From Alphaproteobacteria bacterium (GTDB lineage: Bacteria; Pseudomonadota; Alphaproteobacteria; Bin95), in assembly GCA_963665325.3 (NCBI GenBank), contig CAXXWS020000004.1, forward strand, positions 64,001 to 128,000: a DNA stretch of 64,000 bases, in the 5' to 3' direction. Positions 1 through 64,000 of this stretch are shown here, piece by piece. The notes under the pieces were generated by a model, which did not search any database, was not told the origin of the DNA, and saw only the letters and a program-made list of their open reading frames with translations. Within the stretch, counting starts at the first letter, position 1; each line of letters begins with the position of its first letter. Both the position numbers and the translations under genes were made by a program.

Positions 1-593
1 CGCTGTTCAATCTGGTCCCGGGCTAGGTCATGAAGATTGACCGGAGCTTCAAGCCCATTCTCCGGAGAAATTTCAGCGGCAGACTGCTGGCCGGGCTCCG
101 CCGGCACAGAGCCATCGCCCGGATCGAACCCCGTTTCGACCAGTCGCGTCACCCGCCGCACGGCGTCGTTCCGCGAAATCTCACAAACGGTCATTATTGC
201 GCCGAGGCTGTAACGCAAGTCCTGCCTGAAGGCATCGCGGCTGAAGTTTTTTCCTAGCCAGCCAACCGGCCTCAAGATGCCGCCATCCGACCCCGGCCGA
301 TATGGCCCAGTAAACCGTCCGATTGCGATAGCCGAACTCGTTTTCAGCGGACAAACAATCAGATCGCCGGTCGCAGCGACATTCACGAATTGATTGATTT
401 GGCTGGCAAAATTGCGCCGCTTCGCTGGCTTGGCTTCCGGGTGAAGCTCCTCCAGCAGAGACAAGAGCTTCTCCCGGTCCAAGCCCTCAATATCCTGCCC
501 AACACCGAATCCGATGCGCAGCAAACCATCTTCCAGTGCCTGCTGTTCGTTTTCGCCGTTCCTTCCCAAACGAACCAGCCAGAGTCGTGTCAT
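1..593 (-). CDS. Mrr-like (type IV) restriction endonuclease, N-terminal part; runs off the left edge
   Basis: Translated by hand (absent from the ORF track because there is no stop in the window): MTRLWLVRLGRNGENEQQALEDG...SQINQFV...GDLIVCP...RPVGWL...FRQDLRYSLGAIMTVCEI...DLARDQIEQR. This matches the N-terminal pattern of Mrr-family 'restriction system proteins'. The catalytic domain would lie outside the window. Confidence 0.7.
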   Translation of the reverse strand, partial: MTRLWLVRLGRNGENEQQALEDGLLRIGFGVGQDIEGLDREKLLSLLEELHPEAKPAKRRNFASQINQFVNVAATGDLIVCPLKTSSAIAIGRFTGPYRPGSDGGILRPVGWLGKNFSRDAFRQDLRYSLGAIMTVCEISRNDAVRRVTRLVETGFDPGDGSVPAEPGQQSAAEISPENGLEAPVNLHDLARDQIEQ

Positions 594-603
594 GCCTGAC
601 TCC

Positions 604-1362
604 CTATTTCGCGCAGAAGCCGCCGTCCACGACGAGTTCGGTGCCGTTGACGAAGCTGGAGTCCTCGGAAGCGAGGAACAGCACGCACTGCGCGACCTCC
701 TCCGGCTGGCCGATGCGGCCGAGCGGGATCGCCTCGGCGCGGGCGTCGATGGCGCGCTGGCCGAAGCGTTCGCGGTCAGGGTCGAGGATCGGCGTGTCGA
801 TGGGCCCCGGATGCACCGAGTTCGCCCGAATGTTGTAGCCGCGCCGGCCGCAATGGAGCGCGATGGTCTTCGTGACCATGTGGACACCCGCCTTGGCAGA
901 GCAATAGGCCGCATAGACCGCCACGCCCCGGAGCGCGGCGACCGAGGAGATGTTGACGATAGACCCGCCGCCGCTCGCCGCCATGGCGGGTACCGCCGCA
1001 TGGCAGCCGAGATAGACGCTGTCGAGGCAGACCTCGTGGACCCGGCGCCAGCCCTCCAGCGTCTCCTGCTCGATGGTCGCCTTGGGCGCGATGCCGGCAT
1101 TGTTGACCAGGATGGAGAAGCCGCCATCGGCCCCGGCGGCAGCCGCAACCGCGCGGTCCCAAGCGCCGGCGTCGGTAACATCGTGCGCCAGCACGGTCAT
1201 CGACCCCCCGGCGGCGCCCGCCGTCTCTCCGGCGGCGCCCGCGTCTATATCCGTCGCGACGACATGCGCGCCCTCGCGCGCCAGCAGCAGCGCCGTGGCG
1301 CGCCCGATGCCGGAGCCCGCCCCCGTCACCAGCGCGGTCCTGCCTTCGAGCCGTCCGCCCAT
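604..1362 (-). CDS. short-chain dehydrogenase/reductase (SDR)
   Basis: Motifs [17 protein letters not shown] (YxxxK) and NSVHPG. Start placed at MGGRLEGR, after a GAGGGAG RBS. Confidence 0.93.
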
Positions 1363-1634
1363 CCCCTGTCTCCCTCTCGCTGAGTCCGCCGCCACTCTAC
1401 CCTTTCGAATCCCCGCCGCGCATCCCCGCGTCGCCGCCGACAGGAACGGTGCGCCCGGATCGCCGGCAAGAATGCCATTCCGCGCCACCAACGCCGCCAC
1501 TTGGTCCCCAATCATCCGGACCGGCGCGAAGATGGCCGTCATTCGAAGGTGAATTGCACGCCTGGCGGTTTCCAGTCACACTCGGCGGGTCGGGAGGGTT
1601 CCATATGGAGACTCCCGGTTTGGAGGGCGAGAGG

Positions 1635-2039
1635 ATGAACGACGACGAACGCCGCAATCTGGCAGTGATTACCGAGGTTTGCGATGCCTTCAACCGGCAC
1701 GATGTGGAGGGCATCCTCCGGCGCTTCGCCGACGATGCGGACTGGCTGCTCTCGCGGGGCATACCGCCGGAGGGCGGTCGCGTGCGGGGCATCGAGGCGA
1801 TCCGCGTCATGCTGCAGCGGCGCTTCCGCACCATTCCCGACATGCACTGGGAGATCGCCAGCCACTGGGTCGCCGGCAACCGGGGCTGCTCGGAGTGGAC
1901 CGTCACCGGCACCGAGAGCAACGGCAACCGGATCGAGTGGCTCGGCATCGACGTGTGGGAGCTGAACGACGACGGGCAGGTCACCACCAAGGACACCTAC
2001 TGGAAATTCGCGGGCGAGGAAGCGCCGGACTCGGATTAG
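1635..2039 (+). CDS. SnoaL-like / NTF2-family protein
   Basis: 134 aa with AFNRHDVEGIL...FADDA...G..AIR...F..IPD pattern. GGAGG-like RBS upstream. Confidence 0.85.
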   Translation: MNDDERRNLAVITEVCDAFNRHDVEGILRRFADDADWLLSRGIPPEGGRVRGIEAIRVMLQRRFRTIPDMHWEIASHWVAGNRGCSEWTVTGTESNGNRIEWLGIDVWELNDDGQVTTKDTYWKFAGEEAPDSD

Positions 2040-2884
2040 GGTCAGGACTCAATTGGCCCACCAGGCGAGAGTTGCGGCGATGAAGACGGCTGACAAGAAT
2101 GTATCGGCGCGTTTGTCGTAGCGGGTTGCGATACGGCGAAAGTCTTTGAGGCAACAGAACATACGATCGATGCGGTTACGGAGCTTGTAGGCTGTGGCGT
2201 CGAAGGAGTGCGGGTTCTTCCGCGTGGACTGGGGCGGTATCACCGGTTCGCAGCCGCGGTCGGTGAGCCAGTTACGGAACTTGCGGGCATCGTAGGCCCT
2301 GTCGGCGATCAATCGCTTTGGTGCGGGGACCTGCTTCAGGAGAGCCCCGACCCCGGCAAGATCGTGGGCCTGGCCGGGCGTAAGGGCGAATGCCACGGGC
2401 CGGCCGGCCTCATCGGTCAGGGCGCGAATCTTGGTCGTCCGTCCGCCGCGAGATCGTCCGATCGCGTGTTCATATTCCCCCCTTTTGCGCCGGCGGCCGA
2501 ACGGTGAGCCTTTACGTGGGTGGAATCGACAGCGGTCGTGCTGATCACGCCACTTGAGCCCGACAGGGCGTAGAACACATCCTCCCACACACCCTGTTTG
2601 CTCCACCGGTTGAACCGATTGTAGATCGTCGTATAGGGGCCATACTCCGCCGGACAATCCCGCCAGCGCGCTCCGGTCTTCAACATGTGGACAATCCCAG
2701 AGATCACCCGGCGGTCATCAACCCGGTGTGCGCCGCGACGACCATGAGGAAGCCAAGGTTCGATCCGTGTCCATTCCTCCTCGCTCAACCAAAACAGCGT
2801 CCGCGCCATTCAAACCTCCATATCGTTTGGAAACTTGAATCACATTCCAGACTCTGTCGGAATCCCCTAATCGAGTACAGACCC
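2039..2884 (-). mobile_element. IS5-family insertion sequence (IS427-like group)
   Basis: Imperfect TIRs GGGTCAGGACTCAATT (2039-2054) and revcomp GGGTCTGTACTCGATT (2869-2884). Flanked by TA on both sides (2037-38, 2885-86). Two overlapping transposase ORFs. Confidence 0.9.
2049..2809 (-). CDS. IS5-family transposase, orfA+orfB joined by a -1 programmed frameshift
   Basis: orfA has DDRRVISGI...GARWRDCP..YGPYTTIYNRF...VDST. orfB has IGRSRGGRTTKI...ADRAYD...RNRIDRMF...RRIATRYDK. Slippery AAAAGGGGGG at 2477-2486 (- strand). Confidence 0.88.
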
Positions 2885-2940
2885 TAGGCACCGGCCCCGC
2901 CGGCTCTCTGCAACAGCCGGCCAGAATCCGCGTTTAGAGG

Positions 2941-2966
2941 GGTGGCTTTCGAGGCCGCCTTTTTTG
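2941..2966 (+). terminator. rho-independent terminator
   Basis: GGTGGCTT-TCG-AGGCCGCC stem followed by a T-run. Probably the SnoaL gene terminator, displaced by the IS5. Confidence 0.65.
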
Positions 2967-3026
2967 CATGGGGGAGTGGGACCCTGTGCGGGCCGGACAA
3001 CCTGCTGCCGCCCGTCGCGTCGCCCT

Positions 3027-3052
3027 CTTGAATCCACGCCGCGCCTCCCCAT
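3027..3052 (+). promoter_or_regulatory. RpoH (sigma32) heat-shock promoter
   Basis: CTTGAA-N14-CCCCAT, a match to the sigma32 consensus, about 110 nt upstream of an Hsp20 gene. Confidence 0.85.
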
Positions 3053-3138
3053 CTGGAGGTTGTCCGAGGCTCGCCGGGTAACGGGGGCGGAGGACGGCGG
3101 GTCCGGCCGGTGAGCGGCGGGCCCTCGAAACATCGACA

Positions 3139-3157
3139 ATCGCTTCTCAAGGAGGAT
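3139..3157 (+). promoter_or_regulatory. ROSE-like RNA thermometer hairpin occluding the Shine-Dalgarno
   Basis: ATC-G-CTTC-TCAA-GGAGGAT: a UCGCU motif with a bulged G pairing against AGGAGG, directly upstream of an sHSP start. Confidence 0.65.
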
Positions 3158-3162
3158 GACCG

Positions 3163-3612
3163 ATGACGGCATTCGATTTCTCCCCTCTCCTGCGGTCCAC
3201 CATCGGCTTCGAACGGCTGATGAAGAACTTCGACCGCGTCATGAACGCCGACGCGACGGCGGAGCACTATCCGCCCTGCAACATCGTCAAGACCGGCGAG
3301 CACACCTACCGCATCGAGATGGCGGTGGCCGGCTTCGGCGAGGAGGACCTCGCGATCGAGGCGAAGGGCGACGAGCTCGTGATCGCCGGCAAGGTCCGCA
3401 ACCAGGGCGACGACCGTGTCTTCCTGCATCGCGGCATCGCGACCCGGCAGTTCCGGCGCACCTTCCGCCTCGCCGAGCATGTGAAGGCGGCCGGCGCGAA
3501 GCTCGAGAACGGCATGCTCGCCGTCGAGCTGGTGAGCGAGGTGCCCGAGGCGCTGAAGCCCCGCCGGATCGAGATCGGCTCCGGCGCCCCGCAGACGCTC
3601 GAAGCGGCCTGA
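3163..3612 (+). CDS. ibpA: small heat-shock protein, Hsp20/IbpA family
   Basis: DFSPLLRSTIGFERL, YPPCNI, FLHRGIA.RQF.R.F.LAEHV....A.LENGML. Confidence 0.95.
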   Translation: MTAFDFSPLLRSTIGFERLMKNFDRVMNADATAEHYPPCNIVKTGEHTYRIEMAVAGFGEEDLAIEAKGDELVIAGKVRNQGDDRVFLHRGIATRQFRRTFRLAEHVKAAGAKLENGMLAVELVSEVPEALKPRRIEIGSGAPQTLEAA

Positions 3613-3648
3613 GCGCTCGCACACCTCTCTCAACTTTCACGCAACCGG

Positions 3649-3682
3649 ACGCCGGGCTCTCCAAGGGCCCGGCGTTTCGTTT
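3649..3682 (+). terminator. rho-independent terminator after ibpA
   Basis: ACGCCGGGCTCT-CCAA-GGGCCCGGCGT stem followed by TTCGTTT. Confidence 0.7.
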
Positions 3683-3747
3683 GAGGCTCCGGCATGCGTG
3701 GTGCAAACCGCTACCGCTCTGCCCGACGCTCGGCTAGATTGGTGCGC

Positions 3748-4581
3748 ATGACACTCGCTATTCAACCGCTTTCCGACGTTCTGGCCGCCGAGGTCCGGGG
3801 CGTCGATCTGCGTGAGCCGCTCGACGATGGCGACCGGGCCACGCTGCACGAGGCGTTCCTCGAACGCCATATCCTGTGCTTCCGCGACCAGAAGCTCGAC
3901 AAGCCGGCGCAATTGGCGGCAACACTGCAGTTCGGCCCGCTCGACGTGCATATCCAGCGCAACAAGGGCGATGACATCTCGCTCGTCCACACGGTCTCGA
4001 ACCTCGACGCCGACGGAAACCCGAAACCCGAGGCGGCGGCGAAGGGAAGCCTGCGCTGGCACTCCGACAAGTCCTACCGGACGGTGCCGTCCTGTTCGAC
4101 ATTCCTCTATGGCGTACAGGTGCCGGCCCGGGGCGGGCGCACCGAGTTCGCCAACATGCACCGCGCCTTCAAGGCCTATTCGCCCGAGCGGCAGGAAGCC
4201 TTCCGGGGTATGAAGGTGGTGCATGACTGGGTGCGCTCCTGTCAGAAGTCCGGCGAGCGCGAGGCAAGTGCGGAAGAAGCGGCGGTCTATCCTCCAGTCG
4301 CCCACCCGCTGGTGCGCCGCCACCCCGAGAGCGGTTATGAGGCATTCTTCATCGGCAACCATGCCTCGCACATCTTCGGCATGGACCGCGACGAGGGCGA
4401 GGCGCTGCTGGAGGAGATCGAGGCCCACAGTACCGCCGAGCGCTTCGTCTATCGCCACCGGTGGCAGCCGGGCGACCTGCTGATGTGGGACAATCGCTGC
4501 CTGTTGCACCGCGCGGAGGAGCGGGCCGGCGAGGCCCGCGTGCTTCACCGCACCGTCACGCGCGGCACATCGCCCTTCTGA
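3748..4581 (+). CDS. TauD/TfdA-family 2-oxoglutarate/Fe(II) dioxygenase
   Basis: WHSD (HxD), GGRTEFANM, HPLVRRHP, WQPGDLLMWDNRCLLHR...R..HR. Confidence 0.92.
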   Translation: MTLAIQPLSDVLAAEVRGVDLREPLDDGDRATLHEAFLERHILCFRDQKLDKPAQLAATLQFGPLDVHIQRNKGDDISLVHTVSNLDADGNPKPEAAAKGSLRWHSDKSYRTVPSCSTFLYGVQVPARGGRTEFANMHRAFKAYSPERQEAFRGMKVVHDWVRSCQKSGEREASAEEAAVYPPVAHPLVRRHPESGYEAFFIGNHASHIFGMDRDEGEALLEEIEAHSTAERFVYRHRWQPGDLLMWDNRCLLHRAEERAGEARVLHRTVTRGTSPF

Positions 4582-4598
4582 GCGGGAGCGCCGGCCCC

Positions 4599-6254
4599 AT
4601 GGACGCGCCCACGGGCAGCGACTTCGTCCGCAGCCGCATCCGCGCCGACCTAGCGGAGGGTAAGGTTGCGTCCGTCGTCACCCGCTTTCCGCCGGAGCCC
4701 AACGGCTTCCTGCATATCGGCCACGCCAAGTCGATCTGCCTCAATTTCGGCGTGGCGGAGGAATTCGGCGGGCGCTGCAACCTGCGCTTCGACGACACCA
4801 ACCCGGCGAAGGAAGAGCAGGCTTTTATCGACGCCATCCAGGAGGATGTGCGCTGGCTCGGCTTCGAGTGGGCGGGCGACCCGGTCCATGCCTCGGACTA
4901 TTTCGACACGCTCTACGAATGGGCCGAGCACCTGGTCGAAACGGGTCACGCCTATGTCGATGAGCAGTCGGCGGAGGAAATCCGGAAGAGCCGCGGCACC
5001 CTCACGGAGCCCGGCCGGCCGAGCCCCTGGCGGGACCGCCCGGCGGCGGAAAGCCTGGACCTGCTGCGCCGTATGCGGGCCGGCGAATTCGCGCCGGGCA
5101 CCTGCGTGCTCAGAGCTCGCATCGACATGGGCTCCGGCAATATCAACATGCGCGACCCGGTGCTCTACCGCATCCTCGACCACGCCCACCCGCGAACGGG
5201 CGACGCCTGGCGCATCTACCCGACCTACGACTATGCGCACGGCCAGTCGGACGCCATCGAGGGCGTGACGCACTCGCTCTGCACGCTGGAGTTCGCCGAC
5301 CACCGTCCGCTTTACGACTGGCTGCTGGAGCGCGTGCCGGCCGCCTGCCGCCCCCGCCAGTATGAGTTCGCCCGGCTCGACATGACCGGGACGATCCTTT
5401 CCAAGCGAGCGCTCACCCGCCTCGTGCAGGAAGGCCATGTGGCCGGTTGGGACGACCCGCGCATGCCGACCTTGCGCGGGCTCCGCCGACGAGGCGTGCC
5501 CGCAGAGGCGCTCCGCGACTTCGTCTCCCGGCTCGCGATCTCGAAGAGCGCCGGCCGCGTGGAGGCGGCGCTGCTGGACCATTGCGTGCGCGAACAACTG
5601 AACCGCACCGCCGAGCGGCGCATGGCCGTACTGCGGCCGCTTAAGGTCGTGATCGAGAACTACCCCGAGGGCGAAACGGAGTGGCTGGACGCCGCCAACA
5701 ACCCGGGCGACCCGGAAGCAGGCACCCGCAAGCTGCCCTTCTCGCGCGAGCTTTGGATCGAGCGCGACGATTTCATGGAGGACCCGCCGAGGAAGTTCTT
5801 CCGCCTGGCCCCCGGCCGGGAGGTGCGGTTGCGCTACGCCTATTTCCTGACTTGCCTGGAAGCGGTGAAGGACGATCGCGGCGAGGTCGTCGAGCTGCGC
5901 TGCCGCTACGACCCCGAGACGCGCGGCGGCAGCGCGCCGGACGGCCGCAAGGTCAAGGCCACGATTCACTGGGTCTCCGCCGCCCATGCCGAGCGCGCGC
6001 CGGTCCGGCTCTACAGCCCGCTCTTCGCCTGCGACGAGCCCGCCGGCCTCGAAGACGTCGCCCCGGACTCGCTGGAGGTCCTTGAGGACTGCCGCCTCGA
6101 ACCCGGCCTGGCGGGGGTGGAACCCGGCAGGCCGGTGCAGTTCGAGCGCCTCGGCTACTTCGCAGCCGACCCCGAGGGCGGCTTCAACCGAACGATCGGT
6201 CTCCGCGACGACTGGGCCCGAATCAGGGCCCGGGAGACTAAGACAGCTCCTTGA
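4599..6254 (+). CDS. glnS: glutamine--tRNA ligase
   Basis: TRFPPEPNGFLHIGHAKSICLNF, RFDDTNP, YPTYDYAHGQSD, THSLCTLEF, ILSKR, GWDDPRMPT, and the anticodon-domain motifs TIHWVS and QFERLGYF. Confidence 0.96.
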   Translation: MDAPTGSDFVRSRIRADLAEGKVASVVTRFPPEPNGFLHIGHAKSICLNFGVAEEFGGRCNLRFDDTNPAKEEQAFIDAIQEDVRWLGFEWAGDPVHASDYFDTLYEWAEHLVETGHAYVDEQSAEEIRKSRGTLTEPGRPSPWRDRPAAESLDLLRRMRAGEFAPGTCVLRARIDMGSGNINMRDPVLYRILDHAHPRTGDAWRIYPTYDYAHGQSDAIEGVTHSLCTLEFADHRPLYDWLLERVPAACRPRQYEFARLDMTGTILSKRALTRLVQEGHVAGWDDPRMPTLRGLRRRGVPAEALRDFVSRLAISKSAGRVEAALLDHCVREQLNRTAERRMAVLRPLKVVIENYPEGETEWLDAANNPGDPEAGTRKLPFSRELWIERDDFMEDPPRKFFRLAPGREVRLRYAYFLTCLEAVKDDRGEVVELRCRYDPETRGGSAPDGRKVKATIHWVSAAHAERAPVRLYSPLFACDEPAGLEDVAPDSLEVLEDCRLEPGLAGVEPGRPVQFERLGYFAADPEGGFNRTIGLRDDWARIRARETKTAP

Positions 6255-7521
6255 GCGACTCGCGGGCGGCGTCGAGGGTGTGCGCGATGTCGTCGTCGCT
6301 ATGGACCACGGAGAGGTAGAATTTGCTCTGCCCCTTGAATATGCCGCGCGCGCGCAGCCCCGCGTTGAAGGCATTGGTCTTGGCCGCATCGGCGCGCATG
6401 GTGGCGCGATAGTCCGCAACCTCGCCGCCGGCGAAGATGACGTCGAACATGGGCGGCGAGCCCAGAACCTGCCCTTCGTGTCCACTCTCACGCAGCAGCG
6501 TCTCCAGCCCGTCGATCAGGGCCTCGCCGATCTGCTCGTGACGCTCGTAGACGCCGGGCCGGCCCAGCACCTCCAGCGTCTTCAACCCGGCGACTGCGGC
6601 GACCGGATTGCCGCTCAGTGTGCCGATCTGCTGCGCGAAACGGTCGCCGTCCACGCGCCCGGCGTCGAAATGCGCCATGATGTCATCGCGACCCGCAATG
6701 GCAGCCAGCGGATAGCCGCCGCCCACTACCTTGCCGAGCGAGCACATGTCGGGCGTCACGCCGTAACGCTCCTGCGCGCCGCCGCGCGCGAAGCGGAAGC
6801 CGGTCACGACCTCGTCGAAGATCAGCACCACGCCGGTCTCCTCCGTAACCTCGCGCAAGGCTTCAAGGAAGCCGGGCTTAGGCGGGATCAGGCGCTGGAA
6901 CGGCTCGGCGATGACGGCCGCCAGTTCGTCGGCATGGTCGCGGATGAGCTGCACCGCCGTTTCGGTGTCGTTGTAAGGCGCGATCAGCACTTCGTCGCGG
7001 ACGCCCGCGGGAATGCCGGCGCTGTCCGGCGCAGCCTGCGGGAAATTGCCGGGCCGCTTCGGCGCCATCGACATGAGCGCATAGTCGTTCATGCCGTGGA
7101 AGCCACCCTCGAACTTCAGGATCTTGTCGCGGCCGCGGAAGGCGCGGGCGATGCGCATGGCGTAGAAGGTGGCCTCGCTGCCGCTGGAGACGAAGCGCAC
7201 CTTCTCCGCGCAGGCGACGCGCTCCGTCACGGCCTCGGCAAGCCGGATGCCGTGCTCGTTGTTGGCGAAGAAGGTCGTGCCGCGACCTACCTGTTCGATC
7301 ACCGCCTCGACCACTTCGGGATGGCAATGTCCCGCCAGCATCGGCCCGGAGCCGAGCAGGTAGTCGACATATTCATTGCCCGAGACGTCCCAGACATGGC
7401 TGCCCTGCCCGGAGCGGATGACGATCTCGAATGGCACATTGCCGAAACTGCCGGCCGGCAGCACGCGGCGCGCGGTCTCGCGCAGTGCGGTTTCCTCGGC
7501 GGTAAGCACGGGTTCAGCCAT
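6238..7521 (-). CDS. class-III PLP aminotransferase (glutamate-1-semialdehyde aminomutase-like)
   Basis: WDVSGNEYVDY, SGSEAT, FEGGFHG, LIFDEVVTGFR, LGKVVGGG, GTLSGNP. Convergent 17-nt overlap with glnS. Confidence 0.9.
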   Translation of the reverse strand: MAEPVLTAEETALRETARRVLPAGSFGNVPFEIVIRSGQGSHVWDVSGNEYVDYLLGSGPMLAGHCHPEVVEAVIEQVGRGTTFFANNEHGIRLAEAVTERVACAEKVRFVSSGSEATFYAMRIARAFRGRDKILKFEGGFHGMNDYALMSMAPKRPGNFPQAAPDSAGIPAGVRDEVLIAPYNDTETAVQLIRDHADELAAVIAEPFQRLIPPKPGFLEALREVTEETGVVLIFDEVVTGFRFARGGAQERYGVTPDMCSLGKVVGGGYPLAAIAGRDDIMAHFDAGRVDGDRFAQQIGTLSGNPVAAVAGLKTLEVLGRPGVYERHEQIGEALIDGLETLLRESGHEGQVLGSPPMFDVIFAGGEVADYRATMRADAAKTNAFNAGLRARGIFKGQSKFYLSVVHSDDDIAHTLDAARESLKELS

Positions 7522-8128
7522 TGCGCTTCCTCTCGATTGCTGCCCGGACCAGCTCCAGGCGGTCATTGCCGAAATACATGTCGTCGCCGTCGAGGAAGAA
7601 AGTCGGCGAGCCGTAACCGCCCCGCTCGATCAGCTCGTCCGTCGTGTCGAACAGCTTCTGCTTGACCCCCGGGTCGGCGATGGCGGCGAAGAAGCGCTGC
7701 TTGTCGAGGCCTGCCGCCTCGACGACCTCGGCCAGCACGTCCTCCTGGCCTATATCCCGGTCGTCGCGCCAATAGGCCTCGAAGCAGCCGCGCGCGAAGG
7801 CGGACACCTTGCCCTCGTCGATGGCGTGGAAGCAGCCGCGCATGGCCTTCACCGAGTTGACGGGGAAGACCGAGGGCTTGCCGATGACGATGCCCTCGTA
7901 GCGGGCCCAATCGTCCATGTCCTTGCGGTAGTAGGCGTCCTTCGGCGGGACGGGATTCTCGCGGCGCTGATAGACGCTCGGGTTCACCTTGTTGAAGACG
8001 CCGCCCACCAGGAACGGCTTCCAGACCAGGTTCGCGTCCAACTCGTCGCAGAAATCCTCGACGCGGTGGAAGGCGAGATAGGTCCACGGGCTGGAGACGT
8101 CGAAGAAGAACTCTAGGGTGTTGCTCAT
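7514..8128 (-). CDS. 2-hydroxychromene-2-carboxylate isomerase / GST-kappa (DsbA-like) family protein
   Basis: FFFDVSSPWTY...G.YGSPTF...YFGNDRL. Confidence 0.9.
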   Translation of the reverse strand: MSNTLEFFFDVSSPWTYLAFHRVEDFCDELDANLVWKPFLVGGVFNKVNPSVYQRRENPVPPKDAYYRKDMDDWARYEGIVIGKPSVFPVNSVKAMRGCFHAIDEGKVSAFARGCFEAYWRDDRDIGQEDVLAEVVEAAGLDKQRFFAAIADPGVKQKLFDTTDELIERGGYGSPTFFLDGDDMYFGNDRLELVRAAIERKRNG

Positions 8129-8143
8129 GGTCTCGCGGGACTC

Positions 8144-8911
8144 CTAGCGGGAGACGGCGCCGCCGTCGATGGTGACGACGGTGCCCGAAATGTGCTTGGC
8201 GCGCTCCGAGGCGAGGAAAACGACGAGGTCGGCGCAGTCCTCCGATTCGCCCGGCGGCGGGTTGGTCGGCATGCATTCCTGCCAGCGTTCCTCGTCACCC
8301 AATTGGTCGAGCGCCTGGGCACGCATGATTGTGGTGAGGCGCTCTGTCAGGATCGGGCCTGGATTGACGCCGACGATGCGGAAGCCGTCATCGGGGCTCT
8401 TGCCGCCAAGCGCGCGGGTGAACGCGATGAGGCCTGCATTGCCGCCGGCGCCCGCGATATAGCCGGCCGACGGACGCTCGCCGCCTGTGCCCACGACATT
8501 GACGATCACGCCCGCGCCCTTCGCCGCAAAGACCGGATAGAGCTCCCGGCACATGTTGATATAGCCGAAGACCTTGAGGTCCCACGCCTCGCGCCAGCGC
8601 TCTTCGTCGATCGCGTGGATCGGCCCGCCGGGAATCGCGCCCGCATTGTTGACGACGATGTCCAAGCCTTCGCCGGTCTCGGCGACCAGGCGTTTGACAT
8701 TGCCGCCGTCGGAAAGGTCGAGCGGATGGATCGTCACCGCGACATTATGCCGGCCGCGGATGGCCTCGCGCGCGCGTTCGAGATCGGCCTTCGTGCGGGC
8801 CACCAGGTGCAGGTTGCAGCCCTCCTCTGCGAAGAGTTCGGCGCAGGCAAGCCCGATGCCTTTCGAGGCGCCGGTAATGAGCACGGTTTTCCCGGCCAGT
8901 CGCAGGTCCAT
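8144..8911 (-). CDS. SDR-family oxidoreductase
   Basis: MDLRLAGKTVLITGASKGIG, VVNNAG, WDLKVFGY, VNPGP. Confidence 0.9.
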   Translation of the reverse strand: MDLRLAGKTVLITGASKGIGLACAELFAEEGCNLHLVARTKADLERAREAIRGRHNVAVTIHPLDLSDGGNVKRLVAETGEGLDIVVNNAGAIPGGPIHAIDEERWREAWDLKVFGYINMCRELYPVFAAKGAGVIVNVVGTGGERPSAGYIAGAGGNAGLIAFTRALGGKSPDDGFRIVGVNPGPILTERLTTIMRAQALDQLGDEERWQECMPTNPPPGESEDCADLVVFLASERAKHISGTVVTIDGGAVSR

Positions 8912-9186
8912 TGGATAGGGTTCCTTTCCCCGGTCATCGTCTTCGGTTCCGGCGAAGGGAACACCGGATAGGCGCGGACGGCAAGGCCGCTCGACCCCGC
9001 TAGACGGCCGACCATTTGTCATACCGTTATGCATAAGTATGATACCGCCAATCGCTGCAACGTGGGCCGGCGGCATGAATTCCGCCCATTTCCGAAACGC
9101 TGCGGCGAAGGCGAGGCGAAACCGTCTGAAATCTGTCGCAATCGACGATTACGTTGTCCTGACGACACTGCAAAGGAGCAGATGCC

Positions 9187-10182
9187 ATGAGAAAGCTCAT
9201 CCCCACCACCGCACTGGCCGCGGCCGCCCTGGTCGGCGCCAGTCTCGTCGCCGGCGGTGCGGCTGCCCAGGAAAAGACCTTCATCTCCATCGGCACAGGC
9301 GGCCCGACGGGCGTCTATTTTGTGGTCGGCAACTCCGTGTGCCGCATGGTGCACAAGGAAGCCGCCGAGGGCCGCAAGAAGGGCCGCAAGCACGGCATCC
9401 GTTGCGCCGCGCCGTCCACCGGCGGTTCGACGTACAATATCGGCCAGATCTGCGCGGGCGAGCTCGAATTCGGCGTCGCCCAGTCGGACTGGCAGTTCCA
9501 TGCGGTCAACGGCAGCTCGGAGAAGGTCACGAATTGCCCCGGTCTGCGCGCCGTTTTCTCGGCCCATCCCGAGCCCTTTCACCTGATCGCCGCGGACGGC
9601 TCCGGCATCGATTCCTTCACCGGCGCCAAGGGCAAGCGGATGAATATCGGCAATCCCGGTTCGGGCCAGCGCGGCACGACCGAGGTGCTGATGGAAGGTC
9701 ACGGCATGAGCGCGGACGATTTCGCGGTGGCAACCGAGCTGACCTCGTCCGAACAGTCTCAGGCACTCTGCGACGGCAAGATCGATGCCTACGGCTACAC
9801 GGTCGGCGTGCCGAATTCCGGTGTGGCCGTGGCGACCGATGGATGCGGAGCCCACATCGTCAACCTCAACAGCGACGTCGAGAAGAAGCTGGTGGCGGAC
9901 AACCCCTACTATGCGTTCGCGACGATCCCGGCCGGCACCTACAAAACGACTGCCGAAGACGTAACGACCTTCGGCGTCATGGCGACCTTCGTCACGCATG
10001 AGAATGTGCCCGAGCAGGTGGTTTATGAGGTCACCCGCGCGGTGATGGAGAACCTGGACGACTTCCGGTCCCTGCATCCCGCCTTCGCCAATCTCGATCC
10101 GGCGATGATGATGGTGGACGGGCTCTCTGCGCCGCTGCATCCCGGCGCCGAGAAGTACTACAAGGAAAAGGGCCTGAAATAG
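9187..10182 (+). CDS. TAXI-family TRAP transporter solute-binding protein
   Basis: Signal peptide, ISIGTGGPTGVY, STGGS..N, NIGNPGSG, PLHPGA.KYY. Confidence 0.93.
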   Translation: MRKLIPTTALAAAALVGASLVAGGAAAQEKTFISIGTGGPTGVYFVVGNSVCRMVHKEAAEGRKKGRKHGIRCAAPSTGGSTYNIGQICAGELEFGVAQSDWQFHAVNGSSEKVTNCPGLRAVFSAHPEPFHLIAADGSGIDSFTGAKGKRMNIGNPGSGQRGTTEVLMEGHGMSADDFAVATELTSSEQSQALCDGKIDAYGYTVGVPNSGVAVATDGCGAHIVNLNSDVEKKLVADNPYYAFATIPAGTYKTTAEDVTTFGVMATFVTHENVPEQVVYEVTRAVMENLDDFRSLHPAFANLDPAMMMVDGLSAPLHPGAEKYYKEKGLK

Positions 10183-10194
10183 CCTCGGTCCCCG

Positions 10195-10233
10195 GCGGCC
10201 GGCGCTCCGAAAGGGCGCCGGCCGTTTCCATTT
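10195..10233 (+). terminator. strong stem-loop between the SBP and permease genes (attenuator or stabiliser)
   Basis: GCGGCCGGCGCTC-CGAAA-GGGCGCCGGCCGT followed by TTCCATTT. Confidence 0.55.
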
Positions 10234-10307
10234 GAGTATCCATCGCCCCGCAGGACGGCGGCCGAGCGCGCTACGGCCTTGCGGCAGCGGGAAATGGCGG
10301 TCCGAAC

Positions 10308-12653
10308 GTGGCGAAGCCGCCTGACGACAATGACAAACCCCTGGAGGAATTGGAATTCCAGGGCCGCCGGCAAGGGCCCCGGCTCGCCGTAGCGGTCAGC
10401 GCGCTCTGTTTCGCGTGGTCGATCTACCAATTGTGGATCGCCTCTCCTTTCCCCTTCATGTTCAACTTCGCCATCATCGGCGACGTTCCCGCCCGCGGCA
10501 TTCATCTGTCCTTCGCCCTGCTGTTATGCTTCCTGATCTACCCGGTGTCGCGCAGCCGGGCGGAGCATGGCCTGCCCCTCCACGATATCGCCTGCGCCGT
10601 GCTCGGCTGCCTGGCCGCCCTCTATCTGTTTTTCGGATGGGATGGCCTCGTCGCCCGGCAAGGCGTGCTCCATGTCTGGAACGGCATCCCGGTCGAGGCG
10701 ATTCTCGGCGGTGTCGGTATCGTGCTGCTGCTCGAGTCCGCGCGCCGCGCGGTCGGCACGCCGCTGGTCATCGTCTGCGTCGTTTTCCTGGTCTATTCGA
10801 TCTTCGGCCAGGTGATGCCGGATATCGTCTCGCACAAGGGCCTCAGCCCGAACCGGCTGATCGGCTACCAATGGCTGACCGGCGAGGCCGTCTTCGGCAT
10901 CCCGCTCAGCGTCTCGGTCAGTTTCGTGTTCCTGTTCGTGCTGTTCGGCGCGCTGCTCGACAAGGCGGGAGCCGGCAAGTATTTCCTCGCGCTTTCCTTC
11001 GCCATGGTGGGCCGGTACAGCGGCGGCCCGGCCAAGGGGGCGATCCTCGCCTCCGGCATGACGGGCATGATCTCCGGTTCGTCCATTGCCAATGTCGTCA
11101 CCACCGGCACCTTCACCATTCCCGTGATGCGCCGGATCGGCATGCCGGCGATCAAAGCGGGCGCCATAGAAGTCGCCGCATCGACGAACGGCCAGATCAT
11201 GCCGCCGATCATGGGAGCGGCAGCGTTCATCATCGCCGAGTTCATCGGCATCTCATATGTCGACGTGGTGATAGCAGCGGCGATCCCGGCGGCGCTCAGC
11301 TATATCGCGCTGTTCTACATCTCCCATCTGGAGGCGCAGAAGCTGGGGCTTTCCGGGCTCCCCGCCGCTGAGGTCCCTCCCCTCTGGACGACCTTCCTGA
11401 GCGGCCTGCACTACCTCATTCCCATCGTCATCCTGGTCTATCTGCTGATGGTGGAACGCTGGAGCGCGCATAGCGCGGTGTTCTATTCCATCCTCTCGCT
11501 GATGGGGATCATCCTCGCCCGCCGGATCGTCGGCGCAATACGGGGAAACGGCATCGCCGTCCTCGACGCCGTGGCGCAGGGCCTGGCCGAAATCTATGCC
11601 GGCATGGTCGCCGGGGCGCGCAACATGATCGGGATCGCGGTGGCCGTGGCCGCAGCGGGCGTCATTGTGGGCGCGGTGTCCTCGACCGGCCTCAACAACG
11701 CCATGGTCGGTGTGGTCGAGGCGATTGCCGGCAGCAATGTCTATGTCCTTCTGGGACTAACCGCGGTGCTTTGCATCGTGCTCGGCATGGGGCTGCCGAC
11801 GACCGCAAACTACCTGGTCGTCGCCTCCCTGCTCGGCGGCGTGCTGGTGGAGCTCGGCAGCGCATCCGGCCTTGTCCTGCCGCTGATCGCCGTTCACCTC
11901 TACGTCTTCTATTACGGGCTTCTGGCGGATTCGACACCGCCCGTATGCCTCGCGGCATTCGCTGCCTCAGCCATCTCGAGGGCGGACCCGTTGAAGACCG
12001 GCGTGCAGTCCTTCCTCTACGACATCCGCACCGCTGTCCTACCGCTGGTGTTCCTGTTCAACACCGAATTATTGCTGATCGGCATCGAGAGCATCTGGCA
12101 CGGAGCCCTCGTCGTGCTCATGTCGCTGTTCGCCATTCTGGCGTTCAGCTCACTCACCCAGGGCTGGATGCTGGTCCGGGTCAGGTGGTACGAGGGAGCA
12201 CTGCTCGCCGTGGCCTGCTTCATGCTGTTTCGCCCCGACTTCTTCATGGACCAGGTCGCGCCGCCCTATGAGCCGGTCGACTTCGAATCGTTCTTGTCGG
12301 GTGAGTTTGCGCCCGTGCCGGAACGGCATGTCCGGCTGCATGTGACGCGGGAGACCCACTACGGGGACCGTTACAAATTATTCGCCCTGAAGACCCCCGA
12401 AAACCCGGCCGGCAGCGCGGCGGAAACCTTCGGGCTCCGGCTCGACCGCGAGGACGACGGGCGCCATGCCGTGGCCGATCTGGCCTTCAACGGCATGGCG
12501 GAGCAGGCCGGGCTGGATTGGGGCGACTATGTGACTGGCGTCGATATCGAGCAGACGGACCTGCCGCCCAAGGAGCTGGTCTATCCCCTCGGCATGGCGC
12601 TGCTCGGCCTCGTCGGCCTCTCCCAGCTTCGGCGCCGCCGGCAGACCGCCTGA
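10308..12653 (+). CDS. TRAP transporter fused permease (4TM/12TM, DctQM)
   Basis: Polytopic membrane protein. GSSIANVVTTG, EVAASTNGQIMPPIMGAAAF, GMGLPTTANY, TPPVCLAAF. Confidence 0.93.
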   Translation: MAKPPDDNDKPLEELEFQGRRQGPRLAVAVSALCFAWSIYQLWIASPFPFMFNFAIIGDVPARGIHLSFALLLCFLIYPVSRSRAEHGLPLHDIACAVLGCLAALYLFFGWDGLVARQGVLHVWNGIPVEAILGGVGIVLLLESARRAVGTPLVIVCVVFLVYSIFGQVMPDIVSHKGLSPNRLIGYQWLTGEAVFGIPLSVSVSFVFLFVLFGALLDKAGAGKYFLALSFAMVGRYSGGPAKGAILASGMTGMISGSSIANVVTTGTFTIPVMRRIGMPAIKAGAIEVAASTNGQIMPPIMGAAAFIIAEFIGISYVDVVIAAAIPAALSYIALFYISHLEAQKLGLSGLPAAEVPPLWTTFLSGLHYLIPIVILVYLLMVERWSAHSAVFYSILSLMGIILARRIVGAIRGNGIAVLDAVAQGLAEIYAGMVAGARNMIGIAVAVAAAGVIVGAVSSTGLNNAMVGVVEAIAGSNVYVLLGLTAVLCIVLGMGLPTTANYLVVASLLGGVLVELGSASGLVLPLIAVHLYVFYYGLLADSTPPVCLAAFAASAISRADPLKTGVQSFLYDIRTAVLPLVFLFNTELLLIGIESIWHGALVVLMSLFAILAFSSLTQGWMLVRVRWYEGALLAVACFMLFRPDFFMDQVAPPYEPVDFESFLSGEFAPVPERHVRLHVTRETHYGDRYKLFALKTPENPAGSAAETFGLRLDREDDGRHAVADLAFNGMAEQAGLDWGDYVTGVDIEQTDLPPKELVYPLGMALLGLVGLSQLRRRRQTA

Positions 12654-12679
12654 TCCAACGCTGTGGCCGCTGAGTGCGT

Positions 12680-13849
12680 TCAGCAAGCGCCGGCGAAGAG
12701 TTCCGGCGGGTCGGCCGCATCCGCCGGCACGAGGTCGGCGGCCCCGAGCCCGATCAGCCGGAAGGCCCGGCCATCCGCTTCCGGCCCGAGAAGCTGCTCT
12801 GCCTCTTCCAGCAGGCGGTCTTCGCGCTGCGTGGCGAAGGCAAGCGCGTGGCTGCGGGTCTGCGTGCGGAAATCCGCCGTCTTGAGCTTCAGGACGACGG
12901 CGCCGGCCGCGAGGCCGGCCGTGTCCAGGCGCGCGGCAACGGTCCGGGCCAGCGGCGGCAGGGCGCGGGCGAGGTCGTCATAGGCGTTGCGGTCGGTTTC
13001 GAAGGTGGTTTCGGCGGAAATGCTGCGCGTCTCGCTGACGGGCTGGACGCGCCGGTCGTCCAGGCCGCGCGCAAAGCTGTAGAGCCGGCGCCCGAACACG
13101 CCGAACCGGGCCGTCAACTCCGCTTCCGTCCACCGGCGCAGATCCGCGACCGTAAGCATGCCCTCGGCCCGGAGCCGGCGCGCCATTGCAGCGCCAACGC
13201 CGGGGATGATTGCAACCGGCTTCTCGGCCAGGAAATCGGGCGCTTCTTCCGGGCCGATCACCGCGAAACCGCGCGGCTTGTCGAGGTCCGAGGCGATTTT
13301 GGCGAGGAACTTGTTGGCGGCGAGTCCGACCGAAACCGTGATGCCGACCTCGTCCTCGATCCGCCGGACGAGCCGGACGGCAGCGGCGGCCGGTACCTCG
13401 TGTTCCCTCAGGTCCAGAAACGCCTCGTCGATGGAGATCGGCTCGACCTGGGGCGTCACCTCGCGCATGAGGCTCCGAACCTCGCGCCCCACCTTGCGGT
13501 ATTTCGCCATGTCCGGCCGCAGCACGACCGCGTGCGGGCAGGCGTCGAGCGCCTTGTACATCGCCATGGCCGAACGCACGCCAAAACGACGCGAGACATA
13601 GCAGGCCGCGGCGACGACGCCGCGCCGCCCGCCGCCGATCACAACCGGGCGGTCGGCAAGGCTCGGGTCGTCCCGTTTTTCGATGGCGGCGTAGAAAGCA
13701 TCGCAGTCCAGATGCGCAATGCCGACGCGGCCGATCTCGGGATGGGCAGCGAAGCGGGGCGAATGGCAGTATGGGCAGCGGGGCGGAACCGGGGCGCCCG
13801 CGCAGCGGCCACAATTCCGGCAGACGGCAGCGACCTCGCCGGCGTCCAT
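12680..13849 (-). CDS. dinB: DNA polymerase IV (Y family) with N-terminal CxxC-CxxC module
   Basis: HLDCDAFYAAIE, AACYVSRRFGVRSAM, SIDEAFLD, KFLAKIASD..KP. N-terminal CRNC...CPYC. The longer ORF in the track runs through rpmG and is not the real start. Confidence 0.95.
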   Translation of the reverse strand: MDAGEVAAVCRNCGRCAGAPVPPRCPYCHSPRFAAHPEIGRVGIAHLDCDAFYAAIEKRDDPSLADRPVVIGGGRRGVVAAACYVSRRFGVRSAMAMYKALDACPHAVVLRPDMAKYRKVGREVRSLMREVTPQVEPISIDEAFLDLREHEVPAAAAVRLVRRIEDEVGITVSVGLAANKFLAKIASDLDKPRGFAVIGPEEAPDFLAEKPVAIIPGVGAAMARRLRAEGMLTVADLRRWTEAELTARFGVFGRRLYSFARGLDDRRVQPVSETRSISAETTFETDRNAYDDLARALPPLARTVAARLDTAGLAAGAVVLKLKTADFRTQTRSHALAFATQREDRLLEEAEQLLGPEADGRAFRLIGLGAADLVPADAADPPELFAGAC

Positions 13850-13905
13850 GAAAACCCGTCCGAAGAGTAAGCCCGCGCCTGCGTCAGGCGAAGCGGCTTC
13901 CGCCG

Positions 13906-14073
13906 CTACTTCATCTTCTGTTCCTTGAAGACGACATGCTTGCGGGCGATGGGGTCGAATTTGCGGATCTCGAGCTTCTCGGTCTTCGTCCGCGGGTTTT
14001 TCTTTGTGACATAGAAATAGCCCGTGTCGGCCGTGCTGACGAGTTTCACCATGACGGTTGCCGGCTTGGCCAT
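13906..14073 (-). CDS. rpmG: 50S ribosomal protein L33 (Zn-free type)
   Basis: Translated by hand: [55 protein letters not shown] (55 aa). GGAGG RBS. Below the ORF-track cutoff. Confidence 0.97.
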
Positions 14074-14160
14074 CGCATGTGCCTCCGCTGCAAAACTGGA
14101 ACGACGGGAACCTAGAGCCCGGCCTGCCGGGTGTCAAACCGCCTTCGGCTGCCACCCGAC

Positions 14161-17100
14161 CTATTCGTGCCGGCCGTCGGCGATCATCACCATCGCCGGC
14201 AGAAGGAACAGCACGAATATCCCCGCAAACACGAGGCCGCCCAGCATGCTGGCCACGAACGGCACCAGGAAGAGCAGCGCATCGCTCCGTTCGTACAGCA
14301 GTGGAGAGAGACCGAGCACGGTTGTCAGACTGGTGAGCAATACGGCCCGGAAGCGGTGGCGTGTTGCTGCCGCCGCGGCCGCAATCGCGGGCAAAGCCTC
14401 GTTGTCCCGGCGGATGATGTTGTAGCGGTCAAGCAGCACCAGCGCGTCGTTCACGACGACGCCCGAAACGGCGACGATGCCGAATACCGACATGAAGCTG
14501 AAATCCCAGCCGAGTATCCAGTGCGTCAGCACCGCGCCTGCAAAGGCGGCCGGGATTCCGGCAGCCGCGACCAGCGGCTTCCAGTAACTGCGCAGGAACG
14601 CCGCCATGACCGCATACATGGCGATCAGCGCAAGCGGCACCAGCGTGCCCAGCGTTTGCAGCACCCGCCGCTCATTTCGCGCCCCGCCGTCCCGCTCTAT
14701 CGCGAGGCCGGGATTTTCGGCGCGCAGTTCCTGCACGACACCGTCCTCGATCAGCCGGCGGGCCTGAATCGGCGTGATGACCGCAGCGTCGGCCTTCGCC
14801 TCGACGAAGACCGCCGGCTTGCCGTCGATCCGCGTCAGTTCGGCCAGTTCCTGTTTTTCCGTAAGCGTGGCCGCCACGGAGAGCGGAATCTCCCCGCCGC
14901 CGGGGCGCTGGATGCGCATCCCGGCAAGTTCCTTCAGGCTCCGCCGGCGTTCGGCGGGATATCTGACGACGACCTCGATTTCCTCGCGCCCCCGCTGGAT
15001 GCGCTGCGCCTCGGCGCCGTGAAGCCGGGCGCGCAACTGCGCTCCCAGAACCGCCGGAGAGAGCCCCGCCGCCTTGCCGGCCGGCGTCAGCTCTATCTCG
15101 AGCTGCCGCTTGCCCGGCGAAAGATTGTCGTAAACGCCGTAAACGCCGGGTATCGCAGCAAGCGCCGAGCGCAGTTCTTGCGCGGCGTTCTGCGACAGCT
15201 CCGGATCGTCATGCCGAATCGAGTAGGCGAGATTCGGCCTGATCTTGCTCCGGCTCGACACATATTCCACATGTTCCAGGCTCGAAACATCGCCGACGCG
15301 CGACCGCCATGCACGCTCCACTTCGCTCGGCTGCGCAATGCGGACAGGACGGCGGTAGAGATGAGCCCTAACCGTCGCCACGTGGTTGCCTCTGACTTCA
15401 GCGTCTCCGGGCCGGGTCGAGAGGATCCTCCCGACGACGATGCTGACCGACTTGATCGACGAGCCTTCCAGATCGTCGTTCACGCCCTGCGCCGCATCCC
15501 TGAAACGCTCGGCGGCGGCAAGCGTCGCCTCGAAAGGCGAGCCGGCCGGCAAGCGCAGCTCGACCTGGACCATGTTGGAAACGCTCGCCCTTGCCTCGGC
15601 GAACAGGACCCGAACCGCATCGTAGCGCAGTAGCAGCACCGCGCACGCCACAACAACGATGCCGATAGCGACCGCCGCCCAGACATGGCGCACCGACCAG
15701 GAGACGGTAGCCGACACCACGCTGTCGCGAATGCCATCGAGCCATCTGCTGACCGTCCCCTGGTAGGTGCTCAGCGGCCGCGCGCTCCACGGCCTGTCAT
15801 GCGACAGATGCGCGGGCAGGATGAAGAACGCCTCCACCAGGGAGACCGCGAGCACGAACAGCGCCACGAAGGGAATTACACGAATGATCTGCCAGCTGCC
15901 TTCGGTAATGAACAGGAGGGGCGCCAGCGCAATAAGTGTCGTTGCCGCGCCGACAACCAGCGGCCCGGCCACGGCCCTTGCGCCCGAAATTGCCGCGGCA
16001 AGCGCCGACCCGCCGCCGCTTTTCTCCGTGGCGATGCTTTCTCCGACGACAACGGCGTCGTCCACGACAATGCCGACCATCAGGAAGAACGCGAACAAAG
16101 TGCCCATGTTCAGCGTCATGTCGGCCGGCGCAAAGAAAATCAACGACCCGACAAAGGCCAGAGGGATGCCGAACGACGTCCAGAAAGCCACCCGGAGATC
16201 GAATACCGCGACCAGACAGATGAACACCAGAACCGCACCGATGACAGCGTTCCCGAGGACCCTCGTTAACCGCTCGACAGTCAGTTCGACCTTGTCGTCC
16301 CAGACTTCGACCGAAACATGCTGCGGTGGATTATAATCGCCAAGGAATTCGACAACGGTGTTTCTTATCTCCTTGGTCGATTGTCTTCCCGTCGCGCTTA
16401 ACCGAAGAAATACGGCCGGCATGCCGTCTAATTCAGCCAGGACCTTTTCATCGACGAAACTATCGCGAATTCTTGCGATATCATCGAGTGTAACCACTGT
16501 TCCGTCGAGTCTCGTTATGAGTGGTATATCCTTGAATTCCTCACTGTTTTCCCGCTTTTCCACGATCTGCAACACGACGCCACCTGCATCGGTTCGCAGT
16601 TCTCCGAATGTCAGGTTAAGCGAAGCACGCCTGATCGCCTGTCTTATGTCGCTGATATTGAGACGGTTCCGCCGCAGCTCTTCCTCGCTCAGCTCTATCG
16701 TTATCTCACGGTCCCGTGTACCTTCCAGCTGGATGTGCGAGACTGTTGGCAGTGCCAGGAGGGAATCGCGCAGGCTTTCTGCCGCAAGCCGGAGATCACT
16801 TTCGGTTGCCGCGCCGGAAGAAACCGCAATCGTTACGACATCGTTCCTCCATCGCAGAAGCCTGATCTCCGGCTGCTCCGTGTTCGGGGGTGGAAAATTC
16901 TCTATGGTGTCGATCGCATTTTCGACATCGTTCAGTACCGCCTCGTCGTCGGCGAAGGTTTCCAGCTCGACATTGATCAGACCGACGCCTTCCTTCGCAG
17001 TACTGACGACCCGGCTGACGCCGGATATGCCGACAATCGCTTCCTCGACCCGACGGTTTATGTCCTCCTGCACTTCTCTCGGCGACGCGCCGGGCGACGG

Positions 17101-17301
17101 AATCGTGACGGCGATGCGCCGCACGTCGAACTCCGGATAATTCTGGACCACAAGCTGCGAGCCGGCGATCGCGCCGGCGACGATCAGGAAGACCATCAGA
17201 AGATTGGCAGCGACGGGATTTGCCGCAAACCAGGCGATCGGGCCCCGAGGCACAGGCGTTCCGGACCCGCCGGCGCCTCCTCCAGCGTCGGTGTTGCTCA
17301 T
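14161..17301 (-). CDS. RND-family efflux permease (AcrB/D/F-like)
   Basis: 1046 aa. NPVAANLLM, PGASPREV, GIVVDDAVVVGE, GVVVNDALVL, RFRAVLLTSLTT. Confidence 0.94.
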   Translation of the reverse strand: MSNTDAGGGAGGSGTPVPRGPIAWFAANPVAANLLMVFLIVAGAIAGSQLVVQNYPEFDVRRIAVTIPSPGASPREVQEDINRRVEEAIVGISGVSRVVSTAKEGVGLINVELETFADDEAVLNDVENAIDTIENFPPPNTEQPEIRLLRWRNDVVTIAVSSGAATESDLRLAAESLRDSLLALPTVSHIQLEGTRDREITIELSEEELRRNRLNISDIRQAIRRASLNLTFGELRTDAGGVVLQIVEKRENSEEFKDIPLITRLDGTVVTLDDIARIRDSFVDEKVLAELDGMPAVFLRLSATGRQSTKEIRNTVVEFLGDYNPPQHVSVEVWDDKVELTVERLTRVLGNAVIGAVLVFICLVAVFDLRVAFWTSFGIPLAFVGSLIFFAPADMTLNMGTLFAFFLMVGIVVDDAVVVGESIATEKSGGGSALAAAISGARAVAGPLVVGAATTLIALAPLLFITEGSWQIIRVIPFVALFVLAVSLVEAFFILPAHLSHDRPWSARPLSTYQGTVSRWLDGIRDSVVSATVSWSVRHVWAAVAIGIVVVACAVLLLRYDAVRVLFAEARASVSNMVQVELRLPAGSPFEATLAAAERFRDAAQGVNDDLEGSSIKSVSIVVGRILSTRPGDAEVRGNHVATVRAHLYRRPVRIAQPSEVERAWRSRVGDVSSLEHVEYVSSRSKIRPNLAYSIRHDDPELSQNAAQELRSALAAIPGVYGVYDNLSPGKRQLEIELTPAGKAAGLSPAVLGAQLRARLHGAEAQRIQRGREEIEVVVRYPAERRRSLKELAGMRIQRPGGGEIPLSVAATLTEKQELAELTRIDGKPAVFVEAKADAAVITPIQARRLIEDGVVQELRAENPGLAIERDGGARNERRVLQTLGTLVPLALIAMYAVMAAFLRSYWKPLVAAAGIPAAFAGAVLTHWILGWDFSFMSVFGIVAVSGVVVNDALVLLDRYNIIRRDNEALPAIAAAAAATRHRFRAVLLTSLTTVLGLSPLLYERSDALLFLVPFVASMLGGLVFAGIFVLFLLPAMVMIADGRHE

Positions 17302-17311
17302 GCGCGGCCCC

Positions 17312-18421
17312 CTATGCCTGAGGTTTCGCGGTCGTTACTGCAAGGCCCTCGCGGGCTCCCGGCAATGTGCCGACAACGATCCCGTCTCCCGCGTCGAAGG
17401 CCTCCACCACCCATCCGCCGTCGATCCGGCCGAGCATCCGCGGTTCGACCGAGGTCAGCGCGCCGTCCCTGACGATCCAGACTCGGTCGTTTGCCTGTGC
17501 GGCCGCTTCCGGCAACACATAGACGTCCCGATGCACCGGGCCCTCGATGGAAACCTCGGCAAAGGTGCGGGGCAGCGGCCGGCCCTCGACGGGCACCTCG
17601 TCGGAGAAATTCAGGAAGAGCGACGCGAGGCGGCTCTTGGGCGCCACGACCGACGAAACCGCCGCGACCTTCCCCCGGTAAACCCCCGTCCTGGTGCGGA
17701 TCAGGGCCGACCGTCCGACGACCGGCGAGAGGTGTCTGAGATCCTGTTGTTCGATGGGAGCCGTCACGCGGATCGACTCGGGCCGATAAACAACTCCCAG
17801 CGCCGCCGCCTTGCCAACCGTTTCCGCGGGGCCGGCGAGCTCGCCGACTTCGACGCTCGAAGAGACCACACGGGCATCGAAGGGGAGGGAAATCTCCGTT
17901 TTGCGAAGTTGCAGTTCCGCAAGCCGAAGCGCCACGCGCGCCTTCTCCAGCTTCAGAACCGTTCCCGCAGTGTCTTCGTTCCGGGCCTCCTTCTCGCTTA
18001 TTTCATGCTCGAGTCCCGCGACCTCCAACCCGGCCTCTTCGACCTTGAGCTCGTACTCCTCGGGATCGATCCTGATAAAGACTTCATCGGCGTCTATCGA
18101 ACCGCCGGGCTCGAATTTCGGCGAGACCCAGACGACGCGGCCCACAACCTCGGACATCACCGTCGCCCGTTCCTTCAGCTTTACCGATCCGGTCAGGCTC
18201 AGTGTCAACGCCTGCTCGGTTGGCTCCGGCCGAATAACGCGGACGACCGGCCTTCTTTCCTCCGTCGCCAGCGCCGACCTGTCGATACGCTCAACCCGTT
18301 CCGGCGCCCGTGCGAAATAGAGCGCAACGGCGATCGCGCCGAGAATGACGGCGAGCTGCAGATAACCGTACCATTTTGGCTTGTCGGCGTGCCCGTCGGG
18401 GCCTGCTGTGTCCTGCGGCAT
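17312..18421 (-). CDS. RND efflux membrane-fusion (periplasmic adaptor) protein
   Basis: N-terminal TM, V.G.V..V, coiled-coil hairpin, I.LPFDARV. Adjacent to the RND permease. Confidence 0.9.
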   Translation of the reverse strand: MPQDTAGPDGHADKPKWYGYLQLAVILGAIAVALYFARAPERVERIDRSALATEERRPVVRVIRPEPTEQALTLSLTGSVKLKERATVMSEVVGRVVWVSPKFEPGGSIDADEVFIRIDPEEYELKVEEAGLEVAGLEHEISEKEARNEDTAGTVLKLEKARVALRLAELQLRKTEISLPFDARVVSSSVEVGELAGPAETVGKAAALGVVYRPESIRVTAPIEQQDLRHLSPVVGRSALIRTRTGVYRGKVAAVSSVVAPKSRLASLFLNFSDEVPVEGRPLPRTFAEVSIEGPVHRDVYVLPEAAAQANDRVWIVRDGALTSVEPRMLGRIDGGWVVEAFDAGDGIVVGTLPGAREGLAVTTAKPQA

Positions 18422-18585
18422 GGTCCTCTCCGGCCTCTAAACGCACCGCGTTCAGATTATCGGAAACTCCGCTCTTTCGGAATCTCCGACATGCCGCCCG
18501 GAGGCGAAATGCATTGCCGCCGGCTATAGACTCGGAACCGGCGGTCCGATGGACGGGGCCCAGCGGAGCGGCGCGGCCGCCGGAA

Positions 18586-19515
<930 letters not shown>

Positions 19516-19686
19516 CTCGAATCCGGCCTCCCGGCCGCGCAAAGTTGGCGATCCGCCATCATAACCGGATTGTCCGGAGGCGGGGCGCGGCTTGCCAGAG
19601 AGGCAGACCGTCTCGTTGACTTCCTCCCCGGGCGGTCCCAAGTTGCCGCGCCGACCGTCGGCAGAACGGCGGCAAGAGAGCTGCCC

Positions 19687-20877
19687 ATGACATTCATCGC
19701 GGCGCGGTTTCTGTCCTCGCTGTTCGTTCCCTCGGCCTTCGGTCCGGTAATTCTGGTGCTGTTGGCGGTCTGGCCTGCGGTTGCCGAGGCCCAGCGCCCG
19801 GCACCGGTGCGGGTGGACAAGGTCGTCGTCCAGCCGCTGGCCGAAACGGCGCCGGTGTTCGGCAGGCTCGTTTCCCGGATGCACGGCGCTGTCGCCGCGC
19901 AGACCGTAGGCGCCGTTACCGAGATGCGCGTGCAGATGGGAGACCGGGTGGCCCGCGGCGACGTGCTGGCCGTGCTGGATATCGAGAAACTGACATCGGA
20001 GCGCGACGTGCGGGCCGCCACGAGCGACGCCGTTGCCGCGCGCGCCACCGCCGCCGAGGCCCGGCTTGAGCGTATCGAGCAGGAACTCGCCCGCTACGAG
20101 AAGCTGCGCCGTTCGGCGGCCTTCAACAAGGCGCGCCTCCAGGACAAGGAGCAGGAGCGCGCGTGGCTGCGGTCCGAGCTGGATGCGGCGCGCGCGCAGC
20201 TCGTCCAGGCGAGGGCGAATCTGAGGCTGGCGGAAATGAAGCTCGCCCGGGGCACTGTCCACGCGCCCTATGACGGCGTCGTGACCGCGCTGCACACCGA
20301 AATTGGCTCCTACCTGAAGGAAGGCGGCGTGGTGGCGACGCTGGTGAACGACCGCGACCTGGAGATCGAGGCCGACGTCCCGGCGGCGCGTATTGCCGGT
20401 CTCGCGCCCGGCGCGGAGGTGGCTGTGCGGCTTCCGGACGGCACGAAGCATACGGCCAGGGTGAGGGCGGTGGTGCCGGACGAGAACGCCATGACGCGCA
20501 CCCGCGTGGTGCGCTTCACGCCGGTCTTCGGCGCCACGACGACGCCTTTGGCCGCAAACGCATCCGCGACGGTTGTGCTGCCGGTCGGCGCCACGGCCCC
20601 GGCGCTCACCGTCCACAAGGACGCCGTCGTGCGAAAAGGGCAGCAGGCGCTGGTTTTCGTCGCCAACAACGGCAAGGCGGAACGGCGCGCCGTGCGCCTC
20701 GGCCGCGCCTCCGGACAGAGATTCGAGGTACTGGACGGCCTCGCCGAGGGCGATCTCGCCATCGTGCGCGGCAATGAGCGGCTGCGTCCCGGCCAGCCCG
20801 TCCTCGTGCCGGGCGCCAAGGCCGGAAAGGACGGCAAGGCGGGCAAGGCCGCCGCGCCGAAGGCGAAGACCGGATGA
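19687..20877 (+). CDS. RND efflux membrane-fusion protein
   Basis: V..GDRV..GDVLA.LD, coiled coil, APYDGVV. ATGA overlap with the permease gene. Confidence 0.9.
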   Translation: MTFIAARFLSSLFVPSAFGPVILVLLAVWPAVAEAQRPAPVRVDKVVVQPLAETAPVFGRLVSRMHGAVAAQTVGAVTEMRVQMGDRVARGDVLAVLDIEKLTSERDVRAATSDAVAARATAAEARLERIEQELARYEKLRRSAAFNKARLQDKEQERAWLRSELDAARAQLVQARANLRLAEMKLARGTVHAPYDGVVTALHTEIGSYLKEGGVVATLVNDRDLEIEADVPAARIAGLAPGAEVAVRLPDGTKHTARVRAVVPDENAMTRTRVVRFTPVFGATTTPLAANASATVVLPVGATAPALTVHKDAVVRKGQQALVFVANNGKAERRAVRLGRASGQRFEVLDGLAEGDLAIVRGNERLRPGQPVLVPGAKAGKDGKAGKAAAPKAKTG

Positions 20878-23800
20878 ACCTCGTCCGCTTCGCCATTGAC
20901 CGGCCCATCGCCGTGATCGCGGCCGTGCTCATGGTCGTGCTGTTCGGCCTGGTCGCGCTGGAGACGATCCCGATCCAGCTGACGCCGGACGTGCGCAAGC
21001 CGGTGATTACCGTCCAGACGCTCTGGCCCGGCGCGGCCCCGGCGGAAGTCGAGCGCGAGGTCGTGAACCGCCAGGAGGAGGTGCTGAAGGGCGTCGAGGG
21101 CCTGGAGGAGGTGGAGAGCCGGTCGGAAAATGGGCGGGCCCGCGTCACGCTCACCTTCGCCATCGGCACCAATATGGACCGCGCGCTGCTGCTGGTCGCA
21201 AACCGGCTCGACCGCGTGACCGGCTATCCCGACGAGGCCGACCGCCCGACATTGCGCACGGCCGGCGCGGAAGACAACGCCATCGCCTGGTTCGTGATCC
21301 AGACCGCAAAAGACAATACGCGCCCGATCCACACCTATGGCGATTTCGTCGAGGAGGTGATCCAGGACCGGCTGGAGCGCGTGGAGGGCGTCTCCCGGAC
21401 CGATTTCTTCGGCGGGGTGAAGCGCGAGCTGCATGTCATCGTGCTGCCGGAGCGGATGGCGCAATTCGGCCTGACCGTCACCGAGATCACGCAGAAGCTC
21501 CGGGCGGCGAACGCCTCGATCTCCGCGGGCGACGTGGAAGAGGGCAAGCGGCGCTATCTCGTCCGCGCCGAGGGCGAGCTGGACACGCCGGAAGCGGTGC
21601 GCGCGGTGGTGCTGCGCACGGAGGCGGACAGCACCACCGGGCGGATCGGGCGCGTGACGGTCGGCGACATTGCCGAAGTGTCCTACGGCTATTCGGAGCC
21701 GCGCGCGCGCATCCGCCGGTTGGGCGCCAACGCCGTCGTGATGAACGCCAAGCGCGAGGCCGGGGCCAACGTCATCGAGACCATGGAGGGCGTGCGCGCG
21801 GCCGTCGCGGAGCTGAACGAATCCCTGCTGCCCGCCGAGGGCCTCGTGATGGAGCAGGTCTATGACGAGACCGACTACATCCTGTCCGCCATCGGCCTCG
21901 TGCGGCAGAACATCGTCGTCGGCGGCGCGCTTGCCGGGATCATGCTGCTGCTGTTCCTCAGGTCCTGGCGGCCGACCCTGATCGTCTCGCTGGCGATTCC
22001 CGTCTCCGTGGTGGGCTCCTTCGTCGCCATGGCCATGCTGGGGCGGTCGCTTAATGTCGTGTCGCTCGCCGGCATCGCGTTTGCCGTGGGAATGGTGGTC
22101 GATGCGGCCATCGTGGTGCTGGAGAACATCTACCGCCTGCGCGAACGCGGCGTGCCGCCGCGCGAGGCCGCGCTGCGCGGCGCCAGCCAGGTTTGGGGCG
22201 CGATCCTGGTCTCGGCGCTGACCACGGTGCTGGTCTTCGTGCCTATCCTGGCGATGGACCTCGAGGTCGGCCAGCTCTTCCGCGACATCGCGGTGGCGAT
22301 CTCGGTATCGGTCATCCTGTCGCTCCTGGTCGCGATCACCGTCATCCCGGCGCTGTCGCGCCGCCTGCTCGCCACGCGAATCTGGACCGGTGGGCGCTTC
22401 GAGCTGCCGGTGATCGACAAGCTGGCGAGCCGCTATGCGCGCGCAACGCTCGCCTATGCCGGCGCGGTGGTGCGGAACCGCAAGGCCGCCCTGCTCTCGG
22501 TCCTGGCGATCACGATGGCTGCTGTGGCGGTCGCCTGGTGGCTGACGCCGAAGCTCGACTACCTGCCCGACGGCAGCCGCAATTTCGTGCTCGGACGGGT
22601 GCTGCCGCCGCCGGGCTACAACCTCAGGACGAACAGCGAGATCGCGCGGGAGATCGAGGATTCGACGCGCGCGCTCTGGGCCAGCGAGACCGGCCCGGAG
22701 TCCGAGCCCGGCGGGCCGCCCAAGATCGCCAATTTCTTCTTCGTGGCGCTGCCGTCCTACACCTTCGTGGGCGCGTCCTCCGTCGATCCCGCAAGGCCGC
22801 ACGAGTTGGTGCCGGTCCTGCAACGAGCCTCGCTACGCGAGCCCGGCACGTTCGGCTTCTTCACCGTGGCGTCCATCTTCGGGCGCGGCATCGGCGGCAA
22901 GCGGTCGATCGACCTCGACATTTCCGGGCCCGACCTGGAAACCGTGATGGCGATCGCCGGCAGGGCGACAGGGATGACCGCGGCGGCGCTGCCGCGCGAT
23001 CAGGGCAACCAGCTTCGCCCGATTCCGGGCCTCGAACTCGGCGCGCCGGAAGTACGTGTGCGGCCCGACCGGCTGAGGCTGGCGGACAACGGCGTGTCGG
23101 CGCGCGAATTCGCCGACACCATCGACGCCTTCAACGACGGGCTCAGGGTTGCGCGGGTGACCATCGACGGCAAGCGCACCAGTCTCGTGCTCAAGGGACC
23201 GACCGACAATGTCTCCTCCACGCAGGGCATCGAGTTCCTGCCGGTGGTGACGCGGAACGGCTACATCCTGCCCGCCTCCTCGCTCGCCAATATCGAGGTG
23301 ACCACCGGGCCGACCGAGATCCGGCACAAGGAGCGGGTGCGCACGGTTACATTGCAGATCCGGCCGCGCGCGCAAATGCCGCTTGAGGAGGCGATGGACC
23401 TGGTCCGCGCCGAGGTCATCGCCCCGATTTCCGCCGGCGGGCTGCCGGACGGGGTGAAGCTCCGCTTGTCCGGCGCTGCCGACCAGTTGACCGTCACCTG
23501 GAACCATATCGTCATCGACCTGCTGATCGCCGTCGCCATCGTCTTCCTGGTGATGGCGGTGCTGTTCGAGAGTTTCATCTATCCGCTGGTCATCATGGTG
23601 TCGGTGCCGCTGGCGACAGCAGGCGGCGTACTCGGCCTTGCGGTGCTGAACCTGTTCGCCTTCCAGCCGCTCGACATGCTCACCTTGCTGGGCTTCATCA
23701 TCCTGGTCGGCATCGTCGTCAACAACGCCATCCTGCTGGTCCACCAGACGCTGTTCCATATCCGCGAAGGCAATATGACGGCCGCCGACGCGATACGGGA

Positions 23801-24053
23801 GGCGACGAAGGACCGTCTGCGCCCGATCTACATGTCCACGCTCACCAGCATTTTCGGCATGGCCCCGCTGGTGGTGTTTCCCGGCGCGGGCTCCGAGCTC
23901 TATCGCGGGCTGGGCTCGGTGGTGCTGGGCGGGCTGTCGCTCTCGGCAGTTCTGACGCTCACCATCATCCCGCCCCTGCTCGGCCTGATCCTCGCGCCTC
24001 TGGAGGAACGGCGGCGCGAGCGCGTGGCTGCGGCGACCGCAGCGGCGGAGTGA
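20874..24053 (+). CDS. RND-family efflux permease
   Basis: 1059 aa. PGAAPAEVE, GMVVDAAIVVLENI, GIVVNNAILLV, RLRPIYMSTLT. Confidence 0.94.
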   Translation: MNLVRFAIDRPIAVIAAVLMVVLFGLVALETIPIQLTPDVRKPVITVQTLWPGAAPAEVEREVVNRQEEVLKGVEGLEEVESRSENGRARVTLTFAIGTNMDRALLLVANRLDRVTGYPDEADRPTLRTAGAEDNAIAWFVIQTAKDNTRPIHTYGDFVEEVIQDRLERVEGVSRTDFFGGVKRELHVIVLPERMAQFGLTVTEITQKLRAANASISAGDVEEGKRRYLVRAEGELDTPEAVRAVVLRTEADSTTGRIGRVTVGDIAEVSYGYSEPRARIRRLGANAVVMNAKREAGANVIETMEGVRAAVAELNESLLPAEGLVMEQVYDETDYILSAIGLVRQNIVVGGALAGIMLLLFLRSWRPTLIVSLAIPVSVVGSFVAMAMLGRSLNVVSLAGIAFAVGMVVDAAIVVLENIYRLRERGVPPREAALRGASQVWGAILVSALTTVLVFVPILAMDLEVGQLFRDIAVAISVSVILSLLVAITVIPALSRRLLATRIWTGGRFELPVIDKLASRYARATLAYAGAVVRNRKAALLSVLAITMAAVAVAWWLTPKLDYLPDGSRNFVLGRVLPPPGYNLRTNSEIAREIEDSTRALWASETGPESEPGGPPKIANFFFVALPSYTFVGASSVDPARPHELVPVLQRASLREPGTFGFFTVASIFGRGIGGKRSIDLDISGPDLETVMAIAGRATGMTAAALPRDQGNQLRPIPGLELGAPEVRVRPDRLRLADNGVSAREFADTIDAFNDGLRVARVTIDGKRTSLVLKGPTDNVSSTQGIEFLPVVTRNGYILPASSLANIEVTTGPTEIRHKERVRTVTLQIRPRAQMPLEEAMDLVRAEVIAPISAGGLPDGVKLRLSGAADQLTVTWNHIVIDLLIAVAIVFLVMAVLFESFIYPLVIMVSVPLATAGGVLGLAVLNLFAFQPLDMLTLLGFIILVGIVVNNAILLVHQTLFHIREGNMTAADAIREATKDRLRPIYMSTLTSIFGMAPLVVFPGAGSELYRGLGSVVLGGLSLSAVLTLTIIPPLLGLILAPLEERRRERVAAATAAAE

Positions 24054-24119
24054 CCCTGCCGGACCTGCGACCGGCCGTGCTAAGACTCGAATGAAACGAT
24101 TGTCGGAGACACTCCCCGA

Positions 24120-25352
24120 ATGAAGTTCGGCATCTTTTACGAGCACCAATTGCCGCGCCCGTGGGCGGAGGACAGTGAGCAGCGCCTGCTGGAGGAGTCG
24201 CTGGCGCAGATCGAACTCGCGGATGAACTCGGCTACGACTATGCATGGGAAGTCGAGCACCACTTCCTTGAGGAGTATTCCCACTCCTCCGCGCCGGAAG
24301 TGTTCCTCGGCGCCGCCAGCCAGCGCACCCGGAACATCCGCCTCGGCCACGGCGTCATCCAGCTGACGACCAACCATCCGGTTCGCGTCGCGGAGAAGGT
24401 CTCGACCCTCGACCTCCTGTCCGGCGGGCGCGTGGAGCTCGGGCTCGGCGAGGCGCAGGGGCCGGTGGAGCTGCATCCTTTCGGCGTGCAGGTGCGCTCG
24501 AAGCGCGACCGCTGGATCGAGGGCGTCAAGGCAACGATCCCGCTCTTCACCGAGACCGCCTTCGAGTTCAGCGGCGAGTTCTACAGCTACCCGAAACGCA
24601 ATGTCGTGCCGAAGCCGCTCCAGAAGCCGCATCCGCCGCTCTGGGTCGCCTGCTCCAATATCGACACCATCGAGGATGCCGGGCGCTGGGGCATGGGAGC
24701 GCTCGGCTTCCAGTTCGTCTCCCCGGAGGCGGCGAAGGCCTGGGTCAACCGCTACTACCTGAACCTCACCCGCAATCTCGACAGGATCTGCGAGTATCCG
24801 ACCAATCCCAACATCGCCATGGTCTCCGGCTTCATGTGCTGCGAGACCGACGAGGAAGCGATCGAGAAGGCGGCCGGGTGGACCTTCTTCATCTTCTGCC
24901 TCAGCCACTACGGCAAGCACGGCATCTCCGCCCCCGGCGAGACCGACCTCTGGAAGCTCTACCAGGACTGGCGCCACACGGAGAAGGCGCAGCAGGCGCT
25001 GACCGCCGGGCTGATCGGGTCTCCGGAGACCATCCGGAAGAAGCTCCGCGCCTTCGCGGCCGCCAATGTGGACCAGGTAATCCTGCTGAACCAGGCCGGG
25101 CAGAACACGCATGACGACATCTGCGCCTCGCTGGAGCTGTTCGCCCGCGAGGTGATGCCGGAGTTCCACGCGATGGAGGACGCGCATGCGGCCTGGAAGG
25201 CGGGTGTGCTCGCCGGCGACGTCGAGCTTGAGGAGCTCTCGGTCGAAGGCGCCCGGCGCTATGCGCACCAGAACGAGGACATCGTGCGGCTGACGCCCGA
25301 GCAGCTGAAGGCGAAGATGGCGGCCAAGGAAGCGGCCGCCGCCGCCGAATAG
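24120..25352 (+). CDS. LLM-class flavin-dependent oxidoreductase (luciferase-like monooxygenase)
   Basis: MKFGIF, W.VEHHF, HPVRVAE..TLDLLSGGRVELG.G, PKPLQKPHPPLW. Confidence 0.92.
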   Translation: MKFGIFYEHQLPRPWAEDSEQRLLEESLAQIELADELGYDYAWEVEHHFLEEYSHSSAPEVFLGAASQRTRNIRLGHGVIQLTTNHPVRVAEKVSTLDLLSGGRVELGLGEAQGPVELHPFGVQVRSKRDRWIEGVKATIPLFTETAFEFSGEFYSYPKRNVVPKPLQKPHPPLWVACSNIDTIEDAGRWGMGALGFQFVSPEAAKAWVNRYYLNLTRNLDRICEYPTNPNIAMVSGFMCCETDEEAIEKAAGWTFFIFCLSHYGKHGISAPGETDLWKLYQDWRHTEKAQQALTAGLIGSPETIRKKLRAFAAANVDQVILLNQAGQNTHDDICASLELFAREVMPEFHAMEDAHAAWKAGVLAGDVELEELSVEGARRYAHQNEDIVRLTPEQLKAKMAAKEAAAAAE

Positions 25353-25365
25353 GAGGAACCGACCG

Positions 25366-26370
25366 ATGCGCGCGCTCGTTCTCGAAGGCCATGGCGGGCA
25401 GGACCAGCTCGCCTTCCGCAGCGACTGGCCGGAGCCGGAGCCGGGGCCCGGCGAGGTCGTCATCCGTGTGGGGGCCTGTTCGCTCAACTATCACGATGTC
25501 TTCACCCGGCGCGGCATGCCGGGCATCAAGGTCCCGATACCGGTCGTGCCCGGCCTCGACATTGCCGGCGAGATCGAGACGCTGGGCGAAGGCGTCGAGG
25601 GCTGGTCCACCGGCGATCGGGTGCTGGTGGACCCGATCTGGCCGGAACGGGGCCTGATGGGCGAAATGCTCGACGGCGGGCTGGCGGAGAAGGCGCTCTG
25701 CTCGGCCGGACAGCTCGTGCCCATGCCGGACGGCGTGAGCTTCGCCCAGGCGGCGTCGCTGCCGGTCGCCTACGGCACGGCGCACCGCATGATGTTCGAG
25801 AACGGCCATGTGAAGGCCGGCGAGACGGTGTTGATCCTCGGGGCGTCGGGCGGCGTCGGCAATGCCTGCGTGCTGCTCGCCAAGGCCGTCGGCGCCCATG
25901 TCATCGGGGCTGCAAGCAGCCAGGAGAAGATCGACCGGCTGCTGGCGCTCGGTGCCGACGAGGGCCTGAACTACGCCGAGACCGCCTTCGAGCGCGAGAT
26001 CTGGAAGCGTTACGGCAAGCCGTTCCGGCGCTCCTATGAAGGCGGCGTCGATGTGGTGGTCAACTTCACCGGCGGCGAGACCTGGGTGCCCTCGATGAAG
26101 GCGCTCAAACGCGGCGGCCGGATGCTCACCTGCGGGGCCACCGCCGGTTTCGATCCCCAGACCGACATCCGCTACATCTGGACCTTCGAGCTCCAGATCC
26201 TCGGCTCCAACAGCTGGACCGTGGAGGGCCTGAAAGAGATGATGGCGGACATCGCCGCCGGGCGTCTCGATCCGCCCATCGACGTGGAACTGCCGCTGGA
26301 GGACGGCGCGGAGGGGGTGCGGATGCTGGAGGACCGAGAGGTCTTCGGCAAGATCGTGGTCGTGCCGTAG
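25366..26370 (+). CDS. MDR-family (quinone/alcohol) oxidoreductase
   Basis: GEVVIRV.ACSLN..D, VLILGASGGVG, C-terminal FGKIV. Confidence 0.9.
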   Translation: MRALVLEGHGGQDQLAFRSDWPEPEPGPGEVVIRVGACSLNYHDVFTRRGMPGIKVPIPVVPGLDIAGEIETLGEGVEGWSTGDRVLVDPIWPERGLMGEMLDGGLAEKALCSAGQLVPMPDGVSFAQAASLPVAYGTAHRMMFENGHVKAGETVLILGASGGVGNACVLLAKAVGAHVIGAASSQEKIDRLLALGADEGLNYAETAFEREIWKRYGKPFRRSYEGGVDVVVNFTGGETWVPSMKALKRGGRMLTCGATAGFDPQTDIRYIWTFELQILGSNSWTVEGLKEMMADIAAGRLDPPIDVELPLEDGAEGVRMLEDREVFGKIVVVP

Positions 26371-26376
26371 CGGGGT

Positions 26377-27291
26377 TTATTCCGCCAGTTCGGGCATGTT
26401 GGCGGCGCGGCTGGCGAGGGGAATCTCGGTCATTCGGGCGACATCCCCGGCGGCGGCTACCGCCTCCCCGGTGGTGACGCCGCAGTCGACCTGCATGGCA
26501 TTGAGGAAGCTGACGATATCCTCCGTCGGCAGGTTGCCGACCGACCCGTAATCGCCGGGAAAGGCGATGCCGCCGCCGATACCGCAGATCGACCCCTCGA
26601 CCATCCTCACGCCGGCATCGAGCGCCGCCATCACATTCGCCTGCGCCCAGCCGCGTTTCTCGTGGACGTGGAAACCGAACTCGCAATCCGGGAAACGGTC
26701 CAGCGCCATGCGGAAGAGCGTGTTCACCTGGCGCGGCTCCTCCATGCCCGTGCTCCCGGCGAGATAGAAGCGGCGCACACCCATATTGCGCAAGCGCGCA
26801 ACGCAGTCGAGCGTGCGTTCCGGCGCTATGACGCCCTCATAGGGGCAATAGAGCGACATGCCGAGCGCCATGATGAAGGCCCTGCCGGCTTCGTCGGCGA
26901 CGCGGAAACAGTCTCCGCCCGCCTGGATCGCCTCATCGACCGTCATGTTCTGGTTCTTCGCCATGTAGGTTCCGCTGACCGTCATCAGGCCGAGTATCTC
27001 GTCGATATCGGTCTCGACGCCGCGGATCGCGCCGCGCTTGTTGGGCACCAGCGCGCGATAGACGGTGCCCTCGCGGCGCTTCACCCGGGAGACGACCTCC
27101 TCGGCGTCCGTCAGCATCGGCACATAGCGCGGGCTGGCGAAGCTGGTAATTTCGATGACGGGAAAGCCGGCGTCGGTCAGCCGGTCGATCATCGCAACCT
27201 TCACGTCCGTGTCGATCCAGCGGCCGAGCGACTGCAGGCCGTCGCGCGGGCCCACTTCGACCACCGTCACCCGTTCGGGCAGTGCCAGCAT
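26377..27291 (-). CDS. hydroxymethylglutaryl-CoA lyase-family (DRE-TIM) enzyme
   Basis: EVGPRDGLQ, FHVH, GIGG...GNLPTED. Confidence 0.9.
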   Translation of the reverse strand: MLALPERVTVVEVGPRDGLQSLGRWIDTDVKVAMIDRLTDAGFPVIEITSFASPRYVPMLTDAEEVVSRVKRREGTVYRALVPNKRGAIRGVETDIDEILGLMTVSGTYMAKNQNMTVDEAIQAGGDCFRVADEAGRAFIMALGMSLYCPYEGVIAPERTLDCVARLRNMGVRRFYLAGSTGMEEPRQVNTLFRMALDRFPDCEFGFHVHEKRGWAQANVMAALDAGVRMVEGSICGIGGGIAFPGDYGSVGNLPTEDIVSFLNAMQVDCGVTTGEAVAAAGDVARMTEIPLASRAANMPELAE

Positions 27292-27327
27292 GTTCTCCCT
27301 CCCCTCGCGCCGGTCCGGGGCGTGCGC

Positions 27328-28527
27328 TCAGTCGAGCGGCAGGCCGGCCGCGCGCAATTCCGCTTCGTCGAAACCCAGCCGTTCCACCAGAACGGCGCGG
27401 TTGCCTGACCCGAGCTTCGGCCCGGCATGGCGAATCCCGCCGGGCGTGCGCGAGAACTTGCCGACCACGTTCTGCATCCGGATCGGGCCGCCGAGCTCCC
27501 CGTCCTCGACCGCCACGATGTTCTCCCGCGCCTGGAAATGCGGGTCCGCGAAAATCTCCGCAATGCTGTTGCAGGGCGCAGCGGCCGCGTCAAACCGGTC
27601 GAAGAGGGCGAGCAGGTCATCCCTGTCGAACCGCAGTATCGCCGCCTGGAGCGCCTCATCGAGCTCCGGCGCGTTCTGGATGCGGAGCCGGTTGTCGAGG
27701 AACCGCTCGTCGTGGACCAGCTCGGGCACTTCCAGCGCCTCGCACATGCGCTCGTAGGTGGATTGCGCGCTGCCGGAGATCGACACCCACTTGTCGTCCT
27801 TCGTCCGGTAGGTGTTGCGCGGCGCGGTAAAGGGCAGCCGGCTGCCGTTGCGCTCCTGGACGATGCCGAGCTGGTCGAAATCCACCACCTGCGGACCGAG
27901 AAGGGTGAACAGCGGCTCGTAGATGGCGAAATCCACGACCTGCCCCCTGCCCGACCGGCGCTTCTCCTGAAGCGCCACCATGGCGAGGAAGGCGCCCATC
28001 AGTCCCGAGCTCTCGTCCGCCAGGCCGAAGCCCGGCAGCAGCGGCGGCCGGTCGGCATAGCCGGTGATGTAGGCATATCCCGAATAGCCCTCGGCGAGCG
28101 TGCCGAAGCCCGGCCGGTGGCTGTTGGGGCCGGTCTGCCCGAAGCCCGTCAGGCGCACCATGATGAGGCCGGGATTGATCTCGCTCAGCACATCGTAGCC
28201 GAGGCCCCAGCGCTCCAGCGTCCCCTTGCGGTAGTTCTCGACCACGATGTCGGCGTCCGCGACGAGGCGCTTGACGATCTCGACGCCGAGCGGCGTGCGC
28301 ATGTCCGCGGTGACCGACTGCTTGTTGCGGTTCACCAGCTTGAACATCAGGCCGACACCGTCCTTGTCGTTGCCCCAGAAGCGCAACTCGTCGCCGGTGT
28401 CCGGACGCTCGACCTTGACGACCTCGGCGCCGAAGTCCGCCAGGAACATCGTGGAAACGGGGCCGGCCAGGAAATTGGAGATATCGACGACCTTGACGCC
28501 GGCGAGCGGCGGAGCGTTGTCAGGCAT
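27328..28527 (-). CDS. CaiB/BaiF family III CoA-transferase
   Basis: PL.GVKVVD...LAGP....LADFGAEVVKVE, NRNK.S, ENYR.G, GFGQTGP. Confidence 0.93.
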   Translation of the reverse strand: MPDNAPPLAGVKVVDISNFLAGPVSTMFLADFGAEVVKVERPDTGDELRFWGNDKDGVGLMFKLVNRNKQSVTADMRTPLGVEIVKRLVADADIVVENYRKGTLERWGLGYDVLSEINPGLIMVRLTGFGQTGPNSHRPGFGTLAEGYSGYAYITGYADRPPLLPGFGLADESSGLMGAFLAMVALQEKRRSGRGQVVDFAIYEPLFTLLGPQVVDFDQLGIVQERNGSRLPFTAPRNTYRTKDDKWVSISGSAQSTYERMCEALEVPELVHDERFLDNRLRIQNAPELDEALQAAILRFDRDDLLALFDRFDAAAAPCNSIAEIFADPHFQARENIVAVEDGELGGPIRMQNVVGKFSRTPGGIRHAGPKLGSGNRAVLVERLGFDEAELRAAGLPLD

Positions 28528-28628
28528 TGCTAGAACCCATTGAGACCGGGGCGCGCGAAACGCCCCTTCGGACCGGGGAACCGTGCCCCGAAACGGCCCG
28601 CCATGCAACCGCCGCGCCCCGCCGTCGG

Positions 28629-29879
28629 TGGAGTGGGCCCCATGGGTCGGACAGTTTCAAGCGGCATTTTTTGACAGGGTAGCGGGACTGTGTCTCCTCG
28701 AAGCGTTTGGGGCTGAGATATCCGAGCGCGGAGTGCAGGCGCCTGTTGTTGTAGCTGTCGATGAAGCGCGGCAGTTGCTGTGCGACGTCTTCGGCGGTCT
28801 CGAAGGCCATGGGATAGACGCCCTCGACCTTCAGGGTTTTCATGAAGCTTTCCATCATGGCGTTGTCGTAGGGGTTGGCGCGTCGTCCCATCGAGCCTTT
28901 CAGCCCGTGCCTGACGAGCCGTGTCCGGTAGGCGTGAGCGGCGTATTGCGAGCCCCTGTCGGAGTGGTGGATGCAGCCGCGCGGCGGGTTGCGGTTGCCG
29001 ATCGCCTTGTCCAGCGCCGCGAGCGTGAGCCTGGCATCGATCCGCTCGCCGAGCGCATAGCCGACAATGCGGCGCGACCAGGCGTCCATGATCGCGGCCA
29101 GATAGACGAAGCCGCCGAGGATGGCGATGTAGGTCAGGTCGGCGACCCAGAGCCGGTTCGGGCCCTCGACCTCGCAGTCCCCGGACCGGTCCGGGAAGAT
29201 CGGCTCGTCGTGGTCGCTGTCCGTCGTGGCGACAAAGCGGCGCCTGCGCGGCGGCTGCAAGGCGTGTTCGCGCATCAGCCGCTTGACCTTCTTGTGGTTG
29301 ACGGTCCAGCCCCGGTGCCGAAGTTCCGCCTGCATGCGCCGCCAGCCATAGGCCTCGAACTCGTCCTTGATCGCGTGCATTGCCTCGACCAGGGCGGTGT
29401 CGTCGACCGGGCTCTGCGGCTCGCGGTAGTAGCTGGAGCGCGCGATCCCCATCAGCCGGCATCCTTCGGCGATGGACAGGCCTCGGGGCCGGCGATCACG
29501 GACATGGGCGCGCGTCTCGACCGTCGTCCTTGCCGCAGAGCCCCCTTTAGGAACTCCAACTCCGCGGCCTGCTTGCCGACCAGCCGTTCGAGCGTCGCGA
29601 TCCGGGCTTCATACTCCCGAAGCGTGTCTGCCGCCTCGGCCTCCTCGTCGAAGGCGCCCACCTCGTATTTCTCCAACCACAGCCGGATCAGAGTGCGTGA
29701 CAGGTCGTGGCGGCGGGCCAGACCGTAAAATGTCTCACCTGCAAGATACTCCTCAACGACCTGGCGCTTGAAGGCCATGCTGTGTGTGCGGTGCTTCCTC
29801 ATGGGCTGTGATCCTTCCAATGCCCGCGCACCTGTCAATTTCCTTCAACCAAACTGTCCGAACCCAGGGGCCCACTCCA
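28629..29879 (-). mobile_element. IS3-family insertion sequence
   Basis: TG...CA termini with TIRs TGGAGTGGGCCCCATGGGTCGGACAGTTT and revcomp TGGAGTGGGCCCCTGGGTTCGGACAGTTT. orfA and orfB inside. No target duplication visible. Confidence 0.92.
28657..29802 (-). CDS. IS3-family transposase OrfAB (orfA 29452-29802 HTH; orfB DDE), -1 frameshift
   Basis: orfB has WVADLTY, HHSDRGSQY, DNAMMESFMKTLK.E, YN..R.HSALGY.SP. Slippery AAAGGGGG at 29541-29548. The 3' end is affected by an A6 run (see findings). Confidence 0.88.
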
Positions 29880-31169
29880 ATCGTGGCAGATCGTCGTCAG
29901 AATTCGTGCGAAATCGTGAATTGGCACCCTGCGACGGCACCCCCTCTCGCTCGGCGAGGCTAACCACGATTGATGTTGGGCGTTCACGGTATCTCTCCTC
30001 GCATCAGTCCGGCGCGCAGCACATCCTCCATGTGCCCGGCAACCGCAAATACCATGGCAGCGTGATCGACCCGGCCCGACGACTGGAACAGTCCCGATCA
30101 CCTTTAGGCACTCCAACCCGTTGCCGATTCGGCAACGCATAGGACGAAAAATTGTGATCCTCGCGAACGCTTCGCACGGTTATCGTCGTTCCGTGGTCAC
30201 CAGGGAGGTTACCGATGGCAACGCACAATCATCTCCTCGCTTCACCCCGCCGCCGCCAGGTTCTGAAATACGGCGCAGCCCTGGGCGGGGCCGCGGCAGC
30301 GTCCTCGTTCGTTACCGTGGAGACGCTGGCCGCCGGCAAGGCGAAGGTCAACATGCAGCTCGGCTGGCTCGCCAGCAACGGCATCATGGGCGAAGTCGTG
30401 GCCAACCGGATGGGCTATTACGAAGAGGAAGGCATCGACCTCGAGGTCACGCCGGGCGGTCCCGGTGTGGACGGTGTCGCCTCGGTCGCGGCCGCCCGCG
30501 CGCAGGCAGGCCAGCTCTCCTCCAGCCCGTCGCTGATGCTCGCCCGCTCCGCAGGCATTCCGATCAAGGCGTTCGCCGCGGGCTACCAGAAGCATCCGTT
30601 CACCTACTTCTCGCTCGAGAACGATCCCATCCGCACTCCCAAGGACATGGTTGGCAAGACCATCGCCACCCAGCCGACGGCGGTAATCCTGCTCCGGGCG
30701 CTGCTGGCGAAGAACGGCATTGCCGAGGACCGGGTCGAGGTGGTCAAGATGGGCAGCGACATGAACCAGCTGATGACCGGCCAGGCAGCCGCCGTCACCG
30801 GCTGGATGACCAACACCAACGCGCTCAAGGTGCTGGGCGACGGCCGTGTCGACATGATGCTCTGGGATGCCGGCATCCAGCTTTACGCCAATGTCTACTA
30901 CACCACCGACGACATGCTCGCGAACCACGCCGACGTGCTCGCCCGTTTCCTCACCGGCTCTGCACGCGGGTGGGGCGAGGCCCGCAGGGATCCGGAGGCC
31001 GGTGTCGACCACCTGGTGGCGGAGTACAGGAACCTGAGCCGCGAGAGCGAGCTGGACGTAAGCCTTCGGGCGAGCCGTGAGAAATCCGACAACGGTTCGT
31101 GATCCAGAGCGAATCGAGGTGCCGCAAGGGGGCTGGTAACGCGGAGAACCCTGCGCTATCGTCGGGCGC

Positions 31170-33557
31170 ATGGTGGTTCTCGACGCTGATCTTGCCACGA
31201 CAGACCTGACGCCGGTCGAGGTCGACGGGGGGATACGGTTTTCTCCCGCGCCCCGGCCAGAGCACGAGCCGTGCGATTTGCTGACGCTGTTGCAGCGTGA
31301 GCGCGCCCGTGCGGATCGGGAACAAGCGCGCGCGGACGCGGCGGAGGCGCGCGTTGAGGAATTGCGCTGGGCCGAAGTGGCTGCCCGTAGCGATGCCGGT
31401 TCGTGGAAGTCGCGGTTCGGCAAGTGCCGCAGCAAGCTGACGGCGGTCGAGGAAGAGACCAGGGAACTGCGCCGCGCGGTCAAGACCGTCCCCTTGTTGC
31501 AGACGGAGCTGGCGCAGTTGGAGAAACTTCTGTGCGCCCCCGGGAAACTTCTGTGCGCCCCCGGCCTTGAGCCGGGCGAAGGCGCGAGGATCGTATCCGC
31601 GCGCATCGTGATCGGTCGAATGCGCGGTCTCGTGTCGACGGACGCCGCTGAGCGATCCGAGGCCGCGCGGCGCAGTCGAATGGCGCCGGCACGCGAGATG
31701 TCGGTCAAATCGCTGTACACCCAGATTGCCCGGCTCAACAAGCAGTTGGAAGAGGAGAAGGAGAGGTCGGAAAGCATCAGGGAAACCGCCAAGGCGCTGT
31801 CCCGCGAGAACCTGAGCTTCCGCAGGGAGCTGACGTTCCTGAGAGACGCCGAGATCCGGTCCCGGTCGCTGTCCCACGAAGTGTCCGGGCTGCGCTATGC
31901 GCTGAAGATGTCCGAGGCCAGGCGGGAGAAGCTGAAGGCCCGGATTGCCAAGCTGCGCGCGGCCGGGGCGACGCTGACGAAGTTGCCGTTCGACGAGGTG
32001 GCTCACCTGCGCACCGTCCTGAGGCGGTCGCGGCGCCAGAAGAAAACGATCAAGACCCTGTCGAGGGAGAACGCCCGGTTGCGCAGAACCGTGAAGGGCG
32101 CGCGGAACCGGATCGAGGCGCTGGAAGCCGAGACCACGAAGCTCCGTGCAACCGGGAAGGTGCTGTCGAAGAGGCTCTATGGGCGCAAGAGCGAGCAGCA
32201 GAACAAGCCGCGCTCGGACCGCAAGCGCGGCCAGCAGCGCGGCGCGCCCGGTCACGGCCGCACTCGGCGGCCCGGGCTCGAGGAGCGCCCTGAAGTCCAC
32301 GCCCCGCCGCCGGAGGCGTGCGTGTGCGCGCAATGCGGGGAGCCTTACGCCGCGAACGGCGTCGAGGAATCCACCCTCGTCGAGATCGAGGTCAAGGCCC
32401 ACAAGCGCGTGATCCAGCGCCCACGCATGCGCCGGACCTGCGAGTGCGCGTCCTCGCCGATGGAAGTGTCCGCGCCCCCGGTGGCGCGGCTGTTCCGCGG
32501 CACGCCCTACGGAATCACCTTCTGGGCGCGCTTCCTCTTCGAACTCAGTGTCGGGCTGCGCCCGCTGAGCCGGACCGCGGCATGGATGTCGGCCCAGGGG
32601 CTGGCGGTGTCGCCGGGGACGCTGGCCGACAGCCTGAAGCGCTTCGTGCCGCTGTTCCTGCCGCTGTTCGAGGCGATTCTCGCGCACCAGAACGAGGCGG
32701 TGGTGCGCCATGCCGACGAGACCTCCTGGCGTGTGCAGGAGCTGCGCGGGGAAGATCGGTCGAACCGGGCCTGGCTGTGGACCTCGGTCAGCCACGACGC
32801 GGTCTGCTTCCACATCGACCCGAGCCGCAGCGCCGAGGCGGCGCTCAAGCTGTTCGCCGAAGCCCTGCCCCACACGATCGTCGTCTGCGACCGCTACAGC
32901 GCATACAAGCGGCTCGTGCGCCTTCTCGGGGGCAAGGTGATCCTCGCCTTCTGCTGGTCCCATGTGCGCCGCGACTACATCGAGGCCGCGGCCGGCCAGG
33001 AACGGCTGACGCAATGGTGCCAGGAATGGATCGAGCGGATCGCGGAGATCTTCCGGCTGAACGATGCGCGGCTGGAACATTACAAGCCCGGCCGCAAACG
33101 CCAGACTGCGGCGTTCAGGAAAGCGACGCGCAAACTGAAGAAGGCGCTCGACCGCCTGTTCGCGCACGCCGAGGCGGAGCTGGCCGCTCTGCCGGAGCAC
33201 GCGCGCGAAGGCAAGGCGCTGCGTTCGCTTCTCAACCATCGCGAGGGGCTGTGCGTCTTCGTCGACCACCCGCAAGTGCCCCTCACGAATAATGTCGCCG
33301 AAAGAATCTTGCGTGCTCCGGCAATCGGACGGGGGCTGAGCTTCGGTTCCAACAGCGCGGACGGCGCGGAGTTCACCGCGATCATGTACTCGGTCGTCGG
33401 CACGCTCTCGATGAACGGCATCGACGTGCTGCGCTGGCTGGAAGCGTGGCTGGCGGCGTGTGCGGAAAATGGCCGCCAGCCGCCGGACGACTTGTCGGCC
33501 TGGCTGCCCTGGTCGATGAGCGAGGAGCGCAGGCTCAAGTTCACGGCCCCGGGATGA
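31170..33557 (+). CDS. IS66-family DDE transposase with a long N-terminal coiled coil
   Basis: YGRKSE, GAPGHGR, Zn motif CAQC...C.C, HADET.W, CDRYSAY, CWSHVRR, TNNVAERILR, LPW. Confidence 0.92.
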   Translation: MVVLDADLATTDLTPVEVDGGIRFSPAPRPEHEPCDLLTLLQRERARADREQARADAAEARVEELRWAEVAARSDAGSWKSRFGKCRSKLTAVEEETRELRRAVKTVPLLQTELAQLEKLLCAPGKLLCAPGLEPGEGARIVSARIVIGRMRGLVSTDAAERSEAARRSRMAPAREMSVKSLYTQIARLNKQLEEEKERSESIRETAKALSRENLSFRRELTFLRDAEIRSRSLSHEVSGLRYALKMSEARREKLKARIAKLRAAGATLTKLPFDEVAHLRTVLRRSRRQKKTIKTLSRENARLRRTVKGARNRIEALEAETTKLRATGKVLSKRLYGRKSEQQNKPRSDRKRGQQRGAPGHGRTRRPGLEERPEVHAPPPEACVCAQCGEPYAANGVEESTLVEIEVKAHKRVIQRPRMRRTCECASSPMEVSAPPVARLFRGTPYGITFWARFLFELSVGLRPLSRTAAWMSAQGLAVSPGTLADSLKRFVPLFLPLFEAILAHQNEAVVRHADETSWRVQELRGEDRSNRAWLWTSVSHDAVCFHIDPSRSAEAALKLFAEALPHTIVVCDRYSAYKRLVRLLGGKVILAFCWSHVRRDYIEAAAGQERLTQWCQEWIERIAEIFRLNDARLEHYKPGRKRQTAAFRKATRKLKKALDRLFAHAEAELAALPEHAREGKALRSLLNHREGLCVFVDHPQVPLTNNVAERILRAPAIGRGLSFGSNSADGAEFTAIMYSVVGTLSMNGIDVLRWLEAWLAACAENGRQPPDDLSAWLPWSMSEERRLKFTAPG
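31523..31564 (+). repeat. 21-bp in-frame tandem duplication
   Basis: GAAACTTCTGTGCGCCCCCGG twice (encodes KLLCAPG twice). Confidence 0.95.
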
Positions 33558-34435
33558 CCGGCGCCATCGAGTGCCGCTACTACGGTCGCGACTTCACCGC
33601 CGATGAAATGGCGCTGCTGCGCTCCCTGATCGCCGGGCCTCCGGCGTTCAACCGCCATGCCCTGTCGAAGGAGTTCTGCCGGCGCATCGGCTGGCTCAAG
33701 CCCGACGGCGGCCTCAAGGACATGATGGCCCGCGTCACCATGCTCGCCATGCACCGCGACGGGGTGATCGCCCTGCCGCCGCCGAAGGGTAAGCAGGGCC
33801 GGCCCAAGCCCATGGTCTTCGGACCGGAGACCGAGCCGCCGCTGTTCCCCGCACCGACGACGCTTGACGAGGTGCGCCCGCTCGACTTCCGCACCGTCGT
33901 GCGCGAGACTCGCGAGGGCAGGCTGTGGAACGAGTTCGTCGCCCGCTACCACTACCTCGGATACAAGACCCTGGTCGGCGCCCAGATGCGCTACGCCGTC
34001 CACGACCGCAACGGCTGGCCCATCGCCATGCTCGGCTTCTCCACCGCCGCCTGGAAGCTCGCCCCGCGCGACCGCTTCATCGGCTGGGCGCCCGAGCTGC
34101 GCGAGAAGAACCTGCCGCTGGTGGTGGACAACCCCAGGTTCCTGATATTGCCGTGGATCGCGATTCCCAACCTCGGCTCGCACATCCTCGCCATCGTGCG
34201 CCGCCGCCTGCCCGGGGACTGGACCGAACGCTACAACACCAACCCCGTGCTCATCGAGACCTTCGTCGAGACCCCGCGCTACACCGGCGCTGTCTACCGG
34301 GCGTCGGGCTGGATCCATGTCGGAACCACCCAGGGCCGGGGACGCTACGACCGCGACAAGCTCTACGAAAAGCCCCGCAAGGATGTCTGGCTCCGACCCC
34401 TCCGACGCGATTGGCGGCGAACCCTCAATCGCTGA
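33554..34435 (+). CDS. DUF4338-domain protein (DruA-annotated / Mom-like GNAT) carried inside the IS66
   Basis: ATGA overlap with the transposase stop. GRDFT...R..LS..FC..IGW..PDG.LK, YHYLGY....G.Q.RY, RD.FIGW, N.RFLILPW..IPNLGS, ETFV....YTGAVYRASGW..VG.T.GRG. Confidence 0.82.
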   Translation: MTGAIECRYYGRDFTADEMALLRSLIAGPPAFNRHALSKEFCRRIGWLKPDGGLKDMMARVTMLAMHRDGVIALPPPKGKQGRPKPMVFGPETEPPLFPAPTTLDEVRPLDFRTVVRETREGRLWNEFVARYHYLGYKTLVGAQMRYAVHDRNGWPIAMLGFSTAAWKLAPRDRFIGWAPELREKNLPLVVDNPRFLILPWIAIPNLGSHILAIVRRRLPGDWTERYNTNPVLIETFVETPRYTGAVYRASGWIHVGTTQGRGRYDRDKLYEKPRKDVWLRPLRRDWRRTLNR

Positions 34436-34680
34436 TATCGTCGTCCTCTCCACGGCTCGCCCGAAGGCTTACAGCTGGACGCGGTCGGTCCCGTGCTCGG
34501 GTTCTCGTTCAATGACGTGACCGCAGCGGACGGCTGGGCGGCGATGAACCCGGCCAACTGGCAGGCGCAGATCGACACCTATGCGGGGCTCAAGCAGTTC
34601 AAGGGAGACACGCCCACCGTGGACGATGTCATGACCACGGATATCCTGGCGGCGACGGAAGCGCTGAGGAAGCAGATTGG

Positions 34681-35493
34681 ATGACGGCTGCCACTGCCGC
34701 GGCGACGGGAACTGACGTCACCGCCGCCGCGGCAATCTCGGTGCGCGGGCTGTCGGTCCGTTTCGATGGAGACGCCGGCAGCATCACCGCGCTGGACAAG
34801 GTCGGCTTCGAGGTGCCGGAGGGCGGCTTCGTCACCATGCTGGGGCCGTCGGGATGCGGCAAGTCGACATTGCTGCGCGCCATTGCCGATCTGGTTCCGA
34901 TCGGGGACGGCGCAATCAGCGTCTTCGGCCGCACGCCGGAGCAGGCCCGCCGGGCGCGCGACTTCGCCTTTGTCTTCCAGGACGCGACGCTGCTGCCCTG
35001 GCGCAGCGCCATCGACAATGTCCGCCTGCCGCTGGAGGTCGGCCGGCAAAGCGGCGTCGTCGAGCAGCATGCCGAACCCGAAGCGCTGCTGGCGCTCGTC
35101 GGCCTGGACGGGCGCGAGAACGCCCTGCCGCACGAACTCTCGGGCGGCATGCGCCAGCGCGTGTCCATCGCCCGGGCACTGGTCCACCGGCCGCGCGTGC
35201 TGCTGATGGACGAGCCCTTCGGCGCGCTCGACGAGATCACCCGCGACAAGCTCAACGAAGAACTCCTGCGTATCTGGCGCGAGACCGGCACCACCATCAT
35301 GTTCGTCACCCACTCGGTGCCCGAGGCGGCCTTCCTCGGCCAGAAGTGCCTGGTGCTGTCGGCCCAGCCCGGCCGGGTCCGTGAACTCGTGAGCATCGAC
35401 TTCGCCGAGCCGAGGGCTCTGGCCATGCGCGACACGCTTGAGTTCGTGCAGGTCACTGCGCATCTGCGCAGCCTGCTGGAGGAGGCGCGATGA
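34681..35493 (+). CDS. ABC transporter ATP-binding protein (TauB/SsuB-like)
   Basis: GPSGCGKST, LSGGMRQR, LLMDEPFGALD, VTHS. Confidence 0.95.
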   Translation: MTAATAAATGTDVTAAAAISVRGLSVRFDGDAGSITALDKVGFEVPEGGFVTMLGPSGCGKSTLLRAIADLVPIGDGAISVFGRTPEQARRARDFAFVFQDATLLPWRSAIDNVRLPLEVGRQSGVVEQHAEPEALLALVGLDGRENALPHELSGGMRQRVSIARALVHRPRVLLMDEPFGALDEITRDKLNEELLRIWRETGTTIMFVTHSVPEAAFLGQKCLVLSAQPGRVRELVSIDFAEPRALAMRDTLEFVQVTAHLRSLLEEAR

Positions 35494-36337
35494 CCACGGC
35501 GAGCGTCGGCGGCAAAGGTGCCGGGACGACGCCGGCCGACACCCGCGGGATCGCCCGGGAAACCCGCACCCGCCCCCGGCCGCCCGGCGGTTCCGTCATG
35601 CTCCGCCGATCGTTGCCGCCGCCGGGATGCTGGCGCTCTGGCAACTGATCGTCAGCGGATTCGGCGTGCCGAGCTACATCGCGCCAAGCCCGGTCCAGGT
35701 TCTCCGGGTGTTCTTCGAACAGGGCGAGATCCTCTGGATCAACTTCTGGCCGACGCTGCTCGAAGCGGCGGCCGGGTTTGCGCTCGGCAACTCGATCGCG
35801 GTGATGCTGGCGGTGTGGTTCGTCCACAGCCGGCTGGCGGAGCGCGCCTTCTACCCGATCGCGGTCTTCATCAACACCATCCCGATCATCGCCGTGGCGC
35901 CGATCCTGGTGCTGATACTGGGCAACGGTTATGCGCCGAAGATCGTCATCGCCGCGCTCATCTGCTTCTTCCCCACCCTGGTCAACATGGTGCGCGGCCT
36001 GAAGGCGGTCAGCCCGCAGATGCTGGAGCTGATGCGGGTGCTGTCGGCCAGCGACCGGGAAATCCTGTGGAAGATCAGGCTGCAAAGCTCCCTGCCGTTC
36101 CTGTTCGCGGCGTTGAAGATCGCATCGACCACCTGCGTCATCGGCGCCATCGTCGGCGAGTGGATCGGCTCCAACTACGGCCTGGGCTCCCTCATCATCG
36201 AGGCCACCTACAACTTCCGCGCCCCGCTGCTCTACGCCACCGTGATTCTGGGGGCAGGCCTGGCGGTGGCGTTCTTCGTGACCACGACCCTCATCGAACG
36301 GCGGATTCTGAAATGGAAGCCGGGCGCGGTCTTCTGA
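35490..36337 (+). pseudogene. ABC permease (TauC/SsuC-like), probably frameshifted near the 5' end
   Basis: The coupled ATG at 35490 (ATGA overlap) is out of frame with the permease body (PPIVAAAGMLALWQ...P.P..V...GAIVGEW.GS..GLG). The first plausible in-frame ATG (35627) lies within TM1. Confidence 0.6.
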
Positions 36338-36406
36338 ACGGAAAGACCGGGATCGTGCCGGCCGGCGCCCGGCACTCGACAGTGAACAGACGACGGAGAC
36401 GAGCAC

Positions 36407-37768
36407 ATGGCATCCCCGGAAATACTGACCCGGCCCCAGGCCGACGTGCCGGTCGTCGCCACCGCCGGCGTGGCGGTCGTGGGCGGCGGACCGGCCGGCA
36501 TCGCAGCCGCGGTATCGGCCGCCCGCAACGGCGCGCCGACGGTGCTGGTCGAGCGCTATCCCTATCTCGGCGGTCTTGCCACGGGCGGCATGGTGCTGGT
36601 GCTGGACGACATGCACAACGATCTGGAGATCTCGGTGCGCGGCCTGGCGATGGAGATCATCGAGCGCATGCACGCCAGGGGGCTGTGCGTATATCCGCCG
36701 GAGGCCGACCGCGATCCCGCAATCCGGGCGACCGAGGCGCTCTAGCGCAAGTGGTCCCGGTGGGGCGTGTTCGACTTCCATACCCGCACCAAACCCCATC
36801 CGGTCATCTTCGCCGCGGCCTTCGACCCGGACGGCTTCAAGCAGGCTTCGCTCGACATGGTGCGCGAGGCCGGCGTCAATCTGCGCCTGCACAGCTGGTT
36901 CCAGTCCACGATCGTCGAGGACGGGCGGGCCGCCGGGGTGATCGTCGAGACCAAGGAAGGCCCGCAGGCCATCCGCGCCGAGGTGGTCATCGACGCCACC
37001 GGGGACCTCGATGTCGCGGCGAGCGCCGGTGCCCCCTTCGCCGAGGGCGCGTTCATCGTAACCACCGTGTCGCGCATGGGCGGCGTCGATACGGACACGG
37101 CCGAGCGGTTCCAGTTCGAGGAGCCGGAACGGTTCGCGGAGCTCGACAAGCAGGCGAAGAGCCTGATCGGCGGCTGCTGGCAGTACTGGTGGCTGAAGAC
37201 GCCGCTCCCCGGCGTGGTGTGGTGCAATTGTCCGCACATGACCGGCTTCGACGGCATGAAGGTGGCGGACCTGACGGCCGCGGAGTTCGAGGGCCGGCGG
37301 CGCATGCAGGCCTTGCTGGAGTTTGCGCGCACGCACATTCCGGGCTTCGAGCGCGCCTATTTCGTGGATTTCGCGCCCCAGACCGGGGTGCGCCAGACGC
37401 GCCTGCTCGAAGGCGAGTATGTGGTCACCAGGCGCGACGTGATGGACCGCGTGCATTTTCACGACTCCGTCTGCCGCGGCCGGGACTACTACACCCCTTA
37501 CCGTGCCTTGCTCCCGGTGGGCGTGGAGCAGGTTCTCGTGGCCGGCCGCCACTACTCGGCAACGCCGCAGGCCCAGAAGGTGAGCCGGGAGATTCCGCCC
37601 TGCATGGCCATGGGTGAAGCCGTCGGCATCGCCGCCGCGCAATCACTGGACAGCGGCACGCTGGTTCGCAATGTGGACGTGCGCGCCATCCAGAGGCAGA
37701 TGCGCGCCCAGGGCGCGGACCCGGGCGACATACCGGCCGACAATGCCCGGTTGCCGGAGGCTGCCTGA
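36407..37768 (+). pseudogene. FAD-dependent oxidoreductase interrupted by an in-frame TAG at 36743-36745
   Basis: VVGGGPAG..AA..AAR.GA...LVER...LGG precedes the stop. The same frame continues (RKWSRWGVFDF...IDATGD...PYRALLP...LVAGR...CMAMGEAVG). Confidence 0.88.
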
Positions 37769-38542
37769 TGTCGCCGGATTCGAATGCCGGTGCCGCCGCC
37801 GGGCTTCCTCTCGAAGGCGTGCGGGTGCTCGACTTCACCCAGGTGATGATGGGCCCGTGCTGCACGCAGATGCTGGCCGACTACGGCGCCGACGTCATCA
37901 AGATCGAGCGGGCCGGATGGGGCGACCTTTCCCGCTGGAGCGTCGGCGAAGACCCTGACGGCGGCAACAATCCGGTATTCGCGAGCCTCAACCGCAACAA
38001 GCGCAGCGTCGCAATCGACCTGAAGACGGAGGAAGACCGGGCCGCAGTGCTGCGCCTCGTCGAGACCTCCGACGTGGTGGTGAACAATTTTCGCCCCGGC
38101 GTCATGGATCGGATGGGCTTCGGATACGACGATCTGCGCCGTATCAATCCCCGGATCGTTTACGCGGTTGGCACCGGCTTCGGCCTGGACGGCCCCTATG
38201 TGCACAAGGGCGGCCAGGACGTGCTCGCCCAGGCGATGAGCGGCGCGATGCACCGCCGCTCGGACCCGTCGGTCCCGCTTACCGTCTATCCGACGGCGCT
38301 CGCCGACTACGCGGCCGGCATGCACATGGTCCAGGGCATCCTGCTGGCGTTGCTGCAGCGCGGGAAAACCGGCGAGGGGCAGCAGATTGCCGTATCGCTC
38401 TTCAACTCCATGCTGGCGATGCAGATGCAGGAAGCGGCGGTGTGGATGATGCGCGGGCGGGAGCTCAACTGGGCGGCCATGCCGCTGTCCGGCGTGTTCG
38501 AGACCCTGGACGGCGCCGTCGTCATGGTCGGAGCGTTCAAGC
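37768..38542 (+). pseudogene. CaiB/BaiF CoA-transferase truncated by IS21
   Basis: PLEGVRVLDFTQVMMGP...LADYGADVIKIE, NRNKRS, NFRPGV. Ends at about 258 aa at the IS21 terminus. No 3' remainder found in the window. Confidence 0.88.
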
Positions 38543-38652
38543 TGTTAACGGCGGCGGAATAATGCTCCACAGGAAGCGCCCGGTTGGTCGGGTCGCGGCG
38601 GCGCAAAATTGCGCCAGTGATGCCCCCTTGTCCGTTTGGTCGGGGGCGGGGG

Positions 38653-40155
38653 ATGTATGGGGTGGAGCTTTACGCAGCGGTACGACTTGCGGTTGTCGAG
38701 GAGGGTCTGAGCCATCATGAGGCCGGTCGGCGGTTCGGGATCGACCGTCGCACGGTGAAGAAGATGCTGAGCTATTCGGCGCCGCCGGGCTATCGGCGCC
38801 GGAAGCCGGTGCGTCGTCCGAAGCTGGACGGGTTCACCGGGATCGTCGATGCGATCCTGGAGGGGGACCGGGCGCCGGACGTGCCGGTCAAGCAGCGGCA
38901 CACGGCGCACCGGATTTTCGAACGGCTGCGTGACGAGCACGGGTTCACGGGCGGCTACACCATCGTGAAGGACTATGTGCGCTCGCGGCGGCAGTCGTCG
39001 CGCGAGGCCTTCGTGCCGCTGCATCATCCGCCGGGCCATGCGCAGGTCGACTTCGGCGAGGCGGTGGTCGAGGTCGGCGGGCGGCGCGAGAAGGTGGCTG
39101 TCTTCTGCCTGATCCTGCCGCATAGCGACCTGTGGTTCGTGAAGGCCTATCCGAAGGAGACGACGGAGGCGTTCCTGGACGGCCATGTCAGCGCCTTCGC
39201 CTTCCTCGGCGGGGTTCCGCTTTCGGTGCTTTACGACAACACGACCCTGGCAGTGGCGCGGATCCTGGGCGACGGCACGCGTCAGCGCACGCGGGCGTTC
39301 ACGCCTCTGCAGTCGCACTACCTGTTCCGCGACCGCTTCGGTCGTCCCGGCAAGGGCAACGACAAGGGCAAGGTGGAGGCGCTGGTGAAGACGGCGCGGC
39401 GCAAGTTCATGGTGCCGATCCCAAAGGTGCCCGATCTGGATGTTCTGAACGAGCGGCTTCTGGCGCGCTGCCTGGAGCGTCTCGACGCGCTGCAGCAGAG
39501 CGCGCAGGCGGCGGCGTTGCTCGCCGATCTCGACACCCTGCGCGATCTTCCGGGCGCGCCCTTCGAGGCGTGCGAGCATGTGCCGGGCCGCGTGTCCTCG
39601 ACGGCGCTGGTGCGCTACCGGTCGGTGGACTACTCGGCCCCGGCGGTGCACGCCCACAAGAAGGTGACGATCAAGGGCTATGTCGACCGGGTCGAGATCG
39701 CGCTCGGCGCCGGGATCGTCGCCCGCCACCGGCGTTCCTATGTCCGCGGCGACGTCGTTTACGACCCGCTGCACTATCTCTCGCTGCTGGAGAAGAAGCC
39801 GGGGGCGCTGGACCAGGCGGCGCCGTTGCGCGGCTGGAAGCTCGATCCAGCCTTCGACGCGTTGCGCCGCCTGCTCGAGGCGCGCTTCGGGCCGCGCGGC
39901 AAGCGGGACTACATCCAGACCCTGCGCCTGCTGGAGGACTTTCCGGAGCGCCAGGTGACGGCCGCGGTGCGGGACGCGGTGGCGCGCCGGCTGGTCGGCT
40001 TCGATGCCGTCAAGCACCTGCTGCTGGCGCGCATCGAGAAGCGTCCGGCCCATCTCGACCTGACGCGCTACCCGCACCTGCCGCAGCCCCTCGTCGCCGC
40101 CACCCGGGCCGGCGACTATGCCTCCCTGCTGGCCGGAGGGGGCAGTCGTGGCTGA
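38653..40155 (+). CDS. istA: IS21 transposase IstA
   Basis: N-terminal HTH, AQVDFG, YDN, KGKVE, YSAP. Confidence 0.94.
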   Translation: MYGVELYAAVRLAVVEEGLSHHEAGRRFGIDRRTVKKMLSYSAPPGYRRRKPVRRPKLDGFTGIVDAILEGDRAPDVPVKQRHTAHRIFERLRDEHGFTGGYTIVKDYVRSRRQSSREAFVPLHHPPGHAQVDFGEAVVEVGGRREKVAVFCLILPHSDLWFVKAYPKETTEAFLDGHVSAFAFLGGVPLSVLYDNTTLAVARILGDGTRQRTRAFTPLQSHYLFRDRFGRPGKGNDKGKVEALVKTARRKFMVPIPKVPDLDVLNERLLARCLERLDALQQSAQAAALLADLDTLRDLPGAPFEACEHVPGRVSSTALVRYRSVDYSAPAVHAHKKVTIKGYVDRVEIALGAGIVARHRRSYVRGDVVYDPLHYLSLLEKKPGALDQAAPLRGWKLDPAFDALRRLLEARFGPRGKRDYIQTLRLLEDFPERQVTAAVRDAVARRLVGFDAVKHLLLARIEKRPAHLDLTRYPHLPQPLVAATRAGDYASLLAGGGSRG

Positions 40156-40912
40156 GGCGCCCCGCATCCTGCTCGAACACCACCTGAAGAAGCTCAAGCT
40201 GCCGACCGTCCTGCGGGAATACGAGAAGCTGGCCCGCCAGTGCGCGGCCGAGGGGCTGGATCATGTGCAGTTCCTCGCCCGGCTGGTGGAGATGGAGACG
40301 ATCGACCGCGAGCGCCGCCTGGTCGAGCGCCGCATCCGGCAGGCCAGGTTCCCGGTCGTCAAGCAGCTCGAGAGCTTCGACTTCAAGGCCATCCCCAGCC
40401 TCAACAAGATGCTGGTGCTCGACCTCGCGCGCGGCGATTACATCGAGCGGCGCGAGAACGCGATCCTGCTCGGCCCGAGCGGTGTGGGGAAGACGCACAT
40501 CGCTCTGGCCCTCGGCCTCGCCGCCTGCCAGAAGGGCCTCGCCGTGCGCTTCACCACCGCCTCCCAGCTGGTCCACGAGATGATCGAGGCGCGCGACGAG
40601 AAGAGGCTGCTCCGCCTCCAGGACCAGCTCGCCAGGGTCAGTCTGCTGATCGTCGACGAACTCGGATACGTGCCCCTCTCGCAGAGCGGAAGCGAGCTGC
40701 TGTTCGACATCTTCAGCCGCCGCTACGAAAACGGCGCCACAATCGTCACCTCGAACCTGCCCTTCCAGGAATGGACCTCGGTCTTCGCCAGCGAGCGGCT
40801 CACCGGCGCGCTGCTCGACCGCATCACCCACCATGTCCACATCCTGGAGATGAACGGCGAAAGCTACAGGCTCAAGCAAAGCCGGTCGCGACGACGGCCC
40901 CCCTCCGAATAA
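40148..40912 (+). CDS. istB: IS21 helper AAA+ ATPase IstB
   Basis: GPSGVGKTH, LLIVDELGY, TSN..F.EW, LLDRITHH, GESYR. Confidence 0.96.
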   Translation: MAEAPRILLEHHLKKLKLPTVLREYEKLARQCAAEGLDHVQFLARLVEMETIDRERRLVERRIRQARFPVVKQLESFDFKAIPSLNKMLVLDLARGDYIERRENAILLGPSGVGKTHIALALGLAACQKGLAVRFTTASQLVHEMIEARDEKRLLRLQDQLARVSLLIVDELGYVPLSQSGSELLFDIFSRRYENGATIVTSNLPFQEWTSVFASERLTGALLDRITHHVHILEMNGESYRLKQSRSRRRPPSE

Positions 40913-41088
40913 CCCGCTTGCTCCCATAGACCACAGGTCCCTCCCACGCGCGGGTCGACGCCAGCCACATGGAGGGCGCGCCGCCCCGCGCGCGGGGCCC
41001 TCCCATGGACTATGGGGACAAGCTACCGCCAAGCCCGTGGTACATCTTTACGCCGCCCCGCCGGTACATTTTTGCTCCGCCGTTGACA

Positions 41089-41397
41089 CATCGACGATCC
41101 CGGTGAACCCGTCCAGCTTCGGACGACGCACCGGCTTCCGGCGCCGATAGCCCGGCGGCGCCGAATAGCTCAGCATCTTCTTCACCGTGCGACGGTCGAT
41201 CCCGAACCGCCGACCGGCCTCATGATGGCTCAGACCCTCCTCGACAACCGCAAGTCGTACCGCTGCGTAAAGCTCCACCCCATACATCCCCCGCCCCCGA
41301 CCAAACGGACAAGGGGGCATCACTGGCGCAATTTTGCGCCGCCGCGACCCGACCAACCGGGCGCTTCCTGTGGAGCATTATTCCGCCGCCGTTAACA
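41089..41397 (-). mobile_element. inverted 309-bp copy of the IS21 left end (truncated istA)
   Basis: Reverse complement of 38543-38851. Ends ...GCCGCCGTTAACA at 41397 and abuts the right end of the full copy. Confidence 0.93.
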
Positions 41398-41717
41398 GGT
41401 AGGCCCTACCGCGGCCAGGCCGGTTACGCCCGCGTCCACCGACCCTACCCCTCAAGGGCAGGCTCAGCCGTCAGTGGGCGAGCATCGAACTTTTGAACCA
41501 GTCGGTGGAAGCTCATCTCGCTCCCTGGCGTTTCTGACGGCCCCCTTTGCGGTGCCTCCCTCGGCGCCTTGACGGCGCGATCCTGCACATGTCCGCGCCC
41601 CTTCACCCGAGGCGGTAGCGCGCACGTTCACGCGGTCAATATTGGCCGGCGAAAAGGAGTACCAACGCCAGACGGCTACGAATTGCCGGCCGCTTGAGGC
41701 AGGATCCGCCGAAGGAT

Positions 41718-42791
<1,074 letters not shown>

Positions 42792-42793
42792 CG

Positions 42794-43654
42794 TCAGCCC
42801 TTCACTGCCCCCATTGTCATCCCCTTGATGAAGTAGCGCTGGAAGAACAGGAACACCACGAGCGTCGGCAGGCTCGCGATCAGCGACAGCGATCCCTGAA
42901 CCCCCCAGGCCACCGAATACTGGCCCTTCAGGTTCACGATCCCCAGCATGATGGTCCGCTTCTCGTCAGACTGGGTGAAGATGAGCGGCCACAGGAAGTC
43001 GTTCCAGACCCAGGTGAACTGGAGCGTCGCCAACACCGCCAGCGCCGGCAGGCTCAGCGGCAGCGCCACCCGGGTCAGCACCTGCCACTCGTTCGCGCCT
43101 TCCAAGATGGCCGCCTCGCGCAGCGCAGTCGGGACGGTAGCGAAGAAGTTGCGCATCAGGAGGGTGCAGATGGGGATGCCCATCGCGATGTGAATGATGA
43201 CGATGGGGTACAGCGTGTCGATCAGATCCATAGCGTTGAAGAGCCGGAACAGCGGGATCAGGATTGCCTGCGGCGGGAAGAACATGCCGGAGACGACGAC
43301 GAGAAAAAGCAGGTTGCTGCCTCGGAACGGCAGTTTGGCGAACACGTAGCCGGCCAGCGACCCCAGCGCGATCGAGGCCACGGTCGCAGGAGCGGTGACG
43401 AGAAGCGTGTTGGCGAAGTACCGGTGCACGGCCGGATTGCCAAGCACCTCGGCGAAGTTGCCCCAGTAGAGCTCGGACGGGACCGTCCACAGCGCGCCGA
43501 GCGCGATATCGCGGTTGGTCTTGATCGAGGACAGCAACACGCCGGCGGTGGGGGCCAGGAACAGCACCGCCAAGACCGCGAGCACGATGAAGATTACCGC
43601 AGGCCAGGGATTGAACCGCCTGCGCGCCGCCGGGACGAACACCGCGTCAGCCAT
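42794..43654 (-). CDS. carbohydrate ABC transporter permease (MalG-like)
   Basis: EAA motif LREAAILEGA, WNDFLWP. Confidence 0.93.
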   Translation of the reverse strand: MADAVFVPAARRRFNPWPAVIFIVLAVLAVLFLAPTAGVLLSSIKTNRDIALGALWTVPSELYWGNFAEVLGNPAVHRYFANTLLVTAPATVASIALGSLAGYVFAKLPFRGSNLLFLVVVSGMFFPPQAILIPLFRLFNAMDLIDTLYPIVIIHIAMGIPICTLLMRNFFATVPTALREAAILEGANEWQVLTRVALPLSLPALAVLATLQFTWVWNDFLWPLIFTQSDEKRTIMLGIVNLKGQYSVAWGVQGSLSLIASLPTLVVFLFFQRYFIKGMTMGAVKG

Positions 43655-44528
43655 GGAGTTCGTCGACCTTGCGCAGCTGGCGGAAGTAGAGGCGGATGAT
43701 GGTCAGCGCGATCAGGAACAGGACCACCGAAATGGCGCTGCCGTAACCCATCAGGTACTTCTTGAACGACTCGTTGTACATGTGCATGGCCAGCGTGTCG
43801 GAGCTGTTGAACGGCCCGCCGCCAGTCATGGTGTAGAGGATGTCGAACCCCTTGAGCGAGTTGATGACGTTGAGCGCGATCACCACCACGGTGGCTGGGG
43901 CGAGTAGAGGGATGACCACCAGGCGGATGCGCTGCTCAATGCGCGCGCCCTCGATCTCGCACACCTCCAGCAGCTCCTCGGGGATGGTGGTCAGCCCGGC
44001 CAGGAAGATCACCATCGAAAGGCCGGTCTGCTGCCACGACCAGGCGACGATCACCGACCACAACGCGCTGTCCGGCTTCGCCAGCCATGCGTAGTTGAAC
44101 CGCTCGCCGCTCACCGCCTCCACCATGGTGTTCAGCAGGCCCCAGTCCGGCTGGTAGATCCACACCCAGATCTGCCCGACCACAACGGCCGAGAGGCAGA
44201 TCGGGAGGTAGAAAATCGACTTGAACACCGACCCGCCGGGAATGCCGCTGTCGATCAGGAGCGCGAGCGCAAGCCCGAATACGGTCGGCACGACGATCGC
44301 TGCAACTATCCACAGCGCCGTGTTGATCGCGGCGTTGAGGAACAGCTTGTCGGTGTAGATCTTTATGAAGTTGTCGAAGCCGACGTAGTCGTAGTCGGGG
44401 TTGAAACCGTTCCAGTCGGTGAAGCTGTAGTAGAAGGAGCTTGCAAGCGGCCAGATCACGAACGCCGCGAAAACCGCAAGCGGCAACGCCAACAGAAGCG
44501 CCCTCCAGAAACGGTTCTCCCGTTCCAT
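43647..44528 (-). CDS. carbohydrate ABC transporter permease (MalF-like)
   Basis: SFTDWNG...VG.DNF, LAGL..IP, TGGGP, GYGSA. Confidence 0.93.
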   Translation of the reverse strand: MERENRFWRALLLALPLAVFAAFVIWPLASSFYYSFTDWNGFNPDYDYVGFDNFIKIYTDKLFLNAAINTALWIVAAIVVPTVFGLALALLIDSGIPGGSVFKSIFYLPICLSAVVVGQIWVWIYQPDWGLLNTMVEAVSGERFNYAWLAKPDSALWSVIVAWSWQQTGLSMVIFLAGLTTIPEELLEVCEIEGARIEQRIRLVVIPLLAPATVVVIALNVINSLKGFDILYTMTGGGPFNSSDTLAMHMYNESFKKYLMGYGSAISVVLFLIALTIIRLYFRQLRKVDELHG

Positions 44529-44605
44529 CCGTCACCGCTCATGCCGAAAGGTAGACGGGCCGCCGGGCGAATGCCGCCCGGCGCCCCCTCCACACAGGAC
44601 CGCGT

Positions 44606-45877
44606 TTACTCCGTGAATGCCTTGGCGGCATCCGCGGCGACCTGCGCCAGGATGTCGTCCAACTGGCTCGGGTCGTCCATGAAGCGCGAAAACATGGAGA
44701 GCCCGACCTCCGCCACCGGCGGCGGCGTCGCGAGGTCGTAGTTGAACGCAAAGTTGTCGGCCCCGGCCACGACGGCGGAGACCCGCTGCATGACCTCGCT
44801 GTAATTCGCCGGATCGACGTTCACATTGGCTGACAGCGCCCCGTATGCGGCGGTCCAGCTCGCCTGGACATCGGCGTTCGACATCATGTAGCTCAGGAAC
44901 GCCTCGGCGCCGGCGCGGTTCTCCCCGTCATTGGAGATGACCAGGCCGTCCACGGGTCCCACCACCGACGCAGGGACGCCGTCTGCGATGGACGGGAACG
45001 GGAAGAAGTCGTAGTCCTCGCCGGCCTTGAGCCCGTTCCCGTTCCAGTAGCCGGTGATCCAGGTGCCCATCAGGGTCATCGCCGCGTCGCCGCGGGCCAC
45101 CTTGTCCGACGCATCCGTCCACGAATCGGCATTGGCGTTCGGCGCGAAGTAGCCCTTGTCGGCTAGCTCCTTCCACATCGCCATGGCGGCCTTGACCTCC
45201 GCGTCGTCATAGGCGGCGGAGCCGTTCATCAGGCTCGCGCGGTAGTCGGGGCCGGCGGTGCCGAGCAGCAGGTAGTCGAACCAGAACTGGGCGGGCCAGC
45301 GATTCTTCGAGCCGAGCGCGATCGGCGTCACGCCCTTGCCCTTCAGCGTCTCGCAAAGCGCCAGGAACCCGTCCCAGGTCGTGGGCATGTCGGTGACGCC
45401 TGCGTCCGCGAGCACCTTGGTGTTATAGAACATGCCCGCGTAGTGGTAGTTGAAGGGCACCAAATAGCGCTTGCCGTTGTACATGGTGGCGCTGTCGGCT
45501 ACTGACTTTGCGACGACATTCTCGAGGCCGTCCCGGGCCCACATGTCGTCGATCGGGTGGAGGCCTCCGGAATCGACGACGAACTGCGTCCGCGCGCCAG
45601 CCCAGTAGCTGAAGACGTCCGGCAGGCTGTCGCCGGCCGCACGCACCAGGATATCGGTCTTGAAGTCCTCGTGACCGATGGGGCTGTTCTTGATCGTGTG
45701 GTCCGTAGCGGATTCGAACTTCGCGACCTGCTCGTTGAATATCTTGAGTCCGAACTCACCGGTGAAATAGTGGGTCAGGGTGACGTCGCCGCCTTGCGCA
45801 AAGGCGGGCGCCCCGAGAACCAGGGCCGGCACGACCCCCACGGCGGCCAGCAGACCGCGCCTGTTGAGCCAAATCAT
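44606..45877 (-). CDS. carbohydrate ABC transporter substrate-binding protein
   Basis: Twin-Arg-like signal (NRRGLL), PDVF..W, YN..V..DAG...P.TWD.F, G.AAM...GTW. Confidence 0.92.
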   Translation of the reverse strand: MIWLNRRGLLAAVGVVPALVLGAPAFAQGGDVTLTHYFTGEFGLKIFNEQVAKFESATDHTIKNSPIGHEDFKTDILVRAAGDSLPDVFSYWAGARTQFVVDSGGLHPIDDMWARDGLENVVAKSVADSATMYNGKRYLVPFNYHYAGMFYNTKVLADAGVTDMPTTWDGFLALCETLKGKGVTPIALGSKNRWPAQFWFDYLLLGTAGPDYRASLMNGSAAYDDAEVKAAMAMWKELADKGYFAPNANADSWTDASDKVARGDAAMTLMGTWITGYWNGNGLKAGEDYDFFPFPSIADGVPASVVGPVDGLVISNDGENRAGAEAFLSYMMSNADVQASWTAAYGALSANVNVDPANYSEVMQRVSAVVAGADNFAFNYDLATPPPVAEVGLSMFSRFMDDPSQLDDILAQVAADAAKAFTE

Positions 45878-46131
45878 GGAATTTCTCCCGTGCGGTTGAC
45901 ATGCCAGCGCTCTCGGTGAGCGCCTCGGCAGTGAAGCGCATCGCTCCGAGCAGTGTCAACGAAAACGGGGCAAATGCACCAGGCGGTTATCGCACGCGAG
46001 CATATCGAACACCGCCCGCATGTGTTGCACGAGGGCGCGGAGTCCGCCTACTTTCGCAGCGTATCGGCACCGCGAGACGACCCAGCATGGCCAGTGCGTC
46101 TACTCGCTGCAGCGACGGGAGTTGACGAGTG

Positions 46132-47226
46132 ATGTCCAGCGGTCCTATCGGAGTCGGCATCGTAGGCGCAGGCCGCATCTCCGATCTGCACGCCATCGAG
46201 TATCTGGCCAACCCGCAAGCGCGGATCGTGGCGCTTTGCGATGTCGACGCGGCGCGCGCGGCGGAGCGGGCGGCGGCCTGGGGCCTTAATGACGTCGCCA
46301 TCGACGATGACATGGACTCCCTGCTAGCCCGTCCGGACGTGGATCTTGTCGAGATCCTGCTGCCCCATCATCTGCATCTGGGATCGGCGCTGAAGGCCGT
46401 CGATGCCGGTAAGATCGTCTCGCTCCAGAAGCCCATGTGCATTTCGCTTGAGGAGGCCGACCGGCTTGTCGCCGCCGCCGAAGCCTCGGACCGCCCGTTC
46501 AAGGTGTTCGAAAACTTCCTGTTCTACCCCCCTGTCGTCCGGGCTCGGGAGTTGATCGCCGAGGGCGCGATCGGCACACCCCTCGCCATCCGCATCAAGA
46601 GCAATCCGGGGCGGAGCGCCACCGCCTGGGACGTGCCGGAAAGCGCCATCGCGTGGCGCCAGCGGCCCGAGCAGTCCGGCGGCGGGCCGCTGGTGTTCGA
46701 CGACGGCCACCACAAGTTCGCCCTCGCCTGGCACTTCATGGGCGAGCCCGAGGAGGTCCACGCCTTCATCGGGCAGACCGAAACGACGAACCGCCGGGAG
46801 CTGTTGGATGCGCCATCGATCGTGTCGTTCCGCTTTCCCTGCAATCGCATCGGCAACCTGGAGATCGTCTATTCGCAGGAACTGGAAATCGCAACCCGGC
46901 ACTATGCTCAGGACGACCGCGTGGAGATCACCGGCAGCAAGGGCGTGATCTGGTTGAACGGCGGCCATGGGCGCCTGGGCGACGCGGCACCGCTGGCGTT
47001 ATACCGGGACGGCACTCTCACCGAGTTCCGCGACCTGGAGACCGGCTGGGAGCAGAGCTTTGTGCTGTCCACCCGCCACTTTCTGGAGGTCGTGTTCGAG
47101 GGTGGGCGTCCGGTGCTGACCGCGCGCGAGGGCCGGCAGGTCCTGCGCTTCGCACTCGCCGCCTTGGAGTCTGCCCGGAAGGGCAGGCCGGTGCCGGTCG
47201 GGGCGGATGGAGGATCGAGCGCATGA
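46132..47226 (+). CDS. Gfo/Idh/MocA-family oxidoreductase
   Basis: VGIVGAGRI, PHHLH, QKP (EKP variant), GGG...D.G.H. Confidence 0.9.
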   Translation: MSSGPIGVGIVGAGRISDLHAIEYLANPQARIVALCDVDAARAAERAAAWGLNDVAIDDDMDSLLARPDVDLVEILLPHHLHLGSALKAVDAGKIVSLQKPMCISLEEADRLVAAAEASDRPFKVFENFLFYPPVVRARELIAEGAIGTPLAIRIKSNPGRSATAWDVPESAIAWRQRPEQSGGGPLVFDDGHHKFALAWHFMGEPEEVHAFIGQTETTNRRELLDAPSIVSFRFPCNRIGNLEIVYSQELEIATRHYAQDDRVEITGSKGVIWLNGGHGRLGDAAPLALYRDGTLTEFRDLETGWEQSFVLSTRHFLEVVFEGGRPVLTAREGRQVLRFALAALESARKGRPVPVGADGGSSA

Positions 47227-49124
47227 GGAACGCCACTGGCGTGTCCGGATCGCTGCCGTCGTCGATGGACGGGAGAGCGGCCTGGCTTGCCGCGGCCGGC
47301 GGCCTGAACGCGGCCATCGATGCCGGGGGGCTTGGCGAACCGGTTGCCCTCCCTCTTGCCGAGGCGTTGGTGCTGGGCCTGATGCGTCAGGGGGTGACGA
47401 AGTATCTCGCGATCTTCGGACACGGCTCAACCGCGATCGGGGAGGTGTTGCGGGTTTACCAAGCCCACGGTCTGGTCCGATGCTGGCAGTTCCGCAACGA
47501 GGTCGCGATGGCGCACGCCGGAACTGCACTCCGCTGGGTGTACGGAGAGCCGTCCGCAGTGGTCACGTCCATCGGGCCGGGAGCGATGCAGGCCATGGCC
47601 GGATCGCTGGCGGCGGCTTCCAACGGCGTCGGCGTCTATCACCTCTACGGCGACGAGACCACTCACGGCGAAGGCTACAACATGCAGCAGGTGCCCAAGC
47701 CGGCACAGGGGCTTTTCGGGCAGATAACCGCGCTGATGGGCGAGTCCTGGACCCTGCATAGTCCCGGCGGGCTGCGGGCCGCGTTGCGCCGGGGCGCGAT
47801 GACCGTGTTCCACCCGTGGAAGGCCGGTCCGTTCTACCTGAACCTGCCGCTCAACACCCAGCCCGCAAAGACCTTGATCCGGCTCGATACCCTGCCGGTA
47901 GCTCCCGTGTTCTCCCCTGCCGCACCCGCCGGCGAGGATGCATACGCCGAGGGCGCAGCGCTCATCGCCGGCGCCCGGCGTGTCGCGGTCAAGGTCGGCG
48001 GAGGGGCGCGGTCCTTTGCCCGCGCGATCCGGGAGTTCGCGGAGTTGGCGGGCGCAGCGGTGGTGCTCAGCCCCGGCTCGACCGGGGTGATGCCCGACGA
48101 CCACCCGCAGAACCTGCACGTCGGTGGCTCCAAGGGAACCATCAGCGGCAATTTCGCGATGGAGGAGGCGGACCTGCTGGTGGTCATCGGCAGCCGGGCG
48201 GTGTGCCAGAGCGATTGCTCGGGGACGGGATGGCCGAAGGTCTGCCACGTCGTCAACATCAACGCCGATCCGGAGGACGTCCAGCACTACAACCGCACCT
48301 CTGCGCTGTGCGGTGATGCCGGAGCGGTACTGGAACGCCTGAACGACGTGCTGCGCCGCAATTATCCGCAGGCGCCCGCGAGCAAGCGGGAGTGGCTCGA
48401 CGCCTGCGCCGCAAAAAAAGCCGAGTGGCGGGCGTTCAGGGTCACGCAGCTCGATGCCGCCCCTCCCGTTGACACGGTCTGGCAGCGGGCGGTGTTGACC
48501 CAGCCCCAGGCGATCACGGTCACCGCAGCGTTCTGCAAGGCGCGGGGCGCCGTCAAGTTCTTCGACGCCGGCGACGTGCAGGCCAATGGCTTCCAGATCA
48601 TCGAGGACGACTCGCCATTCGAGACCTTTACCGAAGCCGGTGCGTCCTACATGGGGTTCTCGGTCTCGGCCCTGCTCGCCGGTGCGCTGGCCGAGAACGG
48701 GCGCTATGCCGTCGCCTTCACCGGCGACGGTTCGTTCACGATGAACCCTCAGGTCCTGATCGACGGCGTGGAGCACGGCGCTCGGGGCGCCATTGTCCTG
48801 TTCGACAACCGCCGCATGGGCGCGATCAGCCAGTTGCAGCAAGTGCAGTACGGAGCGGACTTCCGCACCTCGGACTCCGTGTCGGTGGACTACGTGCAAA
48901 TGGCGGCATCGGTCGCGGGAGTGAAGGCGCTGTCGGGAGGTTTCGATCCGTCCTCCCTGACCGCAGCGCTAGAAGAAGCGTTTGATTACGATGGCCTCAG
49001 CCTCATCCATGTCCCAGTCTATTTCGGGGACGACCAGCAGGGTGGCATGGGCGCCTACGGGCGTTGGAATGTCGGGAACTGGTGTGACGACGTACAGGAC
49101 CGCTACGTGCGTACATTGATTTGA
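47223..49124 (+). CDS. thiamine-diphosphate enzyme, IolD-like ring-cleaving acylhydrolase
   Basis: AIFGHG, NEVAMAHA, TSIGPGA, TPP motif GDGSF...DN. ATGA overlap with the Gfo gene. Confidence 0.8.
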   Translation: MRNATGVSGSLPSSMDGRAAWLAAAGGLNAAIDAGGLGEPVALPLAEALVLGLMRQGVTKYLAIFGHGSTAIGEVLRVYQAHGLVRCWQFRNEVAMAHAGTALRWVYGEPSAVVTSIGPGAMQAMAGSLAAASNGVGVYHLYGDETTHGEGYNMQQVPKPAQGLFGQITALMGESWTLHSPGGLRAALRRGAMTVFHPWKAGPFYLNLPLNTQPAKTLIRLDTLPVAPVFSPAAPAGEDAYAEGAALIAGARRVAVKVGGGARSFARAIREFAELAGAAVVLSPGSTGVMPDDHPQNLHVGGSKGTISGNFAMEEADLLVVIGSRAVCQSDCSGTGWPKVCHVVNINADPEDVQHYNRTSALCGDAGAVLERLNDVLRRNYPQAPASKREWLDACAAKKAEWRAFRVTQLDAAPPVDTVWQRAVLTQPQAITVTAAFCKARGAVKFFDAGDVQANGFQIIEDDSPFETFTEAGASYMGFSVSALLAGALAENGRYAVAFTGDGSFTMNPQVLIDGVEHGARGAIVLFDNRRMGAISQLQQVQYGADFRTSDSVSVDYVQMAASVAGVKALSGGFDPSSLTAALEEAFDYDGLSLIHVPVYFGDDQQGGMGAYGRWNVGNWCDDVQDRYVRTLI

Positions 49125-49359
49125 CCTTGCCCGCAAAAGTGGAGCGAGCCCGGCTTCCGCCACCGGTAGCCCGGCGGCGCCGAATAGCTCAGCATCTTCT
49201 TCACCGTCCGGCGGTCGATCCCGAACCGCCGCATATAGCTCCACGCCATACATCTCCCGCCCCGCGCCGATACCGACAAGGAGCTACAGATGGCGCAATT
49301 TCGCACCGCCGCGACCGGACCGCCCGGTCGCTACTCGTGGAGGATCTGTGGACGCCTCC

Positions 49360-49639
49360 ATTGGTGCAAGCCTTTACTTCGGACAGTTCGGGTCATGCGG
49401 TCAGGTGCAGTCATCTGTCCGGCCTCGTGGTGCGGCTGGATTGACGCCGCAGGCCTGTATGGAGATGCGCGGACCGGATCCAAGATCATTATTGCGGGCT
49501 TGAGTGGCCCTTTATTGCGGGCTTGAGTGGCCCTTGCTCCACGACTGGTTTTTCCGGTCCCGTCTCGATTGACCGTTTGCCCTTACTCGTCCTCCGACCT
49601 GCTCACACCCCCGACGGCTTCCTGCTGTTCGCCTCTTGC
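49360..49639 (-). ncRNA. predicted bridge/seek RNA of the IS1111-type element
   Basis: The non-coding 3' region contains TCGTGGAGCA and AATAATG (both strands of the IS21 target) and ACAGATGA and CTCCAT (both strands of the predicted circle junction). Exact RNA ends are unknown. Confidence 0.72.
49489..49534 (+). repeat. 23-bp tandem duplication in the IS110 non-coding region
   Basis: TTATTGCGGGCTTGAGTGGCCCT at 49489-49511 and 49512-49534. Confidence 0.95.
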
Positions 49640-50662
49640 TCAGGCTGCAGCAGGAGCCCGGTAGTCCTCCTTCTTCGTTGTCAGCGCCCAGATGATGCGC
49701 GCAATCCGGTTGGCCAGCGCCACGGCGACCAGCTTGCGCGGCTTGCGCGCCAGCATCCGGGCCAGCCAGGGGTCCGTCGTCCGGCCACGCCGTACGGCCC
49801 AGCTGACGACAGCCATGGCGCCCGAGATCAGCAATCGTCTCAGATCGCGCTGGCCCATCTTCGATATCCTGCCGAGCCGCGGTTTGCCGCCGGTCGTGTG
49901 CTGGCGCGGCACCAGTCCAAGCCAGGCGGCAAAGTCGCGGCCGCGACGGAAGCTCTCCATCGGCGGCGCGAAGGCCTGGACCGCCATCGCGCCGATCGGC
50001 CCGATCCCCGGGATCGTCATCAGACGCGCCGCCTCTTCGTCCTGACGCGCGCTGGCGCGGATCTCCTTTTCCAACCCGCCAATCTTCTCATCGAGATCGG
50101 CGATCCGGTCGAGTAAAAGGCCGCCCAACCTGCGCACCGCGCCCGGCAGGCTCAATCCCGGATCATCGAGGGCTGATGCCAGCCGACCGACATGAGCCGG
50201 ACCCTGCGGCGCCACGACACCGAACTCCGACAAATGGCCGCGTAGCGCATTGATCGTCTGCGTGCGCTGGCGCACCAGGAGGTCGCGCGTATGAAACAAC
50301 ATTGCCCTGGCCTGCTGCTCTTCCGTCTTCACTGCCACAAAGCGCATGGTCGGGCGCTGCGCCGCCTCGCAGATCGCCTCCGCGTCCGCAGCGTCGTTCT
50401 TGTGCCGCTTCACATACGGCTTCACGTAAACCGGCGGGACCAGCCTCACGTCGTGGCCGAACCGCATCATCTCCCGGCCCCAATTGTGAGCGCTCGCGCA
50501 AGCCTCCATCGCCACCGTGCAGCGCGGCTGCGAGGCGACGAAGTCGAGCAGCTTTCCCCGGCTCAACTTCCGGCGAAACGCCACCGATCCATCCGACCGA
50601 GCTCCATGAACCTGAAAGCTGCGCTTCGCCAGATCGATCCCGATGATGCTAACCTCTTCCAT
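49640..50662 (-). CDS. IS110-family DEDD recombinase/transposase
   Basis: GIDLAK, AMEAC, KNDAADAEAI, IPGIGP, AWLGLVP.Q.TTGGK...G.ISK.G, VALAN..ARI.WA. Confidence 0.95.
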   Translation of the reverse strand: MEEVSIIGIDLAKRSFQVHGARSDGSVAFRRKLSRGKLLDFVASQPRCTVAMEACASAHNWGREMMRFGHDVRLVPPVYVKPYVKRHKNDAADAEAICEAAQRPTMRFVAVKTEEQQARAMLFHTRDLLVRQRTQTINALRGHLSEFGVVAPQGPAHVGRLASALDDPGLSLPGAVRRLGGLLLDRIADLDEKIGGLEKEIRASARQDEEAARLMTIPGIGPIGAMAVQAFAPPMESFRRGRDFAAWLGLVPRQHTTGGKPRLGRISKMGQRDLRRLLISGAMAVVSWAVRRGRTTDPWLARMLARKPRKLVAVALANRIARIIWALTTKKEDYRAPAAA

Positions 50663-50844
50663 GGATGCCTCCTCCTTCAGGGGGTTCGAATGCACCACCA
50701 CCTTGGCACATCGCGATGCCGGCGGGAGGAGGCGTCCACTCCATCATTATTCCGCCGCCGTTAACACCATGATCCCGCGCTTCATTCATGCCACCTCACG
50801 CCGCCGGCAACACCGGTATGGTTCAGTTGCGTTGCGCCAAGGCT

Positions 50845-51135
50845 TCAGACAGCGGCAATCTCGACCTCGACGCTGTGGACGCAGGTGCTCTCGCCCATGT
50901 CCGACTTGATGCTGGGGTTGAGGACATTGACGTTGGCGCGCGTGCCTTCCTGACGCGGCCAGCGGCCCTTGGGGCTGAGCGCAACGCCTTGCGGGATGGA
51001 CCCGGCAACCGCCAGCGCAAGCTCCAGGCTGCCGGTCTCGTTGCTGAGCCGCACCTGCTGCCCTTCGGTCAAGCCGCGAGCCGCCGCGTCCTCCGGATGC
51101 AGCGCCACCGTCGCTTCGCCCATGAGTTCGCCGAC
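50845..51135 (-). pseudogene. C-terminal fragment of a molybdopterin oxidoreductase (dinucleotide-binding domain)
   Basis: LHPEDAAARGL..G..VRL.N..G.......V...I..GV...KG.W......VN.L.....SDMG. No N-terminal domains present. Confidence 0.75.
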
Positions 51136-51258
51136 GCGCCGATCGTTGGCATGTCCGGCGTAGCTGCGGGTTGTGGTAGCTCGCCAGCGATGACAGTTGG
51201 GTTAGATGTATCTGGTTGTGCCGTCCGATTGTGTTGCCGGTCGTCCTGCCAGTTCCAT

Positions 51259-51470
51259 GGCAGGAGTTCGTCGCCGAAGCCGTACGGCGGTGGGTCGCCG
51301 CCGCGGGAAGCCGGAGCGCCTTCATCGAGCCGGGTTCGCCTTGGGAGAATGGCTACATCGAGAATTTCAATGCGCGGCTGTGCGACGAGTTCCTGAACGG
51401 GGAGATCTTCTACACCCTCAAGAAAGCCCAGGTTCTCGTCGAAGCCTGGCGACACCATTACAATGCCGCG
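51259..51470 (+). pseudogene. IS3-family integrase-core fragment
   Basis: EFVAEAVRRW...FIEPGSPWENGYIENFNARL.DE.LN.E.F....AQV..E.WR.HYN. Confidence 0.85.
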
Positions 51471-51485
51471 GGCCGTACCGGCCGC

Positions 51486-52280
51486 TCATGCGAGCGTCAC
51501 CTGCACCGGTGGCAGCTCCGCGAAGCGGCCTTCGAAGGTCTGGCCGGGGGCGACCTCGGTGATGCCGGTGCAGGAGCCAGTGAAGACGATCTCACCCGCG
51601 CGGAGACGGCCGCCCGCGATCGACAACGCCTCGGCCAGCCACAGGAGCGCCACAAGCGGATGCCCTAGCACTTTCGCCCCGGTTCCGCTCGCCGCCATTG
51701 CCCCATCGCACGCGGCGACGACCGATAACGCGGAGAGGTTCCGCCGTCGCCAATCGGGAATCGGGCCGCCCCGGACGACGGCGACGTTGAGACCGTAATC
51801 CGCGACCGAGCTCATCTCGTTCAGCGGAATGTCTTCCGTAACACGTCGACCGACGATCTCGAGCGCCGTGAAACAATCGGCGATCGCCGACCCCAGCTGT
51901 TCGAGAGTCACGGACTCGCCATCGGCAGGAAAGTCCCGCGCCATCTCGAAGCCGAACTCGCATTCGACGCCGAGGAGCCCGGCGGGAACCGAAAAGGTCG
52001 CTCCGCTCGCGAGCACGTGCTCCCCCAGGACCGGTGCGTGTATCGGCCCCGTACACTTCAGCAGCCTTTGCACCTCTTCGCTTGTCGACCCGATCTTGTA
52101 ACCGCAGGTCTCGCCGTCGAGCGCCGCCACAGCGGCCGCCAAGAATGCCTCCGCGTCGCCGCGATCAGCAATGGTATGCAGTGGTAGCCGCTCGACAGTA
52201 CCGCGCCGGCGGCAATCGGCGAGTCGAGCCGCCGCTGCCGGATCCGCTGACCCCACCGCCTCAGACAAGTGTCGTCGCAT
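51486..52280 (-). CDS. 2-keto-4-pentenoate hydratase-like (FAH superfamily) protein
   Basis: GYKIG.T, VECEFGF, LEIV..R, ADYG, VLGHP..AL.WL, L.AGEIV.TGS. Confidence 0.88.
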   Translation of the reverse strand: MRRHLSEAVGSADPAAAARLADCRRRGTVERLPLHTIADRGDAEAFLAAAVAALDGETCGYKIGSTSEEVQRLLKCTGPIHAPVLGEHVLASGATFSVPAGLLGVECEFGFEMARDFPADGESVTLEQLGSAIADCFTALEIVGRRVTEDIPLNEMSSVADYGLNVAVVRGGPIPDWRRRNLSALSVVAACDGAMAASGTGAKVLGHPLVALLWLAEALSIAGGRLRAGEIVFTGSCTGITEVAPGQTFEGRFAELPPVQVTLA

Positions 52281-52293
52281 GGTGCATCCTCAG

Positions 52294-53700
52294 CTACGCC
52301 GCCAAAGGCGCTAGCGCCGGCCAATCCGCGTCGGCTTGGTAGGCCTTGCCGGCCTGGAACAGCCGGCCTTCCTCCAGGTGCCGCCCGACCAGTTGAAATC
52401 CGACCGGCACGCCCGACGCATCGAGGCCGCCGGGCAGGATCAAGGCCGGGCAGCCGGTCAGGTCTTCCGGACTGGTGTATTGGACGATGCGGGGGACGCC
52501 GTCCGGTTCCGCGCACAACGCCACAAACTCGGCGGCCGTCGGCACCGGCTTGCACATGATCGGTGCGATGTAGAGGTCGACCGACGCGAACAGTGCGGCC
52601 ATAGCGCCGCTGAATTCGTGGCGCACTATGGTCGCCCGGGCATAGTCGACGCCACTCAGCGCCAGCCCGCCGTCCAGGAACTCTGCGTAGCCGGCGCTGT
52701 AGTCGCGCTTGCGCTCCGGATAGGTGGGGCCGTGGGCGAGCGCCGCCTCGACGGCACAAAGCGCGCCCCAATGGGCCACCGCCTCGCGGGTGTCCGGCAG
52801 GGTAACCGGCACGATACTCGCCCCCCGTCCTTTTAGTAGGTCGAGACCGCGGGTGATGGCCTGGAAAACCTGCGTGTCGATTCCTTCCGAGCAATACCGC
52901 TCGTCGTAACCGATCCTGAGCCCGGCGACGCCGTCATCGATCGACGCCAGGTAGTCGGGCACGGCACCGGGCAGGCTGGTCGGATCCAGCTCGTCTCGGC
53001 CGGCGATCGCGCCCAACATGGCCGCGGCGTCCTCGACGCGCCGGGTCATAGGACCGACGTGGTCCAGGGTGTCGGAGAGCGGGAACACGCCATGGCGGCT
53101 GACTCGGCCCCAGGTCGGCTTCAGGCCGATAAGGTGATTGGCATAGCACGGGAACCGGATCGATCCGCCGGTATCCGAGCCGAGCGAGCCGAAGCAGAGG
53201 CCCGCGGCCGTCGCGGCGCCGGAGCCGCTCGACGAGGCGCCGGACCAAAGCTCCGCGCCCCAGGGGTTGACCGGCGCCACTACGTCGGGATGGTGCAGTG
53301 CAAACGCGCCTTCGGTGAGCTGCAGCTTGCCGAGCAAGACGGCTCCAGCGTCCCGAAGACGCCTTACCACCGTCGAATCCGACCGGGCGACGCGGTCCTC
53401 GAAGCCGGGAAAGCCGGCCATCGTCGGTACCCCGGTGGCATCGCAAAGGTCCTTGACCGCGATCGGCACGCCATGCAAGGTGCCGCGCGAGTTGCCGGCG
53501 GCGAGCTCGCTCTCCGCCTGCTTCGCTTCGGCCAGTGCCTGATCCGCCATCATCGTGGCGTAGCTGTGGAGGACGCCGTCGAGTTCGCCGATGCGCTCCA
53601 GCATCGCTTCGGTCAGCGCCACCGAAGAGAGCTCCCCGGCGGCCAGTTTCCGCCCAGTCGCGACGAGCCCCGCCAGAGCCAACTCCGTGTGCTTTGCCAT
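52294..53700 (-). CDS. amidase-signature family amidase
   Basis: LHGVPIAVKD, GASSSGSGAA, GSDTGGSIRFP, GLKPT.GRVS. Confidence 0.95.
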   Translation of the reverse strand: MAKHTELALAGLVATGRKLAAGELSSVALTEAMLERIGELDGVLHSYATMMADQALAEAKQAESELAAGNSRGTLHGVPIAVKDLCDATGVPTMAGFPGFEDRVARSDSTVVRRLRDAGAVLLGKLQLTEGAFALHHPDVVAPVNPWGAELWSGASSSGSGAATAAGLCFGSLGSDTGGSIRFPCYANHLIGLKPTWGRVSRHGVFPLSDTLDHVGPMTRRVEDAAAMLGAIAGRDELDPTSLPGAVPDYLASIDDGVAGLRIGYDERYCSEGIDTQVFQAITRGLDLLKGRGASIVPVTLPDTREAVAHWGALCAVEAALAHGPTYPERKRDYSAGYAEFLDGGLALSGVDYARATIVRHEFSGAMAALFASVDLYIAPIMCKPVPTAAEFVALCAEPDGVPRIVQYTSPEDLTGCPALILPGGLDASGVPVGFQLVGRHLEEGRLFQAGKAYQADADWPALAPLAA

Positions 53701-53927
53701 TTCTCCCTCCCTCGCCGAACCGGCGTGCCGCGGTGCTCCCCGAAACCGAAACCTTCCCGCCAAGGCCAGGTACTGTCAATCGAAGGCCCTTGGCGGAGGC
53801 TTGTTGGCCGGCCAGCCGCTGACATTGACTCGAAATCATCGGTAAGTGTAGCATTTTGTCGCAGTTCGTGATGCACTGCGGTCGTTGCGGGCTGGGTGAG
53901 AACATCGCCCAAAGGGAGGAAAGCGGC

Positions 53928-55169
53928 ATGCAGGCAACTCTGAACAGGGGCGCGCGCGCGCTTCTTGGCGCGGCAGCGATCGCGTCGTTCATGATCGCGT
54001 CGGCGCAGGCACAGCAGGATCCGATCAAGATCGGTCTGCTGGAGGACCAAACCGGTGAGATCGCCATATTCACATTGCCCAAGGTCCGCGGGACCATCCT
54101 GGCGGTGGAGGAGATCAATGCCGCCGGCGGGATACTGGGCCGGCAGATCGAACTGATCGACTACGACCCGCAGTTCGACAACGCCAAGTTCCAGGAGTTC
54201 GCGCGCCGACTGCTGCAAAAAGACAAGGTCGACGTCTTGTTCGCCGGTGCGACCAGCGCTTCTCGGGAGGCGGTTCGGCCGATCGCCAACCGCTTCGACG
54301 CGCTCTATTTCTATACCAATCAATACGAAGGCGGCGTCTGCGACGCCAACGTCATCGCCACCGGCGCGGTGCCGGAACAACAATTCTCGCCGCTGATCCC
54401 CTGGATGATGGAACGTTTCGGCGGCCGGGTGTACACGATCGCCGCAGACTACAATTTCGGCCAGATATCGGCCGAATGGACCCGAGTGTTGGTGGAGGAA
54501 GGCGGCGGCGAGATCGTCGGCGAGGAGCTCATTCCGCTCGGGGTGTCACAGTTCGGCCAGACCATCCAGAACATGCAGAAAGCGAAGCCCGACTGGATCA
54601 TGGCTCTGACCGTCGGCGCGTCCCAGGACTCGTTCTTCGAGCAGGCGCATGCGGCCAAGCTCGGCATCCCCATGGCCAGCTCAATAAGGATCGCACTCGG
54701 CTTCGAGCACAAGCGCTTCGCGCCGCCAGCCCTGCAAAACATGTATGTAACCGCGAACTGGTACGAGGAGATCGACCGCGAGGACGCCAATGCGTTCAAG
54801 GCGCGTTGGCGCAAGCGTTGGCCGGACGAGACCTACATCAACCAGATGGGCCACAATGCCTATGCCGGCATCTACCTGTACAAGAAACTTGCGGAAACCG
54901 CCGGCACCACCGACAAGGACGCGATTCGCAAGGTCATCGCAAGCGGCGATGCGTGCATCGACGCGCCGGAGGGTCGGATGTGCGTCGACCCGAAGAGTCA
55001 GCACCTCTCGCACACAATCACGCTGCTCAGCGTCAATGAGGATCACTCGATCAAGACCCACGAGAAGTGGGACAAGATCGAGCCATACTGGCTGGCCAGC
55101 GTCGGATGCGATCTGACGGTCAAGGACCACAACGATCAATACACTCCGAGCTATCTGCCCGAGAAGTGA
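53928..55169 (+). CDS. urea/amide (UrtA/AmiC-like) ABC substrate-binding protein
   Basis: IKIG, LAVEEINAAGGILGRQIE, SASREA.RP, YEGG, GAVPEQQ, DYNFG. Confidence 0.88.
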   Translation: MQATLNRGARALLGAAAIASFMIASAQAQQDPIKIGLLEDQTGEIAIFTLPKVRGTILAVEEINAAGGILGRQIELIDYDPQFDNAKFQEFARRLLQKDKVDVLFAGATSASREAVRPIANRFDALYFYTNQYEGGVCDANVIATGAVPEQQFSPLIPWMMERFGGRVYTIAADYNFGQISAEWTRVLVEEGGGEIVGEELIPLGVSQFGQTIQNMQKAKPDWIMALTVGASQDSFFEQAHAAKLGIPMASSIRIALGFEHKRFAPPALQNMYVTANWYEEIDREDANAFKARWRKRWPDETYINQMGHNAYAGIYLYKKLAETAGTTDKDAIRKVIASGDACIDAPEGRMCVDPKSQHLSHTITLLSVNEDHSIKTHEKWDKIEPYWLASVGCDLTVKDHNDQYTPSYLPEK

Positions 55170-55265
55170 TGGCGGAGGTGAGCGGCGCGACGCGCGGCGC
55201 GATGTGGTCGCCGGCCTCCGGCGGCCACATCGCCTTGCCTTGCAGCTGATGCGGGACTGTCAGTG

Positions 55266-56138
55266 ATGGACCTCTTAGCCGAGGTCTTTTCGTTCGTCTT
55301 TCAGGCCGCCGACGTGTTCGCCTTTCTGGTGCTGGCGGCGAGCGGGCTGGCGATCATCTTCGGGATGATGGGGATAATCAACCTGGCGCACGGCGAGTTC
55401 ATCATGTGCGGGGCCTACGTGACGGTGATCACCGTTCAGACCGGCATGCCCCTGCCGGTGGCCATTCTCTGCGGCGCGCTCGCCGCAGGCCTGATCGGGA
55501 TCGCGCTGGAACGCACGATCATCCACCGCCTCTATGCAAGGCCGCTCGACTCGATTGTCGCGACCTGGGGCATCAGCCTGATCGTCACGCAAGGTACGCT
55601 GCTCGCGCTCGGATCGACCTGGCCCGGGATCGGCACACCGGCGGGTACCTTCTTGGTCGGCGAGTACACCTACGCCAGCTATCGCCTAGTGCTGATCGGC
55701 TCCGCCATCGCGGTTTTGGTGTTGATCTACTGGGTGTTCATGAAGACGCGGTATGGCGTCTTCGCCCGGGCGACGATGCAGCAGCCCGCAATGGCCCGGG
55801 CGCTCGGCGTCCGCACGCCGATGGTCTACAGCGTAACCTTCGGCATCGGTGCCGCGCTGGCGGGACTAACCGGCGGGTTGTTTGCGCCGACGATGACGCT
55901 GATACCGATGATGGGGATGACCTTTATCGTCGAGGCCTTCGTCACCGTCGTCGTCGGCGGTGCCGACGTGCTGCTCGGCACCGCGCCGGCGGCAATAGTA
56001 CTCGGTGTCATCAAGGCCGCGTTGACGGCCTGGTATGGCCAACTGTTCGGACAAATCGGCCTGCTTATCACCGTGGTGATCGTCATTCGCGTTCTGCCGG
56101 AAGGCATTACCGGTTGGCTCACCCGACGCAGGGCCTGA
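55266..56138 (+). CDS. amide/urea ABC permease (UrtB/LivH-like)
   Basis: GLAIIFGMMGIINLAHGEF. Confidence 0.92.
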   Translation: MDLLAEVFSFVFQAADVFAFLVLAASGLAIIFGMMGIINLAHGEFIMCGAYVTVITVQTGMPLPVAILCGALAAGLIGIALERTIIHRLYARPLDSIVATWGISLIVTQGTLLALGSTWPGIGTPAGTFLVGEYTYASYRLVLIGSAIAVLVLIYWVFMKTRYGVFARATMQQPAMARALGVRTPMVYSVTFGIGAALAGLTGGLFAPTMTLIPMMGMTFIVEAFVTVVVGGADVLLGTAPAAIVLGVIKAALTAWYGQLFGQIGLLITVVIVIRVLPEGITGWLTRRRA

Positions 56139-56153
56139 AGGTCCGCGTCGATC

Positions 56154-57242
56154 ATGCCGCGGTTCCTGAAGCTGCTGCACGGCGATCAGACAATCGGCCG
56201 CGGGCCGGCGTTCTGGGTCGGCTTTTGCGTTGTCCTGCTGGGGGCGCTGCTCTATCCGCTCGGTGCCGACGACTACTACGTCGGCAACACCGCTTATTTC
56301 TTCATCTGGATCTTCATGGCCCTCGGACTATCGCTAATCTGGGGCTACACCGGCATGCTGAGCTTCGGTCAGACGGCGTTCTTCGGTCTCGCCGGTTATG
56401 GCTACGGGGTAATCTCGATCAATCTCGGATCCGCCTACGGCCTGACCTTTTTCGCCCTGGTCTCTGCCGTTCTGCTGGCGGCACTGCTGGCGTTGCTGCT
56501 CGGCTATTTCATGATCTACGGGCGCATCGGCGGCGTCTTTTTCGGCATCGTGACCCTGTCTGTGACCTTCGCCTTCTCCCAGTTCCTGGCGCAGACGGCC
56601 GGCCCGCAATGGCGGATCGGCGCAGCCCGGTTAAACGGCTACAACGGCATGGGTGGTATCCTGCCGCTCAGCCTGCCCTGGTTCGGCGAGGAGATCTATA
56701 TCGAGGGCAGCATCCTCTATTACCTGCTGCTGGTGATGCTGGTCGTTTGCTACCTGGCATTGAGAATTCTGGTCAATTCCCGGTTCGGCAATGTTCTGGT
56801 GGCGATCCGCGAGAATCCCGAACGGGCCGAGATGCTGGGCTACGACATCCGAAAGTATCAGCTGGCGATCTTCGTGATCGGAGGTGCTCTGGCCGGTATC
56901 AGCGGTGCGATGTATACTTCTTGGGGTCAGTTCATCACGCCCGCCACCATGGCGCTACCGGCCGTGGCGATGCCGATCATCTGGGTCGCCGTCGGCGGCC
57001 GTAAAGACCTGACGGCGACCCTGGTCGGGACCTTTGTGCTGCTCTACGTCTTCCAGACAGTGACCGTCTACAGTCAGCAGTACGCCCTGATTTTGATGGG
57101 AGCGCTGTTGCTGCTCACCGTCCTGTTTGCGCCGTCGGGCTACGTGGTCGCGTTCGCCGAGCTGTTGCGGCGCCTGACCGGGGCGAAACCAAGGGACAAT
57201 GCGGTATCCCGGCGCGTGATACGCCGGGCCACCGATGATTGA
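56154..57242 (+). CDS. amide/urea ABC permease (UrtC/LivM-like)
   Basis: [32 protein letters not shown]. Confidence 0.92.
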
Positions 57243-57251
57243 GGCGAGACG

Positions 57252-57974
57252 GTGGCATCGATCCTAGAAACCAGAAGCTTACAAAAACGATTCGGCGGCC
57301 TGCAGGCGGTCGCCAACGTCGACTTCGAGATCGACGACGGCGAACTGCATTGCCTGATCGGGCCGAACGGTGCCGGCAAAAGCACGTTGTTCAAGCTTAT
57401 TCTCGGTCGCTACCCGCCGACCGCCGGGACAATCCGCTTTCGCGGCGAGGATATAACCCACTTGCGTTCCTACGAGCGCGTCCGTCGTGGCATGAGCATC
57501 AAAATGCAGGTCCCGGGGATTTTCAAGGACCTGAGCGTCCGCCAGAATTTGGCGATTGCGCTGCAGGATCATTGCCGGCCGGCACGGCTCGCCGCCGAGA
57601 TCGACCGTCTGGCGGAGTTCGTCGATCTGACAGAACAGGCTTCGCAGCTCGCCGGCAATCTCTCGCACGGCCAACAGCAATGGCTCGAGATCGGTATGGC
57701 CGTCGCGATCAAGCCCTCGCTGTTGCTGCTTGACGAGCCGACTGCCGGCATGTCGCCGGAGGAGACCTTCAAGACCGGCGAGATGGTGCATCGGCTGAAC
57801 GCGGAGCGCATGACCATCCTGGTCGTCGAGCACGACATGACCTTCATCCGCCAGATGGCCCGCCGAATCACGGTCATGCATTTGGGGACAATCTTCGCGC
57901 AGGGCACGATGGACGAGATCACCCGACACGAGGGCGTCAGCCGAATCTATCTGGGGGAATCCCATGACGGCTGA
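57252..57974 (+). CDS. ABC ATP-binding protein (UrtD/LivG-like)
   Basis: [28 protein letters not shown]. Confidence 0.94.
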
Positions 57975-58677
57975 GGTGTTGCTGCTGGTGACCGGCCTGG
58001 ACGCCGGCTACGACGGTTCACAGGTTCTGCAGGGCATCGACATGACCGTCAATACAGGCGAGATCGTGGCAGTGATCGGCCGGAACGGTGTCGGCAAGAC
58101 CACTCTGATGCGTAGCCTGATCGGTTTGATCCGGGGCTCCGCCGGCAGCATCGTGTTCGAGGACGTAACTATATCCGGGATGACGGCGGACGCCCGCGCG
58201 CATCTGGGCATCGGCTACATCCCGCAAGGCCGGGATGTGTTTCCGCGGATGAGTGTCGAGGAAAACCTTCAGGTCGGCGAACTCATCAACGGCAGTCGGG
58301 CCGGCAAGCTCTACGACCTCGTCTACGACCTGTTTCCGTTGCTCAAGGAGCGGCGAAACCAGCAGGCGGGAACCATGAGCGGCGGCGAACAGCAGCAACT
58401 GGTGATCGGCCGGGCATTGATCGGCAATCCGAGCCTGATGTTGCTGGACGAGCCCTCCGAGGGCATTCAGCCGTCGATCGTCGACGACATCTGTCGGGCG
58501 ATGACGACGATCAACAAGGAACTCGGCACGACCATCCTGTTCGTCGAGCAGAACCTCAACATGATCATTCGGTTGAGCCAACGCTGCTACGTGATGGAGA
58601 AGGGCCGTATCATCGCCGAGATCTCGTCCGACGATCTTCGCGAACCGGCGGTGGTACGCAGTTACCTGCAAGTGTGA
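57964..58677 (+). CDS. ABC ATP-binding protein (UrtE/LivF-like)
   Basis: GRNGVGKTT, MSGGEQQ, DEPSEGIQP. Confidence 0.94.
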   Translation: MTAEVLLLVTGLDAGYDGSQVLQGIDMTVNTGEIVAVIGRNGVGKTTLMRSLIGLIRGSAGSIVFEDVTISGMTADARAHLGIGYIPQGRDVFPRMSVEENLQVGELINGSRAGKLYDLVYDLFPLLKERRNQQAGTMSGGEQQQLVIGRALIGNPSLMLLDEPSEGIQPSIVDDICRAMTTINKELGTTILFVEQNLNMIIRLSQRCYVMEKGRIIAEISSDDLREPAVVRSYLQV

Positions 58678-58767
58678 TCGACTGCGGCGGCCCGGCCGCA
58701 TGCTTGGCCGGCGCGTAGTAGCAGGTTATATGTTTCTGAAATGTTCCATATTTCGTGAGAAGCCGCC

Positions 58768-58935
58768 ATGCGCAAGGAAGACAGCCTTCCGGCGCCGCGC
58801 GACGAAGTGCTCTTCGATATCGAGATGGCGCTCAGCAAGGAAGAGAAGCTGTGGCCGAAGCGCTACAGGCCCGGCGACCACAACCACGGTAGCCTGCTCA
58901 ACCAGCAATGCCTGCTGCACAAATTTCAAGGGTAG
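58768..58935 (+). CDS. small hypothetical protein (55 aa), possibly a truncated remnant
   Basis: Translated by hand: MRKEDSLPAPRDEVLFDIEMALSKEEKLWPKRYRPGDHNHG... The first two thirds have host-like codon usage. Confidence 0.4.
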   Translation: MRKEDSLPAPRDEVLFDIEMALSKEEKLWPKRYRPGDHNHGSLLNQQCLLHKFQG

Positions 58936-59035
58936 GCGGGACATCCCCGGGCGGGCGCTTGACTTTCTGTTGCCTGCGACCGATTATCGCACTTGTGAGC
59001 GTTGTTTGGTCCACGAAATTTGGAGGAAAGGAAAA

Positions 59036-60046
59036 ATGAAAAAGTACCATCAACGGCTTAGGGTTATTGTCGGTCTCGTCACGGGGTTGGGACTATTCGG
59101 AACGTCGCAGGCCCAACAGGTTTGGGACATGCCGTCGATCTACCCAGCGACGAGCTTCCATGTTGTCAACTCCATGACCCCGTTCGCCGAGGAGGTGAAG
59201 AAGGTCACCAACGGCGAACTCGAACTCAAGATTCAGCCGGGCGGCACGCTGGGAATCAAGGGTTCGGAGATGCTCGTCGCGATTCGCGACGGTATTGTGA
59301 AAATTGCCGACGTTTCCCTAAACCTGTCCGCCGGGCACGAGCCTCTGTTCCGGCTCGAGGGGCTTCCCAGGATCGTGAATGGCTACTCCGAACTTGCGCT
59401 TCTGGAATTGTATTTCATCCCGAAAGTGCAGGAAATTCTCGAAAAGAAATACAATCAAAAAATTCTTACCATGGTTCCCTGGCCGGCCCAGTACCTGCAC
59501 CTGAAGAACCCGGTCAGCAACCTCAGCGAATTGCGCGGCGTGAAGATCCGGTGCGGAGCAAGGTCCGAAGCTGAGTTGTTCGGCGCCGTGGGACTGGCGG
59601 CGCTGGTGCTCCCGTGGGGAGAGGTAGTACCGTCCTTGGCCGCCGGCACCATTGAAGGAGTTGTGACCTCGACCAGCTCCGGTGTTGATGGCAAGTTCTG
59701 GGAGTTCATGAAGGTTGCCTATCCCACTGGTCACGTCTGGAACTCCCAGGCCATCAGCGTCAACCTGGACGCTTGGAAGTCGCTGAAGCCGGAGCACCGT
59801 GAGGCCATTTCATCGGCTTCCCGCAGGCTTCAACCCCAGTTCTGGGAGCGGAGCAGGCAAGAGGATCTGGCGAGGTCGGAAATACTCCGGAAGAACGGCT
59901 ACACGGTCGCTACGGAACTGCCGGCGGGGCTGGCTGAAGCGCTGGATCGGGAGGCCGCGCCGCTGATCAAGGACTACATGAGCAAGACGCCGGGCGCGAA
60001 AGAGATCATCGAGCCGTATCTCAAGGTCCTCGGCAGAAAGCTGTAA
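59036..60046 (+). CDS. TRAP transporter solute-binding protein (DctP family)
   Basis: Signal peptide, F.EEVK..TNGEL......G.L, L.G.KIR, EV...L..G.I.G. GGAGG/AAGGA RBS. Confidence 0.92.
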   Translation: MKKYHQRLRVIVGLVTGLGLFGTSQAQQVWDMPSIYPATSFHVVNSMTPFAEEVKKVTNGELELKIQPGGTLGIKGSEMLVAIRDGIVKIADVSLNLSAGHEPLFRLEGLPRIVNGYSELALLELYFIPKVQEILEKKYNQKILTMVPWPAQYLHLKNPVSNLSELRGVKIRCGARSEAELFGAVGLAALVLPWGEVVPSLAAGTIEGVVTSTSSGVDGKFWEFMKVAYPTGHVWNSQAISVNLDAWKSLKPEHREAISSASRRLQPQFWERSRQEDLARSEILRKNGYTVATELPAGLAEALDREAAPLIKDYMSKTPGAKEIIEPYLKVLGRKL

Positions 60047-60145
60047 CCTCCTTCCCGTGTTGACGGGACCAGGGACCAAGGCCCGGGGGGTGTATCGCCA
60101 CTCCCCGGGATTCCTCGGCCCATTGTCCTGTTTGAAAGACATGCC

Positions 60146-60676
60146 ATGGTTTCCGTGGGCGTGAGGCGCGTCCTGGCGGTCATCGATTGGTTGTCACTGG
60201 CGGGCGCCGTGATCGCCGCCATCATGATCTTCGCCATTGCGGTCTTGATCTTGGGAGAGGTCGCCATTCGGGTATTTCGCCACACCATGCCTTTTGCCTG
60301 GGAATATGGAGGCTATCTGAATGGCGCGGTCTTTTTCCTTGCCGCCGCCTATACGATCCGCACTGGTGGCCACATCCGCGTGACCCTCGTACAGGGAAGA
60401 GTTTCTTCGACGACGAGCCGATCACTGGAAATTCTTGTCACGATTTTCGGTTTGTGCGTCGCCGGGCTACTGTCGGTTAGCTTGAGCCAATACGCCTACG
60501 AAAGCTACGTCGCCGGTGTGACCTCGGATACCATCATGGCAACTCCCCTGGTCTTTCCGAAATCGGCGCTGGCCGTGGGAGCGATCCTCCTCACCCTGCA
60601 GATGGCCGCCAGGCTGGTGCGCCTGTTGTTGGGAGATGCGCCGGATGCGGACGCGGCCGACGAACTCGGAGTCTAG
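60146..60676 (+). CDS. TRAP small permease (DctQ)
   Basis: Four TM segments, GGHIRV motif. Confidence 0.9.
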   Translation: MVSVGVRRVLAVIDWLSLAGAVIAAIMIFAIAVLILGEVAIRVFRHTMPFAWEYGGYLNGAVFFLAAAYTIRTGGHIRVTLVQGRVSSTTSRSLEILVTIFGLCVAGLLSVSLSQYAYESYVAGVTSDTIMATPLVFPKSALAVGAILLTLQMAARLVRLLLGDAPDADAADELGV

Positions 60677-60679
60677 TTC

Positions 60680-61984
60680 GTGACGGTTATTACCCTGTCA
60701 ACGCTCGGTCTGCTTGTTTTGTTTCTCGGCGCCAGCCTTTGGATATGGCTGGCGCTCTATTCGGTGGGTATCGGCAGCCTGTTCATTTTTCGCGACCTAC
60801 CCATCGACAAGCTCATACCGCAGGTAACTTACAAAATCGCCATCACACCGGAGCTCATGGCCCTTACCCTTTTCATTCTCATGGCGGAAATCCTTTTCAG
60901 AACCCGAATGTCGGAATCGCTCTTCAAGGGTTTGTCGCCGTGGGCCGCCTTGATGCCCGGACGCCTTCTCCACGTGACCGTCCTCGGGTGCACGTTGTTC
61001 GCCGCGGTTTCCGGGTCGTCGGCGGCGACGACGGCAGTGGTCGGACGCATCACATCGACGGAGCTGTTGAACAGGGGTTACGATCGCGACCTCGTCATCG
61101 GTTCACTTGCCGGAGCGGGCACCTTTGGACTGCTGATCCCGCCCAGTGGAATCATGATCATCTATGGGGTCCTCGCCGAGGAGTCGATTCTGAAGCTCTT
61201 TATCGCCGGCGTCATACCCGGCCTTGTCTTGGCAATGAGTTTCATGGCTTACTTGGGCATTCGGGCGGTGATGAACCCCGCTCTCGTTGCACGCGATGTC
61301 GATCCCGCCATGTCGTGGGGGCAGCGCTTGCGATCGCTCATCGATATCGCGCCAGTGATTCTGCTTGTCCTTTTCGTTATGGGCTCCATGTACGGAGGCT
61401 TCGCAACGCCATCCGAGGCGGCGGCCGTGGGCTGTCTCGGCGCGGTAATCGTTAGCGCCCTCCAAAAGACGCTCACGCCGAGAAGTTTGGCGGCAGCCTT
61501 CCTCGGCGCCGCTCGCACGATGAGCATGATCGGGCTCATCATCACGGGGGCCGTCTTCCTTTCCGTGGCACTGGGCTTCCTGGGGGTTCCCGACGCCATT
61601 GCGAAAGCCATCGCGCGGCTTGATCTTTCGCCGTTCATGCTCATCCTTCTCCTGATCGTTTTCTACGCCGTCCTGGGAATGGTGCTCGAAGGCAACTCAG
61701 CCATCATTATGACGCTGCCAATTACCCTGCCGCTGGTCTTGGCCGCCGGATTCGACAAGATTTGGTTCGGCGTTTTCCTGGTCGTGGTCGTGGAGATGGC
61801 GCAGATAACGCCGCCCGTCGGGTTCAACCTGTTCGTCATTCAAGGTCTCACGGGTGACCGGGTCGGCCGGATCGCCTATGCCGCGCTGCCGTTTTTCCTG
61901 CTCATGGCCGGCCTGTGCGTCTTGATCGTCATATTTCCGGAGATCGTCCTGTATCTCCCGGAGAGTATTCAGCTGAGGGGCTAG
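60680..61984 (+). CDS. TRAP large permease (DctM)
   Basis: SGSSAA, G.LIPPS, TPSEAAA, ITPPVGFNLF. Confidence 0.93.
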   Translation: MTVITLSTLGLLVLFLGASLWIWLALYSVGIGSLFIFRDLPIDKLIPQVTYKIAITPELMALTLFILMAEILFRTRMSESLFKGLSPWAALMPGRLLHVTVLGCTLFAAVSGSSAATTAVVGRITSTELLNRGYDRDLVIGSLAGAGTFGLLIPPSGIMIIYGVLAEESILKLFIAGVIPGLVLAMSFMAYLGIRAVMNPALVARDVDPAMSWGQRLRSLIDIAPVILLVLFVMGSMYGGFATPSEAAAVGCLGAVIVSALQKTLTPRSLAAAFLGAARTMSMIGLIITGAVFLSVALGFLGVPDAIAKAIARLDLSPFMLILLLIVFYAVLGMVLEGNSAIIMTLPITLPLVLAAGFDKIWFGVFLVVVVEMAQITPPVGFNLFVIQGLTGDRVGRIAYAALPFFLLMAGLCVLIVIFPEIVLYLPESIQLRG

Positions 61985-61990
61985 AAGCCG

Positions 61991-62872
61991 ATGGCGGAAG
62001 CATTGGAACTTGCGGAACACATTGGGGCCGCGACGGCGGCAACCGCGGTGAGAGACCTGGACAAGGAAGGGCATCGCGACGCTGGGTTCGATCAGCGGCA
62101 CCCCGTCACGGTTCGACATGCCGCCCGTCGCGGCCTGTTGACCGGATACACCGCGCAATGTGCGCCGGGGTATGTGCAGGCCAACCTTGTCATTCTTGAC
62201 GCCTCCCATGCCGACGGGTTCACAAGGTTCTGCCAGAGAAACCCCAAGCCGTGTCCCCTGCTCGACGTTTCCGAGGTGGGGGACTTCCGGTTGCCGCGTT
62301 TGGGAAACGATCTGGACGTGCGGACCGACCTTCCAAGCTACAGGATTTGGCGGGAGGGAGAGCTGGTGGAAGAGGTCGCCGACGTGTCAGCGCTCTGGCG
62401 GGACGACCTTGTCGCCTTTGCTTTGGGGTGCGGGTTCTCCACGGACCAGGCACTGCTGAATGCGGGCATTCCGGTTCGCCATGTCGAGAGGAACGAATCC
62501 GCCGGGATGTATGTAACCAACATCGAGACGGTTGCCGCCGGTCAGTTCAAGGGCCCCATGGTCGTCACCATGAGGCCCTTGATGCCGTCGGCCGCAATTC
62601 GGGCGATCCAGGTCACAACGCGGTTTCCCCACTGCCATGGCGCGCCCATTCACATCGGGCGGCCGGAGCAGATCGGTATCAAGGATCTCCTCCGGCCCGA
62701 TTTCGGACCCAAGACGATCAAGATCCAAGACGACGAGATTCCGGTGTTCTGGGCTTGTGGCGTGACGCCCCAGGCGGTCCTGCGGTACGCCAAGCCGCCG
62801 CTGTGCATCACCCACACGCCGGGGCACATGCTGGTTACCGATCTGACCAATGATAGCCTCGCTCTCTTTTGA
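61991..62872 (+). CDS. DUF1445 / D-glutamate cyclase-family putative hydro-lyase
   Basis: [60 protein letters not shown]. Confidence 0.9.
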
Positions 62873-63075
62873 GACATCACGCAAGGCAATACGTCATGGG
62901 GGGCGTGAACACACCGATCAACGGCCGTGAGCAAGGCGGAAGGTGGCGGGTCCGGAGTTGCGATTCCGCCGCCGCCAACGCAACGTCGTGCGGAGCGGCT
63001 ACGCTGACGGGATCATGAGGGGGAGGACAACGTGTCCGGCGAACCGGCGAAGATGACGGCGGCACAACTATTGGG

Positions 63076-63387
63076 TCAGACGAGTTCGCGATCGCCGGTA
63101 TTCCTGATGGTGCGTGTCGTTTCCGGCGGGACGGCAAGTGTCGTGCCCCTCTCGATCTCCTGCCACGGCCCGGCGCCGATCCGGGCCTCGCCCTCTCCGG
63201 CGAGCACGACGAAGACCTCGGTGGCCTGGTGCCGATGCGGTGGGATCGCTTCGCCGCCCTCAGGGAACACTTCCAGGCAGGCCACGACCCGTGCATCGCC
63301 GATGGTCAGATTCAGGAGAGGCGTGAAGCTGTTCGGGCTCTCATCCGGGCGGTAGGTCGGAAGGCCCTCCGGCGGCAACCTGAGCAT
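63076..63387 (-). pseudogene. cupin-domain protein, probably C-terminally truncated
   Basis: PPHRH...EVFVVL.GEG (motif 1). Motif 2 (VPP..T[R].IRNTG) lacks its His, and the ORF stops before the last strand. Confidence 0.55.
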
Positions 63388-63530
63388 TGGCTTTCTCCCC
63401 CGGCCGCTGATGTATGAGCCACTGCGGTCGGCCCTAACCGGGCCACCGGGATGACCGCCGCGTCTGCTCTCTGCTACGATCCTAGCATGGCGGTATCCAG
63501 ATCAAGCGCGCCGATCCGCAACGGGGAGAG

Positions 63531-64000
63531 ATGACCATGCACGCGATCCGCATCGACCGCAGCAAACCCTTGGCGGAGGAGCCGCACGTCGGCCACAACC
63601 GCTTCCATCCCGACATCCCTCCCGTGCTCGAGGTGGGCGAGGGGGAGGAGGTTTTCATGGAGACGCGTGACGCGCTCGACGGCCAGATCCGGCCCGATTC
63701 CACCGAGGCGGACTTCAACAGCCTCGACGCGGGCGCAGTGCACGCCCTGACAGGGCCGATCTACGTCAAGGGGGCCGCGCCCGGCGATGCCCTGGAGATC
63801 GAGTTCCTGGATATCGAGCCGCAGCCCATCGCCTTCAGCGCCATCCTCCCCGGCCTCGGCTTCCTGCGCGATGTCATGACCACGCCCTTCCTGGTGCACT
63901 GGCGGATCGCCGACGGCTGGGCGACCTCCGAACAAATCCCCGGCGTGCGCATTCCGGGCGCGCCTTTTATGGGCGTTTCGGGCGTTGCGCCCTCGCCCGA
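63531..64000 (+). CDS. acetamidase/formamidase-family protein; runs off the right edge
   Basis: Translated by hand: GHNRFHPDIPP...V.METRDA.DGQI...H.LTGPIYV.GA.PGD.LEIE.LDI...PFMGV.GVAP. Confidence 0.9.
   Translation, partial: MTMHAIRIDRSKPLAEEPHVGHNRFHPDIPPVLEVGEGEEVFMETRDALDGQIRPDSTEADFNSLDAGAVHALTGPIYVKGAAPGDALEIEFLDIEPQPIAFSAILPGLGFLRDVMTTPFLVHWRIADGWATSEQIPGVRIPGAPFMGVSGVAPSP

Follow-up and report, generated by a model that had tools for sequence, protein, structure and literature searches.

Our analysis of a 64,000-nucleotide stretch of alphaproteobacterial DNA (the window) very probably finds its best explanation in an insertion sequence of the IS1111 group, here called ISA, with a two-loop bridge/seek RNA that would be programmed to the first direct repeat, L1, of IS21-family left ends, in a clade whose members use either L1 or L2. 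These two are direct repeats within the IS21-family terminal inverted repeat (PMC10122671), and ISA would be programmed to the L1 that lies in the left one, at a point 20 nt inward from the tip.

ISA, its insertion site and its predicted guide RNA

ISA occupies positions 49345–50744 of the minus strand (1400 bp, with ends set by the register of its family). Its left end consists of a 5-nt extension (ATGGA) and a subterminal repeat, its right end of the subterminal repeat and AGA, and the two arms of this 12-nt inverted repeat, at 50728–50739 on the left and 49348–49359 on the right, are 100% complementary. The transposase gene (49640–50662, minus strand) has a frame that is intact by translation and encodes 340 aa, which match PF01548 (DEDD_Tnp_IS110) at 2.4e-15, PF02371 (Transposase_20) at 4.3e-23 and the NCBIfam model NF033542, ‘IS110 family RNA-guided transposase’, with 327 bits at a cut-off of 140, i.e. 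both a DEDD (RuvC-like) N-terminal domain and a PF02371 C-terminal domain are present. Its relatives in the PDB are the transposases of ISCro4 and IS621; the stretches bearing D/E/D/D align to the ISCro4 transposase, and a motif GLVPRQHTTG in the translation has its TTG aligned with ESG of ISCro4. Non-coding DNA amounts to 295 nt downstream of the gene (49345–49639) versus 82 nt upstream (50663–50744). IS1111 elements have been described as encoding a transposase of 330–350 aa with a GL-P----S/TG motif, and as having their long non-coding stretch downstream of it (PMC11187229). The Pfam and NCBIfam matches, the 12-nt subterminal repeats, the downstream non-coding region and the size of the protein together place ISA, at the level of sequence, in the IS1111 group of the IS110 family, and bear out the original prediction of such an element with a bridge/seek RNA downstream of its gene. 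A sigma-70 promoter scan of 49250–50850, i.e. of the linear form, found 0 sites, and the terminator-like signals in the same interval both lie on the plus strand, one of them being a duplicated hairpin read backwards. The 5′ leader of the transposase gene is able to pair with its own ribosome-binding site.

The insertion point lies 20 nt from the tip of an IS21-family left end. The outer 20 nt of this end, belonging to L1 (50747–50766, minus strand), are separated by ISA from the rest, which comprises the remaining part of L1, L2 and the start of istA (49150–49342, minus strand) and is truncated near 49150. Together, the flanks (50747–50766 and 49150–49344) align at 78–94% with a 2559-bp istA/istB element of the same genome (by blastn, 77.7% over 49234–49345 and 93.9% over 49150–49231). 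This element encodes IstA (NF033546 at 253 bits with a cut-off of 160; rve and Mu-transpos_C_2 domains) and IstB (IstB_IS21 at 1.2e-76), and its L1/L2 and R1/R2 repeats follow the pattern CGGCG...A-rich-TG. What ISA has disrupted is only a diverged remnant of about 0.2 kb, adjoined by a TPP-enzyme gene (46653–49124). It had been proposed from the letters of the window that the element splits an IS21 left end; the alignment confirms this, identifies the target as the L1 direct repeat of the terminal inverted repeat, with the nearest relatives also in L1 or L2, and the target and circle-junction strings rebuilt at that time are the same as those rebuilt here. By the family register, the core of ISA is TG, so that this copy shows TG at the left junction (50745–50746, minus strand), as do its closest relatives L010–L017 and L070, and TC at the right (49343–49344, minus strand), where it departs from the TG of the element. 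A contig of sequencing run X1 spans 49313–49764, right junction included, with no difference.

The predicted bridge/seek RNA is encoded on the minus strand in the non-coding region 49345–49639, as derived from an alignment of 48 distinct relatives, a consensus fold and pair counts, and all of its parts named here lie on that strand. The fold and the pair counts give the target loop an outer stem, in which GGACCGGA (49553–49560) pairs with TCCGGTCC (49471–49478). Inside it, the 5′ target guide TCGTGGAGCA (49535–49544) is the reverse complement of core and right flank and would read their top strand; eight contiguous nt match the actual right flank, after which the core is mismatched (TC where TG would be expected). 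The 3′ target guide GCAATAATGATC (49484–49495) corresponds to the left flank (6 of 7 nt), the core TG and the first 2 nt of ISA's own left end, i.e. it would pair with the bottom strand across left flank and core, and its last 2 nt would match the element in a handshake-like manner. In the donor loop, the 5′ strand ATCTCCATACA (49456–49466) contains CTCCAT, the complement of the left end's first 6 nt, and is followed by an inner hairpin (49421–49455) whose helices, numbers 4 and 5 of the consensus fold, are 97–99% paired and mostly invariant. The 3′ donor guide GGACAGATGAC (49410–49420) would read the circle junction as right end, core and left end; it includes ACAGATGA (49411–49418), i.e. the last 5 nt of the right end, the core TG and the first nt of the left end.

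This layout agrees with the four segments first picked out from the letters, i.e. TCGTGGAGCA (49535–49544), CGCAATAATG (49487–49496), CTCCAT (49459–49464) and ACAGATGA, all at the minus-strand positions given for them, each pair flanking an internal hairpin (49497–49534, which is duplicated, and 49421–49455). That the target-loop strands match both target strands around the crossover also holds, in the order published for IS1111 seekRNAs (PMC11187229), as does the match of ACAGATGA to the circle junction. For CTCCAT, the position, the complementarity to the left end and the conservation in the family stand, but covariation is absent.

A clade at the left ends of IS21-family elements

ISA and its closest relatives form a clade, and, judged from their flanking sequences, its members insert at the left ends of IS21-family elements, in either L1 or L2. 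Eleven insertions could be placed there: ISA, the remnant C3, L011 and L016 in L1, 20 nt from the tip, and L010, L012, L013, L014, L015, L017 and the remnant C1 in L2. C3 and C1 are two further remnant left ends of ISA-like elements in the genome of ISA itself, and L017, which lies in L2, has a guide that differs by one letter and thereby fits this site. Among 73 related loci, IstA-like coding sequence occurs in the flanks of only seven, all of them in the ISA clade, and in six of these it lies directly downstream and in the same orientation; wherever istA is present next to clade insertions so placed, their orientation is that of istA. L011, L017 and L070 have no same-orientation IstA match within 1.2 kb and were assigned by the repeat motif alone, L070 weakly; the 1.2-kb flank of L070 holds only a 47-aa IstA match on the opposite strand. 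Four clade insertions occupy four separate IS21 copies in one genome, whose surroundings are unrelated to each other, with 23–34% identity outside the end, and only left ends of IS21-family elements were observed to be occupied. The transposase tree was rooted by midpoint only and left out ISB1 and ISB3, which are duplicates, as well as L069, L071 and L072 (frames below 300 aa). In this tree, a branch with a support of 93/49 (moderate, given the SH-aLRT value of 49) has the clade on one of its sides and appears in 90% of 200 bootstrap trees. Among 37 genomes of the same family, 12 (G000 included) had a match, giving 25 new loci, of which 14 could be parsed; by eye, the sites of these are REP-like or of other kinds, and a CGGCG...A-rich-TG repeat is not among them. 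A megablast search of PLSDB plasmids returned four partial matches only, at 73–77% identity, and no further ISA copies.

Since an IS21 end serves IstA only if both of its direct repeats are complete (PMC10122671), we infer that an insertion in L1 or L2 should disable that end. With a probability that comes close to even but falls short of it, the ISA clade would be a dedicated hyperparasite of IS21, whose guides have been rewritten repeatedly for different IS21 lineages, for L1 or for L2, each insertion disabling its IS21 copy. It is also quite possible, although we entertain this more tentatively, that the ends of IS21 serve as a safe harbour and a means of hitch-hiking rather than as an object of attack, the damage to IS21 being incidental. 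IS21 ends are multi-copy, dispensable and horizontally mobile, like the REP sites of sister lineages, which use REP-like repeats and other multi-copy sites, and ISA itself sits in an IS21 remnant that is already truncated. Against a harbour speak the four separate IS21 copies filled in one genome and the position of the insertions inside L1 or between L1 and L2, i.e. among the repeats of which IstA requires a pair (PMC10122671); an end so occupied should no longer work, and an active IS21 on which to hitch-hike is then less likely.

In the copy in the window, the target loop contains a perfect tandem duplication of 2 × 23 nt (49489–49535, minus strand; Tandem Repeats Finder: period 23, 2.0 copies, 100% matches), which comprises the inner hairpin and part of the 3′ guide and is seen in ISA alone among the 48 aligned RNAs, and also in an X1 contig. 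The original prediction had overlooked this duplication. ISA is the only full-length copy in its genome, where eight L1 sites with a TG core and 6 + 6 flanking matches are empty and five full IS21-family copies are unoccupied. The duplicated target loop, the mismatched right core, the single copy and the empty targets suggest that this copy may itself be impaired. It is possible, but in our view doubtful, that it is a dead or crippled relic, stopped by the duplication or another lesion, in a family that works as described: beyond the points just given, the duplication alters the predicted fold of the inner loop (in a single-sequence fold), the IS21 end in which it sits is a truncated remnant, and the left-end remnants C3 and C1 testify to past decay. 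On the other hand, the transposase has a full-length frame, and its motifs of catalytic type align to ISCro4; the subterminal repeats are both perfect, the four guide strands are intact with one complete hairpin-plus-guide unit left, and recent arrival or tight repression would also give a low copy number and empty targets. In the linear form, a sigma-70-like promoter was not found, and the leader is able to pair with the ribosome-binding site. Joined forms of this locus occur in runs X1 and X6: position 49342 is linked to 50742 in one X1 contig, and to 50745 and 50742 in contigs of X6, both forms being absent from G000; they may represent a second allele or strain, an excision footprint or another IS21 variant. 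This comparison of runs used contigs only, in which gaps in cover carry no meaning.

Crossover register and covariation of the guides

The original prediction had named AT as the crossover core, which is probably not correct. Ends were located in 77 of 84 related copies (the exceptions being L020, L042, L048, L050, L056, L085 and L088), and in 69 of these 77 the core is a dinucleotide, CG or TG, found beyond the two repeats at a distance of 5 nt from the left and 3 nt from the right one. An AT core would be duplicated perfectly at 49344–49345 and 50746–50747, with the element running from 49346 to 50745, and it is the sole dinucleotide identical on both sides of this copy. Yet the closest relatives, whose end sequences are those of ISA, give TT versus AT in that register, but TG at either junction in the +1 register, TG is also what each of the three guide strands of ISA that cover the core reads, and a 73%-identical relative in the same genome fixes its core as CG in the same register by more than ten empty copies of its site, so that AT as the core is improbable. 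A GT core for this in-genome relative, which had been guessed from the junctions alone, was ruled out by the same empty sites. In natural insertions with a mismatched core (ISA; L026/L027; L065/L067), the donor core is always on the left and the deviating core on the right, an asymmetry between junction sequences that possibly records a one-strand-first exchange by IS1111 elements in vivo.

Taken by itself, the RNA of ISA provides modest evidence, each match alone being weak; it is covariation across the family that makes the case firm. In dinucleotide shuffles of the 295-nt region, matches as long as the observed ones (9, 8 and 8 nt) were reached in 37, 85 and 92 of 2000, although no shuffle of the 2000 reached all three. 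Single-sequence folding is unremarkable (z of −2.1 for the ISA RNA and −0.6 for that of L010), and a search of 48800–51200 against Rfam 15 at E ≤ 1 gave no family but a chance microRNA match. In the RNA runs X19 and X20, the share of sampled words was only 0.06 and 0.04.

Across homologues, the picture is different. The RNA alignment A1 holds 48 of 49 distinct RNAs, L038 having been lost in de-duplication (its flanks are the same as those of L034), and its consensus fold has 25 pairs with 97.5% of cells paired, versus 25–47% when the partners are slid. Ten of these pairs show compensatory changes, with a covariation score reached by 0 of 500 shuffles, and the outer stem of the target loop (helix 1) accounts for eight pairs, six of them with compensatory changes and 98.6% of cells paired. 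Support by compensatory changes is strong for the target loop, whereas the hairpin of the donor loop varies little and is conserved. When a stem closing the donor loop was sought by mutual information, the signal was limited to isolated pairs of columns that reflect the splits between clades. The guides occupy unpaired strands of internal loops in the consensus fold, a placement that follows from the compensatory changes supporting the surrounding stems.

The guides also vary together with what they would read. Among 39 distinct guide sets (with L022 and L078 left out of guide comparisons, their ends being judged mis-called), the 3′ target guide matches its own flank at 4.95 of 7 positions and the flanks of others at 1.76, and the longest common substring of the 5′ target guide averages 5.21 with its own flank and 2.78 with others, differences reached in 0 of 10 000 permutations each. 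The 3′ donor guide equals the ends of its own element at 8/8 positions in 46 of 48 RNAs, with nine guide/donor combinations and again 0 of 10 000 permutations. The 73%-identical relative, with three copies in a REP-like site, likewise has guides changed to suit. For the 5′ strand of the donor loop, which would be a conserved complement of the left end, covariation is not seen: the strand is conserved in the family, with CCATA invariant and CTCCAT kept in nearly all relatives, and CTCCAT is beyond such testing because the element end with which it would pair is conserved too. That the matches are due to chance or mis-set ends, with the transposase protein alone recognizing the site, is very hard to credit: each match is only nominally significant singly, but their joint occurrence is absent from the shuffles, three guide strands covary with flanks and ends throughout the family, and the seekRNAs of IS1111 elements have a basis in published experiments (PMC11187229).

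Relation to known systems and biological meaning

In its general layout, ISA resembles systems that have been described. For 93% of IS1111 elements, a bridge-type RNA has been predicted to lie in the right end (Durrant et al. 2024, PMC11208160). With the seekRNA elements ISEc11, ISPa11, ISKpn4 and ISPst6 (Siddiquee et al. 2024, PMC11187229), ISA shares the size and motif of the DEDD transposase, the subterminal inverted repeats and the long downstream non-coding region. In the published IS1111 seekRNAs, the segment complementary to the top strand lies 5′ of the other and the two overlap in the target (PMC11187229), as the predicted target guides of ISA do. ISA differs from the four elements in its target, L1/L2 of the IS21 family, and in its duplicated target loop, and its RNA is a prediction from sequence. 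With the bridge RNA of IS621 as reported (PMC11208160; Hiraizumi et al. 2024, PMC11208158), the predicted RNA shares the two internal loops for target and donor, the reading of both strands around a 2-nt core in each loop and the handshake, in which a small number of letters in the guide fit the partner DNA only once strands have been exchanged. In contrast to IS621, however, the RNA of ISA is 3′ rather than 5′ of the gene, the core of its lineage is CG/TG rather than CT, its subterminal repeats are long and its 5′ donor strand does not read the core. At the protein level, the transposase match to IS621 has an E of only 1e-9 and covers the C-terminal half.

IS4321 and IS5075 target Tn21-family transposons at their terminal inverted repeats. 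The ISA clade shows a similar behaviour, i.e. repeated, independent insertions at one position and in one orientation in the terminal repeat of another mobile element, again by IS1111-group elements at a fixed site inside a terminal inverted repeat. Its victim, however, is the IS21 family (IstA/IstB) and not Tn3-family transposons, its members differ in the direct repeat used (L1 or L2), and only left ends are occupied here. By analogy with the work on IS621 and IS1111 elements, ISA would leave its site as a circle, whose junction the RNA would bring together with the target, and strands would be exchanged by the transposase at the 2-nt core, TG for ISA.

The RNA-guided mechanism as such is already known, and our findings leave it unchanged; it is the choice of IS21 ends as target that appears to be undescribed. 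Titles and abstract openings revealed no IS110/IS1111 member aimed at IS21 ends, and the logos in PMC11187229, which cover more than 300 ISfinder elements, may include one. The present data add a natural target class, i.e. the IstA-binding repeats of IS21-family ends, and 39 guide/target pairs fix the register of this IS1111 lineage, with its CG/TG core, its 5-nt and 3-nt extensions and its core-reading strands. Recombinases of the IS110/IS1111 type are intensely studied as genome-editing tools, and their natural targets are only partly catalogued. Within the clade, one guide letter differs between relatives in L1-type and L2-type repeats, a case of natural re-programming. At the larger scale, ISA and its relatives represent a case from nature in which one insertion sequence homes into another and probably inactivates it, which bears on the competition between mobile elements in genomes.

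Anatomy and core of the element

The region 49335-50766 contains an insertion sequence of 1400 bp, whose sole long reading frame (50662..49640, minus strand) encodes a transposase of 340 amino acids with the Pfam domains DEDD_Tnp_IS110 and Transposase_20. This protein scores 327 bits against the NCBIfam model NF033542 'IS110 family RNA-guided transposase' (cut-off 140), and its relatives of solved structure are the ISCro4 (E 1.2e-12) and IS621 (E 9.8e-10) transposases. The element has perfect subterminal inverted repeats of 12 nt (49348-49359 and 50728-50739), a long non-coding region of 295 nt downstream of the transposase gene (49345-49639) and, in the translation, the sequence GLVPRQHTTG, an instance of the GL-P----S/TG motif. 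Siddiquee et al. (PMC11187229) describe the IS1111 group by subterminal repeats, a downstream long non-coding region, protein length and this same motif, and the element agrees in its repeats, the side of its non-coding region, its protein length and its motif.

One genome per species was scanned, and the 501 candidate stretches included 399 relatives. The best 80 of these 399, the window copy and a sister element from the same genome (three copies) form a set of 84 sequences, with both ends found in 77. In 69 of the 77, each repeat has the same dinucleotide, CG or TG, on its outer side, at a distance of 5 nt for the left repeat and 3 nt for the right. This does not hold for the window copy (TG left, TC right), the loci L026 and L027 (CG/CA), L065 and L067 (CG/GG) and L079 (CG/CA, beside a partial tandem copy), nor for L022 and L078, whose ends we judged to be mis-called. 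For the sister element, more than 10 copies of the REP-like site without an insertion set the overlap at exactly CG in this register. The original prediction had proposed an AT core, but in the closest relatives, which share the end sequences of the window element, that register gives TT versus AT, and TG appears on both sides one base over. Because of this register homology, the empty-site CG and the failing AT register, the core is, as judged by comparison of sequences, TG and the element proper 49345-50744. The predicted target and circle-junction strings are unaffected by this shift.

Where the two cores of a natural insertion differ, it is always the left one that equals the element core and the right one that deviates (TG/TC; CG/CA twice; CG/GG twice), in a small set of loci (L026, L027, L065, L067 and the window at 49343-49344). 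The 5' target guides of L026 and L027 themselves read CA, the deviating core. The asymmetry between the junctions may reflect which strand was exchanged first. Immediately past the right junction of L066 and of L079, part of the right end or non-coding region is present a second time, which suggests tandem or nested insertion followed by deletion.

A predicted guide RNA that follows its flanks

For the alignment A1, 48 of 49 distinct non-coding regions were aligned and the consensus fold was extended by four manually added pairs. The fold supports an outer stem (49553-49560 with 49471-49478, plus CCAG/TTGG), an inner hairpin between the strands of the target loop, i.e. the internal loop reading the insertion site, and a second hairpin (49421-49455). 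Across the 25 pairs counted, 97.5% of cells pair, as against 25-47% with partners slid by 1-3 columns, compensatory changes occur in 10, and the covariation score or percentage paired was reached in none of 500 shuffles, all with the caveat that the sequences are related. A closing stem for the donor loop, which reads the element's own ends, was sought in a mutual-information scan and not found. The most variable stretches of the RNA are exactly the four unpaired strands flanking the two hairpins. All four segments singled out in the original prediction can be read from the sequence at their predicted positions, and the consensus fold leaves the guide strands unpaired beside the hairpins rather than buried in stems.

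The strands stand in fixed register to the DNA: the 5' target strand is the reverse complement of core and right flank, and the 3' target strand reads left flank, core and the first 2-3 nt of the left end of the element. This order is that of IS1111 seekRNAs, with the top-strand-complementary strand 5' and an overlap at the core (PMC11187229), and in reaching into the partner DNA one guide resembles the handshake guides known from IS621 (PMC11208158). Among 39 distinct guide pairs (relatives from the best 80 of 399), the 3' target strand agrees with the left flank of its own element at 4.95 of 7 positions versus 1.76 for the flanks of other elements, and the exact run of the 5' target strand with its own right flank is 5.21 nt versus 2.78 for others. 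Both target guides thus covary with their insertion sites across homologues (0 of 10000 permutations each).

The 3' donor strand consists of the last 5 nt of the right end, the core and the first nt of the left end, and agrees at 8/8 positions in 46 of 48 RNAs, across nine combinations of guide and donor (0 of 10000 permutations). Complementarity to the left end is also seen in the 5' donor strand (CTCCAT in the window element), consistent with pairing between the two; both are nearly invariant and show no covariation. In the window element itself, the match of the 5' guide to the right flank runs over 8 contiguous nt and is followed by C where G is expected, the 3' guide matches 6/7 left-flank positions plus TG and AT, and the donor guide matches at 8/8. 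Shuffled window sequences reached these matches singly in 37, 85 and 92 of 2000 cases, and all three jointly in none of 2000.

Insertion into IS21-family left ends

Once joined, the flanks of the window element align across the insertion point with other left ends of the genome that carry no insertion. These ends are part of a 2559-bp element with an IstA gene (rve and Mu-transpos_C_2 domains; NF033546 at 253 bits, cut-off 160) and an IstB_IS21 gene. Five full copies of this IS21-family element, along with partial ends, occur in the genome. Each of its ends has two direct repeats, L1/L2 on the left and R1/R2 on the right, of the form CGGCG...A-rich-TG. L1/L2 and R1/R2 repeats of this kind are described by Spinola-Amilibia et al. 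(PMC10122671), who report that IstA requires both direct repeats of an end to be complete. The insertion point lies within L1, 20 nt from the tip, in a diverged remnant of ~0.2 kb (78-94% identity) with a TPP-enzyme gene next to it. Because IstA needs two complete repeats, we infer that splitting L1, or separating L1 from L2, would disable an IS21 end. Elsewhere in the window, a full 2559-bp-type copy (38543-41088) abuts with its right end an inverted 309-bp left-end fragment (41089-41397; 100% identity to the same element), and both L1 sites are empty.

The nearest relatives among the best 80 of 399 (L010-L017 and L070; 83-85% protein identity) come from several metagenome-assembled alphaproteobacteria and have TG cores and sites of the form CGGCG...A-rich-TG. 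When both flanks of 73 loci (from the best 80 of 399) were compared with the genome's IstA by tblastn, only seven matched, all in this clade; in six of them IstA follows immediately after the right end and is read in the same direction, and in L070 the match covers 47 aa and lies on the opposite strand. The L010 match was also Pfam-checked. L010, L012, L013 and L014 are four IS21-type copies in one genome, each filled at the same L2 position, with unrelated surroundings outside the end (23-34% identity). L015 and L017 are filled in L2, and L011 and L016 in L1, at the distance from the tip seen for the window copy (20 nt); L011, L017 and L070 were assigned to IS21-end sites by motif only. The 3' guide of L017 differs from that of L010 by one letter, the very letter distinguishing its site. 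The window's own genome also carries remnant left ends of the window-element type in an L1 repeat (contig C3 near 188190) and an L2 repeat (C1 near 1414960) of IS21-type ends. Rather than at unrelated sequences, the clade copies that could be placed sit in L1 or L2, and the clade is one that inserts into IS21-family left ends. A tree of 48 distinct transposases separates its five proteins from the rest by a branch with support 93/49, present in 90% of 200 bootstrap trees; this support is moderate, and the tree has a midpoint root only.

Sister lineages sit in REP-like palindromes and other sites. The sister element of the same genome (73% identical to the window element) exists as three identical copies (L002-L004; C4:1062043-1063423, C3:1297238-1298618 and C1:1479243-1480623) in the palindrome GGACCC-CG-GCTCGGGGGCCGGGG, of which more than 10 empty copies occur, and its guides are changed to match this site, which provides a within-genome control. 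A third truncated IS1111-type left end, of sister type, lies in a REP-like site (C1:1733445-1733619). Seven copies of another element (L018, L019, L021, L023, L024, L025 and L073) mostly share the left-flank match GTAAC, and in three of them (L018, L023 and L024) the right flanks are unrelated to the 5' guide, a pattern that resembles the 'half-match' off-target insertion named in a 2026 preprint.

State of the window copy and its place in the family

A 14-nt inverted repeat (50662-50675 with 50725-50738; 93% complementary) allows the transposase's start codon and ribosome-binding site to base-pair with the left subterminal repeat on the transposase strand, likely a translation block on transcripts entering from outside. 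A promoter scan found no sigma-70-like promoter in the linear element, which fits the family's habit of assembling a promoter at the circle junction, as reportedly described by Prosseda et al. in 2006. The motif GCTTGCA, near-invariant in 48/48 RNAs and ~20 nt from the right end (49370-49376 region; A1 columns 219-226), may serve as the -35 box of a promoter that forms across this junction.

Reading frame, both repeats and all guide strands of the window copy are intact. Its target loop, however, contains a perfect 2 x 23-nt tandem duplication (49489-49535), in which seven letters of the 3' guide are repeated along with the inner hairpin; it is absent from the other 47 RNAs of A1. A contig from sequencing run X1 spans 49313-49764 without difference, so that duplication and TC junction are also present in a short-read assembly, with X1 itself perhaps being the source sample and hence maybe not independent. 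The element is single-copy in its genome, which has eight empty L1 sites with a TG core, six contiguous right-flank matches and 6/7 left-flank matches. We consider it possible, if somewhat improbable, that this copy is impaired. X1 flank contigs end at 49342 and resume at 50742, with ~2x the depth of the junction contig, and one X1 contig joins 49342 to 50742 (skipping 1399). Contigs of run X6 show this join too and also join 49342 to 50745 (skipping 1402), i.e. an uninterrupted site with a TG core; neither joined form occurs in the assembled genome.

IS1111 members aimed at the terminal repeats of Tn21-family transposons are known. With anatomy, RNA structure, covariation of guides with flanks and element ends, and target class of the window element observed, published IS621 and IS1111 work would predict that the element is excised as a circle, that circle junction and target synapse on one RNA, that the cores exchange strands through DEDD/Ser-type active sites (here Thr-Gly) and that excision is the same reaction reversed. 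Durrant et al. (PMC11208160) predicted a bridge RNA for 93% of IS1111 elements, located in their right end, and seekRNA function was demonstrated for four IS1111 elements by Siddiquee et al. (PMC11187229). Our literature search, with ISfinder and the target logos of PMC11187229 lying outside it, found no paper on IS1111 members aimed at IS21-family ends. To the known RNA-guided IS1111 kind, the window element adds IS21-family ends as what seems to be an undescribed class of target.
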